Of a DNA stretch of 64,000 nucleotides, positions 1-64,000 are shown piece by piece (the first letter of the stretch is position 1; each line of letters starts with the position of its first letter). The translations under genes were made by a program, and so were the position numbers. The DNA is from Anaerolinea sp. (GTDB lineage Bacteria > Chloroflexota > Anaerolineae > Anaerolineales > Anaerolineaceae), in contig PNON01000005.1 of assembly GCA_013824865.1 (NCBI GenBank), positions 9,243 to 73,242 on the forward strand, in the 5' to 3' direction. The notes below the pieces were generated by a model, which saw only the letters and a list, made by a program, of their open reading frames with translations, made no database searches and was not told where the DNA came from.

Positions 1-1
1 G

Positions 2-682
2 TACGACCGTATCCGCAGACAACTGGATCAAGGATATCAGGCATTCATCATCTACCCACTTGTTGAGCAGGGCGAAAACGATGAGGTAAAAGCTGCGGTG
101 GAAGAGCATACCCGGCTGAGTAAGGAAGTCTTCACCAATTACCGTTTGGGTTTGCTGCATGGCCGCATGAAATCAGAGGTAAAGGACAAAGTGATGTCTG
201 ATTTCCGGGATGGTAACCTGGATATCCTGGTTTCAACTTCGGTCGTGGAGGTGGGGGTGGATATCCCCAATGCCACTGTGATCCTTATTGAAGGTGCCAA
301 TCGGTTCGGGCTTTCCCAGCTGCACCAATTCCGCGGAAGGGTTGGACGGGGAAGGGCGAAATCGTCCTGTTTCCTCATCCCGGAAAGCGAGAACTCAGCA
401 GATAACTTGCGTCTCCAAGCCATGGTGGAAACCAACGATGGTTTCATCTTGGCTGAAAAAGACCTGGATCAACGCGGTCCTGGCGACTTTTTAGGGACAA
501 GGCAATCAGGTTTCTCAGATCTGCGCATGGCATCCTTAACTGATGTTAGAATGATAGAAATGGCGCGAAGAGCCGCCCAGGCATTATATGCCGAAGATCC
601 AAATTTAACCCGACCGGAGAATCAATACCTGGCAAATACCATGGATCATTTCTGGGGTAACGGGAAAGGAGATATAAGCTGA
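2..682 (+). CDS. recG: ATP-dependent DNA helicase RecG, C-terminal part (5' end outside the window)
   Basis: The frame of ORF 98..682 stays open back to base 2. The translation carries helicase C-domain motifs (ILVSTSVVEVGVDIPNATV, QLHQFRGRVGRG) and a RecG-type tail. Its stop overlaps the coaD start (TGATG at 680-684). Confidence 0.85.
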   Translation, partial: YDRIRRQLDQGYQAFIIYPLVEQGENDEVKAAVEEHTRLSKEVFTNYRLGLLHGRMKSEVKDKVMSDFRDGNLDILVSTSVVEVGVDIPNATVILIEGANRFGLSQLHQFRGRVGRGRAKSSCFLIPESENSADNLRLQAMVETNDGFILAEKDLDQRGPGDFLGTRQSGFSDLRMASLTDVRMIEMARRAAQALYAEDPNLTRPENQYLANTMDHFWGNGKGDIS

Positions 683-1206
683 TGGTACGAGGAGTATTCC
701 CCGGTACTTTTGACCCAATCCATTACGGTCATATAGATATTGCCCGCAGGGCTGCCAGGTTGTTTGATGAACTGGTGGTGGCTGTCTACGATCGACCTCT
801 CAAAAACTTGCTCTTCTCACCAGAAGAGCGCCTCAGCTATGTGAGGATCAGCTTTGCGGATGATCCTAAGATCAAGGTAACAGGCTATAGCGGGTTGACG
901 GTGGATTATTGCAAACAGATTGATGCCCAGGTGATCGTTCGCGGATTGCGAGTCTTTTCGGACTTTGAACATGAGTTTAAAATGGCACTTGCCAATAACC
1001 GGTTAGCGCCCAATGTGGATGTAATCGCCCTCATCACCGCTGAAGAACATACCTTCCTCTCCTCCTCCACCGTCCGCGAAATCGCTGCACTGGGGGGGGA
1101 TGTGACCAGCATGGTTCCGGAGCATGTAAAGCAAGCGCTGATAACCAAATTCGCCAGCTTGAGCTCTGACCAGAACGTAGTACCTATGACTGCATTGCGT
1201 GATTAA
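682..1206 (+). CDS. coaD: phosphopantetheine adenylyltransferase
   Basis: 174 aa. The N-terminus GVFPGTFDPIHYGHIDI is the nucleotidyltransferase (T/H)xGH motif typical of CoaD, and the length is typical. Confidence 0.93.
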   Translation: MVRGVFPGTFDPIHYGHIDIARRAARLFDELVVAVYDRPLKNLLFSPEERLSYVRISFADDPKIKVTGYSGLTVDYCKQIDAQVIVRGLRVFSDFEHEFKMALANNRLAPNVDVIALITAEEHTFLSSSTVREIAALGGDVTSMVPEHVKQALITKFASLSSDQNVVPMTALRD

Positions 1207-1262
1207 TAGATCTCCCGCGAATGGTGTGATTATTGCAACAATGAAAAGGCATTGGAGGAGCC

Positions 1263-1730
1263 ATGGATATACAACATCTGATTGACCGATTGGAAGAGCT
1301 TTTTAATGAAAGCCGGGGGATTCCACTCACCCACAGCGTGGCAATTGACGAAGACCGTTTCTTGGATATTATTGATCAGATGCGTGTTTCCATCCCCGAG
1401 GAAGTGAAAAAAGCCCAGCAGGTGTTGGCCCAGAAGGATCGCATCCTTGCGCAGGCGCAGGAAGAAGCAGCCCGCACGATTGCCCTGGCGAAGGATAAAA
1501 GCGACCAACTTACTCATAAGGACGTAATCACCGAGGCAGCAAAGGTCCAGGCTGAAAAGATAATCGCTCAGGCGCAACAAGAAGCAGATGCTTCCCGGCA
1601 CGAATCCGATGAATATGTAATTGAAACCCTAACCAGGCTCGAAGTCGAGATCGACCGCTCTCTTTCACAGGTGCGGAATGGTATCAAAGCTTTACAATCT
1701 GAGCATAAACAGCGTTCACAGATGGAATAA
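1263..1730 (+). CDS. hypothetical coiled-coil protein (Ala/Gln/Glu-rich, ATP-synthase-b-like heptad region)
   Basis: 155-aa ORF preceded by GGAGG at 1252-1256. The charged helical repeat sequence is AQQVLAQKDRILAQAQEEAARTIALAKDK...AEKIIAQAQQEADA. No catalytic motif was recognised. Confidence 0.6.
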   Translation: MDIQHLIDRLEELFNESRGIPLTHSVAIDEDRFLDIIDQMRVSIPEEVKKAQQVLAQKDRILAQAQEEAARTIALAKDKSDQLTHKDVITEAAKVQAEKIIAQAQQEADASRHESDEYVIETLTRLEVEIDRSLSQVRNGIKALQSEHKQRSQME

Positions 1731-1752
1731 CTGCAACCTTGTTATAATCTGG

Positions 1753-4248
1753 CTAATTATCGGCCGCCTTAGAGCCGTGCTCATCTATTTTTTCCTTACG
1801 TTTCGCGCGTGATTTATTTTGAATCGGTTTAGGTGGGTGGAGTGCAGCCTGTATCACCTCATCCATGCTGGTCACCTGGATGATCTGCAGGTCGGTTTTT
1901 ACCCTCCGGGGTATGTCAATCAGGTCCTTTATGTTGCGCTCAGGCAATATCACCCGTTTAAGATCAGCTCGATGGGCGGCTAAAACCTTTTCCCTCACAC
2001 CACCCACAGGTAATATCCTGCCTCTTAACGTAATCTCACCAGTCATGGCAATGTCTTTATACACTTCGCGCCGGGTAAACAACGAGATCATTGCTGTTGC
2101 GAGGGTTATTCCGGCAGATGGACCATCCTTTGGTATTGCACCTTCAGGGATATGAATATGAATATCCGTGTGCTCGAATATCCGTGGATTTATCTGTAGC
2201 TGCTCCGCTTTAGATTTCATGTAAGATAGCGCAGCCTGGGCGGACTCTTGCATCACTTCCCCGATTTGGCCAGTGATCTGTAAACTGCCTTTGCCTTCAA
2301 AGGCCAGCACTTCGATTGTCATGATGTCCCCGCCTGATTCCGTCCAAGCCATGGCTGTGGCTATCCCAATCTCATCCTGCTTTTCGGCTTCGGTGCTGAA
2401 AAATTGTGGAGGTCCAAGAAATTTTTCAACCATCGATGGCAGTATTCTTTTTGGATAATTTCTGTGTTCCGACTTCAATCGTGCGATCTTACGGAACAAT
2501 CTTCCAATCTCCCTTTCCAGGTTGCGGACACCGGCCTCATACGTGTATTCACGAATGACCTTACTCAGCGTAGAATTCAGCAATACCACTTCTCCATCTT
2601 CAAGACCGCTTTCATCCTGCTGCCGTTTGAGCAAGAACCGGTGAGAAATTTCCAGTTTGTCTTCTTCGATATACCCGGGGAATTCGATCAACTCCATCCG
2701 ATCCATTAAAGCCGGTGGAATGGTACTCATGGAATTGGCAGTGGTGATAAACATTACTTTTGAAAGATCATAAGACAGTTCAAGATAATGGTCTGAAAAA
2801 GCATTATTTTGTTCCGGATCCAATACCTCCAACAGTGCTGCTGCTGGGTCACCACGAAAATCTGCGCCCAGCTTATCAATTTCATCCAGCATGAATAACG
2901 GATTGAGCGAACCAGCTCTGCGCATAGTTTGCAAAATACGTCCCGGCATGGCGCCTATGTATGTCCGCCTGTGACCTCTGATCTCAGCCTCGTCTCTCAC
3001 CCCACCCAGCGATAGTCGGACAAAATTTCGACCCAAGGCTTCTGCGATGGATTTCCCCAGCGATGTTTTTCCAGTACCTGGTGGGCCGACAAAGCACAAA
3101 ATAGGTTGACGAAGTTTCTTGGGTTTCAAGCTGCGCACGGCTATGTATTCTAAAATCCTGTCCTTGGCTTTCGCCAGACCGTAATGGTATTGTTCCAGGG
3201 TTTTTGCCGCATGCTTCACATCCAGGTTATCTTCTGTGAGTTTTTCCCACGGTAGTTCCAGTATCCAATCCAGATATGTACGGATGATGCCCACTTCTGG
3301 AGCCATGGGTGGCATCTGGACAAGCCGCTCGATTTCCTTATTGGCCGCGGTCAGCGCTTCTTTTGGAAGGTGAGCATCCTCAACTTTCTGCCTTAATTCA
3401 ACAATTTCCCTCGTCCACAGATCACCTTCCCCCAGCTCTGTCTGAATAGCCTTCAATTGTTCGCGCAGGTAATACTCACGCTGCGTACGATCCACTTCAC
3501 TCTGCACCTTGGTCTGGATCTCATCTTCCAGCATCAGTACATCCAACTCTTGTGCCAGCAGACGGTTGATCTTTTTTAATCGATCCTTGGGATTGACATT
3601 GAGTAGCAGCTCACGCCGGGCTTTTATATCAATTGAAAGGGAGGTAGCTATCATATCTGCCAACCAACCAGGCTCATTAATATTTATTGCGAAAAGATGT
3701 GCTTCCTCAGGTAAGGTGCGATCCAACTGCACACAGCGCTCAAACAGGTCTCTGGTTGTTCGCATCAAGGCATCGGTTTTCTTGTCCACCTCAATTGATT
3801 CTTCAATGACCCGTCCTCTGGCTTTAAGGAACTTGCCACCAATCTTTAAATCAGATACCGCGATCCGTCGCCTGCCCTGCACCAGTGCAGAACTATTGCC
3901 ATCCGGCATAGTTAATAAACGGCCAACTGCTAGTTCCACCCCTACGTGTAAAAAGTCTTCGGGGTCTGGATTATCGCTGTCAGACAACTGGACCAAGCCT
4001 ATCATCGTCTGATCCATGTGTTGGGCAGATTGAATCGCAGCCAATGTACTCCCCTGTAATACAAAAATGGGGGAAACCATATGGGGGAAAATTACCATGT
4101 CTCTCAGCGGTAGAACCGCCAGAACAATCTCCCCGTTTTTATCCGGGTCCGCATTCTGGATTCTGTAAAGCTCTTCCGTTCGTTGATGTATCGCTGCGGT
4201 ATAATCTATTTCTTCTTCGTTCTTATCCTGCCAGTCATCACTACGCAT
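1753..4248 (-). CDS. lon: ATP-dependent Lon protease (LonA)
   Basis: 831 aa. It has a Lon N-domain, Walker A GPPGTGKTS, Walker B FMLDEIDK, and a protease domain with PKDGPSAGIT (catalytic Ser). Confidence 0.95.
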   Translation of the reverse strand: MRSDDWQDKNEEEIDYTAAIHQRTEELYRIQNADPDKNGEIVLAVLPLRDMVIFPHMVSPIFVLQGSTLAAIQSAQHMDQTMIGLVQLSDSDNPDPEDFLHVGVELAVGRLLTMPDGNSSALVQGRRRIAVSDLKIGGKFLKARGRVIEESIEVDKKTDALMRTTRDLFERCVQLDRTLPEEAHLFAININEPGWLADMIATSLSIDIKARRELLLNVNPKDRLKKINRLLAQELDVLMLEDEIQTKVQSEVDRTQREYYLREQLKAIQTELGEGDLWTREIVELRQKVEDAHLPKEALTAANKEIERLVQMPPMAPEVGIIRTYLDWILELPWEKLTEDNLDVKHAAKTLEQYHYGLAKAKDRILEYIAVRSLKPKKLRQPILCFVGPPGTGKTSLGKSIAEALGRNFVRLSLGGVRDEAEIRGHRRTYIGAMPGRILQTMRRAGSLNPLFMLDEIDKLGADFRGDPAAALLEVLDPEQNNAFSDHYLELSYDLSKVMFITTANSMSTIPPALMDRMELIEFPGYIEEDKLEISHRFLLKRQQDESGLEDGEVVLLNSTLSKVIREYTYEAGVRNLEREIGRLFRKIARLKSEHRNYPKRILPSMVEKFLGPPQFFSTEAEKQDEIGIATAMAWTESGGDIMTIEVLAFEGKGSLQITGQIGEVMQESAQAALSYMKSKAEQLQINPRIFEHTDIHIHIPEGAIPKDGPSAGITLATAMISLFTRREVYKDIAMTGEITLRGRILPVGGVREKVLAAHRADLKRVILPERNIKDLIDIPRRVKTDLQIIQVTSMDEVIQAALHPPKPIQNKSRAKRKEKIDEHGSKAADN

Positions 4249-4257
4249 TGTATAATC

Positions 4258-5685
4258 CTATTCCATATCAGGATGTAGTTTCATCCAAATTTCTTTGATT
4301 GCTGCTGATAGAAAGATACTTCCAGCTGCCAGCACCACTTGGTTATCATTTGCCAACTCTAAGGCAGCATAAAATGCACTTTCCAGCGGAATCACTGCTT
4401 GCGCCTTCTTACCCATTCTATGCACGTACTCAACAATTTTACCTGCTTCCAACGCTCGTGGATGAATGGATTGGGTGGCAATCACCTGATCCACTCGCGG
4501 CATAAGTTCAGACAGCATGCCCGGCACATCCTTGTCTTCCGATGCGCCAAAAAGCAGCACCACACCCCTCCCGGGAAGATAATCATCGAGGGTCAATCGC
4601 AGCTTCAGGGCAGAATCCCGGTTATGTGCAGAATCCAAAACTACCATCGGTTGATGGGAAATAATCTCAAACCTGCACGGCCATTTCACCGCATTAACTC
4701 CTCTGGAAATCGCTGAATTACTGATCCGGTTATCTGTTTTTTGTAGTACCTTTATTGCAGCAAGTGCAGTGGCCGCATTATCCAGTTGATGGGCACCCAA
4801 TAGTGGAATGTCGAAGGTCTCTGGTTCCCAACCATTGGTTTCTCCTCCTTCAATATATTCGTCCATCAACCCCTGCTCTGCGCTGCTCCAGATCTGGAAT
4901 GTCTGATGCTCAAGATTATGCTCAAGGGGTCGATGCAAGATATCCCTGCCCACCAATGTGATGGAGGATTTCATTTCTTCTGCGATTCTGGTCACCACGC
5001 TCTGAGCCTCACTGGTTTGCGCAGAGATCACTACTGGAAGGCCAGGTTTAATGATCCCGGCTTTTTCTGCTGCTATCTCCGCTAATGTGTTACCCAGGAT
5101 GGCTTGATGATCGTAAGAGATGGTGGTAATCACAGATACGGCCGGATTCACCACATTGGTTGCGTCTAGCCTGCCGCCCAGACCCACTTCCACCACTGCG
5201 TAATCCACCTTTTCATCAGCAAAATATTGAAATGCCATCGCAGTAGATATTTCAAAGGTGGTGATTTCCTCCACCCTGGCAATTTGCGGTTTGAGCTTTT
5301 CTACTAACGCCACCATTTTGATATGTGGAATAGGTTCGCCATTCACCTGGATACGCTCGTTAAAATCGATGAGATGGGGTGATGTGTACAAACCTACTTT
5401 TAAACCAGCATACTGAATGGCAGAAGCGCAAAGCGCGGAAACCGATCCTTTTCCTTTTGTACCCGTGACATGCACCACCTGATAAGCTTGTTGTGGGTTG
5501 TCCATGATTTCCAGTAAATCGGTCATCCGATCCAGGTTAAATTTCTCGCTGGAATATACGAGTTGCCTGGTCTGACTGTAGTCCACGAAGCTGTATAGGT
5601 AATCCAACGTCTTCTGATAATCTTGTTCGATATTCATTACTGCCTTCCGATTCACTGATGTCTGAAGATTGTAATCGGCGGCCAT
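4258..5685 (-). CDS. folC: bifunctional folylpolyglutamate synthase / dihydrofolate synthase
   Basis: 475 aa, Mur-ligase fold with P-loop VTGTKGKGS and a FolC-type N-terminus (YSFVDYSQTR...). It sits immediately upstream of lon on the same strand (9-nt gap). Confidence 0.9.
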   Translation of the reverse strand: MAADYNLQTSVNRKAVMNIEQDYQKTLDYLYSFVDYSQTRQLVYSSEKFNLDRMTDLLEIMDNPQQAYQVVHVTGTKGKGSVSALCASAIQYAGLKVGLYTSPHLIDFNERIQVNGEPIPHIKMVALVEKLKPQIARVEEITTFEISTAMAFQYFADEKVDYAVVEVGLGGRLDATNVVNPAVSVITTISYDHQAILGNTLAEIAAEKAGIIKPGLPVVISAQTSEAQSVVTRIAEEMKSSITLVGRDILHRPLEHNLEHQTFQIWSSAEQGLMDEYIEGGETNGWEPETFDIPLLGAHQLDNAATALAAIKVLQKTDNRISNSAISRGVNAVKWPCRFEIISHQPMVVLDSAHNRDSALKLRLTLDDYLPGRGVVLLFGASEDKDVPGMLSELMPRVDQVIATQSIHPRALEAGKIVEYVHRMGKKAQAVIPLESAFYAALELANDNQVVLAAGSIFLSAAIKEIWMKLHPDME

Positions 5686-5779
5686 ATTATTTGCAAGTCA
5701 GTCAGGAATAATGAGCAGGTAATCACCATTACAGAAACCGAGCAAAGTGGGTCCGTTCAAGTTATAATCATAATCCGCT

Positions 5780-6070
5780 ATGGTAGCACACTTCGGAATG
5801 TTAACCATCCACTTTGAACTGGGCGCTGTCCAGTCATTAAAAGACAAACGCAGTCAGCTTCGTCACATGGAAAACCGGCTCTCCCGCCAGTTCAATATCT
5901 CCATCGCTGAAACCGGGTTACAGGATAGCCACACTAACGCGCTGATCACACTGGGTATTGTGAACAATAACCCTGCTTTCATTCAAGCAGAGTTTAGCCG
6001 TATCATCAGCTGGATCGAAACACACCATGCCGATCTTGTTATGATTGACGAAAAATTGGAGATTATATAA
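5780..6070 (+). CDS. DUF503 (YlxP-like) family protein
   Basis: 96 aa. The pattern LTIHFELGAVQSLKDKRSQLR...FNISIAETG matches the small DUF503 fold family. It lies 2 nt upstream of the next gene. Confidence 0.7.
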   Translation: MVAHFGMLTIHFELGAVQSLKDKRSQLRHMENRLSRQFNISIAETGLQDSHTNALITLGIVNNNPAFIQAEFSRIISWIETHHADLVMIDEKLEII

Positions 6071-6072
6071 CC

Positions 6073-6858
6073 ATGGACCTTAAATTAAAGAATAAAAAAG
6101 CGCTCATCACCGGAGCCAGCCGTGGGTTGGGTTATGCCGTTGCCCGTTGCTTATTGAGTGAAGGCGCATCTGTTACCATCAACAGCCGGGAAGCTGTCAA
6201 TCTGGAAGAAGCCAGAAATAGTCTTTCTCACCAAGGAAAGGTGGGAGCCATAGCTGGAGATGTGACAATCCCAACCTCCTGCATCGCTCTGCTTGAAGAA
6301 GCTGTGGAGCGGATGGGTGGATTGGATCTGCTGGTCACCAACTCGGGTGGACCCAAAACAGGGCGTTTCGAAACCATGAGTGATGATGATTGGTTGCAAG
6401 CCTTTCAGCTAAATTTTCTCAGTCACGTACGCCTCATCCGCGCAGCCTTGCCTTACCTGCGCCAGTCAGACGCCCCATCCATATTAACGGTCACCTCCAT
6501 CTCAGCAAAACAACCCATCCCAGACATGGTTCTTTCTAACAGCCTGCGGGCTGGTGTGCTGGGTCTCACAAAAACACTATCCCAGGAGCTTGGCTCAGAA
6601 GGTATCCGGGTGAATTCCATCCTGCCAGGATTTACCCTTACCGACCGGGCAATGAGTTTGTTGCGCGATAGGGCGCAGAAAAATAATACTTCTATGGACA
6701 TTGAAATCCACAAACAATCAGAAGCCTCCGCTCTCAAGCGGATTGCAGCACCTGAAGAATTTGCCAGGGTAGCAGTTTTTCTGCTCTCCCCTGCAGCCTC
6801 CTATTTAACAGGTTTAATGTTGCCAGTGGATGGTGGCGCATATACAGGATTGATTTAA
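6073..6858 (+). CDS. SDR-family oxidoreductase (3-oxoacyl-ACP-reductase-like)
   Basis: 261 aa. It has the Rossmann motif TGASRGLGYA, NSGG, and a catalytic S...N-S-L-R-A region typical of classical short-chain dehydrogenases. Confidence 0.85.
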   Translation: MDLKLKNKKALITGASRGLGYAVARCLLSEGASVTINSREAVNLEEARNSLSHQGKVGAIAGDVTIPTSCIALLEEAVERMGGLDLLVTNSGGPKTGRFETMSDDDWLQAFQLNFLSHVRLIRAALPYLRQSDAPSILTVTSISAKQPIPDMVLSNSLRAGVLGLTKTLSQELGSEGIRVNSILPGFTLTDRAMSLLRDRAQKNNTSMDIEIHKQSEASALKRIAAPEEFARVAVFLLSPAASYLTGLMLPVDGGAYTGLI

Positions 6859-6861
6859 TTA

Positions 6862-8781
6862 ATGCAAGCAAAGCTCAAATCTGAACTCTCCATAATAATT
6901 GATAGTATCCTGCCGCTCGTTCAAAAACCTGGACGATACACCGGTGGGGAATTAAATTCCATCGTCAAGGATTGGGGAAGTATTCCCACCCGGGTGGCTC
7001 TGGCTTTCCCAGATATTTACGATTTGGGGTTACCCAATCTTGGGTTGGCGATCCTGTATGATTTGCTGAATAAACGTCCGGATGTCCTGGCTGAACGATG
7101 CTATGCACCCTGGTTGGATATGGAAGACCAGATGATAAAGCATTCAATCCCTTTGTTTTCGCTGGAGACCAGGCATCCTCTTTCCGAATTCAACATCATT
7201 GGTTTTTCACTCCCTTATGAAATGCTCTTTACCAATGTTCTGAATATGCTTCACCTCGCCAATGTCCCCCTCTTCGCAAAAGAGAGAAATGATTTGCATC
7301 CGCTGGTTATCGCCGGCGGCCACGCAGCCTACAACCCTGAGCCCATGCATGCATTCTTTGATGCCTTTGTGATTGGCGAAGGTGAAGAAGTGCTATTGGA
7401 AATTGTGAATACCTACCAGGCCTGGAAAACATCCTCCATGAATCGACCTGAGTTGCTTCAAAACCTGGCTGCTATCGCTGGAGTGTATGTTCCTTCGCTT
7501 TACCATGTAAATTACATGCCTGATGGCCGGGTGGAAAGCATATCATCACAACATCCCAACGCCAGCCTGCCCGTAACCAAGCGCATTGTAGGGAAATTAC
7601 CTCCTCCTGTAACAAATCTTATCGTTCCATATATTGAGATAGTACATGACCGGGTGGCAATCGAAATTATGCGCGGTTGTACCCGTGGATGTAGATTTTG
7701 CCATGCCGGCATGATCAACCGCCCGGTACGTGAACGCCCGGTCGATGAAATCATGGCAGCCGTGGATGTTGCCCTGAAAACCACCGGTCATCAAGAAGTC
7801 GCACTCCTCTCCCTTTCATCCTCGGATTACTCGCACATTCAAGAGTTGGTGGACAAATTGAGTGAAAGATATGCATCGGAACACCTGGTGATTTCATTGC
7901 CGTCTTTACGTATTGAATCCTTTTCAGTGGATATCATGGATAGGCTCAAAGGTTCACGATTGGGCGGCTTTACCCTGGCGCCCGAAGCAGCCACTGACCG
8001 GATGCGTGAAATTATCAACAAGCCAGTAAGCACTGAGCAGCTGCTGGAAACTGCGCGTGCCATATATAACCGGGGTTGGACAACTATCAAGTTGTATTTT
8101 ATGATCGGGCACCCTTCTGAAACTATGGAAGATGTGCAGGCGATTATTGATCTATGCAAGCAGGTCCACCAAGTCGGACGCAGCATCGTTGGCGGACGCG
8201 CCAAGGTGCATGCCGGGGTAAGCACCTTCGTTCCCAAGGCTCACACTCCATTCCAGTGGACATCCTGCGATGATCCGGGTAATGTGTTGGAAAAACAAAA
8301 ATTGCTACGCTCCGGGCTGCGCAATCCCAACATCAAACTTTCCTGGACGGATCCAAAGGACACGCAAATGGAAGCCTGGCTTTCCCGTGGCGACCGCCGC
8401 CTCTCCAACGTTATTTTTGATGCCTGGAAGACTGGCGCCAAATTTGATGCCTGGCAGGATCAGGATCACCACTCCAAATGGCTGGCCGCATTTACCACCA
8501 ATGGGTTGGACCCGGCTTTTTATGCTCTACGGGAAAGAGCATTGGATGAAGTGCTGCCCTGGAGTCACATCAACAGCGGGGTGCACCCTCGCTACTTGCA
8601 AACAGAATACAAGTGGTCAAGAAAACGAAAGCTGCGTGAGGATTGCCGTGAAAAGTGTTTTGCCTGCGGTATTATGCCCAACTACAACTCACTCTATCAG
8701 CCTAATTGGTACTGCCCACCGCCACCAAAAAGCTCATGGCGGGTAAGGGAAAAACAACATGAGAGTACGGATCAACTTTGA
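6862..8781 (+). CDS. radical SAM protein, TIGR03960-like (B12-binding-like N-domain), function unknown
   Basis: 639 aa. The radical SAM cluster motif is present (CTRGCRFC, CX3CX2C, in IEIMRGCTRGCRFCHAG). The N-terminus resembles the uncharacterised rSAM family that is normally fused or adjacent to TIGR03936. Confidence 0.8.
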   Translation: MQAKLKSELSIIIDSILPLVQKPGRYTGGELNSIVKDWGSIPTRVALAFPDIYDLGLPNLGLAILYDLLNKRPDVLAERCYAPWLDMEDQMIKHSIPLFSLETRHPLSEFNIIGFSLPYEMLFTNVLNMLHLANVPLFAKERNDLHPLVIAGGHAAYNPEPMHAFFDAFVIGEGEEVLLEIVNTYQAWKTSSMNRPELLQNLAAIAGVYVPSLYHVNYMPDGRVESISSQHPNASLPVTKRIVGKLPPPVTNLIVPYIEIVHDRVAIEIMRGCTRGCRFCHAGMINRPVRERPVDEIMAAVDVALKTTGHQEVALLSLSSSDYSHIQELVDKLSERYASEHLVISLPSLRIESFSVDIMDRLKGSRLGGFTLAPEAATDRMREIINKPVSTEQLLETARAIYNRGWTTIKLYFMIGHPSETMEDVQAIIDLCKQVHQVGRSIVGGRAKVHAGVSTFVPKAHTPFQWTSCDDPGNVLEKQKLLRSGLRNPNIKLSWTDPKDTQMEAWLSRGDRRLSNVIFDAWKTGAKFDAWQDQDHHSKWLAAFTTNGLDPAFYALRERALDEVLPWSHINSGVHPRYLQTEYKWSRKRKLREDCREKCFACGIMPNYNSLYQPNWYCPPPPKSSWRVREKQHESTDQL

Positions 8782-9382
8782 AAAGACTGAGGCTATGCGT
8801 TTCACTGGTCATCTTGACTTGCAGCATGCCTGGATGCGAGTTTTTCGCAGGGCAGGTATAGCGCTGGAGCACAGCCAGGGATTCCATCCGTTGCCAAAAA
8901 TCCAATTGGCTTCCGCGTTACCTCTGGGTTATATCAGCACAGCTGAAATCCTGGATGCCTGGTTGATCGAATCCCAACCAATAATTGACCTGGTTAAAAT
9001 ACTTAACGACAACCTGCCACCTGGGTTAGAAATCAATTCCATTGAACAAATTCCTCTTGATGCTCCTAAAATTCAGGTGGCACTCAAGACAGCTGATTAC
9101 CTGGTTCATCTGTCATCTCAAACATCCTTGCAAAATTTACCAGTCAAGGTAGCAGCTTTTCTGGCTGAAGCTGAAATATTGATCGAACGTCGTGGAAAGA
9201 GACGTGACATCCGTAATCTTGTTGAACTACTGGAAATGAAAAATTCCTCTGATGGCCAACAGGCAATTTATATGCGCCTGTCAGCCCGGGAATCAGCTAC
9301 TGGCCGGCCAGATGAGATATTAATCTGGATGGGAATCGATCCTTTTGAGACGCTGATTGAACGCACGACCCTTAATATTTAA
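8759..9382 (+). CDS. radical-SAM-linked protein, TIGR03936/DUF2344-like
   Basis: 207 aa. The N-terminus MRVRINFEKTEAMRFTGHLDL is the characteristic start of DUF2344 proteins. It overlaps the upstream radical SAM gene by 23 nt. Confidence 0.75.
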   Translation: MRVRINFEKTEAMRFTGHLDLQHAWMRVFRRAGIALEHSQGFHPLPKIQLASALPLGYISTAEILDAWLIESQPIIDLVKILNDNLPPGLEINSIEQIPLDAPKIQVALKTADYLVHLSSQTSLQNLPVKVAAFLAEAEILIERRGKRRDIRNLVELLEMKNSSDGQQAIYMRLSARESATGRPDEILIWMGIDPFETLIERTTLNI

Positions 9383-9402
9383 CCTAACAGTACATTCTCC
9401 AG

Positions 9403-10308
9403 TCACTCCAACAATCGAGTGGGGCTTGCTTCGCGTCCACCAATGAGTTGTGACAATAAAATCGCCCCCATGATCAGTGAGCAACCAACCAACTGGATGG
9501 AGGTCATTTTTTCTGATAGTAACAGCCAGCCAAAGAGACCGGCAAAGACCGTTTCCAGACTTAATATGATGGCAGCATCAGCGGGGGGCGCATGCTGTTG
9601 CCCATAAGCCTGTAAGGTAAAACCAATTCCAGTGGCAGCTATCGCCAGGTAAACGATGTGCATCCAGGCAGGAAATAACCGGGGAATCGAATCTTGCTGA
9701 AGCCAGAGTCCAAAGGTTATGTTGAGAATAGCGCACACCAGGTACTGCCCGGTCACAAATTGAAGCACCCGCAATTTTTTGACCCCTTTACCAGTGATGA
9801 TGACATGCAACGCCCAGAGCACCGCACCAGCCAGAACCAGCGCATCTCCCAGGTTAATATCAATTTTTCCGGCGCCACCTAAAAGATAAACTCCTATAGT
9901 AGTTATTAGCGCTGCGAGCCAGATATACCAGGATAGTTTTTCTTTCCAAAATATGGAAAGCAACAATGGAATGATGACAACATATGCGTCGGTAATAAAA
10001 CCCGCATTCCCAGCAGTGGTAAATTCCAAGCCTGCCTGCTGTAACCCGCTTGCAAAAAACAGTAACGCCCCGCCGGTCAGCATCCAGGGCAGGGTGCTGC
10101 GATTAAGGTTCAGCCTAAAGCGGACGAAAGGAAGCATGATCAACGCACCAAGGGACCAACGGGCAGCATTGAAAACAAACATCCCAACCTGTTGAGCAGC
10201 CGTGCGTTGGACAATAAAACTGAACCCCCAAATAAGTGCAACGAAAAGTAATGTCAGGTCAGCTTTTAATCGCATGGGCGCAAGTTTATCATAACTTGCT
10301 GATAGCAT
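9403..10308 (-). CDS. DMT-superfamily (EamA-like) permease
   Basis: 301 aa, about 10 hydrophobic helices in two EamA-like halves. It lies 22 nt downstream of the cytochrome gene on the same strand. Confidence 0.8.
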   Translation of the reverse strand: MLSASYDKLAPMRLKADLTLLFVALIWGFSFIVQRTAAQQVGMFVFNAARWSLGALIMLPFVRFRLNLNRSTLPWMLTGGALLFFASGLQQAGLEFTTAGNAGFITDAYVVIIPLLLSIFWKEKLSWYIWLAALITTIGVYLLGGAGKIDINLGDALVLAGAVLWALHVIITGKGVKKLRVLQFVTGQYLVCAILNITFGLWLQQDSIPRLFPAWMHIVYLAIAATGIGFTLQAYGQQHAPPADAAIILSLETVFAGLFGWLLLSEKMTSIQLVGCSLIMGAILLSQLIGGREASPTRLLE

Positions 10309-10330
10309 TTCTCATAAATACAAAAGTAAA

Positions 10331-11482
10331 TTAGTCGTCATCACCACCATCATCATTCTTATTATGGCACGTTGTGCAATCAGTAGCGGATGCGCTCCCG
10401 GTGGTATGGCAGCTCAGGCAAACTCCCCCTGCGTGTCCAATATTAAACCAGGGGTGCCCGATGTTAAAGGAAGGATATGAATGGCAGCTAGAACATTGCC
10501 CGCCTAAATGGTTCCCCGGACGTATATGGCAACTCTGGCAGTCACCACCAATGCTGTGGTTGAAAACACCAGCCGCCCACCCGGCGTCAGGGTTATGGCA
10601 GGACAAGCAATCACCAGAATAATGATTGGCTGGCTTACGGTTTTCGTGGCACTTGGCACAGGTTGTAACACCTGAATGATCATATGCGCCAGCTGCCCAT
10701 CCCAACAATGGAGTGTGGCATTGGGAACAATCTCCGCCAAAGTGATTAGCAGGACGTATTGCCTCATGACAATCCTGGCAAAGGATTGAAGCGACAGTTG
10801 CATGATCAAATATGATCTGATCCCAGCTTATAGGTGTATGACATAACCCGCAATCGCCTGGATAATGAATTACGGGTTTGTAGCTCTCATGGCAGTCCTG
10901 GCACGTTTTTCCATTTGCGCTGAAATCCGTGGAATGGCAGGCATTGCATTCCAACTCAGCATGCTTGCCAACCAGGGGAATGGAGTGATTTTCCAGAGTG
11001 ATTAATGATCGGTAAGCCCCATTAGGTGAATCTTTTTGAAGAATAAGAATCTGGAATGCTTTCCATTTCTTCCGTAAAGCCTTTAGTTCTTCGCTTTGGT
11101 TTCCGATACAACAGGTTTGAACCTGGTTATCACCGGAATGATAAAACTTAATTAGGCTATTATCTCTGGCTACAGATTTTTTTGGAATTGCATTGAGTAG
11201 TTGATTAAATGCCAGCATGGTCAATTTTGTCTTTTCTTCAGAGAATTTCTGTGAGGAATATAGATCATTTAACCTATACAGAAATAATTTTTGTGAATAA
11301 GTAAAGTGCCCAAAAGGTGTGATCGCAGTGCCCAGCCTGGCCTGTTCTATTTGGTATTGAAATTTATAAAGCTGATCACCATATTTGGCAAACCCGAAGT
11401 TAGATATTGCATATAGGAAAGCCCAAAGAATAAAAGCAACCCCGATGAAGATCAACAATAATCTTCTTATCACGCTTTTCAT
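10331..11482 (-). CDS. membrane-anchored multihaem c-type cytochrome (11 CXXCH motifs)
   Basis: 383 aa. It has an N-terminal TM/signal anchor (LLLIFIGVAFILWAFLYAI) and a ~170-aa haem-free region. Eleven CXXCH motifs follow: CNACH, CQDCH, CGLCH, CQDCH, CSQCH, CAKCH, CLSCH, CQSCH, CSSCH, CLSCH, CTTCH. They sit in repeated units of the form P-x-NH-x-GDC-xx-CH. The tail is acidic (NDDGGDDD). Confidence 0.8.
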   Translation of the reverse strand: MKSVIRRLLLIFIGVAFILWAFLYAISNFGFAKYGDQLYKFQYQIEQARLGTAITPFGHFTYSQKLFLYRLNDLYSSQKFSEEKTKLTMLAFNQLLNAIPKKSVARDNSLIKFYHSGDNQVQTCCIGNQSEELKALRKKWKAFQILILQKDSPNGAYRSLITLENHSIPLVGKHAELECNACHSTDFSANGKTCQDCHESYKPVIHYPGDCGLCHTPISWDQIIFDHATVASILCQDCHEAIRPANHFGGDCSQCHTPLLGWAAGAYDHSGVTTCAKCHENRKPANHYSGDCLSCHNPDAGWAAGVFNHSIGGDCQSCHIRPGNHLGGQCSSCHSYPSFNIGHPWFNIGHAGGVCLSCHTTGSASATDCTTCHNKNDDGGDDD

Positions 11483-11550
11483 AATTTTACTTTTTCCTTT
11501 GTATTAATATTTTCTAATAATTATGATACCAGATTTCCAAGACACTGGAA

Positions 11551-11559
11551 TGATATAAT
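11551..11559 (+). promoter_or_regulatory. extended -10 promoter element (TGaTATAAT) for tRNA-Arg
   Basis: TGATATAAT at 11551-11559, 16 nt upstream of the mature tRNA 5' end. No good -35 was found, which is consistent with an extended -10 promoter. Confidence 0.4.
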
Positions 11560-11575
11560 GATGATTATTTAGAAT

Positions 11576-11647
11576 GCCCCTGTAGCCTAGTGGATAAGGC
11601 GTCACCCTCCGGAGGTGAAAACCGGCGTTCGAGTCGCCGCAGGGGCA
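11576..11647 (+). tRNA. tRNA-Arg (anticodon CCG)
   Basis: Hand-folded cloverleaf: acceptor GCCCCTG/CAGGGGC, D-arm GCCT/AGGC, anticodon stem TCACC/GGTGA with loop CTCCGGA (CCG), T-arm CGGCG-TTCGAGT-CGCCG, discriminator A. CCA is not encoded. Confidence 0.9.
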
Positions 11648-11674
11648 CTTAATTAAACATCTCCAAGTAAAAAT

Positions 11675-11697
11675 AAATCACCTCAGAGGTGATTTTT
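11675..11697. terminator. bidirectional intrinsic terminator (tRNA-Arg on +, 247-aa gene on -)
   Basis: The hairpin is AAATCACC-tcaga-GGTGATTT, flanked by an A-run upstream and TTTTT downstream. Both strands therefore read stem plus U-tract. Confidence 0.6.
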
Positions 11698-11745
11698 GCA
11701 TCCTGGCGGGAAACACCGCGAGAATTAAATAGACACCTGATATTT

Positions 11746-12489
11746 TTAGGATTTGTATTTTTCGATGAAATCAAGCAGCAGTGGTAAATTAGGGATATTC
11801 CAGGCTGGTATGATTACCTGCTTCACCCCGGATGGATGCACTACATCCAGGATAAATTTTCCGGCTTTGACAGTCGCGTTGCCGACATCCTTCCAAGCGA
11901 TTTGCTGGTCTCCATGGGTCAATCCCGCATTATGGACTGAAATCTCCCTGAACTTTATAGATAATCCAATTTTTAGGTCTGATATCATCCGTGAATGAAT
12001 CAATGGAAAAACAGCAGATTCAATTTCACTTAACATTCTGTCAAACTTACGAATTTTGGATGAAAGGGTGGCGATTCCTTGCCGGGTATGTATTTCTAAT
12101 TTTCCAGTGCGCATCGGAAGTAAGAACAGGTAAGTTGTCTTATCAATTCGATATAATTCATCAATACCATTATAAGGAATCTCCCATTTGCTTTTCTTGC
12201 GGATGATCAACAGCCTTTCCTGGTTTAACTCCACTGTTACCTTCTTTTGGTTCAATAAAACAAGCATCAGGCCCAGGGTCACCAAAAGCAGCAAGAAAAG
12301 GATCACCACGTAAAAGAATGCTGAGCTTGTAGCCCGCGCTGTGCCATGATTGATTAATTCAAGAACTGAATCGAAATAACCATAAACCAGTGTTGCCACC
12401 ATGGTCGCCAAACCCAATACGAAGCAAAGCCAGGTAAACCAGTGCGGCTTTGTAGTATATTTCGTTTTCCGAAGGGGCTGATCACGCAC
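11746..12489 (-). CDS. hypothetical membrane protein (2 TM helices plus a cytoplasmic beta-rich domain)
   Basis: 247 aa, two N-terminal hydrophobic helices, no recognised catalytic motif, low GC. It lies 12 nt downstream of mreB on the same strand. Confidence 0.6.
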   Translation of the reverse strand: MRDQPLRKTKYTTKPHWFTWLCFVLGLATMVATLVYGYFDSVLELINHGTARATSSAFFYVVILFLLLLVTLGLMLVLLNQKKVTVELNQERLLIIRKKSKWEIPYNGIDELYRIDKTTYLFLLPMRTGKLEIHTRQGIATLSSKIRKFDRMLSEIESAVFPLIHSRMISDLKIGLSIKFREISVHNAGLTHGDQQIAWKDVGNATVKAGKFILDVVHPSGVKQVIIPAWNIPNLPLLLDFIEKYKS

Positions 12490-12501
12490 GTTATTTCTCC
12501 A

Positions 12502-13509
12502 CTATACAGGTGGGAGGTTCCTTTTTAGCTGTGGGTACAAAGCCAATCCCTTGATCGTGCCCTCGACTGTACAAGTCGCAGGGTTATCTACAAGGTAAGC
12601 AGGAATACCCAGTGACTTGGTGAGGTATTTATCGATACCCCGCAACAGTGCTCCGCCACCACATAATGCGGCTCCGCGGTCAATGATATCGGAAAGTAGT
12701 TCAGGCGGAGTCTTTTCCAGCACCCGTTTAATGCTTCCAACCATATCTTTTAGTGGCGCATCCAGCGCCTCAACAATATCCTCATTGGTAACTTCCAATG
12801 GTTTGGGCAGGCCACTCACCTGGTCTTGCCCCTGGATCTCGATCGAGCCAATCCGCGCGTTGGGGATGGCGCTGCCGATCCTTATCTTCAATTGCTCTGC
12901 AGTTGGCTGACCAATCAGGAGGCCATGTTTGCGTTTGATGTAGGAAATAATAGCCTCATCCAGAGCCAACCCACCACCTCGAAGTGTCTCAGCGCAAACG
13001 ATACCATTCATGGCCAGGATACCTGACTGTGTCGTTCCCCCGCCCATGGAAATGATCATATTCCCCGAGGGCGTGGAAATCGGTAAATCCACCCCAAGTG
13101 ATGCCGCAAGTGGCTGCCAGATCATAAATACTTCCCGCGCCCCAGCCCCAAGACAAGCTTCGTGTACCGCTCGCATTTCAACGCTGCTCACACCGTAAGG
13201 AATCGTGACCATCACCCGGGGTTTTATCAAACCCATCGGACCTGAAACTCTGCGTAAAAGATCACGTAGCAAATTTTCGGTAACTTCAAAATCAGCAATC
13301 ACGCCATTTTGCAGTGGCCGAAAGACTTCAATAGAATCTGGTACTCGTCCATACATGTCCGCGGCTGCTTTTCCCCACTCCACCATTTTCATTTCTTCCA
13401 GCAGAATGGCAACGATAGTTGGCTCCTGCAGGATAATCTGGTTGCCCTCCGCCACCTGGGTATTGATGGTGCCCAGGTCCACACCAATATCACGCGAGAA
13501 AAATGGCAT
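12502..13509 (-). CDS. mreB: rod-shape-determining actin homologue MreB
   Basis: 335 aa. It has the actin/Hsp70 phosphate-1 motif IGVDLGTINT, MGGGTT and ALCGGGALL, with MreB length and order. Confidence 0.92.
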   Translation of the reverse strand: MPFFSRDIGVDLGTINTQVAEGNQIILQEPTIVAILLEEMKMVEWGKAAADMYGRVPDSIEVFRPLQNGVIADFEVTENLLRDLLRRVSGPMGLIKPRVMVTIPYGVSSVEMRAVHEACLGAGAREVFMIWQPLAASLGVDLPISTPSGNMIISMGGGTTQSGILAMNGIVCAETLRGGGLALDEAIISYIKRKHGLLIGQPTAEQLKIRIGSAIPNARIGSIEIQGQDQVSGLPKPLEVTNEDIVEALDAPLKDMVGSIKRVLEKTPPELLSDIIDRGAALCGGGALLRGIDKYLTKSLGIPAYLVDNPATCTVEGTIKGLALYPQLKRNLPPV

Positions 13510-13614
13510 ATTGCCTTACCTTTCTAAAATATTATACATGGTAAGCAAGATATATGTATTTGCAAATAATTGATGTGCATAATTATTGCCACCAACAATA
13601 ACTTTAATCATTAT

Positions 13615-13645
13615 AAAAAACAGGCAGGACCAAAGTCGCTGCCCG
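13615..13645 (-). terminator. probable intrinsic terminator after atpC
   Basis: On the minus strand, the GGCAG/CTGCC stem (13623-13627 / 13639-13643) is followed by TTTTTT (complement of 13615-13620), about 25 nt after the atpC stop. Confidence 0.5.
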
Positions 13646-13668
13646 CTGAATACAATTCCGGTAACAAT

Positions 13669-14088
13669 TTATATGTGTGATTTTCGGTATTTGCGAACTG
13701 AATCCAACCTTAGATTCGAACGTTTCAAAGCTGCCTGAAGGGATAGATAGGTGTCAGTATCCTGCGGGATTGTTTTTTGCAGCAATTCTTCCGCCCGTTT
13801 ACGAGCTGCTTCTGCCCGGGTCACATCTATCTCATCAACATTCTCTGCAGAATCTGCCAGAATCGTAACCTGATCTGGCTGAACTTCCACAATTCCGCCG
13901 GCTACTGTGAATACCTTCTCGTCCGCCTTGCTGCGTACCCTGATCACGCCAAATTTTAATGTGGAAAGCAAAGGTGAGTGATTTGGAAGGATACCCATTT
14001 CACCAAGCGTGCCTGGAACCACAACGATATCTGCATCTCCAGAATAAATCGACCGATCTTGCGAAGTTATTTCTACATGGATAGGCAT
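13669..14088 (-). CDS. atpC: F1 ATP synthase subunit epsilon
   Basis: 139 aa, with a beta-sandwich plus helical hairpin pattern (VVVPGTLGEMGILPNHSPLLSTL). It follows atpD. Confidence 0.9.
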   Translation of the reverse strand: MPIHVEITSQDRSIYSGDADIVVVPGTLGEMGILPNHSPLLSTLKFGVIRVRSKADEKVFTVAGGIVEVQPDQVTILADSAENVDEIDVTRAEAARKRAEELLQKTIPQDTDTYLSLQAALKRSNLRLDSVRKYRKSHI

Positions 14089-14100
14089 CTGTTGCCTCTC

Positions 14101-16418
<2,318 letters not shown>

Positions 16419-16428
16419 AATCTACCTG

Positions 16429-18093
16429 TTACTCCACCCAGGACGAATTGAAAGTCTGGAGTGCTTGTTTTAGTTTGTCGGCTGTTTCCGTGGTGATCTG
16501 CTTCTTCTCAGCAATGTCCTTTGTGATATCCGGGAATGATGTGTCCATATACTTCAGCATTGCGGTTTCCCAGCTACGGACTTTTTCAACCGGAATTGCA
16601 TCGGTATAACCATTGGTCGCCGCAAACAGAGAGATCACCATGTTTGCCAGCGACATAGGTTCATATTGCCGTTGTTTCAGCATTTCTTGTAAGCGCTGGC
16701 CGCGGCTTAACTGCATCTGGGTAATCTTATCCAGGTCTGAACCGAACTGGGCAAAGGCTGCCAGTTCGCGATATGCAGCCATATCCATTCTTAGCCGTGC
16801 TGCCACCTGTTTGATCGCTTTAGTCTGGGCATTTCCACCTACGCGTGAGACTGATATACCCACATTGATTGCCGGACGGATACCCGCATTGAATAAATTT
16901 GACTCAAGATAGATCTGTCCATCCGTGATGGAGATGACATTGGTCGGAATATAAGCAGATACATCGCCCAGCAGGGTTTCGATGATCGGTAAAGCGGTTA
17001 GAGAACCACCGGTACCAGCCATGGGTACAACTTTGTAATCTGAGATGTCTTTAATGGTTTTTAATTCTTCTTCCGCCAGTTGCTTTGAAAGCGGCCCTTT
17101 ATAGACATGACCCTGATATGCATCTTCTTTTGAAGCAAATCCTTTGTCGAATTGAGTTGGCACAATGGCATAATCAATGGCCATGCGCGCAGCTCTTTCC
17201 AGCAAACGGGAATGCAGGTAAAACACATCCCCAGGATAAGCTTCACGGCCAGGCGGTCTGCGCAGCAATAATGAAACCTGGCGGTAAGCCCATGCGTGTT
17301 TGGATAGATCATCATAAACAACCAGTGCATCACGGCCGGCTTCCATAAACTCTTCGCCTATTGCGCAGCCTGCATAAGGTGCAATATACTGCATGGCTGC
17401 TGGTTCATCTGCTGAGGCCATCACTACGATAGTGTGGTCCATTGCACCGGACTGCTCTAAAAGCGCAATGGTACGGGCTACTGCTGCTTTTTTCTGCCCG
17501 ATGGCCACATAAATGCAGATCATGTCGGCACCTTTTTGATTGATGATTGTATCAATCGCCAATGCTGTCTTACCTGTTTGACGATCACCAATTATCAGTT
17601 CCCGTTGCCCGCGGCCAATGGGGATCATTGAGTCAATGGCTTTTATACCAGTTTGAACAGGGGTATCCACGTCTTGACGATCTATCACGCCTGGAGCAAT
17701 GCGTTCGATTGGCCGATAGGTGGTAGCAGCAATAGCTCCCTTGCCATCGATTGGCTGCCCAAGTGCGTTAATCACCCGGCCTATCAGTTTATTTCCAACC
17801 GGCACTGAAGCAATCCTTCCGGTAGTACTTACCAGCATCCCTTCGTTTATCCCTTGATAATCACCAAGAATGATGACGCCAACGCTATCTTTCTCGAGGT
17901 TGAAAGCGATACCCTGGATCCCATTGGTAAACTGTACCAGTTCCTGAGATTTTACTTTCGTCAGTCCCGCAACTTTTGCAATACCATCACCACATTCCAG
18001 CACTGTTCCAACATCTTTGACTTCAATTTGTGGTTGAAATGTCTCTATTTTTTGTTGCAGCTCTGTGGTAACCTGTTTGATCAGATCAGTCAT
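16429..18093 (-). CDS. atpA: F1 ATP synthase subunit alpha (with an internal insertion)
   Basis: 554 aa. It has Walker A GDRQTGKT and [11 protein letters not shown]. It is about 40-50 aa longer than typical alpha subunits because of extra sequence between LLERAA and GSLTAL. Confidence 0.95.
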
Positions 18094-18147
18094 TGATCCT
18101 CCAACCCTTTAATAATGATTACTGGTAATAGAATAAAAATCTTGAAT

Positions 18148-18176
18148 ATGATACCTGAAACATATTCTATTGTCTA
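18148..18176 (-). promoter_or_regulatory. candidate sigma70-type promoter for atpAGDC
   Basis: On the minus strand: TAGACA, 17 nt, TATCAT. This is followed about 50 nt later by GGAGG and the atpA ATG. Confidence 0.35.
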
Positions 18177-18188
18177 GTTTCACATCTG

Positions 18189-18767
18189 TTATTTGGAAAA
18201 ATAATTCAGCGCTGCCCGCAACCTGGGCTCAAGCGCATCTTCAGTTCCAGTTGGAATAGCCTGGATTGCCGCCTGACTCTCCACAATACTATACCCAAGC
18301 CCGGTTAGCGCTGTAAAAATCTCGGTATCGAGGTTGCTCAAAGCTGCCAACTTTTCTAACGGATGGATTGACCCAACTTTGTCCTCAAGGTGAAGCAATA
18401 TCTTTTGAGCTGTCTTCTTACCGATACCAGGCACCCTGCAGAAAACGTCTGCCTGCCCACTTCCAACAGCCTGCCGGATGGCATCCAGTGATAAAGTAGA
18501 TATAACAGCCAACGCTGTCCGGGGACCTATGCCATCTACTCCAAGCAAGATTACATAAAAATCTCGCTCTTCGCGTCGATCGAAGCCATATAATGTTAAG
18601 GCATCTTCACGTACCACCAGATGTGTGTGTAGCAGTGCCATTTCTCCAGTCTTAACCGATTCCTTCACTGAAGCAGGAACGAACACTTTCAAGCCCAACC
18701 CACCCAGGTTGACCACCAGGTTGTCTGTGTTGATCTCTAAGACTTCTCCCTGTAGAGTAGCTATCAT
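18189..18767 (-). CDS. ruvA: Holliday junction branch-migration complex subunit RuvA
   Basis: MIATLQGEV... is the canonical RuvA N-terminus, and HhH motifs are present (GIGPRTA, GIGKKTAQKI). The start is moved to ATG 18767 (GGAAGGA upstream), just after the stop of the upstream gene. Confidence 0.9.
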   Translation of the reverse strand: MIATLQGEVLEINTDNLVVNLGGLGLKVFVPASVKESVKTGEMALLHTHLVVREDALTLYGFDRREERDFYVILLGVDGIGPRTALAVISTLSLDAIRQAVGSGQADVFCRVPGIGKKTAQKILLHLEDKVGSIHPLEKLAALSNLDTEIFTALTGLGYSIVESQAAIQAIPTGTEDALEPRLRAALNYFSK

Positions 18768-18771
18768 TTGC

Positions 18772-19590
18772 TTATTCCTTCCTGCCTCCATGCTCGCGAT
18801 GCTGGTTTAGAATCTCATATAAGATAATCCCAGTTGCCATCGCTACGTTTAACGAGTCGCTTCGGCCCATCATGGGAATAGACACCAGTTGGTCACAGGC
18901 TTGCATCTCCTGGTCTGATAAACCCTGGCGCTCACTTCCCATCAATAATATCATTTGTTTTGGGTAAATTGCGCTGTGATAATCTGTTGCTGCTGCACCA
19001 GCCGCACCCACCGTGTGAATTTGCTCATGAGATTTCCATAGAATAAAATCATTCAAACTGCACTTCACCAGCCTGATATTAAATAGAGCGCCCATACTCG
19101 CCCGAATGGAAGTTGGATCATACGGATCAGTGCAATTATCTAGTAAAATGACGGTTCTTGCGCCGGCTGAATCCGCTGTGCGTAGGATGGTACCCAGATT
19201 GCCGGGGTCCGCAATTTCATCCAGAGCGATGATTATCCCCATACCTTCCAGGTCAATCTCATCTAACTCAAACCATCTTTGCTGGATCACCGCAGCCAAT
19301 CCTTGCGGCCCATCTTTCCCAGAAAGGTACCTGAATACATGCTCGCTTACCGACAGGGTTTTATCAAGGTATTTTTGCGAGAAATGTTCCACCAGCTTTC
19401 TTCCTGCCTGGCTGGTAAGTAGTGCATCGCAATAAACCAGCCATTTGAAATCAACGCCAAGTTCAAAGGCTTCTATGGCTATGCGCAATCCTTCAATGAA
19501 TGCCAGCCCGGTTTCATCCCTCCCCTTACGGATATGCAACCTGCGAACCTCTTTGATCCGAGGGTTGGCTGTACTGGTAACTTCGATCAC
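18772..19590 (-). CDS. TrmH/SpoU-family RNA 2'-O-methyltransferase
   Basis: 272 aa. It has an N-terminal substrate-binding domain plus SPOUT motifs (DPGNLGTILRTADSAG, LLMGSERQGLS, IPMMGRSDSLNVAMA). It overlaps ruvC by 4 nt. Confidence 0.8.
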   Translation of the reverse strand: MIEVTSTANPRIKEVRRLHIRKGRDETGLAFIEGLRIAIEAFELGVDFKWLVYCDALLTSQAGRKLVEHFSQKYLDKTLSVSEHVFRYLSGKDGPQGLAAVIQQRWFELDEIDLEGMGIIIALDEIADPGNLGTILRTADSAGARTVILLDNCTDPYDPTSIRASMGALFNIRLVKCSLNDFILWKSHEQIHTVGAAGAAATDYHSAIYPKQMILLMGSERQGLSDQEMQACDQLVSIPMMGRSDSLNVAMATGIILYEILNQHREHGGRKE

Positions 19591-20087
19591 CTAATCTCCC
19601 CGGTTAGCTGAGTATAACGTTGATGGTGATGATGGCAGATCGCCACAGCTAGCGCATCCGCGGCATCATCAGGTTTTGGCAACATATCCATATTAAGCAA
19701 TATTTTGACCATCTCCTGCACCTGCTTCTTCTCAGCATTCCCATACCCTGTCACGGCCTGTTTCACCTCCAGCGGGGTGTATTCTCCGATTGACAACCCC
19801 GCCTGGGCGAAGCATAATACCACCACCCCGCGTGCCTGTCCGACTGACATTGCAGTTGTAACGTTCTTATAAAAGAACAACTTCTCCACTGCCGCGGCTT
19901 GTGGCTGGTGAAGACGAATGATCTTATTAAGTTCCTCAAAAATAGTGAGAAGTCTTTTTTCTAAAGGAATCCCAGCTGGTGTCAGTATCGTCCCATAGCT
20001 AACCGTTGCCAGCTCTCCGCCGGAGCCATCCTCCACCACGCCATATCCAGTGGTTGCAGTTCCAGGATCAATTCCTAGAATGCGCAT
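19587..20087 (-). CDS. ruvC: crossover junction endodeoxyribonuclease RuvC
   Basis: 166 aa. It begins MRILGIDPGTATTGYGVV and contains DAADALAVAICH, the RuvC catalytic acidic residues. Confidence 0.92.
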   Translation of the reverse strand: MRILGIDPGTATTGYGVVEDGSGGELATVSYGTILTPAGIPLEKRLLTIFEELNKIIRLHQPQAAAVEKLFFYKNVTTAMSVGQARGVVVLCFAQAGLSIGEYTPLEVKQAVTGYGNAEKKQVQEMVKILLNMDMLPKPDDAADALAVAICHHHHQRYTQLTGEIR

Positions 20088-20091
20088 GGGG

Positions 20092-20847
20092 TTATTCAGA
20101 TTCTAATGCGGCTATGACTCCGTCCGTCATCTTCAGGTTATTAAAAACATTGACCACATCATCCAACTCTTCCAGTGCGTCAATCGTCTTCATCACCTGG
20201 ACTGCCTTTTCAGGTTCAATCTCGACATCCTGGGTGGGGAGCATGCGAATGCCCGCTTCATCCGGGAAGACTTTAATGGCGTGCAGCCTATCGGAGATAT
20301 TCTTATATTGCTCCACCGGCGCGATGATCTCAGCTGTGCCATCTTCCATATTTACATCATCAGCACCGCCTTCTAATGCCAGTTCGAAGATCTTATCTTC
20401 TTCCAACCCTTCCAGTGAGAATGAAAAGCAAGCTGCCTTCTTAAACTGCCAGCCAACCGAACCAGCTTCTGCCATGCTGCCACCACCTCTGGAGAGAAGA
20501 TGCCGAATCTCCGCGACAGTCCGATTACGATTATCTGTGACACATTCCATCATCACTGCCACGCCATGCCCCGCGTAACCTTCATAATACAACTGTTCCA
20601 TGGCCACGCCATCTTTACCTTCGCCTGTACCCTTTTTAATAGCCCGGTCAATATTTTCCTTCGGCATGTTTTGAGCACGGGCACGTTCGATGGCCATTGC
20701 CAGCCGGATATTCATACCCGGATCACCGCCGCCTTCGCGAGCTGCCATGACAACTTCACGAGCCAGTCGGGTGAAGATGGCGCCTTTTTTCGCATCGGCT
20801 GCGCCTTTTTTTCGCCGGATTGTTGCCCAATGTGAATGACCAGACAT
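20092..20847 (-). CDS. yebC: YebC/PmpR-family DNA-binding regulator
   Basis: 251 aa. The invariant N-terminus MSGHSHWATIRRKKGAADAKKG is present. Confidence 0.92.
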   Translation of the reverse strand: MSGHSHWATIRRKKGAADAKKGAIFTRLAREVVMAAREGGGDPGMNIRLAMAIERARAQNMPKENIDRAIKKGTGEGKDGVAMEQLYYEGYAGHGVAVMMECVTDNRNRTVAEIRHLLSRGGGSMAEAGSVGWQFKKAACFSFSLEGLEEDKIFELALEGGADDVNMEDGTAEIIAPVEQYKNISDRLHAIKVFPDEAGIRMLPTQDVEIEPEKAVQVMKTIDALEELDDVVNVFNNLKMTDGVIAALESE

Positions 20848-20982
20848 TCAGAGACTCCTCAAACCTGTATGGATTTATTCCGGATAGTATTATACCATTG
20901 ATAAAATTGGAGTCTAACTCAACTCGACTCAACTCGAAGATTGCAAGTATCAGGTATACTGTCTTTGATAAAGTTCAAAACA

Positions 20983-21636
20983 ATGAAAAGGCTTACTGCA
21001 ATCTTTCATCAATTCAAAGAAATCACTCCAATATTCCTCACCTTGATGCTCCTGGCTGGAGAAGCACAGCAATATTCTACAATTATCCCTCAAACAGGAA
21101 ATCCTCCTAAGCGAGAGAGCCACTTCTCATCTCCCCAAATGTCACGCGCGGAATTCATCCGGAGTGTATCCAATGGCGATCCTTTTTCATTGACCAGATT
21201 ATGGCTGCCTGGAATTGCCGGTCTTAATGTTGAATCTCAGCCAGCTGGTGAATACTCATATATTACTGAACTGCCCACTACGGTCAATCGTTTTCAACTG
21301 GCTGATTCATATGGTTCAATTGGGTTGCTGGCACACGCCCATCATGCCGGAGCATATTTCCATCAGTTGGTGAATGAGCAAAGCATCACTTTGATCTATG
21401 GAAACGGAACAACTGTGGATTATCTCATTCAGGATATTCTCGAATATCGGGCAACCGATCCATTGGATCCATTTACCGATTTTATGGACAGCGGTGACAC
21501 ACGGGTCATTCAGAAGGATTTGTTTTCCAGTATTTATTCCAAACCCGGCTGGTTAATTTTGCAAACTTGTATCATCAGGGGCAGCGAAAATATGTGGGGG
21601 CGAAAATTTATTATCGCTGAACCAGTTCGCCATTAA
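20983..21636 (+). CDS. secreted sortase-like protein (weak assignment)
   Basis: The start is placed at ATG 20983 (MKRLTAIF..., hydrophobic signal or anchor). Three features resemble the sortase beta-barrel order: LWLPGIAGLNVES (sortase N-motif-like), a His-rich segment LLAHAHHAG, and LILQTC (TLxTC-like Cys) followed by an Arg (GRKFII). This was not verified by any search. Confidence 0.45.
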   Translation: MKRLTAIFHQFKEITPIFLTLMLLAGEAQQYSTIIPQTGNPPKRESHFSSPQMSRAEFIRSVSNGDPFSLTRLWLPGIAGLNVESQPAGEYSYITELPTTVNRFQLADSYGSIGLLAHAHHAGAYFHQLVNEQSITLIYGNGTTVDYLIQDILEYRATDPLDPFTDFMDSGDTRVIQKDLFSSIYSKPGWLILQTCIIRGSENMWGRKFIIAEPVRH

Positions 21637-22421
21637 ATTCCCCAGTAACCCAACCCGATAGAACCTTTTACAACCGGAGTGATCAATTCTCCAATCCCCT
21701 CAATGCTGACTCGAACTACATCTCCATCCGCCAATGTCCCAACGCCCGCAGGTGTGCCAGTTAAGATAACATCTCCCGACTCCAGTGTCATGATGGATGA
21801 AATAAATGCCACCAATTGATGTGGAGAAAATGTCATATCCCGCGTGGATGCCATCTGGCGTAATTGTCCATTGATGTGTGTGGTAATCAATGCATCAAAT
21901 GGATTGAAATCCGTCTCAATCCATGGACCCAGTGGGCAGAATGTGTCAAACCCTTTCGCGCGTGTCCACTGCCCATCAGCTTGCTGTATATCACGTGCTG
22001 TTACATCGATCGCGATGGAAAATCCCAAAATATGCTCTCTGACTTGGTCGGTGGGGATCCAACGTCCCTGTTTACCAATTACTATCGCCAGTTCGCCTTC
22101 ATATTCCACCTGATTGGATTGCGGTGGCAATTCTATCGGCTTCCCCGGTCCAATCACCGCTGTGGGCGGTTTCATGAATAGGATTGGGGTCTTTGGCGAT
22201 TCGGATTTCATTTCTACAGCATGTTCTGGGAAGTTCTTCCCGACACACACTATCTTGCCAGGTATGACCGGCGCTAACAGTTGTACCCTTTCTAGTGGAT
22301 ATTCCGCTTGCAGGCGTTGGTATCCACAGAATGGTGAACCATCCATGCGCCCAATGACATTATCTTGCTTCCATCCATATTGTGGTGCCAGCTCCCTGGT
22401 TTGAAACCTGACAATCTGCAT
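21633..22421 (-). CDS. fumarylacetoacetate hydrolase (FAH) family protein
   Basis: 262 aa, with the FAH-fold signature GKNFPEHAVEM...EGELAIVIGK...DVTARD...KGFDTFCPLGPW. Confidence 0.85.
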   Translation of the reverse strand: MQIVRFQTRELAPQYGWKQDNVIGRMDGSPFCGYQRLQAEYPLERVQLLAPVIPGKIVCVGKNFPEHAVEMKSESPKTPILFMKPPTAVIGPGKPIELPPQSNQVEYEGELAIVIGKQGRWIPTDQVREHILGFSIAIDVTARDIQQADGQWTRAKGFDTFCPLGPWIETDFNPFDALITTHINGQLRQMASTRDMTFSPHQLVAFISSIMTLESGDVILTGTPAGVGTLADGDVVRVSIEGIGELITPVVKGSIGLGYWGI

Positions 22422-22454
22422 AGGTTTACCTTGATCCTCTCGTCAGGTTAATTA

Positions 22455-22484
22455 TTCCATGAAACCATGTTTTTGGGTTATAAT
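22455..22484 (+). promoter_or_regulatory. candidate promoter for tRNA-Val
   Basis: TTCCAT, 18 nt, TATAAT (22479-22484). The tRNA 5' end lies 11 nt downstream of the -10. Confidence 0.4.
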
Positions 22485-22494
22485 TTCATCTCTC

Positions 22495-22568
22495 GGGCGG
22501 GTAGCTCAGTTGGTTAGAGCACATCTCTTACACAGATGTGGTCGCAGGTTCGAGTCCTGTTCCGCCCA
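22495..22568 (+). tRNA. tRNA-Val (anticodon TAC)
   Basis: Hand-folded cloverleaf: acceptor GGGCGGG/TCCGCCC, D-arm GCTC/GAGC, anticodon stem CATCT/AGATG with loop CTTACAC (TAC), T-arm GCAGG-TTCGAGT-CCTGT, discriminator A. CCA is not encoded. Confidence 0.9.
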
Positions 22569-22575
22569 CTAAAAT

Positions 22576-22608
22576 AAATCGTTCCGTATACAAAGGAACG
22601 ATTTTTCG
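22576..22608. terminator. bidirectional intrinsic terminator (tRNA-Val on +, 322-aa gene on -)
   Basis: A perfect 10-bp stem, AAATCGTTCC-gtatacaaa-GGAACGATTT, is followed by TT(T)CG. A-rich sequence upstream gives a U-tract on the other strand. Confidence 0.7.
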
Positions 22609-22624
22609 ATTCTAATTGAAGATC

Positions 22625-23593
22625 CTATTTACTACGGTCCAGATAATCCTGCCACAAGATCGCCAGTTTTTGTTCGGTCGTCAGCTCATCTGCAGGATCA
22701 GGCGTAGTGTCGCCATCACCAGGTGTTGTTGGATCGGGAGGTGTGGTTGGAGTAGTCGTCACAGGAACAATCTCACGCGTCCAAATGCTTTGAAAGAGGG
22801 TTTTTCGGATATCCATACTCCCCTCAAGGCCAGGGCCATATTTCTTATCCGGGTCCCAGCAGTACCACATATGCGCATTGATATCTGTCTGCATCAAGGA
22901 GGTGTAATACTCGTTGACTGCTTTTGGTTTGAATCTATAAGTGCCTATGCCATAAAAATAGACTACTGGTATATAATTTTGCACATTGAGGTTGTTCCAA
23001 AACAAATATGACCTCACCAACCCAGTATATGGCCTCTCTTCTGGATTCCAGAACACATTCCCGAGAGTAAAGTTGGACCGAGAAATGAATTCTTTAAGTA
23101 TTCCCACCGGCACTGAAGAATCCCCCCAGAATCCAATTTGCATTCCGCAAGCTTTGATTGCTTCCATATATACAATGGCACTATTAACTGTCCGCTTGGT
23201 GTAGTCAGAGGTAATACGAACAATAATGCCGCCAAGGGCGCTTCGGTCAGTTAAATAGGCAAACCTCTTTAAGAACAGCTTGGCTTCCGTGGCTGGGTCG
23301 GACCCAATGATGTTATTGACCAGGAATATCTTCACACCGGGAGTTTTGGAATATTTCAGGAGCTTATTGATATTGTAATATTCTGGCCTGCCCGTTTTAC
23401 GCATGGTGGCTGCATCCATCGCGTTTGCTTTCGCCAATCCGTTCATAAACTCCAGGGCGATCCAATTGCAGTTAATTTTCTTGCCTTCTGGGTTGTCCTG
23501 ATCGCCGATGGCATATTTGGGGATCGATATGATGTCACCATTTCTGGCATTCATCATGTTGCGAAGGTAAATTCCATTCTTTTCGGGAATCAT
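22625..23593 (-). CDS. hypothetical protein (orphan, with a Pro/Thr-rich linker near the C-terminus)
   Basis: 322-aa ORF with clearly lower GC than its neighbours and no signal peptide seen. Alternating beta/alpha-like segments suggest a possible TIM-barrel hydrolase, but no motif was recognised. The linker is VPVTTTPTTPPDPTTPGDGDTTPDPAD, followed by a 20-aa helix. Confidence 0.6.
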   Translation of the reverse strand: MIPEKNGIYLRNMMNARNGDIISIPKYAIGDQDNPEGKKINCNWIALEFMNGLAKANAMDAATMRKTGRPEYYNINKLLKYSKTPGVKIFLVNNIIGSDPATEAKLFLKRFAYLTDRSALGGIIVRITSDYTKRTVNSAIVYMEAIKACGMQIGFWGDSSVPVGILKEFISRSNFTLGNVFWNPEERPYTGLVRSYLFWNNLNVQNYIPVVYFYGIGTYRFKPKAVNEYYTSLMQTDINAHMWYCWDPDKKYGPGLEGSMDIRKTLFQSIWTREIVPVTTTPTTPPDPTTPGDGDTTPDPADELTTEQKLAILWQDYLDRSK

Positions 23594-23746
23594 AGTTGCT
23601 CCTGAGAACAGTCAAGATTACGTGCAAATCATAAGTGCTGAAAAATACTGTGATTTGCACAGACTCTATGTTGCAACTATTCTGCCAATTAATTTATAAC
23701 AGTGAGGACAGCTTGCAGCCATCCACTTATTAATGTGTATTATTTA

Positions 23747-26700
23747 TTATTGAAAGATGAAATGCATCAGGCGCATATTGGCTCCATCGCTCACCCAAAC
23801 ATTTCCCTGGTTATCAATCGCAATTCCAGAAGCCAATCCAAAACCATCCGTCTCCGGGCTATATTCTCCCCAGGAGCGGAAAATGCTGCCGTCCGGGTTA
23901 AATTCCAATACTCGATACCCTTCCGGGTCCACCACATAGATATGTCCATTGTTATCCACCGAGACGAATGGTTTATTCTCCAATGATTGGCCATCCCAGG
24001 CGGTAACATCCCAGCTATTCACCACCGAGAAAAGATTGGCCGACTCATCCGCCGCAAAAACCTGGATGCGCTGATTCCACGTATCCGCCACATAAATTTT
24101 GCCATCCCGATCACCCCACACCCCGACTGGCTCATCAAACTGACCCGGCTCTAGTCCATAGCTGCCAAATTGTGTAATATAGGCGCCAGTGGCGTCAAAT
24201 ACAACAATCCGCTTATTTCCTGTATCCGCAACATATACACGATTCAGATTGTCCACAAAAATTCCGCGTGGACCCCAGAAGGCATCCGGTTTCTCAGCCT
24301 GGCCAAAGTAACCCCACATAGTAATGAAGTTGCCCTGTGCGTCAAATTTTTGCACCCGGTGGTTCCAGGTGTCGGTTACATAGACAGATCCATCCAGCCC
24401 AACTGCCACGCCCCAGGGTTCATTAAATGTCCCTCCAGCTGCTGCGCCTTGCGCTGTGTCCGCGAAGCTGCCCCAGGCTCCTAACACACTTCCATCCGCT
24501 GCCAGGTGCTGAATCCGGTGATTACGCGAATCCGCGACATACAGACTGTCATCTTTAGCTACCGCCACCGCCCTGGGTGCATCAAATAACCCGGGTTCTT
24601 TCCCCGGACCTCCAATTACAATGTCCGGTTTAAAAACAGTTTTAACAGACTCATAAGGATCTATTTCTTCCACCACAACCGCTGGTGCAAGCCCCAGATT
24701 CCAGATTTTCGATGCGATATCTTTATTAATATAAAGTTTCAATCGTTCAGCTGGCTCCCAGGTTTCCGTGGTTAGCATATTGTTTCCGGTGGCCTCTGCA
24801 TAGAGTCTGTAGTCATGGTTCAGCCAGATGTCAAATATACCTGCGCGAATCTTGGGATCAGTGATCGCGTTCTTGATTCGCTCCCAGGTGAGGTTGTAAT
24901 AATCCTGATTCGGCCACCACAGGCGCATATATTCAAAGCTGTAAAAGTTTTTTTCCAGAATTGGTTCTACTTTGGAATAGTTGGGGTTGCCAACAATGAC
25001 GATCGATGCATCCCGTAGAGTTTTCGAAGGTTGCTCGCCAAAGTAATCCAGATTGGGGTAATCCCTGAAATACCACCAGTATGGATACAGAGAAGAGTTA
25101 TCATAAGCGACTTTCAGGTTCTTTCCGCCCGCTATCCGTTCTGAAATCTCTTCAACCTGCTCTAAAACATCCTTGGGACCACGAGCTGCATGCGCGTAAA
25201 CCAGGTATTCTTTGGCTGTGTCATAATTTATATAATTCGCCATGTAGGCAGACCGGCTGGTAAGGATCACCAGGGCTGTTAATATGATCACCCCAAAAAG
25301 CTGTCCGTACTGAAATTCCCTCCACCGAACCACCATATAGTATAGACCCCATAGAGATGCGAACAGGAACAATATTGCGAAGATGAACGCTGTGGTGGCG
25401 GAAAGCTGCTCCATCGTCTTCCCGGAAAATGGTGCTGTTGGAGACATAATAGCAGCACCTGCCCTGGCAGCCGCTACAGCCAGCAGTATGAGCAGGGAAA
25501 CGACCATCGCTCCTCTTGTTGAAACAACTTGAGCCCAGTTGATTTTTTCAACGAACATGCCAAAGGATACGCCTGCCAGCAAGATCATCGGCCAGGCGAT
25601 GTGGACGGTCAGCCAAGGCATTCTCTCGCCAGCGTATGTATATGCGCCGAGAGCTGTAACCACCCAAAAAATTAATATCGCCAGGATAAATAGGGGAGTA
25701 ATGGGTTGATGTTGTTGAAAACCACCGGTTTCCATATTGTCTTCAGCCTGGATTTCGATCTTATCGGGCTGGTTAACCATCTTCTTGATGGCATAAAAGA
25801 CCCCTAATAAACTGCCAATGGCTGGCAGATACTCGTACATGGGAATTTGTACCAGCGCGTAGTAATAGAGCGGTTGGCTCCCTCGCTGAACTGCTTGTTG
25901 ATCCAGCCAGTAACCCAGTGAACCAATGATTCCGGTAAAGAATCCCTGCCCATTTGTGAAAATAGTTGTGTAGAGGACAATGTAGATCCCATAAAATAGC
26001 GCTGCAGATTTTAACCAGGTTGCAGGTCTCCACCACATACCAATCAACGTGGAAAGACTAAACACTACCCCAAGGACAATCCCAGTCCGCAGCATTCCTT
26101 CGGATGAGTAATCCAATGGATTCCAGCCCATTAGTTTAACCGGTAAGGCACTTAACTGCGGCAGGACCAAGGTTCCCACCAGGAAGAGAAGGTCAAAGCT
26201 GCGTTCCTGGCGGATGGCAGTTAACCCCAGCCCGCGGATCAACTGGTAGGCAGCAAAACCAATCCCCACCAGGGCAAGACCGATCAGGATAAAGGGCAGA
26301 GATGCATAGATAAATGGTTTGGTGACCGTTGCAACAATTGCAGCATCCACCCCCTGAGCGGTGTTATCTCCCAACAGGAGCAACCCCAGCGAAAAGATGA
26401 TCAACATACCCGCAATTAACAGGCTAAACAGAAAAGAATTTTTCCGGTGCTCCTCGTTCCATGCACGGGTATACAATCTCTGGATAAACATGAAAAGCAG
26501 AAATAACAACAGCTGGGCAGTATATATGAAAGCTGTTTCTTTGGTTGCAAACTGGAGAGAAAATACTCCCGCAAGGATGAATAAAAACAGGTTTTCGCCC
26601 TCTTCGAGGTATCGCAAAACGGCATAGATTGTGATCACCCCCCACAATGCGACGAAAGCCTCATTGCGAGTATAGCGCCCATAGAACAGCATGAATGGTG

Positions 26701-27109
26701 ATATCAGCATGAATAGGCCAGCCAGCAAAGCACCCACTCTTCCAAAATATCTGCGGAATTTCCAGGTCATCATCACCGTGGCAATCGAGAACAGGGCGGC
26801 AGGTATGCGGGAAGTAAAATCGTTATCCCCCAGCAGGGTATAACTGAGCGCCACCAAATGGAATTGCATAGGTCCGTGGGTCACTGGGTCATGACGGTAG
26901 CCCTGCCCGGTATACAATTCCCACGAAGGTCGCACATGGTTCACTTCATCGTGGCTCATTACACGTTCACCCAGGATGGCAAAGCGGCTGATTATGGCCA
27001 GAATGATAATCGCGAGGAAGATCGCTTTTTCCACAGTGAGATTTGCTAAAGGTGATGGAATTTTATGGTCTAGCCAGGAAGCATTTTTGTTTTCAGAGGT
27101 TTCAATCAT
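23747..27109 (-). CDS. polytopic GT-C-type glycosyltransferase (TIGR03663/PMT-like) fused to a C-terminal NHL-repeat beta-propeller
   Basis: 1120 aa. The N-terminal motif is MSHDEVNHVRPSWELYTGQGYRHDPVTHGPMQFHL, and there are many TM helices. The C-terminal ~300 aa hold six NHL-like blades: YVADSRNHRIQHL, YVTDTWNHRVQKF, YVADTGNKRIVVF, YVADTWNQRIQVF, YVVDPEGYRVLEF, WVSDGANMRLMHF. Confidence 0.8.
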   Translation of the reverse strand: MIETSENKNASWLDHKIPSPLANLTVEKAIFLAIIILAIISRFAILGERVMSHDEVNHVRPSWELYTGQGYRHDPVTHGPMQFHLVALSYTLLGDNDFTSRIPAALFSIATVMMTWKFRRYFGRVGALLAGLFMLISPFMLFYGRYTRNEAFVALWGVITIYAVLRYLEEGENLFLFILAGVFSLQFATKETAFIYTAQLLLFLLFMFIQRLYTRAWNEEHRKNSFLFSLLIAGMLIIFSLGLLLLGDNTAQGVDAAIVATVTKPFIYASLPFILIGLALVGIGFAAYQLIRGLGLTAIRQERSFDLLFLVGTLVLPQLSALPVKLMGWNPLDYSSEGMLRTGIVLGVVFSLSTLIGMWWRPATWLKSAALFYGIYIVLYTTIFTNGQGFFTGIIGSLGYWLDQQAVQRGSQPLYYYALVQIPMYEYLPAIGSLLGVFYAIKKMVNQPDKIEIQAEDNMETGGFQQHQPITPLFILAILIFWVVTALGAYTYAGERMPWLTVHIAWPMILLAGVSFGMFVEKINWAQVVSTRGAMVVSLLILLAVAAARAGAAIMSPTAPFSGKTMEQLSATTAFIFAILFLFASLWGLYYMVVRWREFQYGQLFGVIILTALVILTSRSAYMANYINYDTAKEYLVYAHAARGPKDVLEQVEEISERIAGGKNLKVAYDNSSLYPYWWYFRDYPNLDYFGEQPSKTLRDASIVIVGNPNYSKVEPILEKNFYSFEYMRLWWPNQDYYNLTWERIKNAITDPKIRAGIFDIWLNHDYRLYAEATGNNMLTTETWEPAERLKLYINKDIASKIWNLGLAPAVVVEEIDPYESVKTVFKPDIVIGGPGKEPGLFDAPRAVAVAKDDSLYVADSRNHRIQHLAADGSVLGAWGSFADTAQGAAAGGTFNEPWGVAVGLDGSVYVTDTWNHRVQKFDAQGNFITMWGYFGQAEKPDAFWGPRGIFVDNLNRVYVADTGNKRIVVFDATGAYITQFGSYGLEPGQFDEPVGVWGDRDGKIYVADTWNQRIQVFAADESANLFSVVNSWDVTAWDGQSLENKPFVSVDNNGHIYVVDPEGYRVLEFNPDGSIFRSWGEYSPETDGFGLASGIAIDNQGNVWVSDGANMRLMHFIFQ

Positions 27110-27302
27110 ATGTCATCTCTACGCTGGTTTTTGGATTTCATCTATTTTATCCCACACAGCACAATGCCGCAAAGACTCAAGATGTTATTATCAATAAAAA
27201 GATATCCAACTTATATCATTATACAAATGAAATCATCAGTAACTCGCCCTCACAAACCAGAATTACCCATAACCGTCATTTCATTTTCTGCGACAATTTA
27301 AA

Positions 27303-27331
27303 TTGACATAAAACCCAAGCCAATCTAAACT
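27303..27331 (+). promoter_or_regulatory. candidate promoter giving a leaderless comM mRNA
   Basis: TTGACA (27303-27308), 17 nt, TAAACT (27326-27331), 6 nt, then the ATG at 27338. There is no Shine-Dalgarno sequence upstream of the ATG. Confidence 0.4.
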
Positions 27332-27337
27332 TATTTC

Positions 27338-28882
27338 ATGCTTGCACGAGTATTTTCCTGCGCAGTTATCGGCTTGGACGGGGTTATCGTTGAAGTCGAA
27401 GTGGATACCGGCGGCGGCAATGGCTTGCCTGCTGTAGTCATTGTCGGTCTGCCGGATGCCTCTGTCCAGGAGAGTAGAGAGCGCGTGCTGTCTGCCATCA
27501 AAAATTCCGGCCTGTTTTATCCCCGCAAACGTATCACGGTAAATTTAGCACCAGCGTCCGTCCGCAAGGAAGGTCCCGCCTATGATTTACCCATCGCTCT
27601 GGGTGTGATCATCGCTGCAGATGAACTGGACGGTCACTGCCTGAATAGCACAGTAGTTTTGGGTGAACTCTCGCTGGATGGAGCGGTACGCCACGTACGT
27701 GGCGTCCTGCCCATGGTGGCTGTCGCCCGCCGCGAAGGCTACCGCCAGGTAATCGTCCCATTTGTAGACGCTCCCGAAGCCGCACTTATCCCGGATATGG
27801 AAGTAATTCCGGTCAATAACCTGAAAGAGCTCTTCCTCCATTTAAAGAACATCAAACCCCTTAAACCGTTCCCGCCGGTCAACCCGGAAGACCTGCCCGT
27901 GCAGGTGCAAACTGATTTTCGGGAGATCAAAGGTCAGGAACATGTGAAACGCGCGCTCGAGGTGGCGGCATCCGGCGGCCATAATGTGCTGATGATCGGC
28001 CCGCCTGGTGTAGGCAAGACCTTACTTGCTCGCGCTTTACCAGCCATTTTACCTAAAATGACCATCGAAGAAGCGTTGGATGTGACTCAGGTATATTCAG
28101 TGGCCGACCAGCTCCCGCCGGATGTGCCACTCATTCGTAATCGCCCATTTCGTGCTCCGCATCACACCATCTCGCATGCCGGTCTGGTTGGCGGCGGTAA
28201 CTGGCCGCATCCGGGCGAGGTATCATTGGCACACCGGGGTGTGCTTTTCCTGGATGAACTGCCGGAATTCGGTACCCGTGTGCTGGATGTACTTCGCCAA
28301 CCAATTGAAGACAAGGTGGTCACCATCAGCCGCGCGCAGGGGTCGCTCACCTTTCCTGCCAATTGCCAATTGATTGCAGCAATGAATCCGTGCCCCTGCG
28401 GCTACTATGGAGACCCTGTCCGCGCGTGCACCTGTTCCAATAGCACAGTTTCCAAATATCAGAAACGTGTTTCAGGTCCATTGCTGGATCGGATTGATAT
28501 CCATATTCAAGTCCCACGCGTGGAATTTGAAAAGTTGAACGATGATCGGCTGGGGGAATCCAGCAGCGTAATTCAGACCCGGGTGGAAGCCGCCCGCCAA
28601 GTTCAACGGGATCGATTTATGGTGGAAGGTAAACCAACCCGGCATGCCTCGCTGTGCAATGCAGATATGACCACTGGAGAAGTTCGCAAATATTGCACCC
28701 TGGACGAAACCGGCAGGGGGCTGATGAAATCGGCCACCAATCAATTACAACTCACAGCGCGCTCATACCACCGTATTCTGAAACTTGCCCGGACTATCGC
28801 AGACCTGGCTTCTGCAGTTGATATCCAGCCGGTACATCTCGCGGAAGCACTGCAATATCGTCCCAGGATTGATTATTTATAA
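27338..28882 (+). CDS. comM: YifB/ComM-family Mg-chelatase-like AAA+ ATPase
   Basis: 514 aa. The N-terminus MLARVFSCAVIGLDG is followed by a Lon-like domain. It has Walker A GPPGVGKT, Walker B VLFLDELPEF, and a C-terminal ComM domain. Confidence 0.9.
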   Translation: MLARVFSCAVIGLDGVIVEVEVDTGGGNGLPAVVIVGLPDASVQESRERVLSAIKNSGLFYPRKRITVNLAPASVRKEGPAYDLPIALGVIIAADELDGHCLNSTVVLGELSLDGAVRHVRGVLPMVAVARREGYRQVIVPFVDAPEAALIPDMEVIPVNNLKELFLHLKNIKPLKPFPPVNPEDLPVQVQTDFREIKGQEHVKRALEVAASGGHNVLMIGPPGVGKTLLARALPAILPKMTIEEALDVTQVYSVADQLPPDVPLIRNRPFRAPHHTISHAGLVGGGNWPHPGEVSLAHRGVLFLDELPEFGTRVLDVLRQPIEDKVVTISRAQGSLTFPANCQLIAAMNPCPCGYYGDPVRACTCSNSTVSKYQKRVSGPLLDRIDIHIQVPRVEFEKLNDDRLGESSSVIQTRVEAARQVQRDRFMVEGKPTRHASLCNADMTTGEVRKYCTLDETGRGLMKSATNQLQLTARSYHRILKLARTIADLASAVDIQPVHLAEALQYRPRIDYL

Positions 28883-29098
28883 TTCTCAGGATACAACTGT
28901 CACAGGACTCTTCATACAACGATATGAAATTACTGGAATTGGCAGGGCTACATTGGATACCTTATAAATAACCTCTATCCAACTGACGATGAATTTATTC
29001 GTGTGGATTCAGCCAGTATAATCATATCCCACACCCCGGTATTCAGCAGGTATTGTCAGACTTTGAAATAATATACTAACTCGCAGAAAGATGGTCTC

Positions 29099-29956
29099 GT
29101 GGCTGATCCTACCACCCCTCAAAAATATCAACACTCTCTAGGCTCATTTGAGTTAGAGTCTCCCCTCAAGAAGCTCCGCTGGTCAAGCTCCAGCACACTA
29201 TTCCTTAGCGTGATACTTTCGGTTATAGCCCTGGTCATCATCGTGTGGTGGCCACTGGTGGAAGATTATGCCCGCTACTTCGATTCGCGCTTCCCACTTT
29301 GGATGCAGATCGATTGGCTGCTGGTGGGTATCTTTCTTTTTATGTCGATTCTCATCACCATCGGTGCGGATCTCCGTAAAGATGCGATTCTGGTTGTGGT
29401 CGGTTTGATTGGCGGTTTCTTGATCGAATCATGGGGAACGCACACGGGGCTGTGGGCATATTACACCGGCGAAAAACCGCCCCTGTGGATCCTGCCAGCC
29501 TGGCCCATTGCCGCACTGGCGATCGAACGTATGGCAAGGCTAGCAGGTATCATCCGTCTACGTATTTCTGAACAGCTGGAGAAGGCATTATATACCCTGG
29601 TTTTCGGGGGATTTATAATTTATATGTTGGCTTTCATCCGGCCAACCTTAGCCCATCCATTCACAATTCTAGCCTTTGCCGGGGTAATGATTGTCAGCCT
29701 ATCATCGGGCAATCGACGATATGACTTGGTTACATTTATTTCCGGAGCTGCGTTGGGTTACTTCCTGGAAACCTGGGGTACCACCAGGGAATGCTGGACC
29801 TATTACACCCTGCAAAAACCACCATTTTTCGCCATCCTGGCACACGGACTCGCCTCGGTCGCTTTCTGGCGATTGACTAAACTGGGTGAAAGTATATTGA
29901 AAGTTCTGGTTCTAAAAGTATTAAACCGACAGTACAACAATCCCGCCCACAGATAA
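29099..29956 (+). CDS. hypothetical polytopic membrane protein with internal duplication
   Basis: 285 aa with a GTG start. The two halves share the motif GGFLIESWGTHTGLWAYYTGEKPPLWILPAWP / LGYFLETWGTTRECWTYYTLQKPPFFAILAHG. About 7-8 hydrophobic helices are present. Confidence 0.55.
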   Translation: MADPTTPQKYQHSLGSFELESPLKKLRWSSSSTLFLSVILSVIALVIIVWWPLVEDYARYFDSRFPLWMQIDWLLVGIFLFMSILITIGADLRKDAILVVVGLIGGFLIESWGTHTGLWAYYTGEKPPLWILPAWPIAALAIERMARLAGIIRLRISEQLEKALYTLVFGGFIIYMLAFIRPTLAHPFTILAFAGVMIVSLSSGNRRYDLVTFISGAALGYFLETWGTTRECWTYYTLQKPPFFAILAHGLASVAFWRLTKLGESILKVLVLKVLNRQYNNPAHR

Positions 29957-30343
29957 TAGTATCCCGATCATTATTTTGGCTGTTATTGGTTCCCCGGCAA
30001 AAATCATGCCCATTAATGCTCCGAACAAGGGGGCTGTGAAAGCGATGGGCATAACCTGGGTAAGCGGAGCCCCTTTTAAAGCTGTATAGAAACACAACCT
30101 CCCCACAGCTCCGGCTATCACCCCGCCTCCTATGACCATATAAAACAACGCTTTCGTCCCTGCCTGAGGTATCATCTTCCACTGCGGGTAGCTGACCACA
30201 GCCAATATGATGAGCGCATTAAAGGTGCGAATGGTAATGCCCATCTGTGGAGACAGGTTGCCCAGGTGCAACCCTTTTTTCTCAAAATAACCCCCCACCC
30301 CCCAGGCAATGGCAGTCAAGAGTGCGAAAAGTTGCGGTTTCAT
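29921..30343 (-). CDS. small EamA-like (half-size DMT) transporter
   Basis: 140 aa with 4-5 TM helices. The N-terminus LFALLTAIAWGVGGYFEKKG is typical of a single EamA domain. Its convergent 36-nt overlap with the previous gene makes one of the two ends uncertain. Confidence 0.7.
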   Translation of the reverse strand: MKPQLFALLTAIAWGVGGYFEKKGLHLGNLSPQMGITIRTFNALIILAVVSYPQWKMIPQAGTKALFYMVIGGGVIAGAVGRLCFYTALKGAPLTQVMPIAFTAPLFGALMGMIFAGEPITAKIMIGILLSVGGIVVLSV

Positions 30344-30524
30344 TTAACCTCCGGGTATTTCAATTTTGTTTCCATTATATACAAGAAGGTCAGATTGACC
30401 TACGCCTGGATCGCTTATTGAGGGGGCATCTAAATGAGGCTCGTGCTACATCCAGGGAATTCCACTCACACGTCAGGGGAAGATGGAGGATTATACACAA
30501 ATAATGTTTTGTTGAAAAAAACAC

Positions 30525-30553
30525 TTGAATTTTGCATATTAAGTGGTTATAAT
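30525..30553 (+). promoter_or_regulatory. Pmra-like promoter of the dcw cluster
   Basis: TTGAAT (30525-30530), 17 nt, TATAAT (30548-30553), about 80 nt upstream of mraZ. Confidence 0.6.
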
Positions 30554-30590
30554 GTGGACATAAATGGATTAATGTGGGTTAAAGTGGAAC
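30541..30590 (+). promoter_or_regulatory. array of five phased A-rich/(G)TGG direct repeats: candidate MraZ operator
   Basis: The repeats are aaGTGG, aatGTGG, aaaTGG, aatGTGGG and aaaGTGG. Their TGG cores end at 30546, 30557, 30567, 30577 and 30587 (spacing 11, 10, 10, 10). The array overlaps the -10 and the start of the transcript. Confidence 0.55.
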
Positions 30591-30635
30591 GCCGGTGCAC
30601 CCCGGCGTTCTATCATAAATAGGAAGATAGAACAT

Positions 30636-31073
30636 ATGTTCCTTGGACAGTATGCGCACAGCTTTGATGAAAAAGGAAGACTGACTATCCCGGTAAAGTA
30701 CCGTGACTTACTAATCGGCAGCGCTTACCTTACCCAGGGTTTTGATCGCAATCTCATGGTATGGACATCGGCTTCTTTTAAGGTGGTCTACGACCAGATC
30801 AACGATCTCAGTATCACTGACCCCGATGCCCGCCTGCTCAAGCGGCTTATCTTTTCCAATGCTGTCCAGGTGGAACTTGACAAGCTGGGTAGAATCCTGG
30901 TGCCGCAATACCTGCGCGACATGGTTGACCTGCAAAGCAGCGCGTTGGTTGTTGGTAACGGTGACTACTTTGAAATCTGGGCTGACCAGAACTGGCAAAA
31001 TCAACAAAATCAGATGCAAGATAGCGACTCGATAGCCAATCGGTTTACAGGCTTATCACTAAGGACAAAATGA
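30636..31073 (+). CDS. mraZ: transcriptional regulator MraZ
   Basis: 145 aa. It begins MFLGQYAHSFDEKGRLTIPVKYR, and a second SpoVT-AbrB repeat is present (LDKLGRILVPQYLR). Confidence 0.93.
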   Translation: MFLGQYAHSFDEKGRLTIPVKYRDLLIGSAYLTQGFDRNLMVWTSASFKVVYDQINDLSITDPDARLLKRLIFSNAVQVELDKLGRILVPQYLRDMVDLQSSALVVGNGDYFEIWADQNWQNQQNQMQDSDSIANRFTGLSLRTK

Positions 31074-32026
31074 GCATGGATCAGGTGCTTGGAACAACCC
31101 CCGCTCCGCACCTGCCGGTACTTTACCATGAAGTCTTAAAGACCCTCAATCCGGTTCATAGTCGCCATTATGTGGATGGCACCCTTGGCGCGGGCGGACA
31201 CGCCCGTGGTCTGTTAGAATACAGCGCTCCAGATGGACAGCTCTTGGGAATGGACCTCGACCCAGCAGCCCTCAAACTGGCAAGCGCGAATCTTACCCAG
31301 TTTTCAGAACGCTGCCACCTGGTTCAGGCATCCTACACCGAAATGCAGCGAGAGGTGAGATTATTGGGATGGAAATCGGTCAATGGCATCCTGCTCGATC
31401 TTGGAATTTCATCCATGCAGGTGGATAATCCCGCAAGAGGTTTCTCTTTCCGTTCCGATGCTCCCCTGGATATGCGCTTTAATCCGGAGGTGGGCGTCAC
31501 AGCCGCGGACCTGGTCAACCAGTCCACAGAAGAAGAGCTTTTGCAAATCCTATGGGAGTATGGTGAAGAACAGCAGGCCAGGCGGATCGTACGCAGCATT
31601 CTAATAGCCAGGCCACTCCACACCACCGGTCAACTTGCCAGCCTGATCGAGGACGCTGTTGGTAAAAGCAGGCGCGGAATCCACCCCGCCACCCGCACAT
31701 TCCAAGCCCTCAGGATAGTGGTGAATAATGAGTTGGAGAATATCAAAGTAGTGCTTCCAGATGCCATCCAATTGCTGTCCCCTGGAGGTCGGCTGGCAGT
31801 CATTACTTTTCACTCTCTTGAAGACCGGATAGTAAAACATTACTTTCAGAGAGAAAGCAAAGATTGCCTGTGTCCACCTGGAGTACCAGTCTGTCAATGT
31901 GGACACCAGGCATCGTTGAAAATCATCAAACCAGCGTTCATCCAGGCAGGTGAGCTGGAAATTAAAAGCAACCCACGATCACGAAGCGCCAGGCTCCGGG
32001 TTGCTGAGAAATTAGTTCTGGCATGA
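31070..32026 (+). CDS. rsmH: 16S rRNA (cytosine1402-N4)-methyltransferase RsmH
   Basis: 318 aa with HLPVLYHEVL, DGTLGAGGHA, DLGISSMQVD and the FHSLEDRIVK signature. Confidence 0.93.
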   Translation: MSMDQVLGTTPAPHLPVLYHEVLKTLNPVHSRHYVDGTLGAGGHARGLLEYSAPDGQLLGMDLDPAALKLASANLTQFSERCHLVQASYTEMQREVRLLGWKSVNGILLDLGISSMQVDNPARGFSFRSDAPLDMRFNPEVGVTAADLVNQSTEEELLQILWEYGEEQQARRIVRSILIARPLHTTGQLASLIEDAVGKSRRGIHPATRTFQALRIVVNNELENIKVVLPDAIQLLSPGGRLAVITFHSLEDRIVKHYFQRESKDCLCPPGVPVCQCGHQASLKIIKPAFIQAGELEIKSNPRSRSARLRVAEKLVLA

Positions 32027-32029
32027 CTT

Positions 32030-32509
32030 ATGCAAGGTAAACCGGTTACGAATATGAAAAAAGGATGGTCTCAGGCTTATAAAATCGTTCCATGGCGCGG
32101 CCAGTTACAATGGCTGGGTATCATGACGGTCGCCTTGGTTGCGGTATCGCTCGTGGCTTGGGTTTACCTGAGCGTCTCGTCCAAAGCCAGCATCGCCGGT
32201 CGCGAATTGCAGTTCTATCAGAATAAAAAATCCAACGCAATTGAATCTATTGCCCAGCTTGAAACTGATCTCGCACTGGTAACATCTTCCACCGAAATGA
32301 GCCTGCGCGCGAAGAAACTGGGTTTCAAACAAGTCGGGCCAAGTAGATTTACTTATATGGTAATTCCCGGTTACGGCGGTAAACCTGCTGCGGAATTAGC
32401 CCCGTATACATTAACAAGGACTCAAAATGAAGTGATCACACCTGGTTTCACCCAGTCTATTTGGGACTGGATGTACGGCAGTTTCGTTCAACCCGCGTCT
32501 GAATATTAA
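32030..32509 (+). CDS. FtsL-like bitopic cell-division protein (by position and topology)
   Basis: 159 aa, with a single TM helix (LGIMTVALVAVSLVAWVYL) followed by a coiled-coil-like segment. It occupies the ftsL slot between rsmH and ftsI. Confidence 0.55.
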   Translation: MQGKPVTNMKKGWSQAYKIVPWRGQLQWLGIMTVALVAVSLVAWVYLSVSSKASIAGRELQFYQNKKSNAIESIAQLETDLALVTSSTEMSLRAKKLGFKQVGPSRFTYMVIPGYGGKPAAELAPYTLTRTQNEVITPGFTQSIWDWMYGSFVQPASEY

Positions 32510-32518
32510 AGGTTTGAA

Positions 32519-34327
32519 ATGAAAGTACCTCATTATCAACGCTACCTGATCATTGGCATCTTGCTATCCCTTATAGGGGTAATGGTCTTTGCGCAAATGG
32601 TACATATTCAGACCAGTGTACACGCCAAAGCTGTTACGGAATATGGGGAAACCTGGGCCTATGTACCTCAAACTATTTTCCCGGAGCGCGGGAAGATCTA
32701 TGATCGCCAGGGCAGTTTGCTGGTTGGGAATCAACTGCTCTACGAGATTGGCGTCAACCTGGTGGATGTGACCGACCCAGAAACAATTGCCCGGGCGCTT
32801 GAATCAATCCTCGGATTGGATTACAGCACAACCCTGGAACAAGTCAGCATCATTTCCTCAGCTTCTTCTTCATATATTATCCTGACTGATTTTGTATCAA
32901 GTTCCAAAGCAGGTGAAATCAAACAATTGATGGAAACCTACGGTCGCATGGCTAAAGATCCAAAATATGCCAATCAGCTCCCCCCTAGTTTAGATGGCAT
33001 CATCCTGACTGCTCATTTGCAGCGCAGCTACCCCGAAGGCTCCCTGGCTTCCAACATCCTGGGTTTTTACACTCTTAAGACCAGCGATATCAGTAAAACT
33101 GCTGATCGACACGAAATCAGAGTCGGATATGGTTTTTATGGGGTGGAGCAGAACTACAATGATTTGCTCGCCGGCACACCAATGGATGTACGCATTCCTC
33201 TCGACCCCAATCACGTAGATGAGATTCCCGACCTTCCTCCGGGCAGTGATCTGATCTTGACCATTGATCGCGAGGTTCAATCCAGCATGGAAAGGGTGAT
33301 TGATAAACACGTTAAAAGCTCAGGAGCAGAGTCTGGAACTCTGATCGTTTTAGACCCAAAAACCGGTGAAGTCTTAGCCATGGCCACCTCTCCACGCCTG
33401 GATCCTAACAGGTACTGGGAGATAGAGAACTTGTTTAAAAACCGTGTTTTCTATAACCGGGCAGTCTCCACAACCTACGAACCTGGTTCAGTTTTCAAAG
33501 TCATCACCATGGCCAGCGCAATGGATGCGGGAGTCATTACACCTGAAACTCCATTCCTAGATACGGGAGCCTTTGAAATAGGTGGTTATGTCATTCGTAA
33601 CTGGGATGGCAATGCCTGGGGTGAGCAAAACATGATTGGTTGCATGCAGCACTCGCTGAATGTGTGTCTCTCCTGGGTTGCCAAACAGCTTGGCCCTAAA
33701 TCTTTTTACGAATACTTGAACCGATTTGGTATCGGCCATGTGACCGGTATTGACCTTGCAAATGAGGCAACATATCCATTGCGTACCCCGGATGATGGAG
33801 TCTGGTACGATGTTGACCTGGCTACCCACTCATTTGGGCAGGGTCTGGCAGTCACTCCCATCCAGTTGGCTTCGGCCATCAGTGCCATTGCCAATGATGG
33901 GACGATAATGGCTCCCCACATCTTGAAATCCATGGTGAGCAATGGCCGGCAATATAACACTACTCCTCAAGTGCTGGCCAACCCAATCAAACCTGAGACT
34001 GCACGGACCTTGACGGATATGCTAGCCACATCCCTGGAAGAAGAATCCTCGGATGCACTGGTGGAAGGTTATCGTGTTGCCGGGAAAACAGGTACTGCTG
34101 AGATTCCAACGGAATATGGTTATTCCCTGGGGGTTACGAATGCTTCATTCGTTGGCTGGGGACCGGTGGATGACCCCAGGTTCCTAGTTTATGTCTGGCT
34201 TGAAAAACCAAAATCATCCATTTGGGGATCGATCGTGGCTTCCCCGGTATTTCGGGACGCCGTCCAGGAGCTAGTTGTGTTAATGAATATTCCTCCGGAC
34301 AATCTCCGGGCGAAATTGGAGCAATAG
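32519..34327 (+). CDS. ftsI: class B penicillin-binding protein (FtsI/PBP2-type transpeptidase)
   Basis: 602 aa with an N-terminal TM anchor, a dimerisation domain, and the transpeptidase motifs SVFK (SxxK), HSLN (SxN) and KTGTA (KTG). Confidence 0.9.
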   Translation: MKVPHYQRYLIIGILLSLIGVMVFAQMVHIQTSVHAKAVTEYGETWAYVPQTIFPERGKIYDRQGSLLVGNQLLYEIGVNLVDVTDPETIARALESILGLDYSTTLEQVSIISSASSSYIILTDFVSSSKAGEIKQLMETYGRMAKDPKYANQLPPSLDGIILTAHLQRSYPEGSLASNILGFYTLKTSDISKTADRHEIRVGYGFYGVEQNYNDLLAGTPMDVRIPLDPNHVDEIPDLPPGSDLILTIDREVQSSMERVIDKHVKSSGAESGTLIVLDPKTGEVLAMATSPRLDPNRYWEIENLFKNRVFYNRAVSTTYEPGSVFKVITMASAMDAGVITPETPFLDTGAFEIGGYVIRNWDGNAWGEQNMIGCMQHSLNVCLSWVAKQLGPKSFYEYLNRFGIGHVTGIDLANEATYPLRTPDDGVWYDVDLATHSFGQGLAVTPIQLASAISAIANDGTIMAPHILKSMVSNGRQYNTTPQVLANPIKPETARTLTDMLATSLEEESSDALVEGYRVAGKTGTAEIPTEYGYSLGVTNASFVGWGPVDDPRFLVYVWLEKPKSSIWGSIVASPVFRDAVQELVVLMNIPPDNLRAKLEQ

Positions 34328-34335
34328 GAGATATT

Positions 34336-35760
34336 GTGTTAAATTTGGCGGATGTTTTTGAAGCATTAACCGGTTACCGACCTGAGGGAGTGGATCTCGT
34401 CCTCCCTGAGGCCTGTATCGATTCCCGCCAGTGCATCGAAGGATCCATGTTCGTCGCCATCCCCGGCGAGCGGGTGGATGGGCATAACTATGTCGGCGAT
34501 GCCTTCCATAAAGGTGCGAGCATCGCTCTGGTGCAAAAAGATCTCTCATCCCTTTTTCCAACAGTAAAGCTAGATACACCCTCTGGAATTACTAATGAAG
34601 TTCTTCCCAGGATTCCTTTCTGCATCCAGGTGGAAAACACAGTGTCAGCATTGCAGCAAATCGCTCGATTCTGGAGGTCGAAACTTGACCTACGCATAGT
34701 TGGTATAACTGGCAGTGTAGGTAAATCCACAACCAAGGAATTGGTGGGGGATGTGTTGAACTACAAGTACCGAACTTTGAAGAATCCAGGGAATCTGAAC
34801 AATGAGATCGGATTGCCTCTTACCATCCTCAGGCTTGGCGAAGGCCATCAGCGAGCTGTATTAGAAATGGGCTTCTACGTTCCTGGCGAGATCGCATTAC
34901 TCTGCCAGATTGCTCAACCTCAGGTTGGAGTGGTTACGAATATCGGTACGGTTCATGCTGAACGTGCTGGTTCACAGGATGAGATCGCGCGGGGTAAATC
35001 CGAATTGATAGCTGCTCTCCCTCCAGCTCCAATAGGAGTGGCTGTCCTTAATTATGATGATCCACGTGTCCGCGCCATGGCCAGCCTGACAAATGCAAAA
35101 ATCATTTTCTATGGCCTGGATCCCGCCGCAGAACTGTGGGCTGATGGTGTGTTAGGCGAAGGATTGGATGGCATTCGCTTCAACCTGCATTATGCTGATG
35201 AAGTCTACCCGCTGCGGGTTCCGCTCATTGGCCAGCATTCCGTCCACACAGCGTTACGTGCTGCAGCTGTTGGTCTCGCTGAAGGGATGACCATGGACGA
35301 GATCATCATCGCTTTGCGTCGCAGCCATACCCAGCTAAGATTGGTGGCCGTTTACACCGAAAGCGGGGCACTCTTGTTGGATGATACCTATAATGCCTCT
35401 CCAGAATCCACCCTGGCAGCTTTGAACTTGCTTGAAGAGTTGGATGGGCGCAAAGTTGCTGTTTTGGGAGATATGCTTGAGCTTGGACAATATGAAATTG
35501 AAGGTCACGAGCTGGTGGGTGCCCGTGCAGCAGAAATCGTATCTGACCTAGTGACCATTGGTCCCCGGGGAAAGATCATTGCCCGTGCGGCTCAGGAATC
35601 AGAAATTGGTACTTGCTGCGTCCACTCTTTCGATACAGCTCTTGATTCCATCGATTACTTGCGCTCTTCACTGAAAAATGGAGATGTTGTTTTGGTCAAA
35701 GGATCACACGGGATGCGCATGGACCGCATTGTTTACGCCCTGGAGAAAGAGCATGAATGA
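34336..35760 (+). CDS. murF: UDP-N-acetylmuramoyl-tripeptide--D-alanyl-D-alanine ligase
   Basis: The start is placed at GTG 34336 (AGGAG at 34326-34330), just after the ftsI stop. It has the P-loop GITGSVGKSTT and the MurF signature NPGNLNNEIGLPLT. The longer ORF-track start (34222) overlaps ftsI. Confidence 0.9.
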   Translation: MLNLADVFEALTGYRPEGVDLVLPEACIDSRQCIEGSMFVAIPGERVDGHNYVGDAFHKGASIALVQKDLSSLFPTVKLDTPSGITNEVLPRIPFCIQVENTVSALQQIARFWRSKLDLRIVGITGSVGKSTTKELVGDVLNYKYRTLKNPGNLNNEIGLPLTILRLGEGHQRAVLEMGFYVPGEIALLCQIAQPQVGVVTNIGTVHAERAGSQDEIARGKSELIAALPPAPIGVAVLNYDDPRVRAMASLTNAKIIFYGLDPAAELWADGVLGEGLDGIRFNLHYADEVYPLRVPLIGQHSVHTALRAAAVGLAEGMTMDEIIIALRRSHTQLRLVAVYTESGALLLDDTYNASPESTLAALNLLEELDGRKVAVLGDMLELGQYEIEGHELVGARAAEIVSDLVTIGPRGKIIARAAQESEIGTCCVHSFDTALDSIDYLRSSLKNGDVVLVKGSHGMRMDRIVYALEKEHE

Positions 35761-36745
35761 GACTCCGATTGCCCTGACGCTGAGCGCTTTCACTTTCATC
35801 CTGGCAGTAATCTGGGGCGGCCCCTTATTGCGCATCCTGCGTTTCTTCAAAATTGGTAAGTTAATCCGTGTTGAGGAACCCAATACACATTCCACAAAGA
35901 TGGGTACACCCACAATGGGCGGTGTGCTTATCATCATCCCGGTCGTTTTTGTCACCATCTTGCTCAACGCTGCCTCACTCACCGGTTTGAATATTTACGG
36001 CCGCTCCATCATCCTGCCAGCGGTTGTCATGGTTGCTTTTGCCCTGTTGGGTGCCTGTGATGATTGGGAAGGTATCCGCGGCGCAAGGCGTGGCAGCGGC
36101 ATGCGTATGCGTACAAAATTCTTGTTGCAGACTATATTGGCGCTGGCTGCAGCCTTGTCACTTCAATACTTACTGAATGCCCCTCACCTACAATGGCCAG
36201 CCGCCAAGCATCCACTAGATCTGGGCATCTGGTATATCCCGGTGGCGGCTTTCATCATCGTCGCGATGTCTAATGCGGTCAATTTTACAGATGGCCTGGA
36301 TGGTCTTGCTGGGCTGATTTCCGCCACTTGTTTTGCCGCCTATGGAGTGATATCCATCATGTCCGGACAGGTCTACCTTGCCCGATTCTGCTTCACTATG
36401 GTGGGCGCGATATTCGGTTTTCTCTGGTTCAATGTCCATCCGGCGCAACTCTTTATGGGCGATACCGGGTCATTGGCTATCGGCGCAACCCTCGCCTATG
36501 TTGCGCTGATGACCGGCCAGTGGCTTGCTCTTCCACTGGTAGCTATCATTCCTGTCAGTGAAGCAGTGAGTGATGTGCTTCAAATCCTATACTTCAAGAT
36601 GACCGGTGGCAAACGGCTTTTCAAAATGGCTCCATTGCATCTGCACTTTGAGTTGCTTGGGTGGAGCGAAACCCAGATCGTCCAGCGCTTCTGGCTGGTG
36701 AGTCTAATGGGTGCCATGATCGGCATTGCTTTTTCGATAGTGTGA
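35753..36745 (+). CDS. mraY: phospho-N-acetylmuramoyl-pentapeptide transferase
   Basis: The start ATG 35753 overlaps the murF stop (ATGAATGA). The protein is polytopic with KxGTPTMGG, NAVNFTDGLDGLA and MGDTGSLAIG motifs. Confidence 0.93.
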   Translation: MNETPIALTLSAFTFILAVIWGGPLLRILRFFKIGKLIRVEEPNTHSTKMGTPTMGGVLIIIPVVFVTILLNAASLTGLNIYGRSIILPAVVMVAFALLGACDDWEGIRGARRGSGMRMRTKFLLQTILALAAALSLQYLLNAPHLQWPAAKHPLDLGIWYIPVAAFIIVAMSNAVNFTDGLDGLAGLISATCFAAYGVISIMSGQVYLARFCFTMVGAIFGFLWFNVHPAQLFMGDTGSLAIGATLAYVALMTGQWLALPLVAIIPVSEAVSDVLQILYFKMTGGKRLFKMAPLHLHFELLGWSETQIVQRFWLVSLMGAMIGIAFSIV

Positions 36746-38130
36746 TGATGATGGATTGGAAAGGGAAACGCGTATTAATTATCGGAGCTGCCCGTCAGGG
36801 TCAGGCTCTTGCGCGTTTTCTGGCTGGTCACGGCGCTACTGTCACCCTAAATGATAAACAAACCGATGAACAACTCGCCCGGGTTAAATCCTCACTCCAA
36901 GATGTGGATATTCATTGGATCAGCGGTGGCCATCCGGTAAGCGCGTTACAAAACATAGACCTGGTCTGTCTTTCAGGCGGGGTTCCATTGACCAATCCGC
37001 TGGTCGTCGAAGCCAACAAACTGGGGATTGCTATCTCCAATGACACCCAAATATTCATGGAGCATGTCCCGGCTCAAGTGATTGGCATCACGGGGTCTGC
37101 TGGTAAAACCACCACAACCACCCTGGTTGGCCGGATGGCGAAGGAAGCAGTCACAGGGAAGGTTAATGCGTGGATCGGTGGAAATATTGGCAACCCGTTG
37201 ATTGCGGATGTTGATCGGATGAAGAAAGACGACCTGGTGATCATGGAGGTATCCAGTTTCCAGCTTGAACAGATGACCATTTCTCCTGCCATAGGCGCTG
37301 TGCTCAATATCACCCCAAACCACCTGGATCGGCATGGAACCATGGAAGCGTATACCGCCCTAAAAGCTCGTTTGCTGGCCTTTCAAACCCCTGAAGATAT
37401 AGCCATCCTTAACCGGGATGATGCCGGCTCTTCCGGACTTGCCCCTTCATGCAAAGGCCGCATATATACATTCGGTATGGAACAGGATGGATCGACAAAC
37501 CCGCAAACTTTTGTAAGCAATCACCGAATTTATTTTGCAGAGCATGGGCATGCTATCCAACTTCTGGATGTAGCTGATATCCAGTTGCGCGGCGAACACA
37601 ACCTGATGAATGTCCTGGCTGCCTGCGCCATAGCGTGCGCTGCCGGTTTTGATACGCGAGCTATCCAGTGTGGCATCCAGGATTTCACCGGCGTTCCTCA
37701 CCGTATGCAATTCATCCGTGATTATCATGGCGCCAAGTGGTACAACGATTCGATCGCCACCACCCCTGAAAGATCCATGGCCGCCATTCGCTCCTTCTCA
37801 GAACCCATCGTTCTGCTGGCTGGCGGAAGGGATAAGGATTTACTCTGGGTGGATTTCGCGCGGCTTGTACACCAAAGAGTGTTCCACCTGGTCTTATTTG
37901 GAGAAGCGGCAGGAAAGATTAAGACTGCCATCGACAAGGTAAACATTGGTTCCAATGTAGTAACCATAGACATGTGTGGTTCCCTGCAGGAAGCAGTCGG
38001 AATCGCAGCCAACTATGCCCGTTCCGGCTATGTGGTCCTTCTTTCACCCGGCGGCACAAGTTTTGATGAATTTCTAGATTTTGAAAAACGTGGAGAGGCG
38101 TTCTCGCAATGGGTACAGGAACTTTCGTAA
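36745..38130 (+). CDS. murD: UDP-N-acetylmuramoylalanine--D-glutamate ligase
   Basis: The start is at the ATG run 36745-36753, overlapping the mraY stop. It has an N-terminal Rossmann motif VLIIGAARQG and P-loop GITGSAGKTTT. Confidence 0.9.
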   Translation: MMMDWKGKRVLIIGAARQGQALARFLAGHGATVTLNDKQTDEQLARVKSSLQDVDIHWISGGHPVSALQNIDLVCLSGGVPLTNPLVVEANKLGIAISNDTQIFMEHVPAQVIGITGSAGKTTTTTLVGRMAKEAVTGKVNAWIGGNIGNPLIADVDRMKKDDLVIMEVSSFQLEQMTISPAIGAVLNITPNHLDRHGTMEAYTALKARLLAFQTPEDIAILNRDDAGSSGLAPSCKGRIYTFGMEQDGSTNPQTFVSNHRIYFAEHGHAIQLLDVADIQLRGEHNLMNVLAACAIACAAGFDTRAIQCGIQDFTGVPHRMQFIRDYHGAKWYNDSIATTPERSMAAIRSFSEPIVLLAGGRDKDLLWVDFARLVHQRVFHLVLFGEAAGKIKTAIDKVNIGSNVVTIDMCGSLQEAVGIAANYARSGYVVLLSPGGTSFDEFLDFEKRGEAFSQWVQELS

Positions 38131-39362
38131 GATCCACCACTCCCAGGCAGGCAGCCGGTGCAAGGATAGCGTTCAGGCCGCATATTGATGTGCCGCTGCT
38201 GCTGATTGTCCTCTCCTTGCTTGCTTATGGACTATTAATGCTCTATTCAGCTAGCTGGGATTTTGCAGTTTTGCGTGGCATGCCATCCACATCGATTTTT
38301 TTCAAACAGCTTGGTTGGGTGGCACTTGGTGGGGCAGCCGCAACGGTAATCTCCATGATTGATTACCACCAGTATCGCCGGGTTATCCTGCTCATCATCG
38401 GCGGCACATTATTGATGCTGGTCCTGGTCTTGATCTTTGGTCGTGGTAATTCTGGGTCAGCCCGGGGTTTATTAAATGGCTCAATACAACCTTCGGAATT
38501 GGCAAAACTCACCATGGTTTTGTATCTCTCATTCTGGCTTTACTCCAAGCGGGAAAAAATCCGCACATTTAATTTTGGTTTTTACCCGGTGGTTGGGATT
38601 CTGGCAGTTTTCTTTTTCTTGATCGTAGCTCAGCCAGACTTGAGCGCTGCCGCCACCGTGGTAGTCATTGGCGGATTGCTCTTCTTCCTGGCTGGTGCAG
38701 ATTGGCGTCAGATCGTTTTGGCAGTCACAGGCATTGGCGGGATCGGCTGGCTTGGTTTGAAAGTCTATGATACCGGCGCGAACCGCTTACAAGATTATCT
38801 GGCAGGACTAAAGGACTTAACCCAGTCCTCCTACCATGTGATGCGCGCAATGGAAGCTGTGATCCATGGTGGTTGGTTTGGAGTCGGCATCGGACAATCC
38901 AATGTGAAGTTTACCGGACTGCCCTTCCCATACACAGACAGCATCTTCGCTGTCATTGTAGAAGAAACCGGTCTTCTCGGCGCTGGGTGTGTGGTCCTCC
39001 TATTTGGTTTGCTGCTCTGGCGCGGACTCAGTATCGCTCGTAATGCCCCGGATCAGCTTGGTTCATTGCTGGCCTCAGGTATCACCTTCTGGATTGTTTT
39101 GGAAGCCATGCTGAACATGGCCGTAATCATCGGATTGTTTCCTTTCGCTGGGAACGCGTTGCCATTCTTCAGTGCTGGCGGCTCGAACCTGGTGACAACC
39201 TTAATCGGGATCGGTATTCTAATGAATATCTCCCGAACCAATATGGCCAATGAGGCCAAGGATGGGAGTGTCTTCAGTGCGGTTGTTGATTTGCGCAGGT
39301 GGAACGGGCGGAGGCGTGTATCCCGCGCTCGCCGTTCTCCAATCACTGAACAGCAGGACTGA
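38109..39362 (+). CDS. ftsW: SEDS-family peptidoglycan polymerase FtsW
   Basis: 417 aa, about 10 TM helices, with SEDS motifs (QPSELAKL, TDSIFAVIVEETG, GNALPFFSAGGS). It occupies the ftsW slot of the dcw cluster. Confidence 0.9.
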   Translation: MGTGTFVRSTTPRQAAGARIAFRPHIDVPLLLIVLSLLAYGLLMLYSASWDFAVLRGMPSTSIFFKQLGWVALGGAAATVISMIDYHQYRRVILLIIGGTLLMLVLVLIFGRGNSGSARGLLNGSIQPSELAKLTMVLYLSFWLYSKREKIRTFNFGFYPVVGILAVFFFLIVAQPDLSAAATVVVIGGLLFFLAGADWRQIVLAVTGIGGIGWLGLKVYDTGANRLQDYLAGLKDLTQSSYHVMRAMEAVIHGGWFGVGIGQSNVKFTGLPFPYTDSIFAVIVEETGLLGAGCVVLLFGLLLWRGLSIARNAPDQLGSLLASGITFWIVLEAMLNMAVIIGLFPFAGNALPFFSAGGSNLVTTLIGIGILMNISRTNMANEAKDGSVFSAVVDLRRWNGRRRVSRARRSPITEQQD

Positions 39363-40374
39363 CGAAGTCCTCTGGGTGGGTGGAGCAGGTGGAATGGAGG
39401 CGGAGATGATTAAACGCGAGGGCATCGCTTTTGAAGCGATTCCTGCTGCTGGTATTCACGGCGTGGGCATTACATCCTTGCCCGGAAATATCCTGCGCCT
39501 TTTAAAGGGATATTTCTCCTCGAGATCCATCCTGAATAGGTTTAACCCTGATGTCCTGTTTTTTACGGGTGGCTATGTGGCAGTCCCGATGGCATTGGCC
39601 GGAATTTCACGTCAATCCTTGCTCTATGTGCCTGATGTTGAACCAGGACTGGCATTAAAGACAATCGCCCGTTTCTCGGATCACATTGCTGTTTCTGTGC
39701 AACCATCCTTGAGCTACTTTTCTGCTCGAAAGAAAGTTACCATCACCGGCTATCCAACCAGGCTAGATCTCATGCGTTGGGATCAAAAGAAAGCTCGCGA
39801 ATTCTTTGGTATCCAGGGAAATCCCCAGGTATTACTTATCCTCGGTGGCAGTAAAGGCGCCCGTTCTATCAACCTGGCTGTGGCAAAATATCTCTCCCAG
39901 CTTCTTACCAGCGTTGATGTGATCCACCTCTCCGGTCAACTGGATTACGATACCCTTCACCAGCACCGTGAATTGCTACCCCATGAGCTCAAGCAGCGCT
40001 ATCACCTTCTCCCATATCTGCATGAAATGGGAGCTGCCCTGGCAGCCGCGGATCTGGCAGTCTCCCGAGCTGGAGCATCCATTCTGGGTGAATATCCACT
40101 GTTTGGATTACCATCGATCCTGGCTCCGTATCCCTATGCCTGGCGCTACCAGAAAACAAATGCGGACTATCTGGTTGAGCGGGGAGCTGCTGTTGTCCTC
40201 GCAGATTCAAATTTGGATGAAGAGTTCCATTCAGTGGTCACCAGCTTGTTATCAGACCCACCCCGTCTGGCCGCGATGGGGCAGGCTGCCCGGTCACTCG
40301 CCACCCCAAATGCAGCAGGAAAAATAGCCGCCATCTTAGTATCTATGGCTGGTCAAAAGAAAGGCGGATATTAA
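39262..40374 (+). CDS. murG: undecaprenyldiphospho-muramoylpentapeptide beta-N-acetylglucosaminyltransferase
   Basis: The N-terminus RLLICAGGTGGGVYPALAV carries the MurG G-loop. The start is ambiguous: ATG 39250, ATG 39262 (GAGG upstream) or GTG 39277 (GGGAG upstream). All three overlap the ftsW 3' end by 86-113 nt. Confidence 0.88.
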   Translation: MGVSSVRLLICAGGTGGGVYPALAVLQSLNSRTDEVLWVGGAGGMEAEMIKREGIAFEAIPAAGIHGVGITSLPGNILRLLKGYFSSRSILNRFNPDVLFFTGGYVAVPMALAGISRQSLLYVPDVEPGLALKTIARFSDHIAVSVQPSLSYFSARKKVTITGYPTRLDLMRWDQKKAREFFGIQGNPQVLLILGGSKGARSINLAVAKYLSQLLTSVDVIHLSGQLDYDTLHQHRELLPHELKQRYHLLPYLHEMGAALAAADLAVSRAGASILGEYPLFGLPSILAPYPYAWRYQKTNADYLVERGAAVVLADSNLDEEFHSVVTSLLSDPPRLAAMGQAARSLATPNAAGKIAAILVSMAGQKKGGY

Positions 40375-40375
40375 T

Positions 40376-40915
40376 ATGGTTGGGCTGGCTTTCTTATTCT
40401 GGTTATTTGTACTTGTTTTCGCCGTAATTGGCATGACCCGTGGTTGGGCAAAGGAAATCCTCGTCACTTTCGCGGTTGTCCTTGGAATTTTCCTGATCAC
40501 CATTATTGAGAAATTCGCCCCTGGTGTCTTTTCAGCCATCACCAGTAGTGGAAAACCAGCTGAGTTCTGGCTGCGATTTGGCATCATCGTGGCAATGGTT
40601 ATTTTTGGTTATCAGTCGCCCAACCTGCCGCGTATATCTGAATCCCCCAAGATCATACGTGAACATCTGCAGGATACCTTACTCGGGTTGTTCATTGGTA
40701 TTGTCAATGGTTTTCTCATTTTTGGCACCATCTGGTATTACTTGCACCAGGCAGATTATCCGATTTCATATGTAGAAGCTCCAGTCAAAGGGACGGCTAT
40801 GGGAGACGCCGCCTTAAAAATCATTCCCTACCTGGCGCCAGCCTGGTTGGGTACGCCATTAATTTACTTCATCACCGCTGTTGCCTTTGTGCTAGTGATC
40901 ATCATCTTCCTATGA
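40376..40915 (+). CDS. small polytopic membrane protein (CvpA-like?) embedded in the dcw cluster
   Basis: 179 aa with 4-5 TM helices. The N-terminus FLFWLFVLVFAVIGMTRGWAKEILVTFAVVLGIFL resembles CvpA-family starts. It is tightly packed (1-nt gap after murG, 4-nt overlap with murC). Confidence 0.5.
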   Translation: MVGLAFLFWLFVLVFAVIGMTRGWAKEILVTFAVVLGIFLITIIEKFAPGVFSAITSSGKPAEFWLRFGIIVAMVIFGYQSPNLPRISESPKIIREHLQDTLLGLFIGIVNGFLIFGTIWYYLHQADYPISYVEAPVKGTAMGDAALKIIPYLAPAWLGTPLIYFITAVAFVLVIIIFL

Positions 40916-42300
40916 AAAAGCACATTCATCTTATTGGAATCGGTGGAACCGGGCTCTCAGCCATTGCCAGGCTGTTGCATGAATCCGGTTACGCCGTGAG
41001 CGGATCAGACCAGACGATGAGTCCTTTGGCTGATGCTCTGGTCAAAGATGGAATCCGGGTCATCATTGGTCACCGTGCAGAGAATATTGCTGGCGCAGAT
41101 ATGATCGTCCGCTCTTCCGCTATTTCCGATGAGAATCCTGAAGTCGTTGCGGCTAATACGAACCACATTCCAGTTCTCAAACGCTCCGATTTTCTCGGGC
41201 AACTCATGGAGAAACACACATCCATAGCAGTCGCCGGAACGCATGGTAAAACCACCACCACCGGTTTGATTGCCTGGATGCTTTCAGCCATGGGGCTCGA
41301 TCCATCATATATCGTGGGGGGGACGGTCAACCAGCTTGGCACCAACGCCCATGCTGGTAAAGGCGTGCATTTTGTGATCGAAGCAGATGAATATGACCGT
41401 ATGTTCCTGGGACTGAAACCCGATATCAGTCTCATCACATCCATGGAACTGGATCACCCGGATTGCTTCCCGACACTTGCGGAATACAACGGTGCCTTCC
41501 TTCAGTTTGCTTCCTCCACCCGTCCCGGTGGAACCCTGTTAGTCTGTGGTGATCACGCCAACCTGCGTGAACTGGCGACTAAAATTTCTTCAAAAGGGAT
41601 CATGACATCCACCTATGGTGTTAGCACCGATTGTGATTACCAGGCGACCAGTATTCAGCTTTCAGAGACGGGTGTTTATCAATTTGACCTTGCCAGAAAG
41701 ACCACTACTGATGCAGAGACTCTTGTGTCAAACATATTCCTCACCATCCCTGGCAAACATAATCTGGTCAACGCTCTTGCAGCATTAAGTGTTGCTGACC
41801 AGCTGGGTTTGGATCTGATCACGTCAGCCAGTCATGTGAGCAGCTTTACTGGTACCGGCCGCAGGTTCGAGATCGTTGCTGAGGTCAATGGCATTATCCT
41901 GATTGATGACTATGCGCATCATCCCACCGAGATAAAAACCACGCTGGCTGCTGTCCGCTCCCGCTACCAGTCCGCCCGTATCTTTGCCATCTGGCAGCCA
42001 CATACATATTCCCGCACCCGCCTGCTCAGAGACCAATTCGTGCAATCCTTCTCAGATGCTAACCAAACCATTGTCACCGAGATCTATGCTTCGCGCGAAC
42101 CAAAAGAGGCCTTCTCATCTATCGAACTTGTCAATCTGATGAACAGCAGCAAAACCAGGTTCATTCCTGACTTACATGCAGTTACAGAAACCTTGTTGAA
42201 AGAGCTCAGACCTGGTGACGTGGTCATCGTTTTATCAGCCGGCGATGCCAACCAGATCAACGCTGATCTGGCAAATGCGCTCAAGGGGCAAACTTTATGA
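40912..42300 (+). CDS. murC: UDP-N-acetylmuramate--L-alanine ligase
   Basis: 462 aa with HLIGIGGTGLSAIARLL, P-loop VAGTHGKTTTT and DDYAHHPTEI. Confidence 0.92.
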   Translation: MKKHIHLIGIGGTGLSAIARLLHESGYAVSGSDQTMSPLADALVKDGIRVIIGHRAENIAGADMIVRSSAISDENPEVVAANTNHIPVLKRSDFLGQLMEKHTSIAVAGTHGKTTTTGLIAWMLSAMGLDPSYIVGGTVNQLGTNAHAGKGVHFVIEADEYDRMFLGLKPDISLITSMELDHPDCFPTLAEYNGAFLQFASSTRPGGTLLVCGDHANLRELATKISSKGIMTSTYGVSTDCDYQATSIQLSETGVYQFDLARKTTTDAETLVSNIFLTIPGKHNLVNALAALSVADQLGLDLITSASHVSSFTGTGRRFEIVAEVNGIILIDDYAHHPTEIKTTLAAVRSRYQSARIFAIWQPHTYSRTRLLRDQFVQSFSDANQTIVTEIYASREPKEAFSSIELVNLMNSSKTRFIPDLHAVTETLLKELRPGDVVIVLSAGDANQINADLANALKGQTL

Positions 42301-43241
42301 CCACCCAGTTCGAATACCTCCAGAATATTTTTGGCAGCCAGTTGACTTTGAACGTACCGCTCCATCGGTATACAACTGCCCGGGTTGGTGGTAACACTGC
42401 TGCTCTGCTGACCGTCCAAACCAGCGATGAGCTGGTAAAAGCTGTTCATCATCTCCATCAAATTGGCTCGCCGTATAAAGTAATCGGAGAAGGCTCCAAC
42501 ATTCTGTTCAGCGATGCTGGCTATGATGGCGTAATCATAGTCAACAGGACCTGCCAGCTAAGCTTTGACCTCAGTACCCCCGCCCCTCTCGTGTATGCTG
42601 ATGCCGGGGTGAATCTGGTGACCCTCTCGCGCAAGATTGCTGAGCAGGGACTAAGCGGATTCGAATGGGCTTGCGGTATCCCCGGGACGTTGGGTGGTGC
42701 CATCTACGGGAATGCCGGTGCGCATGGCTCAGGTATGGAGACTGTACTCGAATCGGCAAGTATATTGCACCCTCATGGAAGATTGGAAGACTGGCCTTCC
42801 GTCCGTTTTCAGTATCAGTATCGCAGCAGTATTCTGAAAACCAGCCAGTCTAAAAGCATCATTTTAAGTGCTGTGCTGCGAATGGAGAAGAAAGAGCAAA
42901 ATAAAATAACCAGCTTGATGGGAGAGTACACCGCCAGGAGGAAAGCCACTCAGCCTGTTGGAGCCAGCCTGGGTTCAATCTTCAAGAACCCTCCGGGTGA
43001 TTATGCCGGTCGTCTCATTGAAGCTGCCGGGTATAAAGGTCATCGCATTGGTGGCGTTGCTGTAAGCGAAAAACATGCCAATTTTTTTATCATCGACAAC
43101 CAGGCGTCAGCAACGGATATATATAAGCTGATCAAGCTGGTTCAAAATGCAGTTATACAACAGTCTGGCGTAACACTCGAAACGGAAATTGAATTGTTAG
43201 GAAATTTTACCTTGGAGCAACACGATGACGCAGAAAATTAA
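42297..43241 (+). CDS. murB: UDP-N-acetylenolpyruvoylglucosamine reductase
   Basis: 314 aa with an FAD-binding domain (GEGSNILF) and catalytic region GSIFKNP. Confidence 0.92.
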   Translation: MTTQFEYLQNIFGSQLTLNVPLHRYTTARVGGNTAALLTVQTSDELVKAVHHLHQIGSPYKVIGEGSNILFSDAGYDGVIIVNRTCQLSFDLSTPAPLVYADAGVNLVTLSRKIAEQGLSGFEWACGIPGTLGGAIYGNAGAHGSGMETVLESASILHPHGRLEDWPSVRFQYQYRSSILKTSQSKSIILSAVLRMEKKEQNKITSLMGEYTARRKATQPVGASLGSIFKNPPGDYAGRLIEAAGYKGHRIGGVAVSEKHANFFIIDNQASATDIYKLIKLVQNAVIQQSGVTLETEIELLGNFTLEQHDDAEN

Positions 43242-44343
43242 CCTGGGCATTATCTTTGGCGGCAGATCCGGGGAACATGAAGTTTCCCTTATGTCCGCTC
43301 GCTCGGTGATCAGCGTGATTGACCGTGATAAATATAATATTTACCAGGTCGGTATTACTCTCAACGGCCACTGGGTGACCGGCATGGATGTACTGGATAA
43401 GTTGTCTGCTGGTAATACAGAGGGATTCTCCGAGGTGGTTCTCTTTGGCGATCCTACCCGGTCAGGATTGTATCAGATCAAACAGGATGCATCAGGTGAA
43501 AAACTTGAAAAAATCACCGACCTGGATGTCATTTTTCCGGTACTGCATGGCACTTTTGGCGAGGATGGTACTTTGCAGGGTCTGCTGGAAATGGCGGATA
43601 TCGCTTATGTTGGTGCTGGTGTGCTTGGCTCCTCAGTGGGTATGGATAAAGGTCTCTTCAAAGACCTGATGCGAGCGAACAATATCCCTGTTGTTTCTTC
43701 AATTCTTGTCAGTCGGGCTGAGATAGAAACCGGGATGGAAGATGTGATTTCGCGTGCGGAGCAGATGTCTGGTTATCCCCTTTTCGTCAAACCTGCCAAT
43801 CTGGGTTCATCAGTAGGTATCAGTAAGTGTATCAATCGTTCCGATCTGCTGGAAGGACTACAGGATGCCGCCCAATATGACCGCCGGATTTTAATCGAAA
43901 AAGGCGTGAATGCCCGCGAGATCGAAGTCAGTGTGTTGGGGAACGATGCTCCCATCGCTTCCATTCCCGGTGAGATCCGTCCGAATGCTGATTTCTACTC
44001 GTACGAAGCCAAGTATATTCTTGATAATTCAGAGTTGATTATCCCTGCCATGCTGGCTGAGGAACAAAAACAACTCATCCAACAATATGCCTTGCGCGCT
44101 TACACCTGTACTGATTGCGCTGGTATGGCGCGGGCTGACTTTCTGCTGGATAAGGTAACTGGCGAGGTCTTTCTGAATGAGATTAATACTATCCCGGGTT
44201 TCACAAAGATCTCTATGTATCCCAAGTTATGGGAAGCTTCCGGTTTGCCTTACCCTGCGTTGATCAACCGATTGATCGAGTTGGGACTGGAACGGAAAGC
44301 TGACCGCGACCGCACCTTGCACACCTTCCGGAGGGGCCAGTGA
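43225..44343 (+). CDS. ddl: D-alanine--D-alanine ligase
   Basis: 372 aa. It begins LGIIFGGRSGEHEVSL and has the ATP-grasp motifs PLFVKPANLGSSVGISK and EINTIPGFT. Confidence 0.92.
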   Translation: MTQKINLGIIFGGRSGEHEVSLMSARSVISVIDRDKYNIYQVGITLNGHWVTGMDVLDKLSAGNTEGFSEVVLFGDPTRSGLYQIKQDASGEKLEKITDLDVIFPVLHGTFGEDGTLQGLLEMADIAYVGAGVLGSSVGMDKGLFKDLMRANNIPVVSSILVSRAEIETGMEDVISRAEQMSGYPLFVKPANLGSSVGISKCINRSDLLEGLQDAAQYDRRILIEKGVNAREIEVSVLGNDAPIASIPGEIRPNADFYSYEAKYILDNSELIIPAMLAEEQKQLIQQYALRAYTCTDCAGMARADFLLDKVTGEVFLNEINTIPGFTKISMYPKLWEASGLPYPALINRLIELGLERKADRDRTLHTFRRGQ

Positions 44344-45386
44344 CAGTTCATAGTCGCTCTCTCTCGCGTGCGGACCTGGTACGTTCGCGCCGAAATAAAG
44401 AAATGAAACAGCGGGTCATCCTTGCTGCAGATGTGGTAAAGAAACCTTTGCCCTATACCCCCATCCAAACCCGTAATGGCGAGGGTGTCTTACCCATCAT
44501 CCAGAAACCTCGCAAACGTACGCGGCGCAAGTTCTACTACAAGATCATGAATAAGTTGGAGATCAAGCTCCCCGCAATACCTGTCTTCAATCCTGGCTGG
44601 CGGCTTGTATCCGCGGTCATATTCCTGGTCTCTGCATTTTGCATCTATACCTTCTACACCTCGCCAAATTTCACAGTGGACCAGGTGAATTTGAATGGCG
44701 CGGAGCGGGTGACTGCTGAAGAGATCGACGCAATTTTACCTGTAAAAGGTCAAAAGATCCTTTCCGTTACCCCGGATTCGATCGAAAAAGTGATCAAGAA
44801 TACCTACCCGGTGGTAGAGGAAGTGCGAGTTGTGGTTGGCTGGCCATCATCCATCACTATCTATGTCAAAGAGCGGGTGCCCGTGCTGATCTGGGATCAG
44901 GATAACCTCACACAGTGGATTTCAGCGGACGGGGTGGCTTTTGAACCAAAAGGCGAGGTGGAAGACATTACCACCATTTACGCTTCCGGCAATCCGCCAT
45001 CAGTCGGCTACAACCTGAATCTTGTCCAACAGGAGAGCAAAAAACCGCTCGCCAGCTTGTCGTTTCCTGGCAGTCGGCAATCTAAGCATGAAGAAGTGGT
45101 AGAGATCCCCGCCCAGATCTTTATCAACCCTGAGATCATTCCAGCCATCCAAAAAATGGCCGAGCAAGCCCCCCAGGGTGTCAATTTGGTCTACAGCCCG
45201 ACCTATGGTATCGGATGGGTTGATCCGAAAGGCTGGCAGGTATATTTTGGCATGCAGCCGGATGAAATGCCGCAAAAGTTGGCGGCGTATGATGTGATCG
45301 TTGAGAAATTATTGAAAAAGGATATCCATCCCGCTCTTATTTCGATGGAAAACCTTTACGCCCCATACTATCGCACGGAGCAATGA
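44340..45386 (+). CDS. ftsQ: cell-division protein FtsQ/DivIB (POTRA domain)
   Basis: 348 aa with a basic N-terminal tail and one TM helix. A POTRA-like segment follows (FTVDQVNLNGAERVTAEEI...ITIYVKERVPV). It occupies the ftsQ slot. Confidence 0.75.
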   Translation: MTVHSRSLSRADLVRSRRNKEMKQRVILAADVVKKPLPYTPIQTRNGEGVLPIIQKPRKRTRRKFYYKIMNKLEIKLPAIPVFNPGWRLVSAVIFLVSAFCIYTFYTSPNFTVDQVNLNGAERVTAEEIDAILPVKGQKILSVTPDSIEKVIKNTYPVVEEVRVVVGWPSSITIYVKERVPVLIWDQDNLTQWISADGVAFEPKGEVEDITTIYASGNPPSVGYNLNLVQQESKKPLASLSFPGSRQSKHEEVVEIPAQIFINPEIIPAIQKMAEQAPQGVNLVYSPTYGIGWVDPKGWQVYFGMQPDEMPQKLAAYDVIVEKLLKKDIHPALISMENLYAPYYRTEQ

Positions 45387-46615
45387 TTATGGACGAGCCA
45401 ATCGTAGTGGGTATTGATGTTGGAACAGCCAAGATTTGCACCCTGGTTGCCCGGGTGGAAGGCGCCAAGACGCTTCGTATTCTCGGCGTGGGTATTGAGC
45501 CAGCCCAGGGCATCAAGAAAGGAACGGTGATCGACATCGCTGCGGCCACACAATCCATCGCGCGTTCGATCGAAAAGGCTGAGCGTTCCTCCGGGTTGGA
45601 GATCACCTCTGCGATTGTCAGCCTGGCAGGCTCTCACGTCTCTTCCATCAATAGCCGTGGAGTGGTGGGAATCGCTGGTCGCGTCATTGACGAAGGTGAT
45701 GTTGCCCGCGCGCTTGAAGCCGCTCAGGCTGTGGCTATCCCCCACAACCGCGAGATCATCCATGTCATCCAGCGCAGCTTCACCGTGGATGGTCAGGATG
45801 GAATTCACATGCCGGTTGGGATGCATGGTTTCAGGTTGGAGGTGGAAGCCCATATTATTACCGCTGCCGCCGCCACAGTAGAGAACATCCGCCAGGCTGT
45901 AAATTCTGCCGGGGTGCAGGCGGCTCAATTTGTGCTTAATCCGCTGGCTTCCGGTGAAGTTGTGCTTTCAGAAACCGAACGCCAGATGGGCGCTATTGTC
46001 TGCGATATTGGCGCCGGCACCACCAGTATTGCCGTTTACATCGATGGTGATGTCTGGCATACCATGGTATTACCCCTGGGCGGCAATAACATCACCAATG
46101 ATATTGCCCACGGGTTTAAAGTACCCCTATCGCAAGCAGAAGAGATCAAGCTGCAGCACGGGTACAGTGTCATGTCGGAAGTAAGCGAGGATGATTATCT
46201 CACCATCCGCGCCTTTGGCGAGGACCAGCCAGTTACAAAATCTCGTAAAGAATTAGCCGAGATCATCGAAGCCAGGGTGGAGGAGATTTTTAGCCTCCTC
46301 CTGCAGGAAATTAAGCGCTCAGGGTATGACGGATTGCTGCCAGCCGGGATGGTCCTCACCGGCGGAACCAGCAATCTGCCAGGGATCCGCACACTCGCAA
46401 GCCAGGTTATGGGAGTCCCGGTGCGAGTGGCCCACCCGGAGAATCTGTTGGGGCTGACTGATCAGCTCCTGACACCCGCTTATTCAACCAGTGTAGGATT
46501 ACTCTACTGGGCATTATTGATGACCGAATCAAGCCTACCCACCAAACACCGCAAGCTCACCGGTGAAACCGTGTGGGAGAAGGTCGTAACATGGCTTAAA
46601 CGGATGCTCCCATAA
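45383..46615 (+). CDS. ftsA: cell-division protein FtsA
   Basis: 410 aa with an actin fold (VGIDVGTAKICTLV, CDIGAGTTSIAVY, VLTGGTSNLPG). Confidence 0.92.
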   Translation: MIMDEPIVVGIDVGTAKICTLVARVEGAKTLRILGVGIEPAQGIKKGTVIDIAAATQSIARSIEKAERSSGLEITSAIVSLAGSHVSSINSRGVVGIAGRVIDEGDVARALEAAQAVAIPHNREIIHVIQRSFTVDGQDGIHMPVGMHGFRLEVEAHIITAAAATVENIRQAVNSAGVQAAQFVLNPLASGEVVLSETERQMGAIVCDIGAGTTSIAVYIDGDVWHTMVLPLGGNNITNDIAHGFKVPLSQAEEIKLQHGYSVMSEVSEDDYLTIRAFGEDQPVTKSRKELAEIIEARVEEIFSLLLQEIKRSGYDGLLPAGMVLTGGTSNLPGIRTLASQVMGVPVRVAHPENLLGLTDQLLTPAYSTSVGLLYWALLMTESSLPTKHRKLTGETVWEKVVTWLKRMLP

Positions 46616-46676
46616 TCTGGGGACACATCTATATGCTCATAGATAAGCAGACACACTAATGATAGAGGAGAATAAA

Positions 46677-47822
46677 ATGGAGACACCCGCTCAATTATCA
46701 CAGGAATCTTATGCACGAATCAAAGTTGTAGGGGTTGGCGGTGGTGGTTGTAATGCTGTCAACCGGATGATCCAGGAAGGGATGAAAGGCATTGAGTTTG
46801 TAAGCGTCAATACAGACGCGCAGGCACTCGCCATGTCCACTGCTCCCAGCCGTGTCCGCATTGGCGATAAGACAACCCGCGGTCTGGGTTCGGGAGGCAT
46901 CCCGGAAGTCGGACGGAAAGCTGCAGAAGAATCAGCCGAAGAACTGTATGAAGTCCTCAAAGGCAGCGATATGGTCTTCATCACCGCTGGCATGGGTGGC
47001 GGATCGGGCACCGGAGCAGCGCCCGTAATCGCCCAGATCGCAAAGGAATGTGGCGCCCTCACCATCGGTGTGGTCACTCGGCCATTCACTTTTGAAGGCA
47101 GCAGACGCAGTCAAAATGCCGAAAGTGGTACCAACCGGCTTAAGGAATTCGCGGATACGCTCATCGTCATCCCCAATGACCGCCTGCTTTCCATCGTGGA
47201 TAAGCGTGCCAACTTGAATGATGCCTTCCGTAAAGCGGATGATGTCCTGCGCCAGGGTATCCAGGGTATCTCCGAATTGATCACCGTTCCCGGGCTCATT
47301 AACCTGGACTTTGCAGACGTACGCACCATCATGTCTGAAGGCGGCGCTGCACTCATGGCTGTCGGTTCTGCGGCTGGCGAAGACCGCGCTCGTATTGCTG
47401 CTGAACAGGCCATTGCCAGCGAACTCCTGGATATCACCATCAATGGCGCTCGCGGCATCCTTTTCAACGTTACAGGTGGACCAAACCTGACCCTCTTTGA
47501 GGTCAACCAGGCAGCCGCCATTATTCGCGAAACCGCTCACCCGGATGTCAACCTTATCTTTGGAGCTGTCATTGACCCTGAGATGAAAGACGAGCTACGC
47601 ATCACCGTGATCGCCACGGGTTTTGAGCGCGCCGGCATCCACACCGTGGAAAAAACCAGAATCGATGAAAAATCAAGTATTGCTGTGGTGCAGCCGGCTC
47701 GTACAAATGAAAAACCATTTGCAGAACGTGTCAGCGAGATGGCGGTGAACTACACCCCGCGGGTAATTAACACGGATGAATATGAGGTGCCTACCTTCAT
47801 TCGCAAACGCCTCGGCCGCTAA
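46677..47822 (+). CDS. ftsZ: cell-division GTPase FtsZ
   Basis: It has the tubulin signature [13 protein letters not shown], plus NTDAQAL and a C-terminal peptide EVPTFIRKR. The start is moved to ATG 46677 (AGAGGAG 6 nt upstream). The ORF track starts at 46659. Confidence 0.95.
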
Positions 47823-47876
47823 TTCAGGCTTTTCCCCGGGAAATCTTACACCTCCGGCAATCCATTGTTCTCGTTT

Positions 47877-47919
47877 ATCTGCACATGCAGCATTCGCGGC
47901 TGCATGTGCAGATCTTTTC
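47877..47919 (+). terminator. strong intrinsic terminator after ftsZ
   Basis: A perfect 15-bp stem, ATCTGCACATGCAGC-attcgcg-GCTGCATGTGCAGAT, is followed by CTTTTC, 55 nt after the ftsZ stop. Confidence 0.8.
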
Positions 47920-47991
47920 ATGCTCAAAATTGACTAACCTTAAAACATTGTACACCATGGGATTTTTTAAGGAAAACCATGTCAATTTAGC

Positions 47992-48020
47992 TTGATTCGT
48001 TTATCCCAGTATGATAGAAT
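47992..48020 (+). promoter_or_regulatory. candidate promoter of nrdR-nrdJ
   Basis: TTGATT (47992-47997), 17 nt, TAGAAT (48015-48020). Confidence 0.5.
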
Positions 48021-48027
48021 TTTTTTA

Positions 48028-48073
48028 CCACAATATATAGGGGAGTTAGAATTAATACCCCCACATTTGGGGG
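48028..48073 (+). promoter_or_regulatory. candidate tandem NrdR boxes
   Basis: Box 1, CCACAATATATAGGGG (48028-48043), matches the core CwAtATaTwG of the NrdR-box palindrome. Box 2, CCCCCACATTTGGGGG (48058-48073), is a degenerate palindrome. The centre-to-centre distance is 30 bp. Both lie between the -10 and the nrdR start. Confidence 0.5.
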
Positions 48074-48097
48074 TAATTGGGCTGATAAGGAGATTGC

Positions 48098-48547
48098 ATG
48101 CGTTGTCCATTTTGTGGCTTTGATGAATCCCGGGTAATGGATACCTCCCACGATTCGCGTGGCGAGATTCGACGCCGACGCGAATGCGAAAGCTGCCACC
48201 AACGCTTCAGCACATACGAAAGAGCGCTTCTCTCCATCCCGCTCATCATCAAGCAGGATGGCAGCCGTGAAGAATTCGACCGTGACAAGCTTAAACGCGG
48301 AATCCAGATTGCCTGTGCCAAACGACCGGTTCCAGCGGACGAAATCGAGCGGTTAGTGGGGGAAGTGGAATCTGACCTGGAGGGTCTGGGTAAACTGGAA
48401 GTTCCTTCCCGGGTGATCGGTGACAAAGTAATTAACCGATTAAAGCAAATTGACTTGATCGCATACATCCGTTATGCCTCTGTTTACCTCAAACTCGGCG
48501 ACCTGCGCGCCATCCGCGATGAGATCGACCGATTACTGGAAGGATGA
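48098..48547 (+). CDS. nrdR: transcriptional repressor NrdR
   Basis: 149 aa. It begins [17 protein letters not shown] (zinc ribbon CxxC...CxxC) and is followed by an ATP-cone. Confidence 0.93.
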
Positions 48548-51090
48548 TTATGAACAAACAAGGAATCGACCTCCCATCATCAGGACTGCTGCCCACTCCA
48601 CCCATACCTGATCATATTCCCGCAGTTGAGCTTTCGGATAATGCCCGGCAGGTGCTCATCCGCCGCTATGTCCGCCGAGGCGCGGATGGTAATCCAGCAG
48701 AGACGGTGGAAGAAATGTTCTGGCGGATTGCCTATCATGTAGCCAGGGTCGAAGCCACCTGGAACGAGGATGTTGAAACCCGCGCGCTGGAATATTTCAC
48801 CCTGCTCACCAGCAAAAAGTTCTTCCCCAACTCACCTACTTTCACTGGCGCAGGTACTCCATTAGGACAACTGGCTGCCTGTTTTGTACTGCCCATTAGT
48901 GATGACATGGGCAAGGCTCCAGATGGCATCTTCCAGACCCTGCGCGATGCTGCTCTCATCCAGCAAACCGGTGGCGGAAATGGCTTCTCCTTCTCCCGCC
49001 TGCGCCCCAAAGGATCGCTGGTGAAAAGCTCTGCCGGTCAAGCCACCGGTCCGGTCGGCTTTTTACGCGTTTATGACCACGCCTTCGGCGAGATCGCCCA
49101 GGGGGGCACCCGCCGCGGCGCGAATATGGCTGTGCTGCGCGTGGACCACCCGGATGTTGAAGATTTCATTACTTGCAAGACCAATGAAAACCAGATCACC
49201 AATTTCAATATCTCTGTCGGCATTACCGACGCCTTTATGAAAGCCGTGGAAGAGGATGCCACCTGGGACCTGATCTTCCCGGACGTGACCTCTCCTGAAT
49301 ATAAAAAATACAAAGGCGCATTGGAAGACGCTTCTAAATCGCGCATCCCGGTCAAGATCTATAAGACCATTCTTGCCCGCGAGCTGTTTGATAGCATCGT
49401 GCTGCAGGCACATCACAATGGCGAACCAGGCATGCTTTTCCTGGATGCTGCCAACCGTTCTAATCCTGTGCCGCACCTTTACCCCCTGGAAGCCACCAAT
49501 CCCTGCGGTGAACAATGGCTGGGACCTTATGAGAATTGCTGCCTGGGTTCTGTGAACCTGGTTGAACATTGCGGTGCAGATGGCAGCGTGGACTGGGAAG
49601 CCCTGCGTCAGAGTGTAGCGACCGCCACCATATTTCTGGATGATGTGGTCGATGCCAATGCTTATGTTCCCGCTGTGCCGCAACTGGCTGAAGCTGCCCA
49701 TAATGCCCGCCGTATCGGTCTGGGCATTATGGGGCTGGGCGACCTGATGTACCATGCCGGTATCCGCTATGGCAGCGAAGAGGGTATGGAATTCGCTGGA
49801 CAGGTGATGGAATTCGTCCGCTATCACTGCATGCGTACCAGCATCGAGCTAGCCCAGAAACGCGGCGCTTTCCCCGCCATCCATGGCAGCATCTATGATT
49901 CCGCCCATTTCAAGTGGCAGCCGCCCGTCCCGCTGGCACCTTACACCCGCGATTTCAACCGTCCAGAACTGGATTGGAGCAGCATCGTGAATGGCCTGCT
50001 GAAATTTGGCATCCGCAACGCTGCCCAGACCACCATCGCCCCCACTGGGACGATTGCCACCGTGGCTGGCTGTGAAGGTTACGGCTGCGAACCGGTCTTT
50101 GCCCTGGCTTATGTGCGTCATGTCAACGATAATGGAAAAGACCTCTCCCTGGCTTACGCCAGCCCGGCTTTTGAAAAGGCGCTGGAAAAATGCGACCTGA
50201 CACTGGAAATGCGTCAGTCCATCATTGACCAGGTGATGCGCGAAGGCACCTGCCAGCATATCACCGACCTGCCAGACGCGGTGCGCAACACCTTCGTGGT
50301 ATCCGCGGATATTACCGCAGAAGAGCATGTGTATATGCAGGCCGCGCTGCAGTGTTTTGTGGATAATAGCCTTTCCAAGACCATCAACTTCCCTGCGGGC
50401 TCCACACCTGTGGATGTGGCCAATGCCTATACCCTGGCCTGGAAGCTGGGCTGCAAAGGCATCACGGTGTATATCACCGGCTCGCGCGACAAGGTTGTGC
50501 TTGAAACGGCTTCCACTGCCAGTGGAAAAAAGCCATCGACCGAGCTGGCAGTGCAGCCGGACCTGTGGCAGGAGAGCAAGAAACCGCGTCCACGTTCGCT
50601 GCACGGCTCCACCTATTCCATCGATACGCCGCTGGGCAAAGCCTTCGTGACAATCAATGAGAATGGCGGCGGGCAGCCCTTTGAAGTGTTCGTTAACACC
50701 GCCAAGGCTGGTTCGGATACCGCCGCGGTCTCAGAAGCCATCGGCCGCTTGATCTCTTACACACTGCGCCTGGCTTCGCCGGTGGAAGCCATTGCCCGGC
50801 TGCAGGAGGTACTGCGCCAGCTGGCCGGCATTGGCGGCGGACGTTCGCTGGGCTTCGGCCCCAACCGGGTGCGCTCTCTGCCGGATGGGGTTGCCCGCGC
50901 CTTGGATGATTACCTGCGGGAACGTGATCAAACCTCCGAAGGCTACTTCCACGAGGTGGAACTGACGCCCATGCCCCTGGAGCAATCCATGTTAAAGATC
51001 GGTGACCTGTGCCCGGAGTGCGGCCAGGCGGCAGTCGTGAATGAAGAGGGCTGCCGCAAGTGCTACGCCTGCGGATATAGCGAGTGCTAA
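48544..51090 (+). CDS. nrdJ: adenosylcobalamin-dependent (class II) ribonucleotide reductase
   Basis: 848 aa with RNR barrel motifs (ATNPCGEQ with catalytic Cys, NSLSKTINF) and a C-terminal Cys-rich tail CPECG...CRKCYACG typical of NrdJ. It overlaps nrdR by 4 nt. Confidence 0.9.
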
Positions 51091-51243
51091 AGGTTTTCAA
51101 AACAAAGAACGCAAGGAAACTTAACCATTTGTCATTCCGAACGATGTGAGGCTTAACTACCATTTGATTTAGATTTGCCAAAGAGATCACAATTTGTAAT
51201 TTGCACTGGCCAGATCGTAAAACCTAAATTAGTTGAATGAATT

Positions 51244-51268
51244 GAGGGTGCGTTGGGAACGCACCCTC
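51244..51268 (+). terminator. hairpin, possible terminator or RNA-end structure downstream of nrdJ
   Basis: A perfect 9-bp GC-rich stem, GAGGGTGCG-ttgggaa-CGCACCCTC, is followed only by ATAAATTTG (a poor U-tract). It lies 153 nt after the nrdJ stop. Confidence 0.35.
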
Positions 51269-51361
51269 ATAAATTTGATCAATTATTCACACATTCTTGA
51301 CCTGAAGGGCAGGTGCATGAATATGTCATTGAAGTGTTGCACACTGGTTATCATGCCCGCG

Positions 51362-51391
51362 TTGATAAAAGCAGGATATTAGTGGTATTAT
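51362..51391 (+). promoter_or_regulatory. candidate promoter for rnpB
   Basis: TTGATA (51362-51367), 18 nt, TATTAT (51386-51391). The predicted start is about 7 nt downstream, coinciding with the P1 5' strand of RNase P RNA. Confidence 0.4.
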
Positions 51392-51398
51392 TTTGTTA

Positions 51399-51820
51399 CC
51401 AGGCTGGTCGGATGAGCGCGGCCTCTTCGTGAGGTCGAGGAAAGTCCGCACTCCGCAGGGCAGGATGCCGGATAACATCCGGAGCGGCGAGCTGAAAGGC
51501 GAAGCTGCTGGATCGGGCCACAGAAACAGACAGCCCTCAATCCTCCCCCTCTCCTTTAGAGGAGAGGGTTGGGGTGAGGTGTGATGGTGAAAAGGCGGTG
51601 TAAGAGACCACCGGCGCAGGCAGCAATGCAGGCGGCCAGGCAACCCCCATCCGGAGCAAGGTCAAGCAGGGACAAGAAGCTGCCCGCTTCATTTGAGTCT
51701 CGGGTAGACTGCATGAGCGGCACAGCAATGCACCGCCTAGAGAGATGCTCATCCATGGAAATGCGGTCCCTCAGGGGATACCCGTTTTTTGGACAGAATG
51801 CGGCTTACAGATCAGCCTGG
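51399..51820 (+). ncRNA. rnpB: RNase P RNA, bacterial type A
   Basis: Universally conserved blocks appear in the right order: GAGGAAAGTCCG, GGGCAGGATGCCGGATAAC, ACAGAAACAG, GGTGAAAAGGCGGTGTAAGAGACCACC, CCGGAGCAAGGTCAAG, GGGTAGACTGC, CCTAGAGAGATG, ACAGAATGCGGCTTACAG. The P1 stem pairs CCAGGCTGGTC (51399-51409) with GATCAGCCTGG (51810-51820). Confidence 0.9.
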
Positions 51821-51828
51821 TAATTTAT

Positions 51829-51997
51829 ATGGTATTTCCGACCCTCACCGGGTAAGCATTAGGTCAGGATATTTTGAAAGCCCCTGGAGGCGAGTGACTC
51901 TCCTCGTGATTTCAGTCCGCTGGTTATTATCTGCGATTGACTATGATAATCACACGCAAAGCTTCTGAAATCGCATGCTTTACCCGGAGAATACCAT
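51829..51997. repeat. ~170-nt extended imperfect inverted-repeat / branched hairpin element of unknown nature
   Basis: Nested complementary arms are present. ATGGTATT.TCCG...GGGTAAGCAT (51829-51859) pairs with ATGCTTTACCCGGAGAATACCAT (51975-51997). GTGATTTCAG (51906-51915) pairs with CTGAAATCGC (51965-51974). GTTATTATC (51923-51931) pairs with GATAATCAC (51945-51953). Confidence 0.5.
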
Positions 51998-52154
51998 TTA
52001 TTAACCACAACCTTAAAGAAGATTGATTTTGCTTAAACTGACGATGTGGTGAGGAATGCCCACATGTTCCGTGTAATCATCCGCTAAATAAGAGGCTCTT
52101 GTGGTGTTAATTCGAACAGAAGTAGTATGGGGATTGATAATTGCAAAAATTAAT

Positions 52155-52859
52155 TTATCGTAATCCATGCATTGTAAGCAAGTTTTGGTCTTTAAGTATT
52201 AATTTCGTGTCGCCATCTGCAATTATCTTTCCGCCAGCCAGAAGAACCGTTCTTGTAGCTAGCAAATTCACCATATCCAAGTCATGCGTGGCAATTAACA
52301 TAGTCTGTGGCAATTCCAGCAGCAACTCAATTAATTCGCGTCGGCCACGAGGGTCCAATCCTGCTGTTGGTTCGTCGAAAACCAGAATTTCCGGTTTCAT
52401 GGATAACACTGTTGCGATGGAAATTCGTTTTTTTTCTCCACTACTCAGGTGATAGGGATTACGATGGGTAAGTTCCCCCATTTGGACTGCTTTCAAAGCT
52501 TGTTCAACGGTTGCCCTTACTACCTGTTTCTCCAAACCCTGATGAATTGGCCCATAAGCTACATCTTCAAAAACAGTTGACGAAAAAAGTTGGTCGTCTG
52601 GATTTTGAAAAACCAACCCTACAAAGGCGCGAATATATCCTAGATTATGTTTTGTTAATTCCATCCCGCCCACATGAATTTTTCCCTGCCCGGTCAAAAT
52701 TCCATTTACCTGATATAAGAGGGTTGATTTTCCAGCACCGTTCGCACCTACCAGGGCTATCTTTTCCCCTTGCATCACCTTTAGGTTGATATTTGCCAAA
52801 ACTAGTTTTCCATCTGGATAAGAAAAAGACAAATCGCAAATTTCAATAATTGGCTCCAA
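52155..52859 (-). CDS. cbiO: ECF-transporter ATPase component (CbiO/NikO-like)
   Basis: 234 aa with Walker A GANGAGKST, the ABC signature LSSGEKKRIS and Walker B ILVFDEPTAGLD. It is the last gene of the cbiM-Q-O order. Confidence 0.88.
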   Translation of the reverse strand: MEPIIEICDLSFSYPDGKLVLANINLKVMQGEKIALVGANGAGKSTLLYQVNGILTGQGKIHVGGMELTKHNLGYIRAFVGLVFQNPDDQLFSSTVFEDVAYGPIHQGLEKQVVRATVEQALKAVQMGELTHRNPYHLSSGEKKRISIATVLSMKPEILVFDEPTAGLDPRGRRELIELLLELPQTMLIATHDLDMVNLLATRTVLLAGGKIIADGDTKLILKDQNLLTMHGLR

Positions 52860-52862
52860 ACC

Positions 52863-53654
52863 TCAACCTCCAGTTAACATACCCAGTATCCATAAGAACG
52901 CCAGGAGGGGTATTCCAATAATTAGGAACCACCAATCTTGTCCTGCCAGAGCTGTTGCTTCACTGGCAGGTAGTTCGCCATTGTAACCCCTGGATAACAT
53001 GGCAGCATAAACCCGATCGCTGCGTTCCAGAGAACGCAAGAATAAGCTACCAGCCATACCACCAGTTACACTCGCGCGCCTGAATATGCTCCCGCTCATA
53101 GGATGGGAGCCTGGCATAGTGGCACTCCGACTAGCCCGCGCACGCATCATGCGAATTACTTCCTCGCTGATCAAAAATAAATACCGCCACATTAATCCAA
53201 TAATTGAGATAAATATTTTTGGAACCCTTAATTGCATCAAGGCATTCATTAAATCAGGGAAACGAGATGTGGCTGCCAGTATAATCGCGGCCTGGACTGA
53301 AATCCAGGACTTAAACGCTATGCTGGCGAAGCGCTCAAAGCCTTCCGGACTGTATGGCACCTCAATCCCTTGAAAAACAGGTACTAAGACATAAGGGAGT
53401 TGCCTGGTAAAGGTAAGTGGGACTGCTGCCAATATAAATGGTAAAACCATTAGCGACCGCTTCTGCACAAAACCAAAGCTTAAGCGAGAGAAAAGCGCAA
53501 CCGAGATGATTAAAGTCAGAAAGAGGATATATGCAGGCCAGGCTTTGAAAGGAGTCAAGTTGAGGAAAATGATAAATGCAAGGGTGAGGGTAATTTTCAC
53601 CCTTGCATCGAGTTGATGGATGCGGCTGCCAACGTTTTTATAAAGTTCTCGCAC
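52863..53654 (-). CDS. cbiQ: ECF-transporter transmembrane T component (CbiQ-like)
   Basis: 263 aa, polytopic, with the N-terminus LDARVKITLTLAFII and ARASRS-type motifs of CbiQ/EcfT. Confidence 0.85.
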   Translation of the reverse strand: MRELYKNVGSRIHQLDARVKITLTLAFIIFLNLTPFKAWPAYILFLTLIISVALFSRLSFGFVQKRSLMVLPFILAAVPLTFTRQLPYVLVPVFQGIEVPYSPEGFERFASIAFKSWISVQAAIILAATSRFPDLMNALMQLRVPKIFISIIGLMWRYLFLISEEVIRMMRARASRSATMPGSHPMSGSIFRRASVTGGMAGSLFLRSLERSDRVYAAMLSRGYNGELPASEATALAGQDWWFLIIGIPLLAFLWILGMLTGG

Positions 53655-53657
53655 ATT

Positions 53658-54635
53658 TCACCTTTGATTGCTTTCCTGAGTAGATGTGGGTATTGCGGTG
53701 CGGGCGATACCGTAGGCCACACTAAAAACAATAACCGCCCCCAGGATACCAGCAGCAATGGTCGCCAAGGCGATATTAGAAATTCCGGGGATCGCGTAAT
53801 CGGGGACAATCTGAAAAAGAGATGCTTTAGCCAATTCTATAAAACCATGTTGGTCCGCAACCCATTCCAATCCATCTGGATGGCTGGAAGCCATTGGTGA
53901 AAGCGCTACCAGCGCCAGCACAAGTATACTTCCTCCGATTATGACACCCTTGTTACTGGCAGGTTTGTTATCACCCCCCCTGAGCAAATCCTTACGGGTT
54001 GCAGAGAGTAACACAAGAGCCCCAGTTGTAATCAGACCTTCTCCAATTCCAATTAAAGCATGTATGGCACCCATTGCGGGAATGGAAATATTCGCAGGAG
54101 ATGTACCAGATACTGCCAGTTGAAGAGCACAAAATAGCGATGCGAAGAAGATCGAACTCCAGGCAGCAACAAAACCAGCGACATATATTCCCCTGGATTG
54201 TTTTTTAAAGAGATAGGAGACCAAAGCGTAGACTGTGTAAGCAACAAAAACACCTACAATGGCCATATTCATAATATTTGCGCCCAACGCTAGAATCCCA
54301 CCATCCTGGAAGAGCAGCGCCTGAACTGAAACGACCGAGGTCATTACGAGGACTGCTGGCCAGGGGCCCAACAAAATGACAGCGATGGCAGCGCCCAATA
54401 AATGTCCCGAAGTCCCGCCTGTTACACTAAAATTGAGCATCTGCCCAGCAAAAATTGCCGCGGCTAAAATGCCCATCAAAGGCGCTTCGCGTTCGCCTAG
54501 TTCATTGTTCGTTTTCTTCAGCGCAATTCCTACCACAATCGCAGAAATAACCCACAAAACAATAGAAACAATAACCGAAAGGAATCCATCCGGTATATGC
54601 ATGGCTTGTGGGGAAAGAACCGGTGAAAACAACAT
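53658..54635 (-). CDS. cbiM: ECF metal (Co/Ni) substrate-capture component CbiM/NikM fused to a PDGLE domain
   Basis: 325 aa. The MHIPDGFLS motif begins at residue 12. A C-terminal extra TM helix carries SHPDGLEWVADQHGF (PDGLE). GAGGT lies 5 nt upstream of ATG 54635, and there is no RBS before the internal ATG 54602. Confidence 0.85.
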   Translation of the reverse strand: MLFSPVLSPQAMHIPDGFLSVIVSIVLWVISAIVVGIALKKTNNELGEREAPLMGILAAAIFAGQMLNFSVTGGTSGHLLGAAIAVILLGPWPAVLVMTSVVSVQALLFQDGGILALGANIMNMAIVGVFVAYTVYALVSYLFKKQSRGIYVAGFVAAWSSIFFASLFCALQLAVSGTSPANISIPAMGAIHALIGIGEGLITTGALVLLSATRKDLLRGGDNKPASNKGVIIGGSILVLALVALSPMASSHPDGLEWVADQHGFIELAKASLFQIVPDYAIPGISNIALATIAAGILGAVIVFSVAYGIARTAIPTSTQESNQR

Positions 54636-54681
54636 CGTTTACCTCGATAAACTATAATGTACAATTGTGAGAAAGTTGTGC

Positions 54682-54746
54682 TAATTATTATAATACATTA
54701 TTTTGCATCTGCAATATTTCGCACTATAATTATATTCTATAATTAT
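54682..54746. promoter_or_regulatory. AT-rich palindromes in the cbiM/fur divergent region: candidate Fur-family operators
   Basis: One site is TAATTAT-T-ATAATAC (54682-54696). The other is a perfect inverted repeat, ATAATTATA-ttc-TATAATTAT (54726-54746). The second overlaps a putative fur promoter (TTGCAT 54703-54708, 16 nt, TATAAT 54725-54730). Confidence 0.4.
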
Positions 54747-54761
54747 TTCAGGTAAAAATAT

Positions 54762-55193
54762 ATGCGTGCTTCATCTGTTGATCAAATCATTATCGAAACT
54801 TTATCAAAAGAACATGCCCACTTGACCTCGCTCCAGGTATTTGAAGAAATCCGCAAACGTCTCCCCGCGGTTAATCAATCCACAGTATACCGAGCGCTGG
54901 AACGTCTGGTAAAAAATGGCAAAGTTTCTGTTTCTGACATGGGTACAGGTTCAGCAGTTTTCGAATTGCTGGTAGATGGCCTGCATCATCACCTGATCTG
55001 CCAAAAGTGCGGACAAGTGATTACGATGAATCATGCAGATGTGATGGTATTCTTTGCTGCTATCCAGAATAAATACCATTTTAAGGTAATTACAAACCAT
55101 TTAATTCTTTTCGGAACGTGCAATAACTGCACGAAATCAAGCGGGAGTAAAGAGGGACACGAAAATCAAGATGCCCAGACGGACTTATTTTGA
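54762..55193 (+). CDS. Fur-family metalloregulator
   Basis: 143 aa with a winged helix (NQSTVYRALERLVKNG), HHHLIC, and the CxxC pairs CQKCG and CNNC. It is divergent from the ECF metal transporter. Confidence 0.88.
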   Translation: MRASSVDQIIIETLSKEHAHLTSLQVFEEIRKRLPAVNQSTVYRALERLVKNGKVSVSDMGTGSAVFELLVDGLHHHLICQKCGQVITMNHADVMVFFAAIQNKYHFKVITNHLILFGTCNNCTKSSGSKEGHENQDAQTDLF

Positions 55194-56486
55194 CTTGATC
55201 ATTCCCTCAAGTATATCCGTCGTCAGGGACTTCGGCCGCTCAAGTGGCTTGCCCATCGCCCTGGACCAGACTACATGGGTGGTTAACCCCAAAATGCGGC
55301 TGAAACCAAACAAAACGGTGTAGAAATCGGTCTCTTTCACCCCGAAATGATGCTGCAACATTCCATTGATCGCATCCACATTTGGCCAGGGGTTCTTCAC
55401 CTTCGCTGTTTCAGAAAGGATACCAGGCAGGATCTGATATACCAACTCCACCAACTTGAATAGAGGATCATCTGCCATGTATTTCAATGCGAATTCCCGC
55501 TGAGCAGTAAACCGTGGATCGGTGACCCGCAGCACTGCGTGTCCGTATCCCGGGATAACGCGACCGCTAGCCAGGAAATCCAGCAGGTATGATCTCAATT
55601 GCTCTTCTGTGGGCAGCTCGTTGAAGTGGGATTGTACATCCAGCAGCCAGCGCAGGCATTCCTGATTTGCCAACCCGTGCAAAGGACCGGCAAGGCCATT
55701 CATCCCCGCTGAACAGGAAAGGTAAATATCCGAAAGCGCAGAACCCACCAGGTGACTGGTGTGCGCGCTGACATTCCCACCTTCGTGGTCGGAGTGTAGC
55801 ACTACGAACAGCCGCATCAGATCCATATACGCCGGATCATTTTTTCCGATCATGTAGGCAAAGTTGGCGCTCCAATCCAGCTTAGGGTTGGGCTGCACAA
55901 GCACGCCATTGCGGTATTTGAGATTATAAATATTGGCTACAATGGTTGGCAGCTTTGCAATCAGGTTCAGACTATCTTCCAGGTAATAACCCCAGTAATC
56001 CGCCTTGTCAATGCCATAATAAAAACGCCGGGCAAACACCGATTCGCTCTGCAGCGCCAGGATGGCCTGCGAAAAGAGTGTCATTGGGTGGGCATATGCT
56101 GGCATGGGCTGCAACGACTTGAATACATGGTCGGGCACATTGCTGCGCACCTTCCATTCGATTTCTACCTGGTTGGCTTCCTGTTTCGTAGGCATCTCAC
56201 CTGTCATTAACAGGTAATACAACCCGCCAGCCAGTGGGAACTCGCCATGATCAGATTTTGGCAGCTGCGCTAATACTTCTGGAATGGTATACCCGCGCAG
56301 TCGCAACCCTTCCTGCGGATCCACATGCGAAACATCTGTCACGTGGATGGGAACGCCGCGAATGCCGCCATATATCTGCTCGACGGTGACATCCGCAATG
56401 GAAAACTTGCCATGGTCCTTGACCAGGCGCTGCATCCTGGCCCGTTCTTCTGATAATTTAGCGGCAATCCTGTGTTCAATGTTCAT
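55185..56486 (-). CDS. gltA: citrate synthase
   Basis: 433 aa with the citrate synthase catalytic region (LHSDHEGGNVSAHT, GYGHAVLR). It overlaps the upstream iclR-type gene by 4 nt. Confidence 0.9.
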   Translation of the reverse strand: MNIEHRIAAKLSEERARMQRLVKDHGKFSIADVTVEQIYGGIRGVPIHVTDVSHVDPQEGLRLRGYTIPEVLAQLPKSDHGEFPLAGGLYYLLMTGEMPTKQEANQVEIEWKVRSNVPDHVFKSLQPMPAYAHPMTLFSQAILALQSESVFARRFYYGIDKADYWGYYLEDSLNLIAKLPTIVANIYNLKYRNGVLVQPNPKLDWSANFAYMIGKNDPAYMDLMRLFVVLHSDHEGGNVSAHTSHLVGSALSDIYLSCSAGMNGLAGPLHGLANQECLRWLLDVQSHFNELPTEEQLRSYLLDFLASGRVIPGYGHAVLRVTDPRFTAQREFALKYMADDPLFKLVELVYQILPGILSETAKVKNPWPNVDAINGMLQHHFGVKETDFYTVLFGFSRILGLTTHVVWSRAMGKPLERPKSLTTDILEGMIKSK

Positions 56487-57328
56487 GATCTTGTCCTGTC
56501 CTTCATGTAAGATGAGTTGCTGGTGCTTCCCATGGCGCGAGAAATTTCCCTGCCCGCCGGGATGAGTTGCTGACCATATCTTTCAATCACTTCTTTGTCA
56601 AACCGTTGCGATGGTCCGGAGATGGTCAGCGCCCCAGCTACCTGGTTATCATGCCCAAAGATGGGCGCTGCCACGCCAGAAGCATCTTCAATCCATTCGC
56701 CATAGCTGAAAGCATATCCTCGCGCCTGGATAACCGCCAGCTCTTCACGCAGCTTGGCGGCATCGGTGATGGTGTGCCGGGTGAACGGTAGTAATGGCAC
56801 AGTTGTGAGTATCTGCTCCGTCTGCTCAGTTGACAGGTAAGCCAGGATCACCTTGCCTGCGGAGCCGGCATAGAGCGGCAGGCGCAGTCCCAGCCGGGCG
56901 ACAATACGCACCCGCTGTGGTGATTCCAACCTTTCTACGCACACCCGGTCAGTGCCATCCAGCACATACAGGCTAATGGTTTCCAGCGTGGAGGCTTGGA
57001 GATCAGCCATTACAGGCATCGCAATGGCTCGGATATCCAATGCAGATAGGTACACACCCGTCCAGTTTAGCAGCCGGATCCCCAGGCTGTAGGTTTTTGT
57101 CTCAGGATCCTGGCGCAGGATTCCACGTTCCCGCATGGATTGCAGCAGTCGCCCTGTTGTGCTGGGCGACATATCCGCCATCCGGGCGAGCTCCCGTACC
57201 CCCATTTCCGCCTTTTCAGGTGTGAAGCAATCGAGGATGCTGCATACATGCGCCAGAACCCCGCGCTCAGCCAGAGGATTATTCTCGTCATTATGTCCCA
57301 TTATATTAGACAGCGTCCCATGTTTCAT
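56483..57328 (-). CDS. IclR-family transcriptional regulator
   Basis: 281 aa with an N-terminal wHTH (GVRELARMADMSPSTTGRLLQSM) and a C-terminal IclR effector domain (AFSYGEWIEDASGVAAPI). Confidence 0.88.
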   Translation of the reverse strand: MKHGTLSNIMGHNDENNPLAERGVLAHVCSILDCFTPEKAEMGVRELARMADMSPSTTGRLLQSMRERGILRQDPETKTYSLGIRLLNWTGVYLSALDIRAIAMPVMADLQASTLETISLYVLDGTDRVCVERLESPQRVRIVARLGLRLPLYAGSAGKVILAYLSTEQTEQILTTVPLLPFTRHTITDAAKLREELAVIQARGYAFSYGEWIEDASGVAAPIFGHDNQVAGALTISGPSQRFDKEVIERYGQQLIPAGREISRAMGSTSNSSYMKDRTRS

Positions 57329-57404
57329 TGTATAATAGTTTACATAATAAGTATGATCCTGTCAACAAGCAAAACACAAGCAAAACTAAAATAGGAGAGA
57401 ATCC

Positions 57405-58697
57405 ATGCCCAAACTGCCTTCGCCTGTGAATGAACAGATAATCCAATTTATTGGTGGCAAGATACAGGTTCCGGATCAACCTGTCATTCCATATATAGAA
57501 GGTGACGGCGTTGGACCTGAGATTTGGCGGGCTGCCAGGCAGGTCATGGAAGGGGCGGTTGAGCTGGCATACCAGGGTAAACGCCAAATTCTCTGGAAGG
57601 AATTGCTCGCTGGCGGCAAGGCTTTCAACCTGACCGGCTCCTGGCTTCCCCAGGAAACATTGCTGGCTTTGAAGACCTACCATATAGGCATGAAAGGTCC
57701 GCTCACCACCCCCATCGGTGAAGGTATTCGTTCATTAAACGTCGCCCTGCGTAAGGAACTGGATCTGTATACCAGCCTGCGGCCGGTGAAGTACATGCCG
57801 GGCGCCCCATCACCACTACAAAAACCGGAAAACGTGGATATCGTCCTGTTTCGCGAGAATACCGAGGATGTGTATGCAGGCATCGAATTTGAGTCCGGAT
57901 CTGTGGATGCACAAACGCTGGTAACTTTTCTGCAAGAACGGTTTCCCGATAGCTATGCCAGGCTGCGCTTCCCGTCATCTTCCGCCATTGGATTAAAACC
58001 CATCTCTCGGGAAGGTTCCGAGCGCATCGTACGCACAGCCATTGAATGGGCGCTGCACAACCACCGTAAAAGTCTGACCATCATCCACAAGGGCAATATC
58101 ATGAAATACACCGAAGGTGCCTTTATGAAATGGGGCTACGCCTTGGCAGAAAATGATTTTGCTGAACAAATCTACTCCATGCATCAGTGGAAGGAGACAG
58201 CACAAAAGAGCGGTGAAGCTGCCGCAAATCTTGAGCTTGAATATGCCAAGAACGCTGGCAGGCTGATTATTCGTGACATGATTGTGGACGCGGCTTTTGA
58301 ACGGGCTATCATCCATCCTCAGGATTTAGATGTGATCGTCACCACAAACTTGAACGGCGACTACCTTTCCGACGCGCTGGCAGCACTGGTGGGCGGACTG
58401 GGCATCGCACCCGGCGCTAACATCAATTTCGTCACTGGCGATGCCATCTTCGAAGCCGCCCACGGTACCGCGCCTGCCATTGCAGGTAAAAATATCGCCA
58501 ATCCTTCTTCCCTCATCCTTTCTTCGGTGTTGATGTTACGCTACCTGGGCTGGAACGAGGCTGCCAACCTGGTAGAGAATGGCCTGCGCAAGACCCTGGC
58601 CAGCCGACATGTGACTGCTGATTTTTACGACCAGGTCAAGAACGCCACCCTGCTTAGTACCTCGGAGTTCGCTGAGCAGATCATTCAAAGGATGTAG
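57405..58697 (+). CDS. icd: NADP-dependent isocitrate dehydrogenase (prokaryotic homodimeric type)
   Basis: 430 aa with PYIEGDGVGPEIW, LNVALRKELDLYTSLRPV and NLNGDYLSDALAALVGGLGIAPGAN. Confidence 0.93.
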   Translation: MPKLPSPVNEQIIQFIGGKIQVPDQPVIPYIEGDGVGPEIWRAARQVMEGAVELAYQGKRQILWKELLAGGKAFNLTGSWLPQETLLALKTYHIGMKGPLTTPIGEGIRSLNVALRKELDLYTSLRPVKYMPGAPSPLQKPENVDIVLFRENTEDVYAGIEFESGSVDAQTLVTFLQERFPDSYARLRFPSSSAIGLKPISREGSERIVRTAIEWALHNHRKSLTIIHKGNIMKYTEGAFMKWGYALAENDFAEQIYSMHQWKETAQKSGEAAANLELEYAKNAGRLIIRDMIVDAAFERAIIHPQDLDVIVTTNLNGDYLSDALAALVGGLGIAPGANINFVTGDAIFEAAHGTAPAIAGKNIANPSSLILSSVLMLRYLGWNEAANLVENGLRKTLASRHVTADFYDQVKNATLLSTSEFAEQIIQRM

Positions 58698-58698
58698 C

Positions 58699-61392
58699 AT
58701 GGCAGACCTATTAATCAATCCCTTCTCCCCAAAATTGCTCAGCTTAAACGACGAGAATTACCTATTTTATCCATTATTACAGGTTGAGGATTATTTTTCC
58801 ATCAAGCTAAGCCTTCTTCCTTATTGCATTCGAATCCTTTTAGAAAGTGCCATCCGATATTATGATGGTGAGACGATTACAGATGCTGCCTTAGAAGCTC
58901 TGGCACGATGGTCCGGTAAGGAGGTCGATCATGGTTCTTTTCCATTTATTCCCGGCAGGATCTTGTTGCAGGACTTGACGGGTGTGCCGCTGGTGGTGGA
59001 CCTGGCTTCACTGCGTTCCGCAGTCGCGCGAATGGGTAATGATCCTTCCTGGGTGAATCCAGTCATCCCGGTTGACCTGGTGATCGACCATTCCATTCAG
59101 GTGGATCATTATGGCAGCCACCAGGCGTTGGCATTGAATACAGCGTTGGAATATTCGCGCAACAGTGAGCGCTACAGCTTCCTCAAGTGGGCGCAAGGGT
59201 CCATCCAGGGATTCCGCGTCATTCCCCCGGCATCCGGCATTGTGCACCAGGTGAACCTGGAATACCTGGCACAGGTGACCATGACCGTTGAACGGAACGG
59301 GGCAACATGGGTCTTTCCCGATAGTGTCTATGGAACGGACTCGCACACCACCATGGTCAGCGGGATGGGGGTGCTGGGTTGGGGTGTTGGCGGCATCGAA
59401 GCAGCAGCTGCCATGCTCGGACAGCCAGTGGAAATCCTGATCCCGGATGTGGTTGGCGTGCAGGTCACCGGTAAGTTACCCGAAGGTGCATCACCAACAG
59501 ATATTGTCTTGACACTTACCAACCAGCTTCGCCAGTTGGGCGTAGTGAATAAGATCGTGGAATTTTTTGGCTCGGGGGTGGATGAGCTTACCATCCCGGA
59601 CAGAGCAATGCTAGCCAATATGGCACCTGAATATGGCGCCACTACCGCATATTTCCCGGTGGATATGGCTGTCATTCGCTATCTGCGTTTGACCGGCCGC
59701 AGTGCTGAACACACAGCCCTGGTTAAAGCGTATTTCAAAGCACAGGGATTATTCCGAAGCGCGGATAGCCCAATACCTGCTTATTCCCAGGTTGTGGAGT
59801 TGGCGCTGGACAAGGTCGAACCCAGCATGGCCGGTCCCAAAAGACCGCAGGATATCATCCCTTTACGGGATGTCAGCAGCAATTTCACATTATCTCTCAC
59901 AGCGCCTTCAAATAAGCGTGGCTTTGCGCTCTCAAATGCTGAATCTGTAGATGTGATTCCAGCGGAGATTAAAGGTCAATCAGTGGAAATGGATCATGGA
60001 TTTGTGGCTATTGCAGCCATCACCTCCTGCACCAACACTTCCAATCCCTTCGCGCTCATCAGCGCCGGGTTGCTGGCTAAAAAAGCAGTATCCCTCGGTT
60101 TGCGCAGCCAGCCTTACGTAAAAACAAGTCTCGCGCCCGGCTCGCGGGCTGTCACTGCCTACCTGCAGCAGGCTGGTCTGCTGGAACCGTTGGAAGTGCT
60201 GGGATTTCACATTACCGGCTATGGCTGCACTACCTGCATCGGCAATTCCGGCCCTCTGGATGCGGAAGTAGCCAGTACCATTCAACACAATAAACTCATT
60301 GCGGCATCTGTGCTTTCCGGCAACCGCAACTTTGAAGGCAGGGTGCATCCGCTGGTGCAGGCTAATTACCTCGCTTCTCCCGCATTGGTCGTCGCTTACG
60401 CCATCCTGGGCAGCATTAATAAAGACATTCTTGCTACTCCACTCGGTTTTGACATGAAGGGTAACCCTGTGTTCCTGAAAGACATCTGGCCGACCAACCA
60501 TGAAGTACAGAAAGTGATCCAACGTGTGATCAACAAAGATATCTATTACAATACCTACGCGCATATTATGGATGGCGATCAACGCTGGCAAGACATCTCT
60601 GCAAATACCAGCCTGCTCTACCCCTGGGACGATAGCTCCAGCTACATCCGTGAATCACCCTTCTGTTCCATGCCTTCCCCGGAAAATTCGGAAATCAAGA
60701 ACGCCCGCATCCTGGCCATCTTTGGCGATTCCATCACCACCGACCACATCTCCCCGGCCGGCGCCATCCACGGGAAATCTGCTGCGGCAAACTACCTGTC
60801 GTCCTTGCGTATCGCACCCGCAGACTTTATCACCTACGGCAGCCGGCGCGGCAACCACGAGGTGATGATGCGGGCAACCTTTGCCAATATCCGTCTTAAA
60901 AACCTGATGCTGCCTGATATGGAAGGCAGTTTTACCCTGCATCAGCCTGGCGGAAAACAAATGAGCATCTACGAAGCATCCGAGCATTACCGCAAAGCAG
61001 GTATTGACCTGGTGGTGATTGCCGGTAAGGAATATGGCACCGGTTCCAGCCGGGACTGGGCAGCAAAAGGTCCGCTGTTATTGGGTGTAAAGGCAATCAT
61101 TGCTGAGACATTCGAGCGCATCCATCGCTCCAACCTGCTGGGTATGGGTATATTACCGTTGCAATTCAAACCGGGAGAGAACGCTGCCATCCTGGGGTTG
61201 GATGGCACGGAAGAGATCACGCTGGCCGGGTTGGATACAGTTACTGCTGGAAGTGAATTGACTGTTTCAGCAACCAAACCAGATGGCCGGAGTATCCATT
61301 TCAAGGTATCTGCTATGTTGAATTCCTCTGTTGAGGTTCAACTCTGGCAATCCGGCGGAATACTAATTTCCTATATGCATCCCGCAATGTAA
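58699..61392 (+). CDS. acnA: aconitate hydratase A
   Basis: 897 aa with Fe-S ligand regions (TSCTNTSNP, GYGCTTCIGNSG) and a swivel domain. It starts 1 nt after icd. Confidence 0.93.
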   Translation: MADLLINPFSPKLLSLNDENYLFYPLLQVEDYFSIKLSLLPYCIRILLESAIRYYDGETITDAALEALARWSGKEVDHGSFPFIPGRILLQDLTGVPLVVDLASLRSAVARMGNDPSWVNPVIPVDLVIDHSIQVDHYGSHQALALNTALEYSRNSERYSFLKWAQGSIQGFRVIPPASGIVHQVNLEYLAQVTMTVERNGATWVFPDSVYGTDSHTTMVSGMGVLGWGVGGIEAAAAMLGQPVEILIPDVVGVQVTGKLPEGASPTDIVLTLTNQLRQLGVVNKIVEFFGSGVDELTIPDRAMLANMAPEYGATTAYFPVDMAVIRYLRLTGRSAEHTALVKAYFKAQGLFRSADSPIPAYSQVVELALDKVEPSMAGPKRPQDIIPLRDVSSNFTLSLTAPSNKRGFALSNAESVDVIPAEIKGQSVEMDHGFVAIAAITSCTNTSNPFALISAGLLAKKAVSLGLRSQPYVKTSLAPGSRAVTAYLQQAGLLEPLEVLGFHITGYGCTTCIGNSGPLDAEVASTIQHNKLIAASVLSGNRNFEGRVHPLVQANYLASPALVVAYAILGSINKDILATPLGFDMKGNPVFLKDIWPTNHEVQKVIQRVINKDIYYNTYAHIMDGDQRWQDISANTSLLYPWDDSSSYIRESPFCSMPSPENSEIKNARILAIFGDSITTDHISPAGAIHGKSAAANYLSSLRIAPADFITYGSRRGNHEVMMRATFANIRLKNLMLPDMEGSFTLHQPGGKQMSIYEASEHYRKAGIDLVVIAGKEYGTGSSRDWAAKGPLLLGVKAIIAETFERIHRSNLLGMGILPLQFKPGENAAILGLDGTEEITLAGLDTVTAGSELTVSATKPDGRSIHFKVSAMLNSSVEVQLWQSGGILISYMHPAM

Positions 61393-61470
61393 ATTAACCG
61401 AAAACAAAGTAATTTGCAGCAACTTGTAATATACGAATGCGTTGCCCAAACATTGTATAGACCCTTCCCC

Positions 61471-61498
61471 TTGAAATTTCCTCATTCCGGGTTATAAT
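61471..61498 (+). promoter_or_regulatory. near-consensus promoter upstream of cysK-cysE
   Basis: TTGAAA (61471-61476), 16 nt, TATAAT (61493-61498). The ATG of the mini-ORF begins 7 nt after the -10. Confidence 0.55.
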
Positions 61499-61504
61499 TT
61501 GCCT

Positions 61505-61564
61505 ATGAAATTAGCTTGCCCGGTTAAATTCAACTTCCTCTGCATGTGTCCCTGGCGGGATTGA
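61505..61564 (+). CDS. candidate leaderless leader peptide MKLACPVKFNFLCMCPWRD (3 Cys in 19 aa)
   Basis: The reading is ATG 61505 ... TGA 61562-61564, with Cys codons at 61517, 61541 and 61547. There is no SD, and the ATG sits at the predicted transcription start. The 3' codons form the left arm of the following hairpin. Confidence 0.45.
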   Translation: MKLACPVKFNFLCMCPWRD

Positions 61565-61588
61565 TTTACGCCGCCCAGGTCTGATTTT
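61551..61588 (+). terminator. terminator-like attenuator hairpin in the cysK leader
   Basis: CCTGGCGG (61551-61558) pairs with CCGCCCAGG (61571-61579), giving 8 bp with a 1-nt bulge, GC-rich. TCTGATTTT follows. It lies 157 nt upstream of the cysK ATG. Confidence 0.45.
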
Positions 61589-61744
61589 CCCCTATCCTAT
61601 CATTCCAATCAGCGGCTGATCATCCCGCTAACACCTTTACTAAAAGGATGTTTTCGCATTCTCCATCCGCGAAGCTTGCCTTTCGGATTTAACCGTGCGA
61701 ACCCAAGAACCACTTTTCGTCATCATCTTATTTAGGAGTCTCTC

Positions 61745-62677
61745 ATGAAAATCGCTAACAATGTCACTGATTTGATCGGCAATACCCCGCTCATCCGCCT
61801 TAACCGTGTCACTGGCGGTGTGAAAGCGGAAGTCCTCGCCAAGCTCGAATATTACAATCCAGCCCACAGCGTCAAGGACCGAATTGGATACTCCATGATC
61901 GCAGCCGCTGAGAAAGCTGGTCAGATCATCGCTGATACGGTGATCATCGAGCCCACCAGCGGCAATACCGGCATAGCAATCGCCATGGTCTGCGCCGCGC
62001 GCGGATACCGCTGCATGCTGGTAATGCCGGATACCATGAGCAAGGAGCGGCGCATGCTACTGCGCGCGTACGGAGCAGAGCTGCTGCTCACTCCCGGTGC
62101 GGAAGGTATGCCGGGCGCCATTCGCAAAGCCGAGGAACTGGCTGCCCAGAATCCCAACTACTTGCTGCTGCAGCAATTCAACAACCCGGCCAATCCTGCC
62201 ATCCACCGCACCACCACCGCGGAAGAGATCTGGCGCGACACGGATGGAAAAGTCGACATCCTGGTGGCTGGTGTCGGCACCGGCGGCACCATCACCGGCG
62301 TTGGCGAAATCCTCAAGCAGCGTAACCCAGATTTCAAGGTGATCGCAGTAGAGCCGGATTCCTCCGCGGTACTCTCCGGCGAACCCAAAGGTCCCCATAA
62401 GCTACAAGGACTCGGTCCGGGCTTTATCCCCTCGATTCTCAATACGGCTATATACGACGAGATCATCCGCGTGAAAGATGATGATGCCTTCGAGATGGCT
62501 CGCAGAATGGCGCGTGAGGAAGGCTTGCTGGTCGGCATCTCCTCCGGGGCTGCCACCTGGGCCGCGCTGCAGGTTGCGCGCCGTCCGGAGAACAAAGGCA
62601 AGCGCATCGTGGTCATTATTCCATCCTTTGGTGAGCGCTACCTGAGCACACCGCTTTTCGCCAACCTGGCAGATTAG
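61745..62677 (+). CDS. cysK: cysteine synthase A (O-acetylserine sulfhydrylase)
   Basis: 310 aa with the PLP-Lys motif NPAHSVKDR, plus TSGNTGIA and [15 protein letters not shown] lies 8 nt upstream. Confidence 0.93.
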
Positions 62678-62687
62678 GAGGCACTCT

Positions 62688-63392
62688 ATGTTGGACATGA
62701 TGAGAGATGATATCCGCTCAGTTTTCGACCGCGACCCGGCAGCCCGCAGTACATTGGAGATACTGTTGTGCTACCCCGGTTTGCAGGCAGTGTGGGGTCA
62801 TCGGCTGGCGCATTGGTTGTGGAAGCACAAAATGAAACTCATTGGCCGCGCTGTCTCGCAGACCTTCCGCTGGACGACCGGCATCGAGATCCACCCCGGA
62901 GCAACGATCGGCAGACGCTTCTTCATCGATCATGGCATGGGCGTAGTGATCGGTGAGACCGCTGAGATCGGTGAGGATGTGACCCTCTACCACGGGGTGA
63001 CGCTGGGCGGCGTCAGCTGGCAAAAAGGAAAGCGCCACCCCACACTGGAAGCAGGTGTTGTGGTGGGGGCTGGCGCCAAGATACTGGGCGCCATCACCAT
63101 CGGTGAGAACTCCCGCGTGGGCGCCAACGCGGTGGTGGTCAAATCGGTGCCGCCGCAGTCGGTGGTGGTGGGCATCCCCGGACAGGTGGTCACCCGCAGC
63201 CACCCGCTGCATCACGAGCACGACAAGGCCGACCTGGAGCACAACCAGCTACCCGATCTGGTGGGGCAGACCCTGGTCAGCCTGATGAAACGGATGGAGG
63301 TGATGGAAGCTCAGTTACACATCCAGACGAATGGCAGCGCTCCGCGCGTGTCAGAGCAGGGTGTGTGGAGCGGCCAGGATTTTCAGATATAG
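62688..63392 (+). CDS. cysE: serine O-acetyltransferase
   Basis: 234 aa with the N-terminal SATase helix region ([20 protein letters not shown]) and hexapeptide repeats ([22 protein letters not shown]). Confidence 0.92.
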
Positions 63393-63592
63393 AAATTAAG
63401 AAGAAGAATTTTCAACAGCTGGCAAGTAATTGATTTATCAGTTATTGATTTAGCACGTGCATTCCATAACTTTGCAGATATCAAAAGATTCAGCTAAAGG
63501 CAATGGGCCAGGAAACTGGCTCATTTTTGAATCCTGATATTATCTCGATTGCATGCATTAAATGGAAACATTATATTCCTTATACAAGAATC

Positions 63593-63620
63593 TTGAAATT
63601 CACTGATGCCTTCCTATAAT
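63593..63620 (+). promoter_or_regulatory. candidate promoter for the last (truncated) gene
   Basis: TTGAAA (63593-63598), 16 nt, TATAAT (63615-63620), about 135 nt upstream of ATG 63757. Confidence 0.4.
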
Positions 63621-63756
63621 GATGCTGTGGAAAACTATCAATCTTCGCCCTACCCCATCCACGAGGCATTAGTTGCTAATACATGCTGAAGGACATTCGT
63701 ATGTTGTAATTGTCGGGTTCCATCCAACCAGATGTCATTGCGTTTTGGAGATAATC

Positions 63757-64000
63757 ATGAACCATTCGGGATTTCTTAATTCGAAGATGTCTGAAACAAT
63801 TTATCACCTGCTGCAGAAATTATTTTTTTCAGGTAAGAATCGAGGCAGGGGTATCCGATTTGCCTCTGTTTTGCTGTTGGTTGCTATTCTTCCAGGCAAT
63901 GTCCAGGGTGCTGCACCTTTTCAAACAAAAATCTCCTCAACAACTGAAGAATATTCCCGGCAAACCAGGATCACCAATCCACACCTGCTATCTCCCAACG
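63757..64000 (+). CDS. hypothetical secreted protein, N-terminal fragment (3' end outside the window)
   Basis: ATG 63757 is preceded by GGAG (63747-63750), and the frame is open to the window end. A signal-peptide-like segment is present (RFASVLLLVAILPGNVQGAAP). It is absent from the ORF track, presumably because it is open-ended. Confidence 0.4.
   Translation, partial: MNHSGFLNSKMSETIYHLLQKLFFSGKNRGRGIRFASVLLLVAILPGNVQGAAPFQTKISSTTEEYSRQTRITNPHLLSPN

Follow-up and report, generated by a model that had tools for sequence, protein, structure and literature searches.

The DNA analyzed here, a 64,000 nt stretch of an Anaerolinea sp. contig referred to as the window, harbors acnA, cysK and cysE, the identities of which are backed by NCBIfam (Table 1). 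The spacer between acnA and cysK spans 352 nt, as an earlier note on this DNA had given it, and contains the near-consensus promoter and the ATG without a Shine-Dalgarno sequence (SD) that were reported there. The promoter matches the consensus at 11 of 12 positions and the ATG is located 6 nt 3' of the -10 box, at the predicted +1. From this promoter-ATG geometry alone we infer leaderless initiation, and translation of the leader ORF is suggested by the conserved position of the ATG and the open frame. The ORF had been described as a 19-codon frame with three cysteines; both frame and Cys codons (61517, 61541 and 61547) are present, while the codon at 61517 proved not to be conserved. A canonical terminator with a d score of +15.8 follows cysE at 63504-63523, with TTTTT after it.

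Table 1. Coordinates of features at the cysK-cysE locus of the window
Feature	Position	Strand	Description
Promoter	61471-61498	+	-35 TTGAAA 61471-61476, 16-nt spacer, -10 TATAAT 61493-61498
Leader ORF MKLACPVKFNFLCMCPWRD	61505-61564	+	19 codons and TGA; the ATG is the predicted transcription start
Regulatory codons	61541-61549	+	Cys13 TGC 61541-61543, Met14, Cys15 TGT 61547-61549
Region 1	61551-61565	+	1:2 left arm 61551-61558 and 5' strand of 1:3b; codons 16-19 and stop
Region 2	61570-61579	+	1:2 right arm CCGCCCAGG 61571-61579; GCCGC 61570-61574 alternatively pairs with box 3a
U-rich tail UCUGAUUUUC	61580-61589	+	3' of hairpin 1:2; also 5' strand of the 2:3a extension
Linker	61590-61609	+	C-rich, G-free; loop of the alternative structure
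Box 3a CAGCGGCTG	61610-61618	+	GCGGC 61612-61616 pairs with region 2
Box 3b ATCATCCCGCT	61619-61629	+	Pairs with region 1; subclade sequence conservation stops here
Small AT-rich hairpin	61631-61654	+	CCTTT 61634-61638 / AAAGG 61643-61647, then TTTT 61651-61654
cysK SD and start	61734-61747	+	AGGAG 61734-61738; ATG 61745-61747
cysK	61745-62677	+	NCBIfam TIGR01139, 480 bits
cysE	62688-63392	+	NCBIfam TIGR01172, 255 bits

The end of the leader ORF folds into a GC-rich hairpin, here termed 1:2, just as the earlier note had described. Its left arm CCTGGCGG (61551-61558) is made up of ORF codons 16-18, the TGA (61562-61564) sits in the loop and the right arm is followed directly by the U-rich tail. 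The predicted free energy is -11.6 to -12.6 kcal/mol, with a loop of 12 nt and one bulge, and the whole leader folds at z = -3.5. No alternative anti-terminator pairing had been noticed previously. This was wrong, as folds of the window RNA contain two further helices that are conserved and supported by covariation, namely 1:3b, in which GGCGGGATTGAT (61554-61565) pairs with ATCATCCCGC (61619-61628), and 2:3a, in which GCCGC of region 2 pairs with GCGGC of box 3a. The tail in turn has its partner in the A-rich stretch just before box 3a and the two strands covary, being CTGATT/AATCAG in the window, TTTGAT/ATCAAA in the related loci L084 and L210 and TTTATC/GATAAA in L212. The leader beyond the hairpin is rich in C and poor in G; 61580-61611 holds 11 C and 1 G, and the C/G of 2.1-2.3 per 78 nt reaches or exceeds the 95th percentile for the window.

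Other roles considered for the leader were rejected. Sequestration of the cysK SD by the Cys region was dismissed since no predicted fold of the window pairs this SD with the Cys region or the leader ORF. The small hairpin at 61631-61654 (about -3 kcal/mol), a weak terminator-like site of doubtful relevance, forms at every modelled ribosome position and was rejected as a switch-controlled terminator. The element is not a terminator of acnA either, as a promoter of its own precedes it and as it is also found without acnA as a neighbor, for instance in L212.

Related leaders were collected from genomes via CysK alone. The device was found at 23 of 31 Chloroflexota cysK loci and at none of 49 loci from other phyla, and the same device was found on at least about 100 metagenome contigs. 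Altogether about 130 related leaders conserve the design and nearly all precede cysK operons; among the metagenome matches listed, cysK is downstream in 80 of 110, and in the remaining cases the leader precedes either a CysM-like gene or a cysK operon that begins with a gene for a PLP+CBS enzyme or with genes for a membrane protein and thioredoxin. The metagenome set was picked by a pattern that included GGCGGG, CCGCC and the Cys codons, so that their invariance within it is circular, and evidence was therefore restricted to the genome-derived set and to the parts not selected for, that is the start, stop, 3a, 3b, terminator and downstream gene. Searches of 80 cysK loci with the window leader using blastn and nhmmer returned just sub-threshold matches of 20 nt. 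These short matches nonetheless marked the conserved core.

The family ORF ends in C-x-C-x-[RWG]-R-[GD]-x-stop and its last codons form hairpin 1:2. In all genome-derived members TGC-NNN-TGT is invariant and always lies 4 nt before GGCGGG, with a middle codon that varies (ATG, ATT, TTG, ACA, TCC, GCG, ATC, TTA). The start signal in the genome-derived leaders is either an SD and ATG or an ATG 6-9 nt after the -10 box, and the stop codon follows 21-24 nt after Cys1. Most family members outside the subclade to which the window belongs have an SD and ATG, and about 30 others share the geometry without an SD. The codon after Cys2+1 is NGG, encoding R, W or G, and its first base covaries with region 2. 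This points to selection on the C-terminal codons at the level of RNA. A conserved small protein was accordingly rejected, the N-terminus being unconserved and the C-terminal codons following the RNA pairing.

Of the two models that define the family, R1 and R2, the latter, a covariance model built from 92 members outside the subclade, found a single match in the window, at 61538-61629 (32.7 bits, E 1.3e-6, full-length), upstream of and co-oriented with the cysK operon. A sequence-only HMM gave a weaker match (E 1.6e-4) that covers just 61540-61580. Searches of Rfam 15 returned nothing meaningful up to E = 10 for the window leader or the leader of L020 and nothing at gathering score in 12 related loci, and no published description of this leader family was found in the literature. 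These cysteine-sensing attenuators of Chloroflexota appear to be a large, undescribed leader family.

Structure across the family was evaluated by comparison of cognate and non-cognate duplexes, placed by anchors, and by alignment to the covariance model. Cognate duplexes were favored in all three cases, with z scores of -11.7 (2:3a), -7.0 (1:3b extension) and -5.9 (1:2), and the observed value was reached by none of 5000 permutations. In the model alignment, which was fitted to the same structure being tested, 145 double-change cells were counted as compared to 75 in shuffles, and covariation was 0.173 as opposed to 0.103 in shuffled alignments (reached in 0 of 500) and 0.055-0.086 in slid controls. 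Helix 2:3a shows compensatory changes at 12 of 13 pairs in this alignment. The 1:3b core GCGGG(G/A):(C/T)CCCGC is 98.7% paired and switches from G-C to A-U in the window subclade. Hairpin 1:2 is paired in 82.6% of cells, with G-U pairs and compensatory changes at the outer pairs, among them a change from T-A to G-C between the window and L082/L083. Helix 2:3a is paired in just 53% of a sequence-only alignment on account of register shifts between subfamilies, and when 100 leaders were aligned with plain MAFFT the variable loop put the helices out of register, so that RNAalifold recovered only 2 pairs. When about 100 leaders were cut at 3b, every one folded into the nested 1:3b and 2:3a helix, and in the modelled folds 2:3a persisted with region 1 masked as by a ribosome on Cys2. 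Helices 1:2 and 2:3 are hence mutually exclusive according to folds, covariation and permutations.

These results also bear on whether the element is instead a riboswitch for some metabolite, or an operator in RNA or DNA to which a protein such as a cysteine-regulon repressor binds, with the small ORF being incidental. The leader is indeed structured, as its z score indicates, and the 1:2 arms form an inverted repeat just 3' of the promoter that could serve as an operator site. A DNA palindrome would however not tolerate the G-U pairs that are frequent in 1:2, and the RNA is a plain rod without a conserved junction or bulge for a ligand pocket and without an Rfam match. Its conserved long-range helices have variable spacing of 40-80 nt, and translation is indicated by the fixed stop, by the start signals and open frame, and by Cys codons that stay invariant beside a variable codon. 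We regard such a regulator as highly improbable.

In 90 of 93 ordinary family members, a hairpin with a median dG of -41 kcal/mol encloses 3b and is directly followed by a T-run. An early T-run heuristic was misled by T-runs within inner hairpin loops and was replaced for this count, and a terminator scan that forced closing pairs was too permissive and its results were set aside. As 3a and 3b thus lie within a strong intrinsic terminator, these members are classical four-region attenuators with Cys codons. The window has a short 5' ORF whose ATG, at the predicted +1, is conserved in frame and position, and the invariant TGC-NNN-TGT ahead of the cysteine operon cysK-cysE. It is without the long terminator rod, with its one or two U-runs, that follows 3b in the family, and without an intrinsic 3:4 terminator and U-run that would compete with the antiterminator.

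This absence is shared by the subclade, the marks of which are GGCGGGAT / ATCCCGC, the lack of a rod and a predicted leaderless ORF. A strong hairpin and T-run enclosing 3b was absent in the window and in all 7 subclade members tested, two of which reach just -9 and -11 kcal/mol around 3b. Unrelated weak hairpins and T-runs occur 21-50 nt after 3b in the relatives. The CTTGAn and TATAAT blocks are kept across all subclade relatives, and in 8 of the 9 loci first fetched TATAAT is followed after 6-7 nt by an in-frame ATG, from which the frame stays open through C-x-C. The geometry and open frame are shared by L210, L211 and L212; L089 breaks the frame, and the same assembly has a fragmented acnA. 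The N-terminal ORF sequences are unrelated despite the conserved position of the ATG. Among relatives in which the rest of the leader is scrambled, invariance extends to the promoter and ATG, the Cys codons at 61541 and 61547, the two arms of the hairpin with its tail, and the two downstream boxes. Regions 1, 2, 3a and 3b are likewise invariant in the subclade, and conservation stops exactly at 3b.

Loss of the terminator could mean that the subclade leader is a decaying relic, with cysK-cysE either driven constitutively by the strong promoter or under control from elsewhere. This would agree with the unconstrained sequence after 3b and with the failure to find a competent downstream terminator. 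It is nevertheless difficult to reconcile with a promoter, ATG position, frame, Cys codons, regions 1 and 2, tail, 3a and 3b that are invariant or compensated across lineages whose CysK proteins differ by 13-18%, conservation amid otherwise scrambled leaders being unlike neutral decay. Decay of this kind is quite unlikely in our judgment. The comparative data show instead that the window ORF and hairpin constitute a real leader, the function of which is indicated by its sequence conservation.

In its literal form, the model of the earlier note makes the hairpin at 61551-61579 together with UCUGAUUUU an intrinsic terminator that is blocked by a ribosome at Cys13/Cys15, and would require nothing downstream. 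All subclade members do combine a lost downstream terminator with a T-rich tail after 1:2 (5-6 T per 9 nt, where the wider family averages 2.5), the GC-rich stem has a dG of -11.6 to -15.6 kcal/mol, and the tail UUUGAUUUU of L082-L089 scores d -8 to -15, near some true family terminators (-17 to +2). The hairpin is however the homologue of the family 1:2 element, which is not the terminator in 90 of 93 ordinary members, its loop is long at 12 nt, and the d score of -43 for the window tail resembles that of the non-terminating 1:2 hairpin of L001 (-34) rather than the +15.8 found after cysE. The tail sequence is accounted for by its covarying pairs with the stretch before 3a, and the invariant boxes 3a and 3b would be left unexplained. 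The T-rich tail was accordingly rejected as proof of a 1:2 terminator, since L179 has a tail that pairs with the 3a flank and yet retains the downstream terminator. Simple occlusion of the left arm by a stalled ribosome gains no support in the form put forward. It discriminates poorly because, judging from footprint sizes, the hairpin would be blocked equally by a ribosome that pauses at the stop codon within the loop or trails the polymerase closely. Overall, termination at 1:2 in the window seems unlikely.

The core idea of the note, that Cys codons of a translated mini-ORF 5' of a hairpin sense cysteine, is by comparison strongly supported by the about 130 conserved leaders, and the mini-ORF with Cys codons abutting a hairpin is conserved upstream of cysK in relatives. 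What the window contains is probably a leaderless and divergent member of the family, in which a ribosome on the leader-peptide ORF senses charged tRNA-Cys and thereby controls cysK-cysE. In this sensor, transcription would start at the A of the ATG at 61505 and a ribosome would translate the 19-codon ORF. When Cys-tRNA is scarce the ribosome would stall once Cys13 or Cys15 enters the A site. It would then cover region 1, so that region 2 and the U-rich tail could pair with box 3a and the A-rich stretch flanking it. Upon departure of the ribosome region 1 would pair with box 3b, and the resulting long nested helix would be the ON conformer. When Cys-tRNA is plentiful the ribosome would reach the UGA in the hairpin loop, cover region 2 and be released. 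Hairpin 1:2 would then re-form with 3a and 3b not paired to it, giving the OFF conformer, which in the ordinary relatives (90 of 93) would allow 3a and 3b to fold into the strong intrinsic terminator in a trp-like manner.

As the subclade has lost the 3:4 terminator, its OFF read-out can only be inferred. Provided that the element is a working cysteine sensor, premature termination 3' of 3b, either by a Rho-type factor or at a weak signal in the C-rich, G-poor leader, comes close to an even chance, and hairpin 1:2 with its U-rich tail may then serve as a pause that synchronises ribosome and polymerase. Under the same proviso, an action of the helix after transcription, on the stability or translation of the mRNA, is a rather weak candidate. 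A further proposal, which we hold tentatively, is that the subclade kept a ribosome-operated RNA switch and discarded the intrinsic terminator, the stalled leaderless ribosome acting via Rho loading on the C-rich linker or via mRNA fate. If true, this would be a natural case of one sensor domain with two expression platforms.

Classical leader-peptide transcription attenuators are those of trp, his, leu, thr, pheA and ilv in E. coli. As in these, a short leader ORF carries codons for the end product of the pathway, of which there are two as in trpL, a 1:2 hairpin straddles the ORF end, 2:3 is the alternative, and a 3:4 terminator with a U-run is present in 90 of 93 relatives. Unlike these, the signal is cysteine, the host is a Chloroflexota, an extra helix 1:3b is nested around 2:3a, many members including the window appear leaderless and the window subclade is without the 3:4 terminator. 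Also in E. coli, the position of the ribosome on the tna leader ORF controls Rho access in response to free tryptophan, and at pyrBI a terminator hairpin within the leader ORF is blocked, through UTP-sensitive pausing, when a ribosome follows closely behind the polymerase. These are precedents for the two candidate read-outs in the window, with different signals and no homology.

To our knowledge, cysteine-sensing leader ORFs have been demonstrated so far only in mycobacteria, where they are translational, and predicted for alphaproteobacterial cysS. Gene regulation in Chloroflexota, including abundant and rarely cultured Anaerolineae-like lineages, is as far as we know almost unstudied. Mycobacterial polycysteine leaderless sORFs include Rv2334A upstream of cysK1-cysE, and their consecutive C-terminal Cys codons pair with a downstream SD and act on translation (Canestrari et al. 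2020, bioRxiv 10.1101/834739). In both systems an sORF with Cys codons, leaderless in mycobacteria and predicted to be so in the window, heads a cysteine operon, once the same cysK-cysE pair, and ribosomes stalled at Cys have been proposed or shown to lift repression. The promoter-ATG geometry in the window, which is conserved, would suit a transcript that begins with the start codon of the ORF. There is however no evident sequence similarity between the ORFs; that of the window has C-M-C then P-W-R-D with no consecutive Cys codons, the cysK SD is 170 nt away and unpaired with the ORF, and relatives rely on intrinsic termination. In Rhodobacterales, cysS is preceded by uORFC-8-2, a predicted attenuator with two conserved Cys codons in a stem and a terminal U-run (Brewer et al. 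2021, PMC8632094). It is alike in being predicted to be ribosome-mediated and in the two conserved Cys codons within a stem, and is set apart by description, having tandem Cys codons 14-15, a tRNA synthetase gene, an alphaproteobacterial host and another fold. Candidate Cys-rich leader peptides with no obvious terminator were described for actinobacterial cys operons, for which Rho-dependent termination was suggested (Seliverstov et al. 2005, PMC1262725). The lack of an obvious terminator raises the same Rho question for the window subclade; the actinobacterial leaders differ in being a sequence-only prediction from another phylum, with runs of Cys codons and no conserved alternative helices reported.

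The leaders would accordingly represent an apparently undescribed RNA regulatory family that is common in environmental metagenomes. For cysteine biosynthesis they would be the first classical terminator/antiterminator attenuator with strong support, and for Chloroflexota the first amino-acid attenuator family to be described. The family supplies a model for annotation of cysK leaders, a natural comparison with and without a terminator, and a set of likely leaderless transcripts. The geometry of the leader ORF recurs in the window at comM (27338), where TTGACA, a 17-nt spacer and TAAACT are followed after 6 nt by an ATG without an SD, a likeness that the earlier note had rightly pointed out.

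The 352-nt acnA-cysK spacer was read from the sequence, and all of the features that the earlier note had listed there were found, as collected in the table below. The stop codon of the leader ORF lies inside the loop of the hairpin formed by regions 1 and 2 at the ORF end (1:2), for which folding gave a dG of -11.6 to -12.6 kcal/mol. CysK of the window is identical to that of an 'Anaerolinea sp.' metagenome-assembled genome. The identical -10-to-ATG geometry claimed for comM (ORF 27338-28882) was also seen, its start being preceded by TTGACA, 17 nt, TAAACT and 6 nt before the ATG, with no Shine-Dalgarno (SD) sequence (window 27268-27340); this is the leaderless arrangement of the cysK leader ORF, and the organism may have many leaderless mRNAs.

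Features of the cysK locus, with positions in the window
Feature	Position	Strand	Details
icd	57405-58697		
acnA	58699-61392		
cysK	61745-62677		
cysE	62688-63392		
Promoter	end 61498	+	TTGAAA, 16 nt, TATAAT; 11/12 consensus match
Leader-ORF ATG	61505	+	6 nt past TATAAT, at the expected +1; no SD
Leader ORF	stop 61562-61564	+	19 codons, MKLACPVKFNFLCMCPWRD
Hairpin 1:2	61551-61558 with 61571-61579	+	CCTGGCGG with CCGCCCAGG; one bulge, 12-nt loop
Tail after hairpin 1:2		+	UCUGAUUUUC
Post-cysE canonical intrinsic terminator	63504-63528		TGGGCCAGGAAACTGGCTCA + TTTTT; d = +15.8

Relatives were gathered by CysK protein alone, which gave 80 cysK loci from species-representative genomes, 31 of Chloroflexota and 49 of other phyla. 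A motif scan of these loci gave matches in Chloroflexota only, and a covariance model matched 23 of the 31 loci from Chloroflexota and 0 of the 49 from other phyla. One further locus, L005, was recognised by eye and with R2, a covariance model built from 92 family members outside the subclade of the window's closest relatives. At 4 of the 23 loci the element lies 1-1.7 kb upstream, before a different first operon gene, which encodes either a PLP+CBS enzyme of 480 aa or a small membrane protein with thioredoxin next in line. What these loci have in common is a short ORF, M-x(1-20)-C-x-C-x-[R/W/G]-R-[G/D]-x(1-3)-stop, in which TGC-NNN-TGT (codons Cys1 and Cys2) is invariant with its middle codon free to vary. 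GGCGGG begins four nt past the second Cys codon, and the stop lies 21-24 nt past the first, with CCGCC shortly after. The Cys-codon ORF abutting a hairpin, proposed in the earlier note as a candidate cysteine-sensing attenuator, is kept in Chloroflexota relatives at loci found through CysK.

Scanning metagenomes with the pattern TGCATGTGTNNNNGGCGGGN{8,20}CCGCC matched at least 120 contigs, about 100 of them with the ORF; in this set conservation of the bases that the pattern specifies is built in, and the independent observations are the start codon, stop position, boxes 3a and 3b, terminator and downstream gene. Among the matches listed the next gene was CysK in 80 of 110 and a membrane-protein operon in 5, and one contig had a second copy of the element ahead of a CysM-like gene. 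Extra copies before other genes were observed at related loci (L142, 5119-5206; L002, 1321-1416; L012, L030 and L050, about 1905-2022). The genes behind them are a CysM/CysK-like 314-aa gene, the 480-aa PLP+CBS-domain enzyme, and the small membrane protein with thioredoxin, the latter two heading cysK operons. Together these copies outline a putative small cysteine regulon. Motif-free Chloroflexota cysK leaders (L008, L010, L014, L026, L058, L078) hold other short Cys-rich ORFs (..CLCS-stop, MCCCSCLL.., ..CTCLCSCA-stop, ..ICACTCLS.., ..LICSCL-stop), and the phylum may use several cysteine leaders of unrelated design. Weak similarity to the family profile at window 45061-45114 (-) and 28339-28396 (-) (HMM E 6.7e-4; CM 11.8 bits, E 0.19) was judged to be chance, both sites being without leader ORF or cysK context; the former falls within an ORF that is 150 aa or longer.

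An Rfam search of the window leader gave no match, Rfam 15 holds no family matching the element, and full-text literature searches gave no account of an element of this kind for Chloroflexota or Anaerolineae. Mycobacterial cysteine-sensing leader ORFs are leaderless and polycysteine and act via SD sequestration, one of them standing before cysK1-cysE (bioRxiv 10.1101/834739). Similar Cys leader ORFs without terminators were predicted in actinobacteria in 2005 (PMC1262725), and for Rhodobacterales the prediction is of a terminator-bearing Cys-Cys uORF in front of cysS (PMC8632094). The Chloroflexota family has the principle in common with these but differs in sequence, codon arrangement, fold and phylum.

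In ordinary, non-subclade members of the family, folding of full-length leaders gave 1:2 and a very stable rod containing 3a and 3b, then one or two U-runs. A T-run directly follows the hairpin enclosing 3b in 90 of 93 of these leaders (dG ≤ -15 kcal/mol, median -41). When cut at 3b, all of about 100 leaders folded into a nested 1:3b and 2:3a helix, and 2:3a was retained when region 1 was masked to mimic a ribosome whose A site holds Cys2. Comparison of the leaders shows these helices; for the ribosome we infer that a stall at Cys would leave region 2 free and give antitermination, and that a ribosome at the stop codon would cover region 2, with 1:2 re-forming later and termination following. 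This is the logic of the trp attenuator.

The helices were evaluated in a duplex test of cognate versus non-cognate energies in fixed windows of 79 de-duplicated leaders, which gave z values of -7.0 for the 1:3b extension, -11.7 for 2:3a and -5.9 for 1:2, each with 0/5000 permutations at the observed value. In addition 101 leaders were aligned with a covariance model, an alignment itself fitted to the alternative structure, and 75.7% of the cells of that structure were paired. Its double-change cells numbered 145, compared with 75 in shuffles, and its covariation score was 0.173, compared with 0.103 (0/500 shuffles; slid controls 0.055-0.086). Hairpin 1:2, to which the alignment was not fitted, had 82.6% of cells paired, and its outer pairs include G-U pairs and compensatory changes. 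Weaker figures for 2:3a on a sequence-only alignment are due to register shifts. The NGG codon encodes R, W or G; its first base and the region 2 partner of that base change jointly, and selection therefore acts on the RNA and not the peptide.

No anti-terminator pairing had been recognised in the earlier note, but folding of the window leader predicts one, and the stable fold is not the hairpin described there. Once about 125 nt are transcribed, GGCGGGATTGAT (61554-61565) pairs with ATCATCCCGC (61619-61628), and nested within this 1:3b helix GCCGC (61570-61574) pairs with GCGGC (61612-61616) as 2:3a. The full leader had a folding z of -3.5. A perfect 9-bp complement was also observed between leader-ORF codons 6-8 (CGGTTAAAT, 61521-61529) and ATTTAACCG (61687-61695), which lies roughly 50 nt ahead of the cysK start. 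The minimum-energy fold of the whole leader contains this pairing, but it is conserved in the 98%-identical L081 only and not in further relatives, and may be chance.

Twelve closer relatives with CysK identities of 82-98% were gathered. The promoter, an ATG 6-7 nt past TATAAT, the Cys codons (Cys13 and Cys15 in the window), regions 1 and 2, the tail, 3a and 3b are invariant or compensated among them, a window T-A pair of 1:2 being G-C in L082 and L083, and the sequence beyond 3b is scrambled. Despite unrelated N-termini (MKLACPVKFNFL, MNSFQTGSMIY, MNLVQVTSQVLL, MKLEQLVQNLNL, MNNTTTSILV) the frame is open from the leader ATG, with the single exception of L089, probably because of assembly frameshift errors, acnA being fragmented there too. 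In the L082, L083, L085 and L089 assemblies gene calling broke icd and acnA into several pieces, which points to such errors. R2 found the window element at 32.7 bits (E 1.3e-6) and recovered all subclade members as well (29.8-35.4 bits). An SD is likewise absent from about 30 other family members, which have an ATG 6-9 nt past a -10-like box; the family majority has GGAG and an ATG three codons before Cys1. Two of the twelve, L088 and L211, form a transitional branch that has the boxes GGCGGGAT and ATCCCGC in common with the subclade but differs in three respects: the sORF continues past region 2, no U-rich tail stands behind 1:2, and a small hairpin and T-run follow 3b (dG about -9 to -12 kcal/mol in L088). 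L212, a third lineage among the twelve, combines those boxes with a U-rich tail and has a different upstream gene. We consider it likely that the element is a working cysteine sensor for cysK-cysE, in which sensor and switch would operate as elsewhere in the family.

The strong 3:4 terminator of the ordinary members was found in 0 of 7 subclade members tested, two of which have weak hairpins only (-9 and -11 kcal/mol). Among read-outs that presuppose a working sensor, a decaying relic has only a slim chance of being correct. Hairpin 1:2 itself had been taken for the terminator in the earlier note, which agrees with the missing strong 3:4 and with a tail that is T-rich in the subclade (5-6 T in 9 nt versus a mean of 2.5 elsewhere). 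However, the d'Aubenton-Carafa-type score of the window tail is -43 (-8 to -15 in the window's relatives), like the non-terminating 1:2 of the related leader L001 (-34) and unlike the post-cysE terminator. The tail moreover pairs with an A-rich stretch before 3a, covarying between lineages (CTGATT/AATCAG, TTTGAT/ATCAAA, TTTATC/GATAAA). Termination at 1:2 would also leave the later-transcribed 3a and 3b without a role, yet both are invariant, and judging from footprint sizes 1:2 would be blocked equally well by a stalled ribosome, by one at the stop codon and by one close behind the polymerase. Even given a working sensor, termination at 1:2 is regarded as unlikely.

The read-out preferred tentatively, at somewhat below an even chance if the sensor works, is termination further downstream by a factor-dependent or weak signal, for which 1:2 and its tail would serve as a synchronising pause. 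A weak hairpin with TTTT at 61631-61654 forms under every modelled ribosome position. The linker 61580-61611 contains 11 C and 1 G, and the leader past 1:2 is C-rich and G-poor (C/G of 2.1-2.3 in 78 nt, which reaches or exceeds the window's 95th percentile), which is compatible with a Rho loading site and proves nothing. A post-transcriptional effect of the long helix is likewise an unlikely read-out for a working sensor.

In L082-L087 a tract poor in G, in which CTAATCAAC-like units recur, was observed 40-60 nt upstream of the cysK SD (best 78-nt C/G ratio up to 4.4); it might serve in Rho loading or in enhancing translation. An additional 3b-like box (CAATCCCGCCC or CAAACCCGCCC) about 65 nt past 3b occurs in L083 (about 3915-3925), where it is a perfect complement of region 1, and also in L085 and L087; its window counterpart is the degenerate CATCCGCG (61669-61676). 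The post-cysE terminator, one of only 4 such sites in 64 kb, shows at the sequence level that the organism uses ordinary terminators. Downstream of cysE another promoter-like site with an 11/12 match (TTGAAA, 16 nt, TATAAT; window 63593-63669) is followed by an ATG at 63622 that opens an ORF of just 16 codons (MLWKTINLRPTPSTRH-stop). Elsewhere in the window an RNase P RNA (class A, 237 bits; 51400-51823) and two tRNA genes (11576-11647 and 22495-22568) are ordinary.
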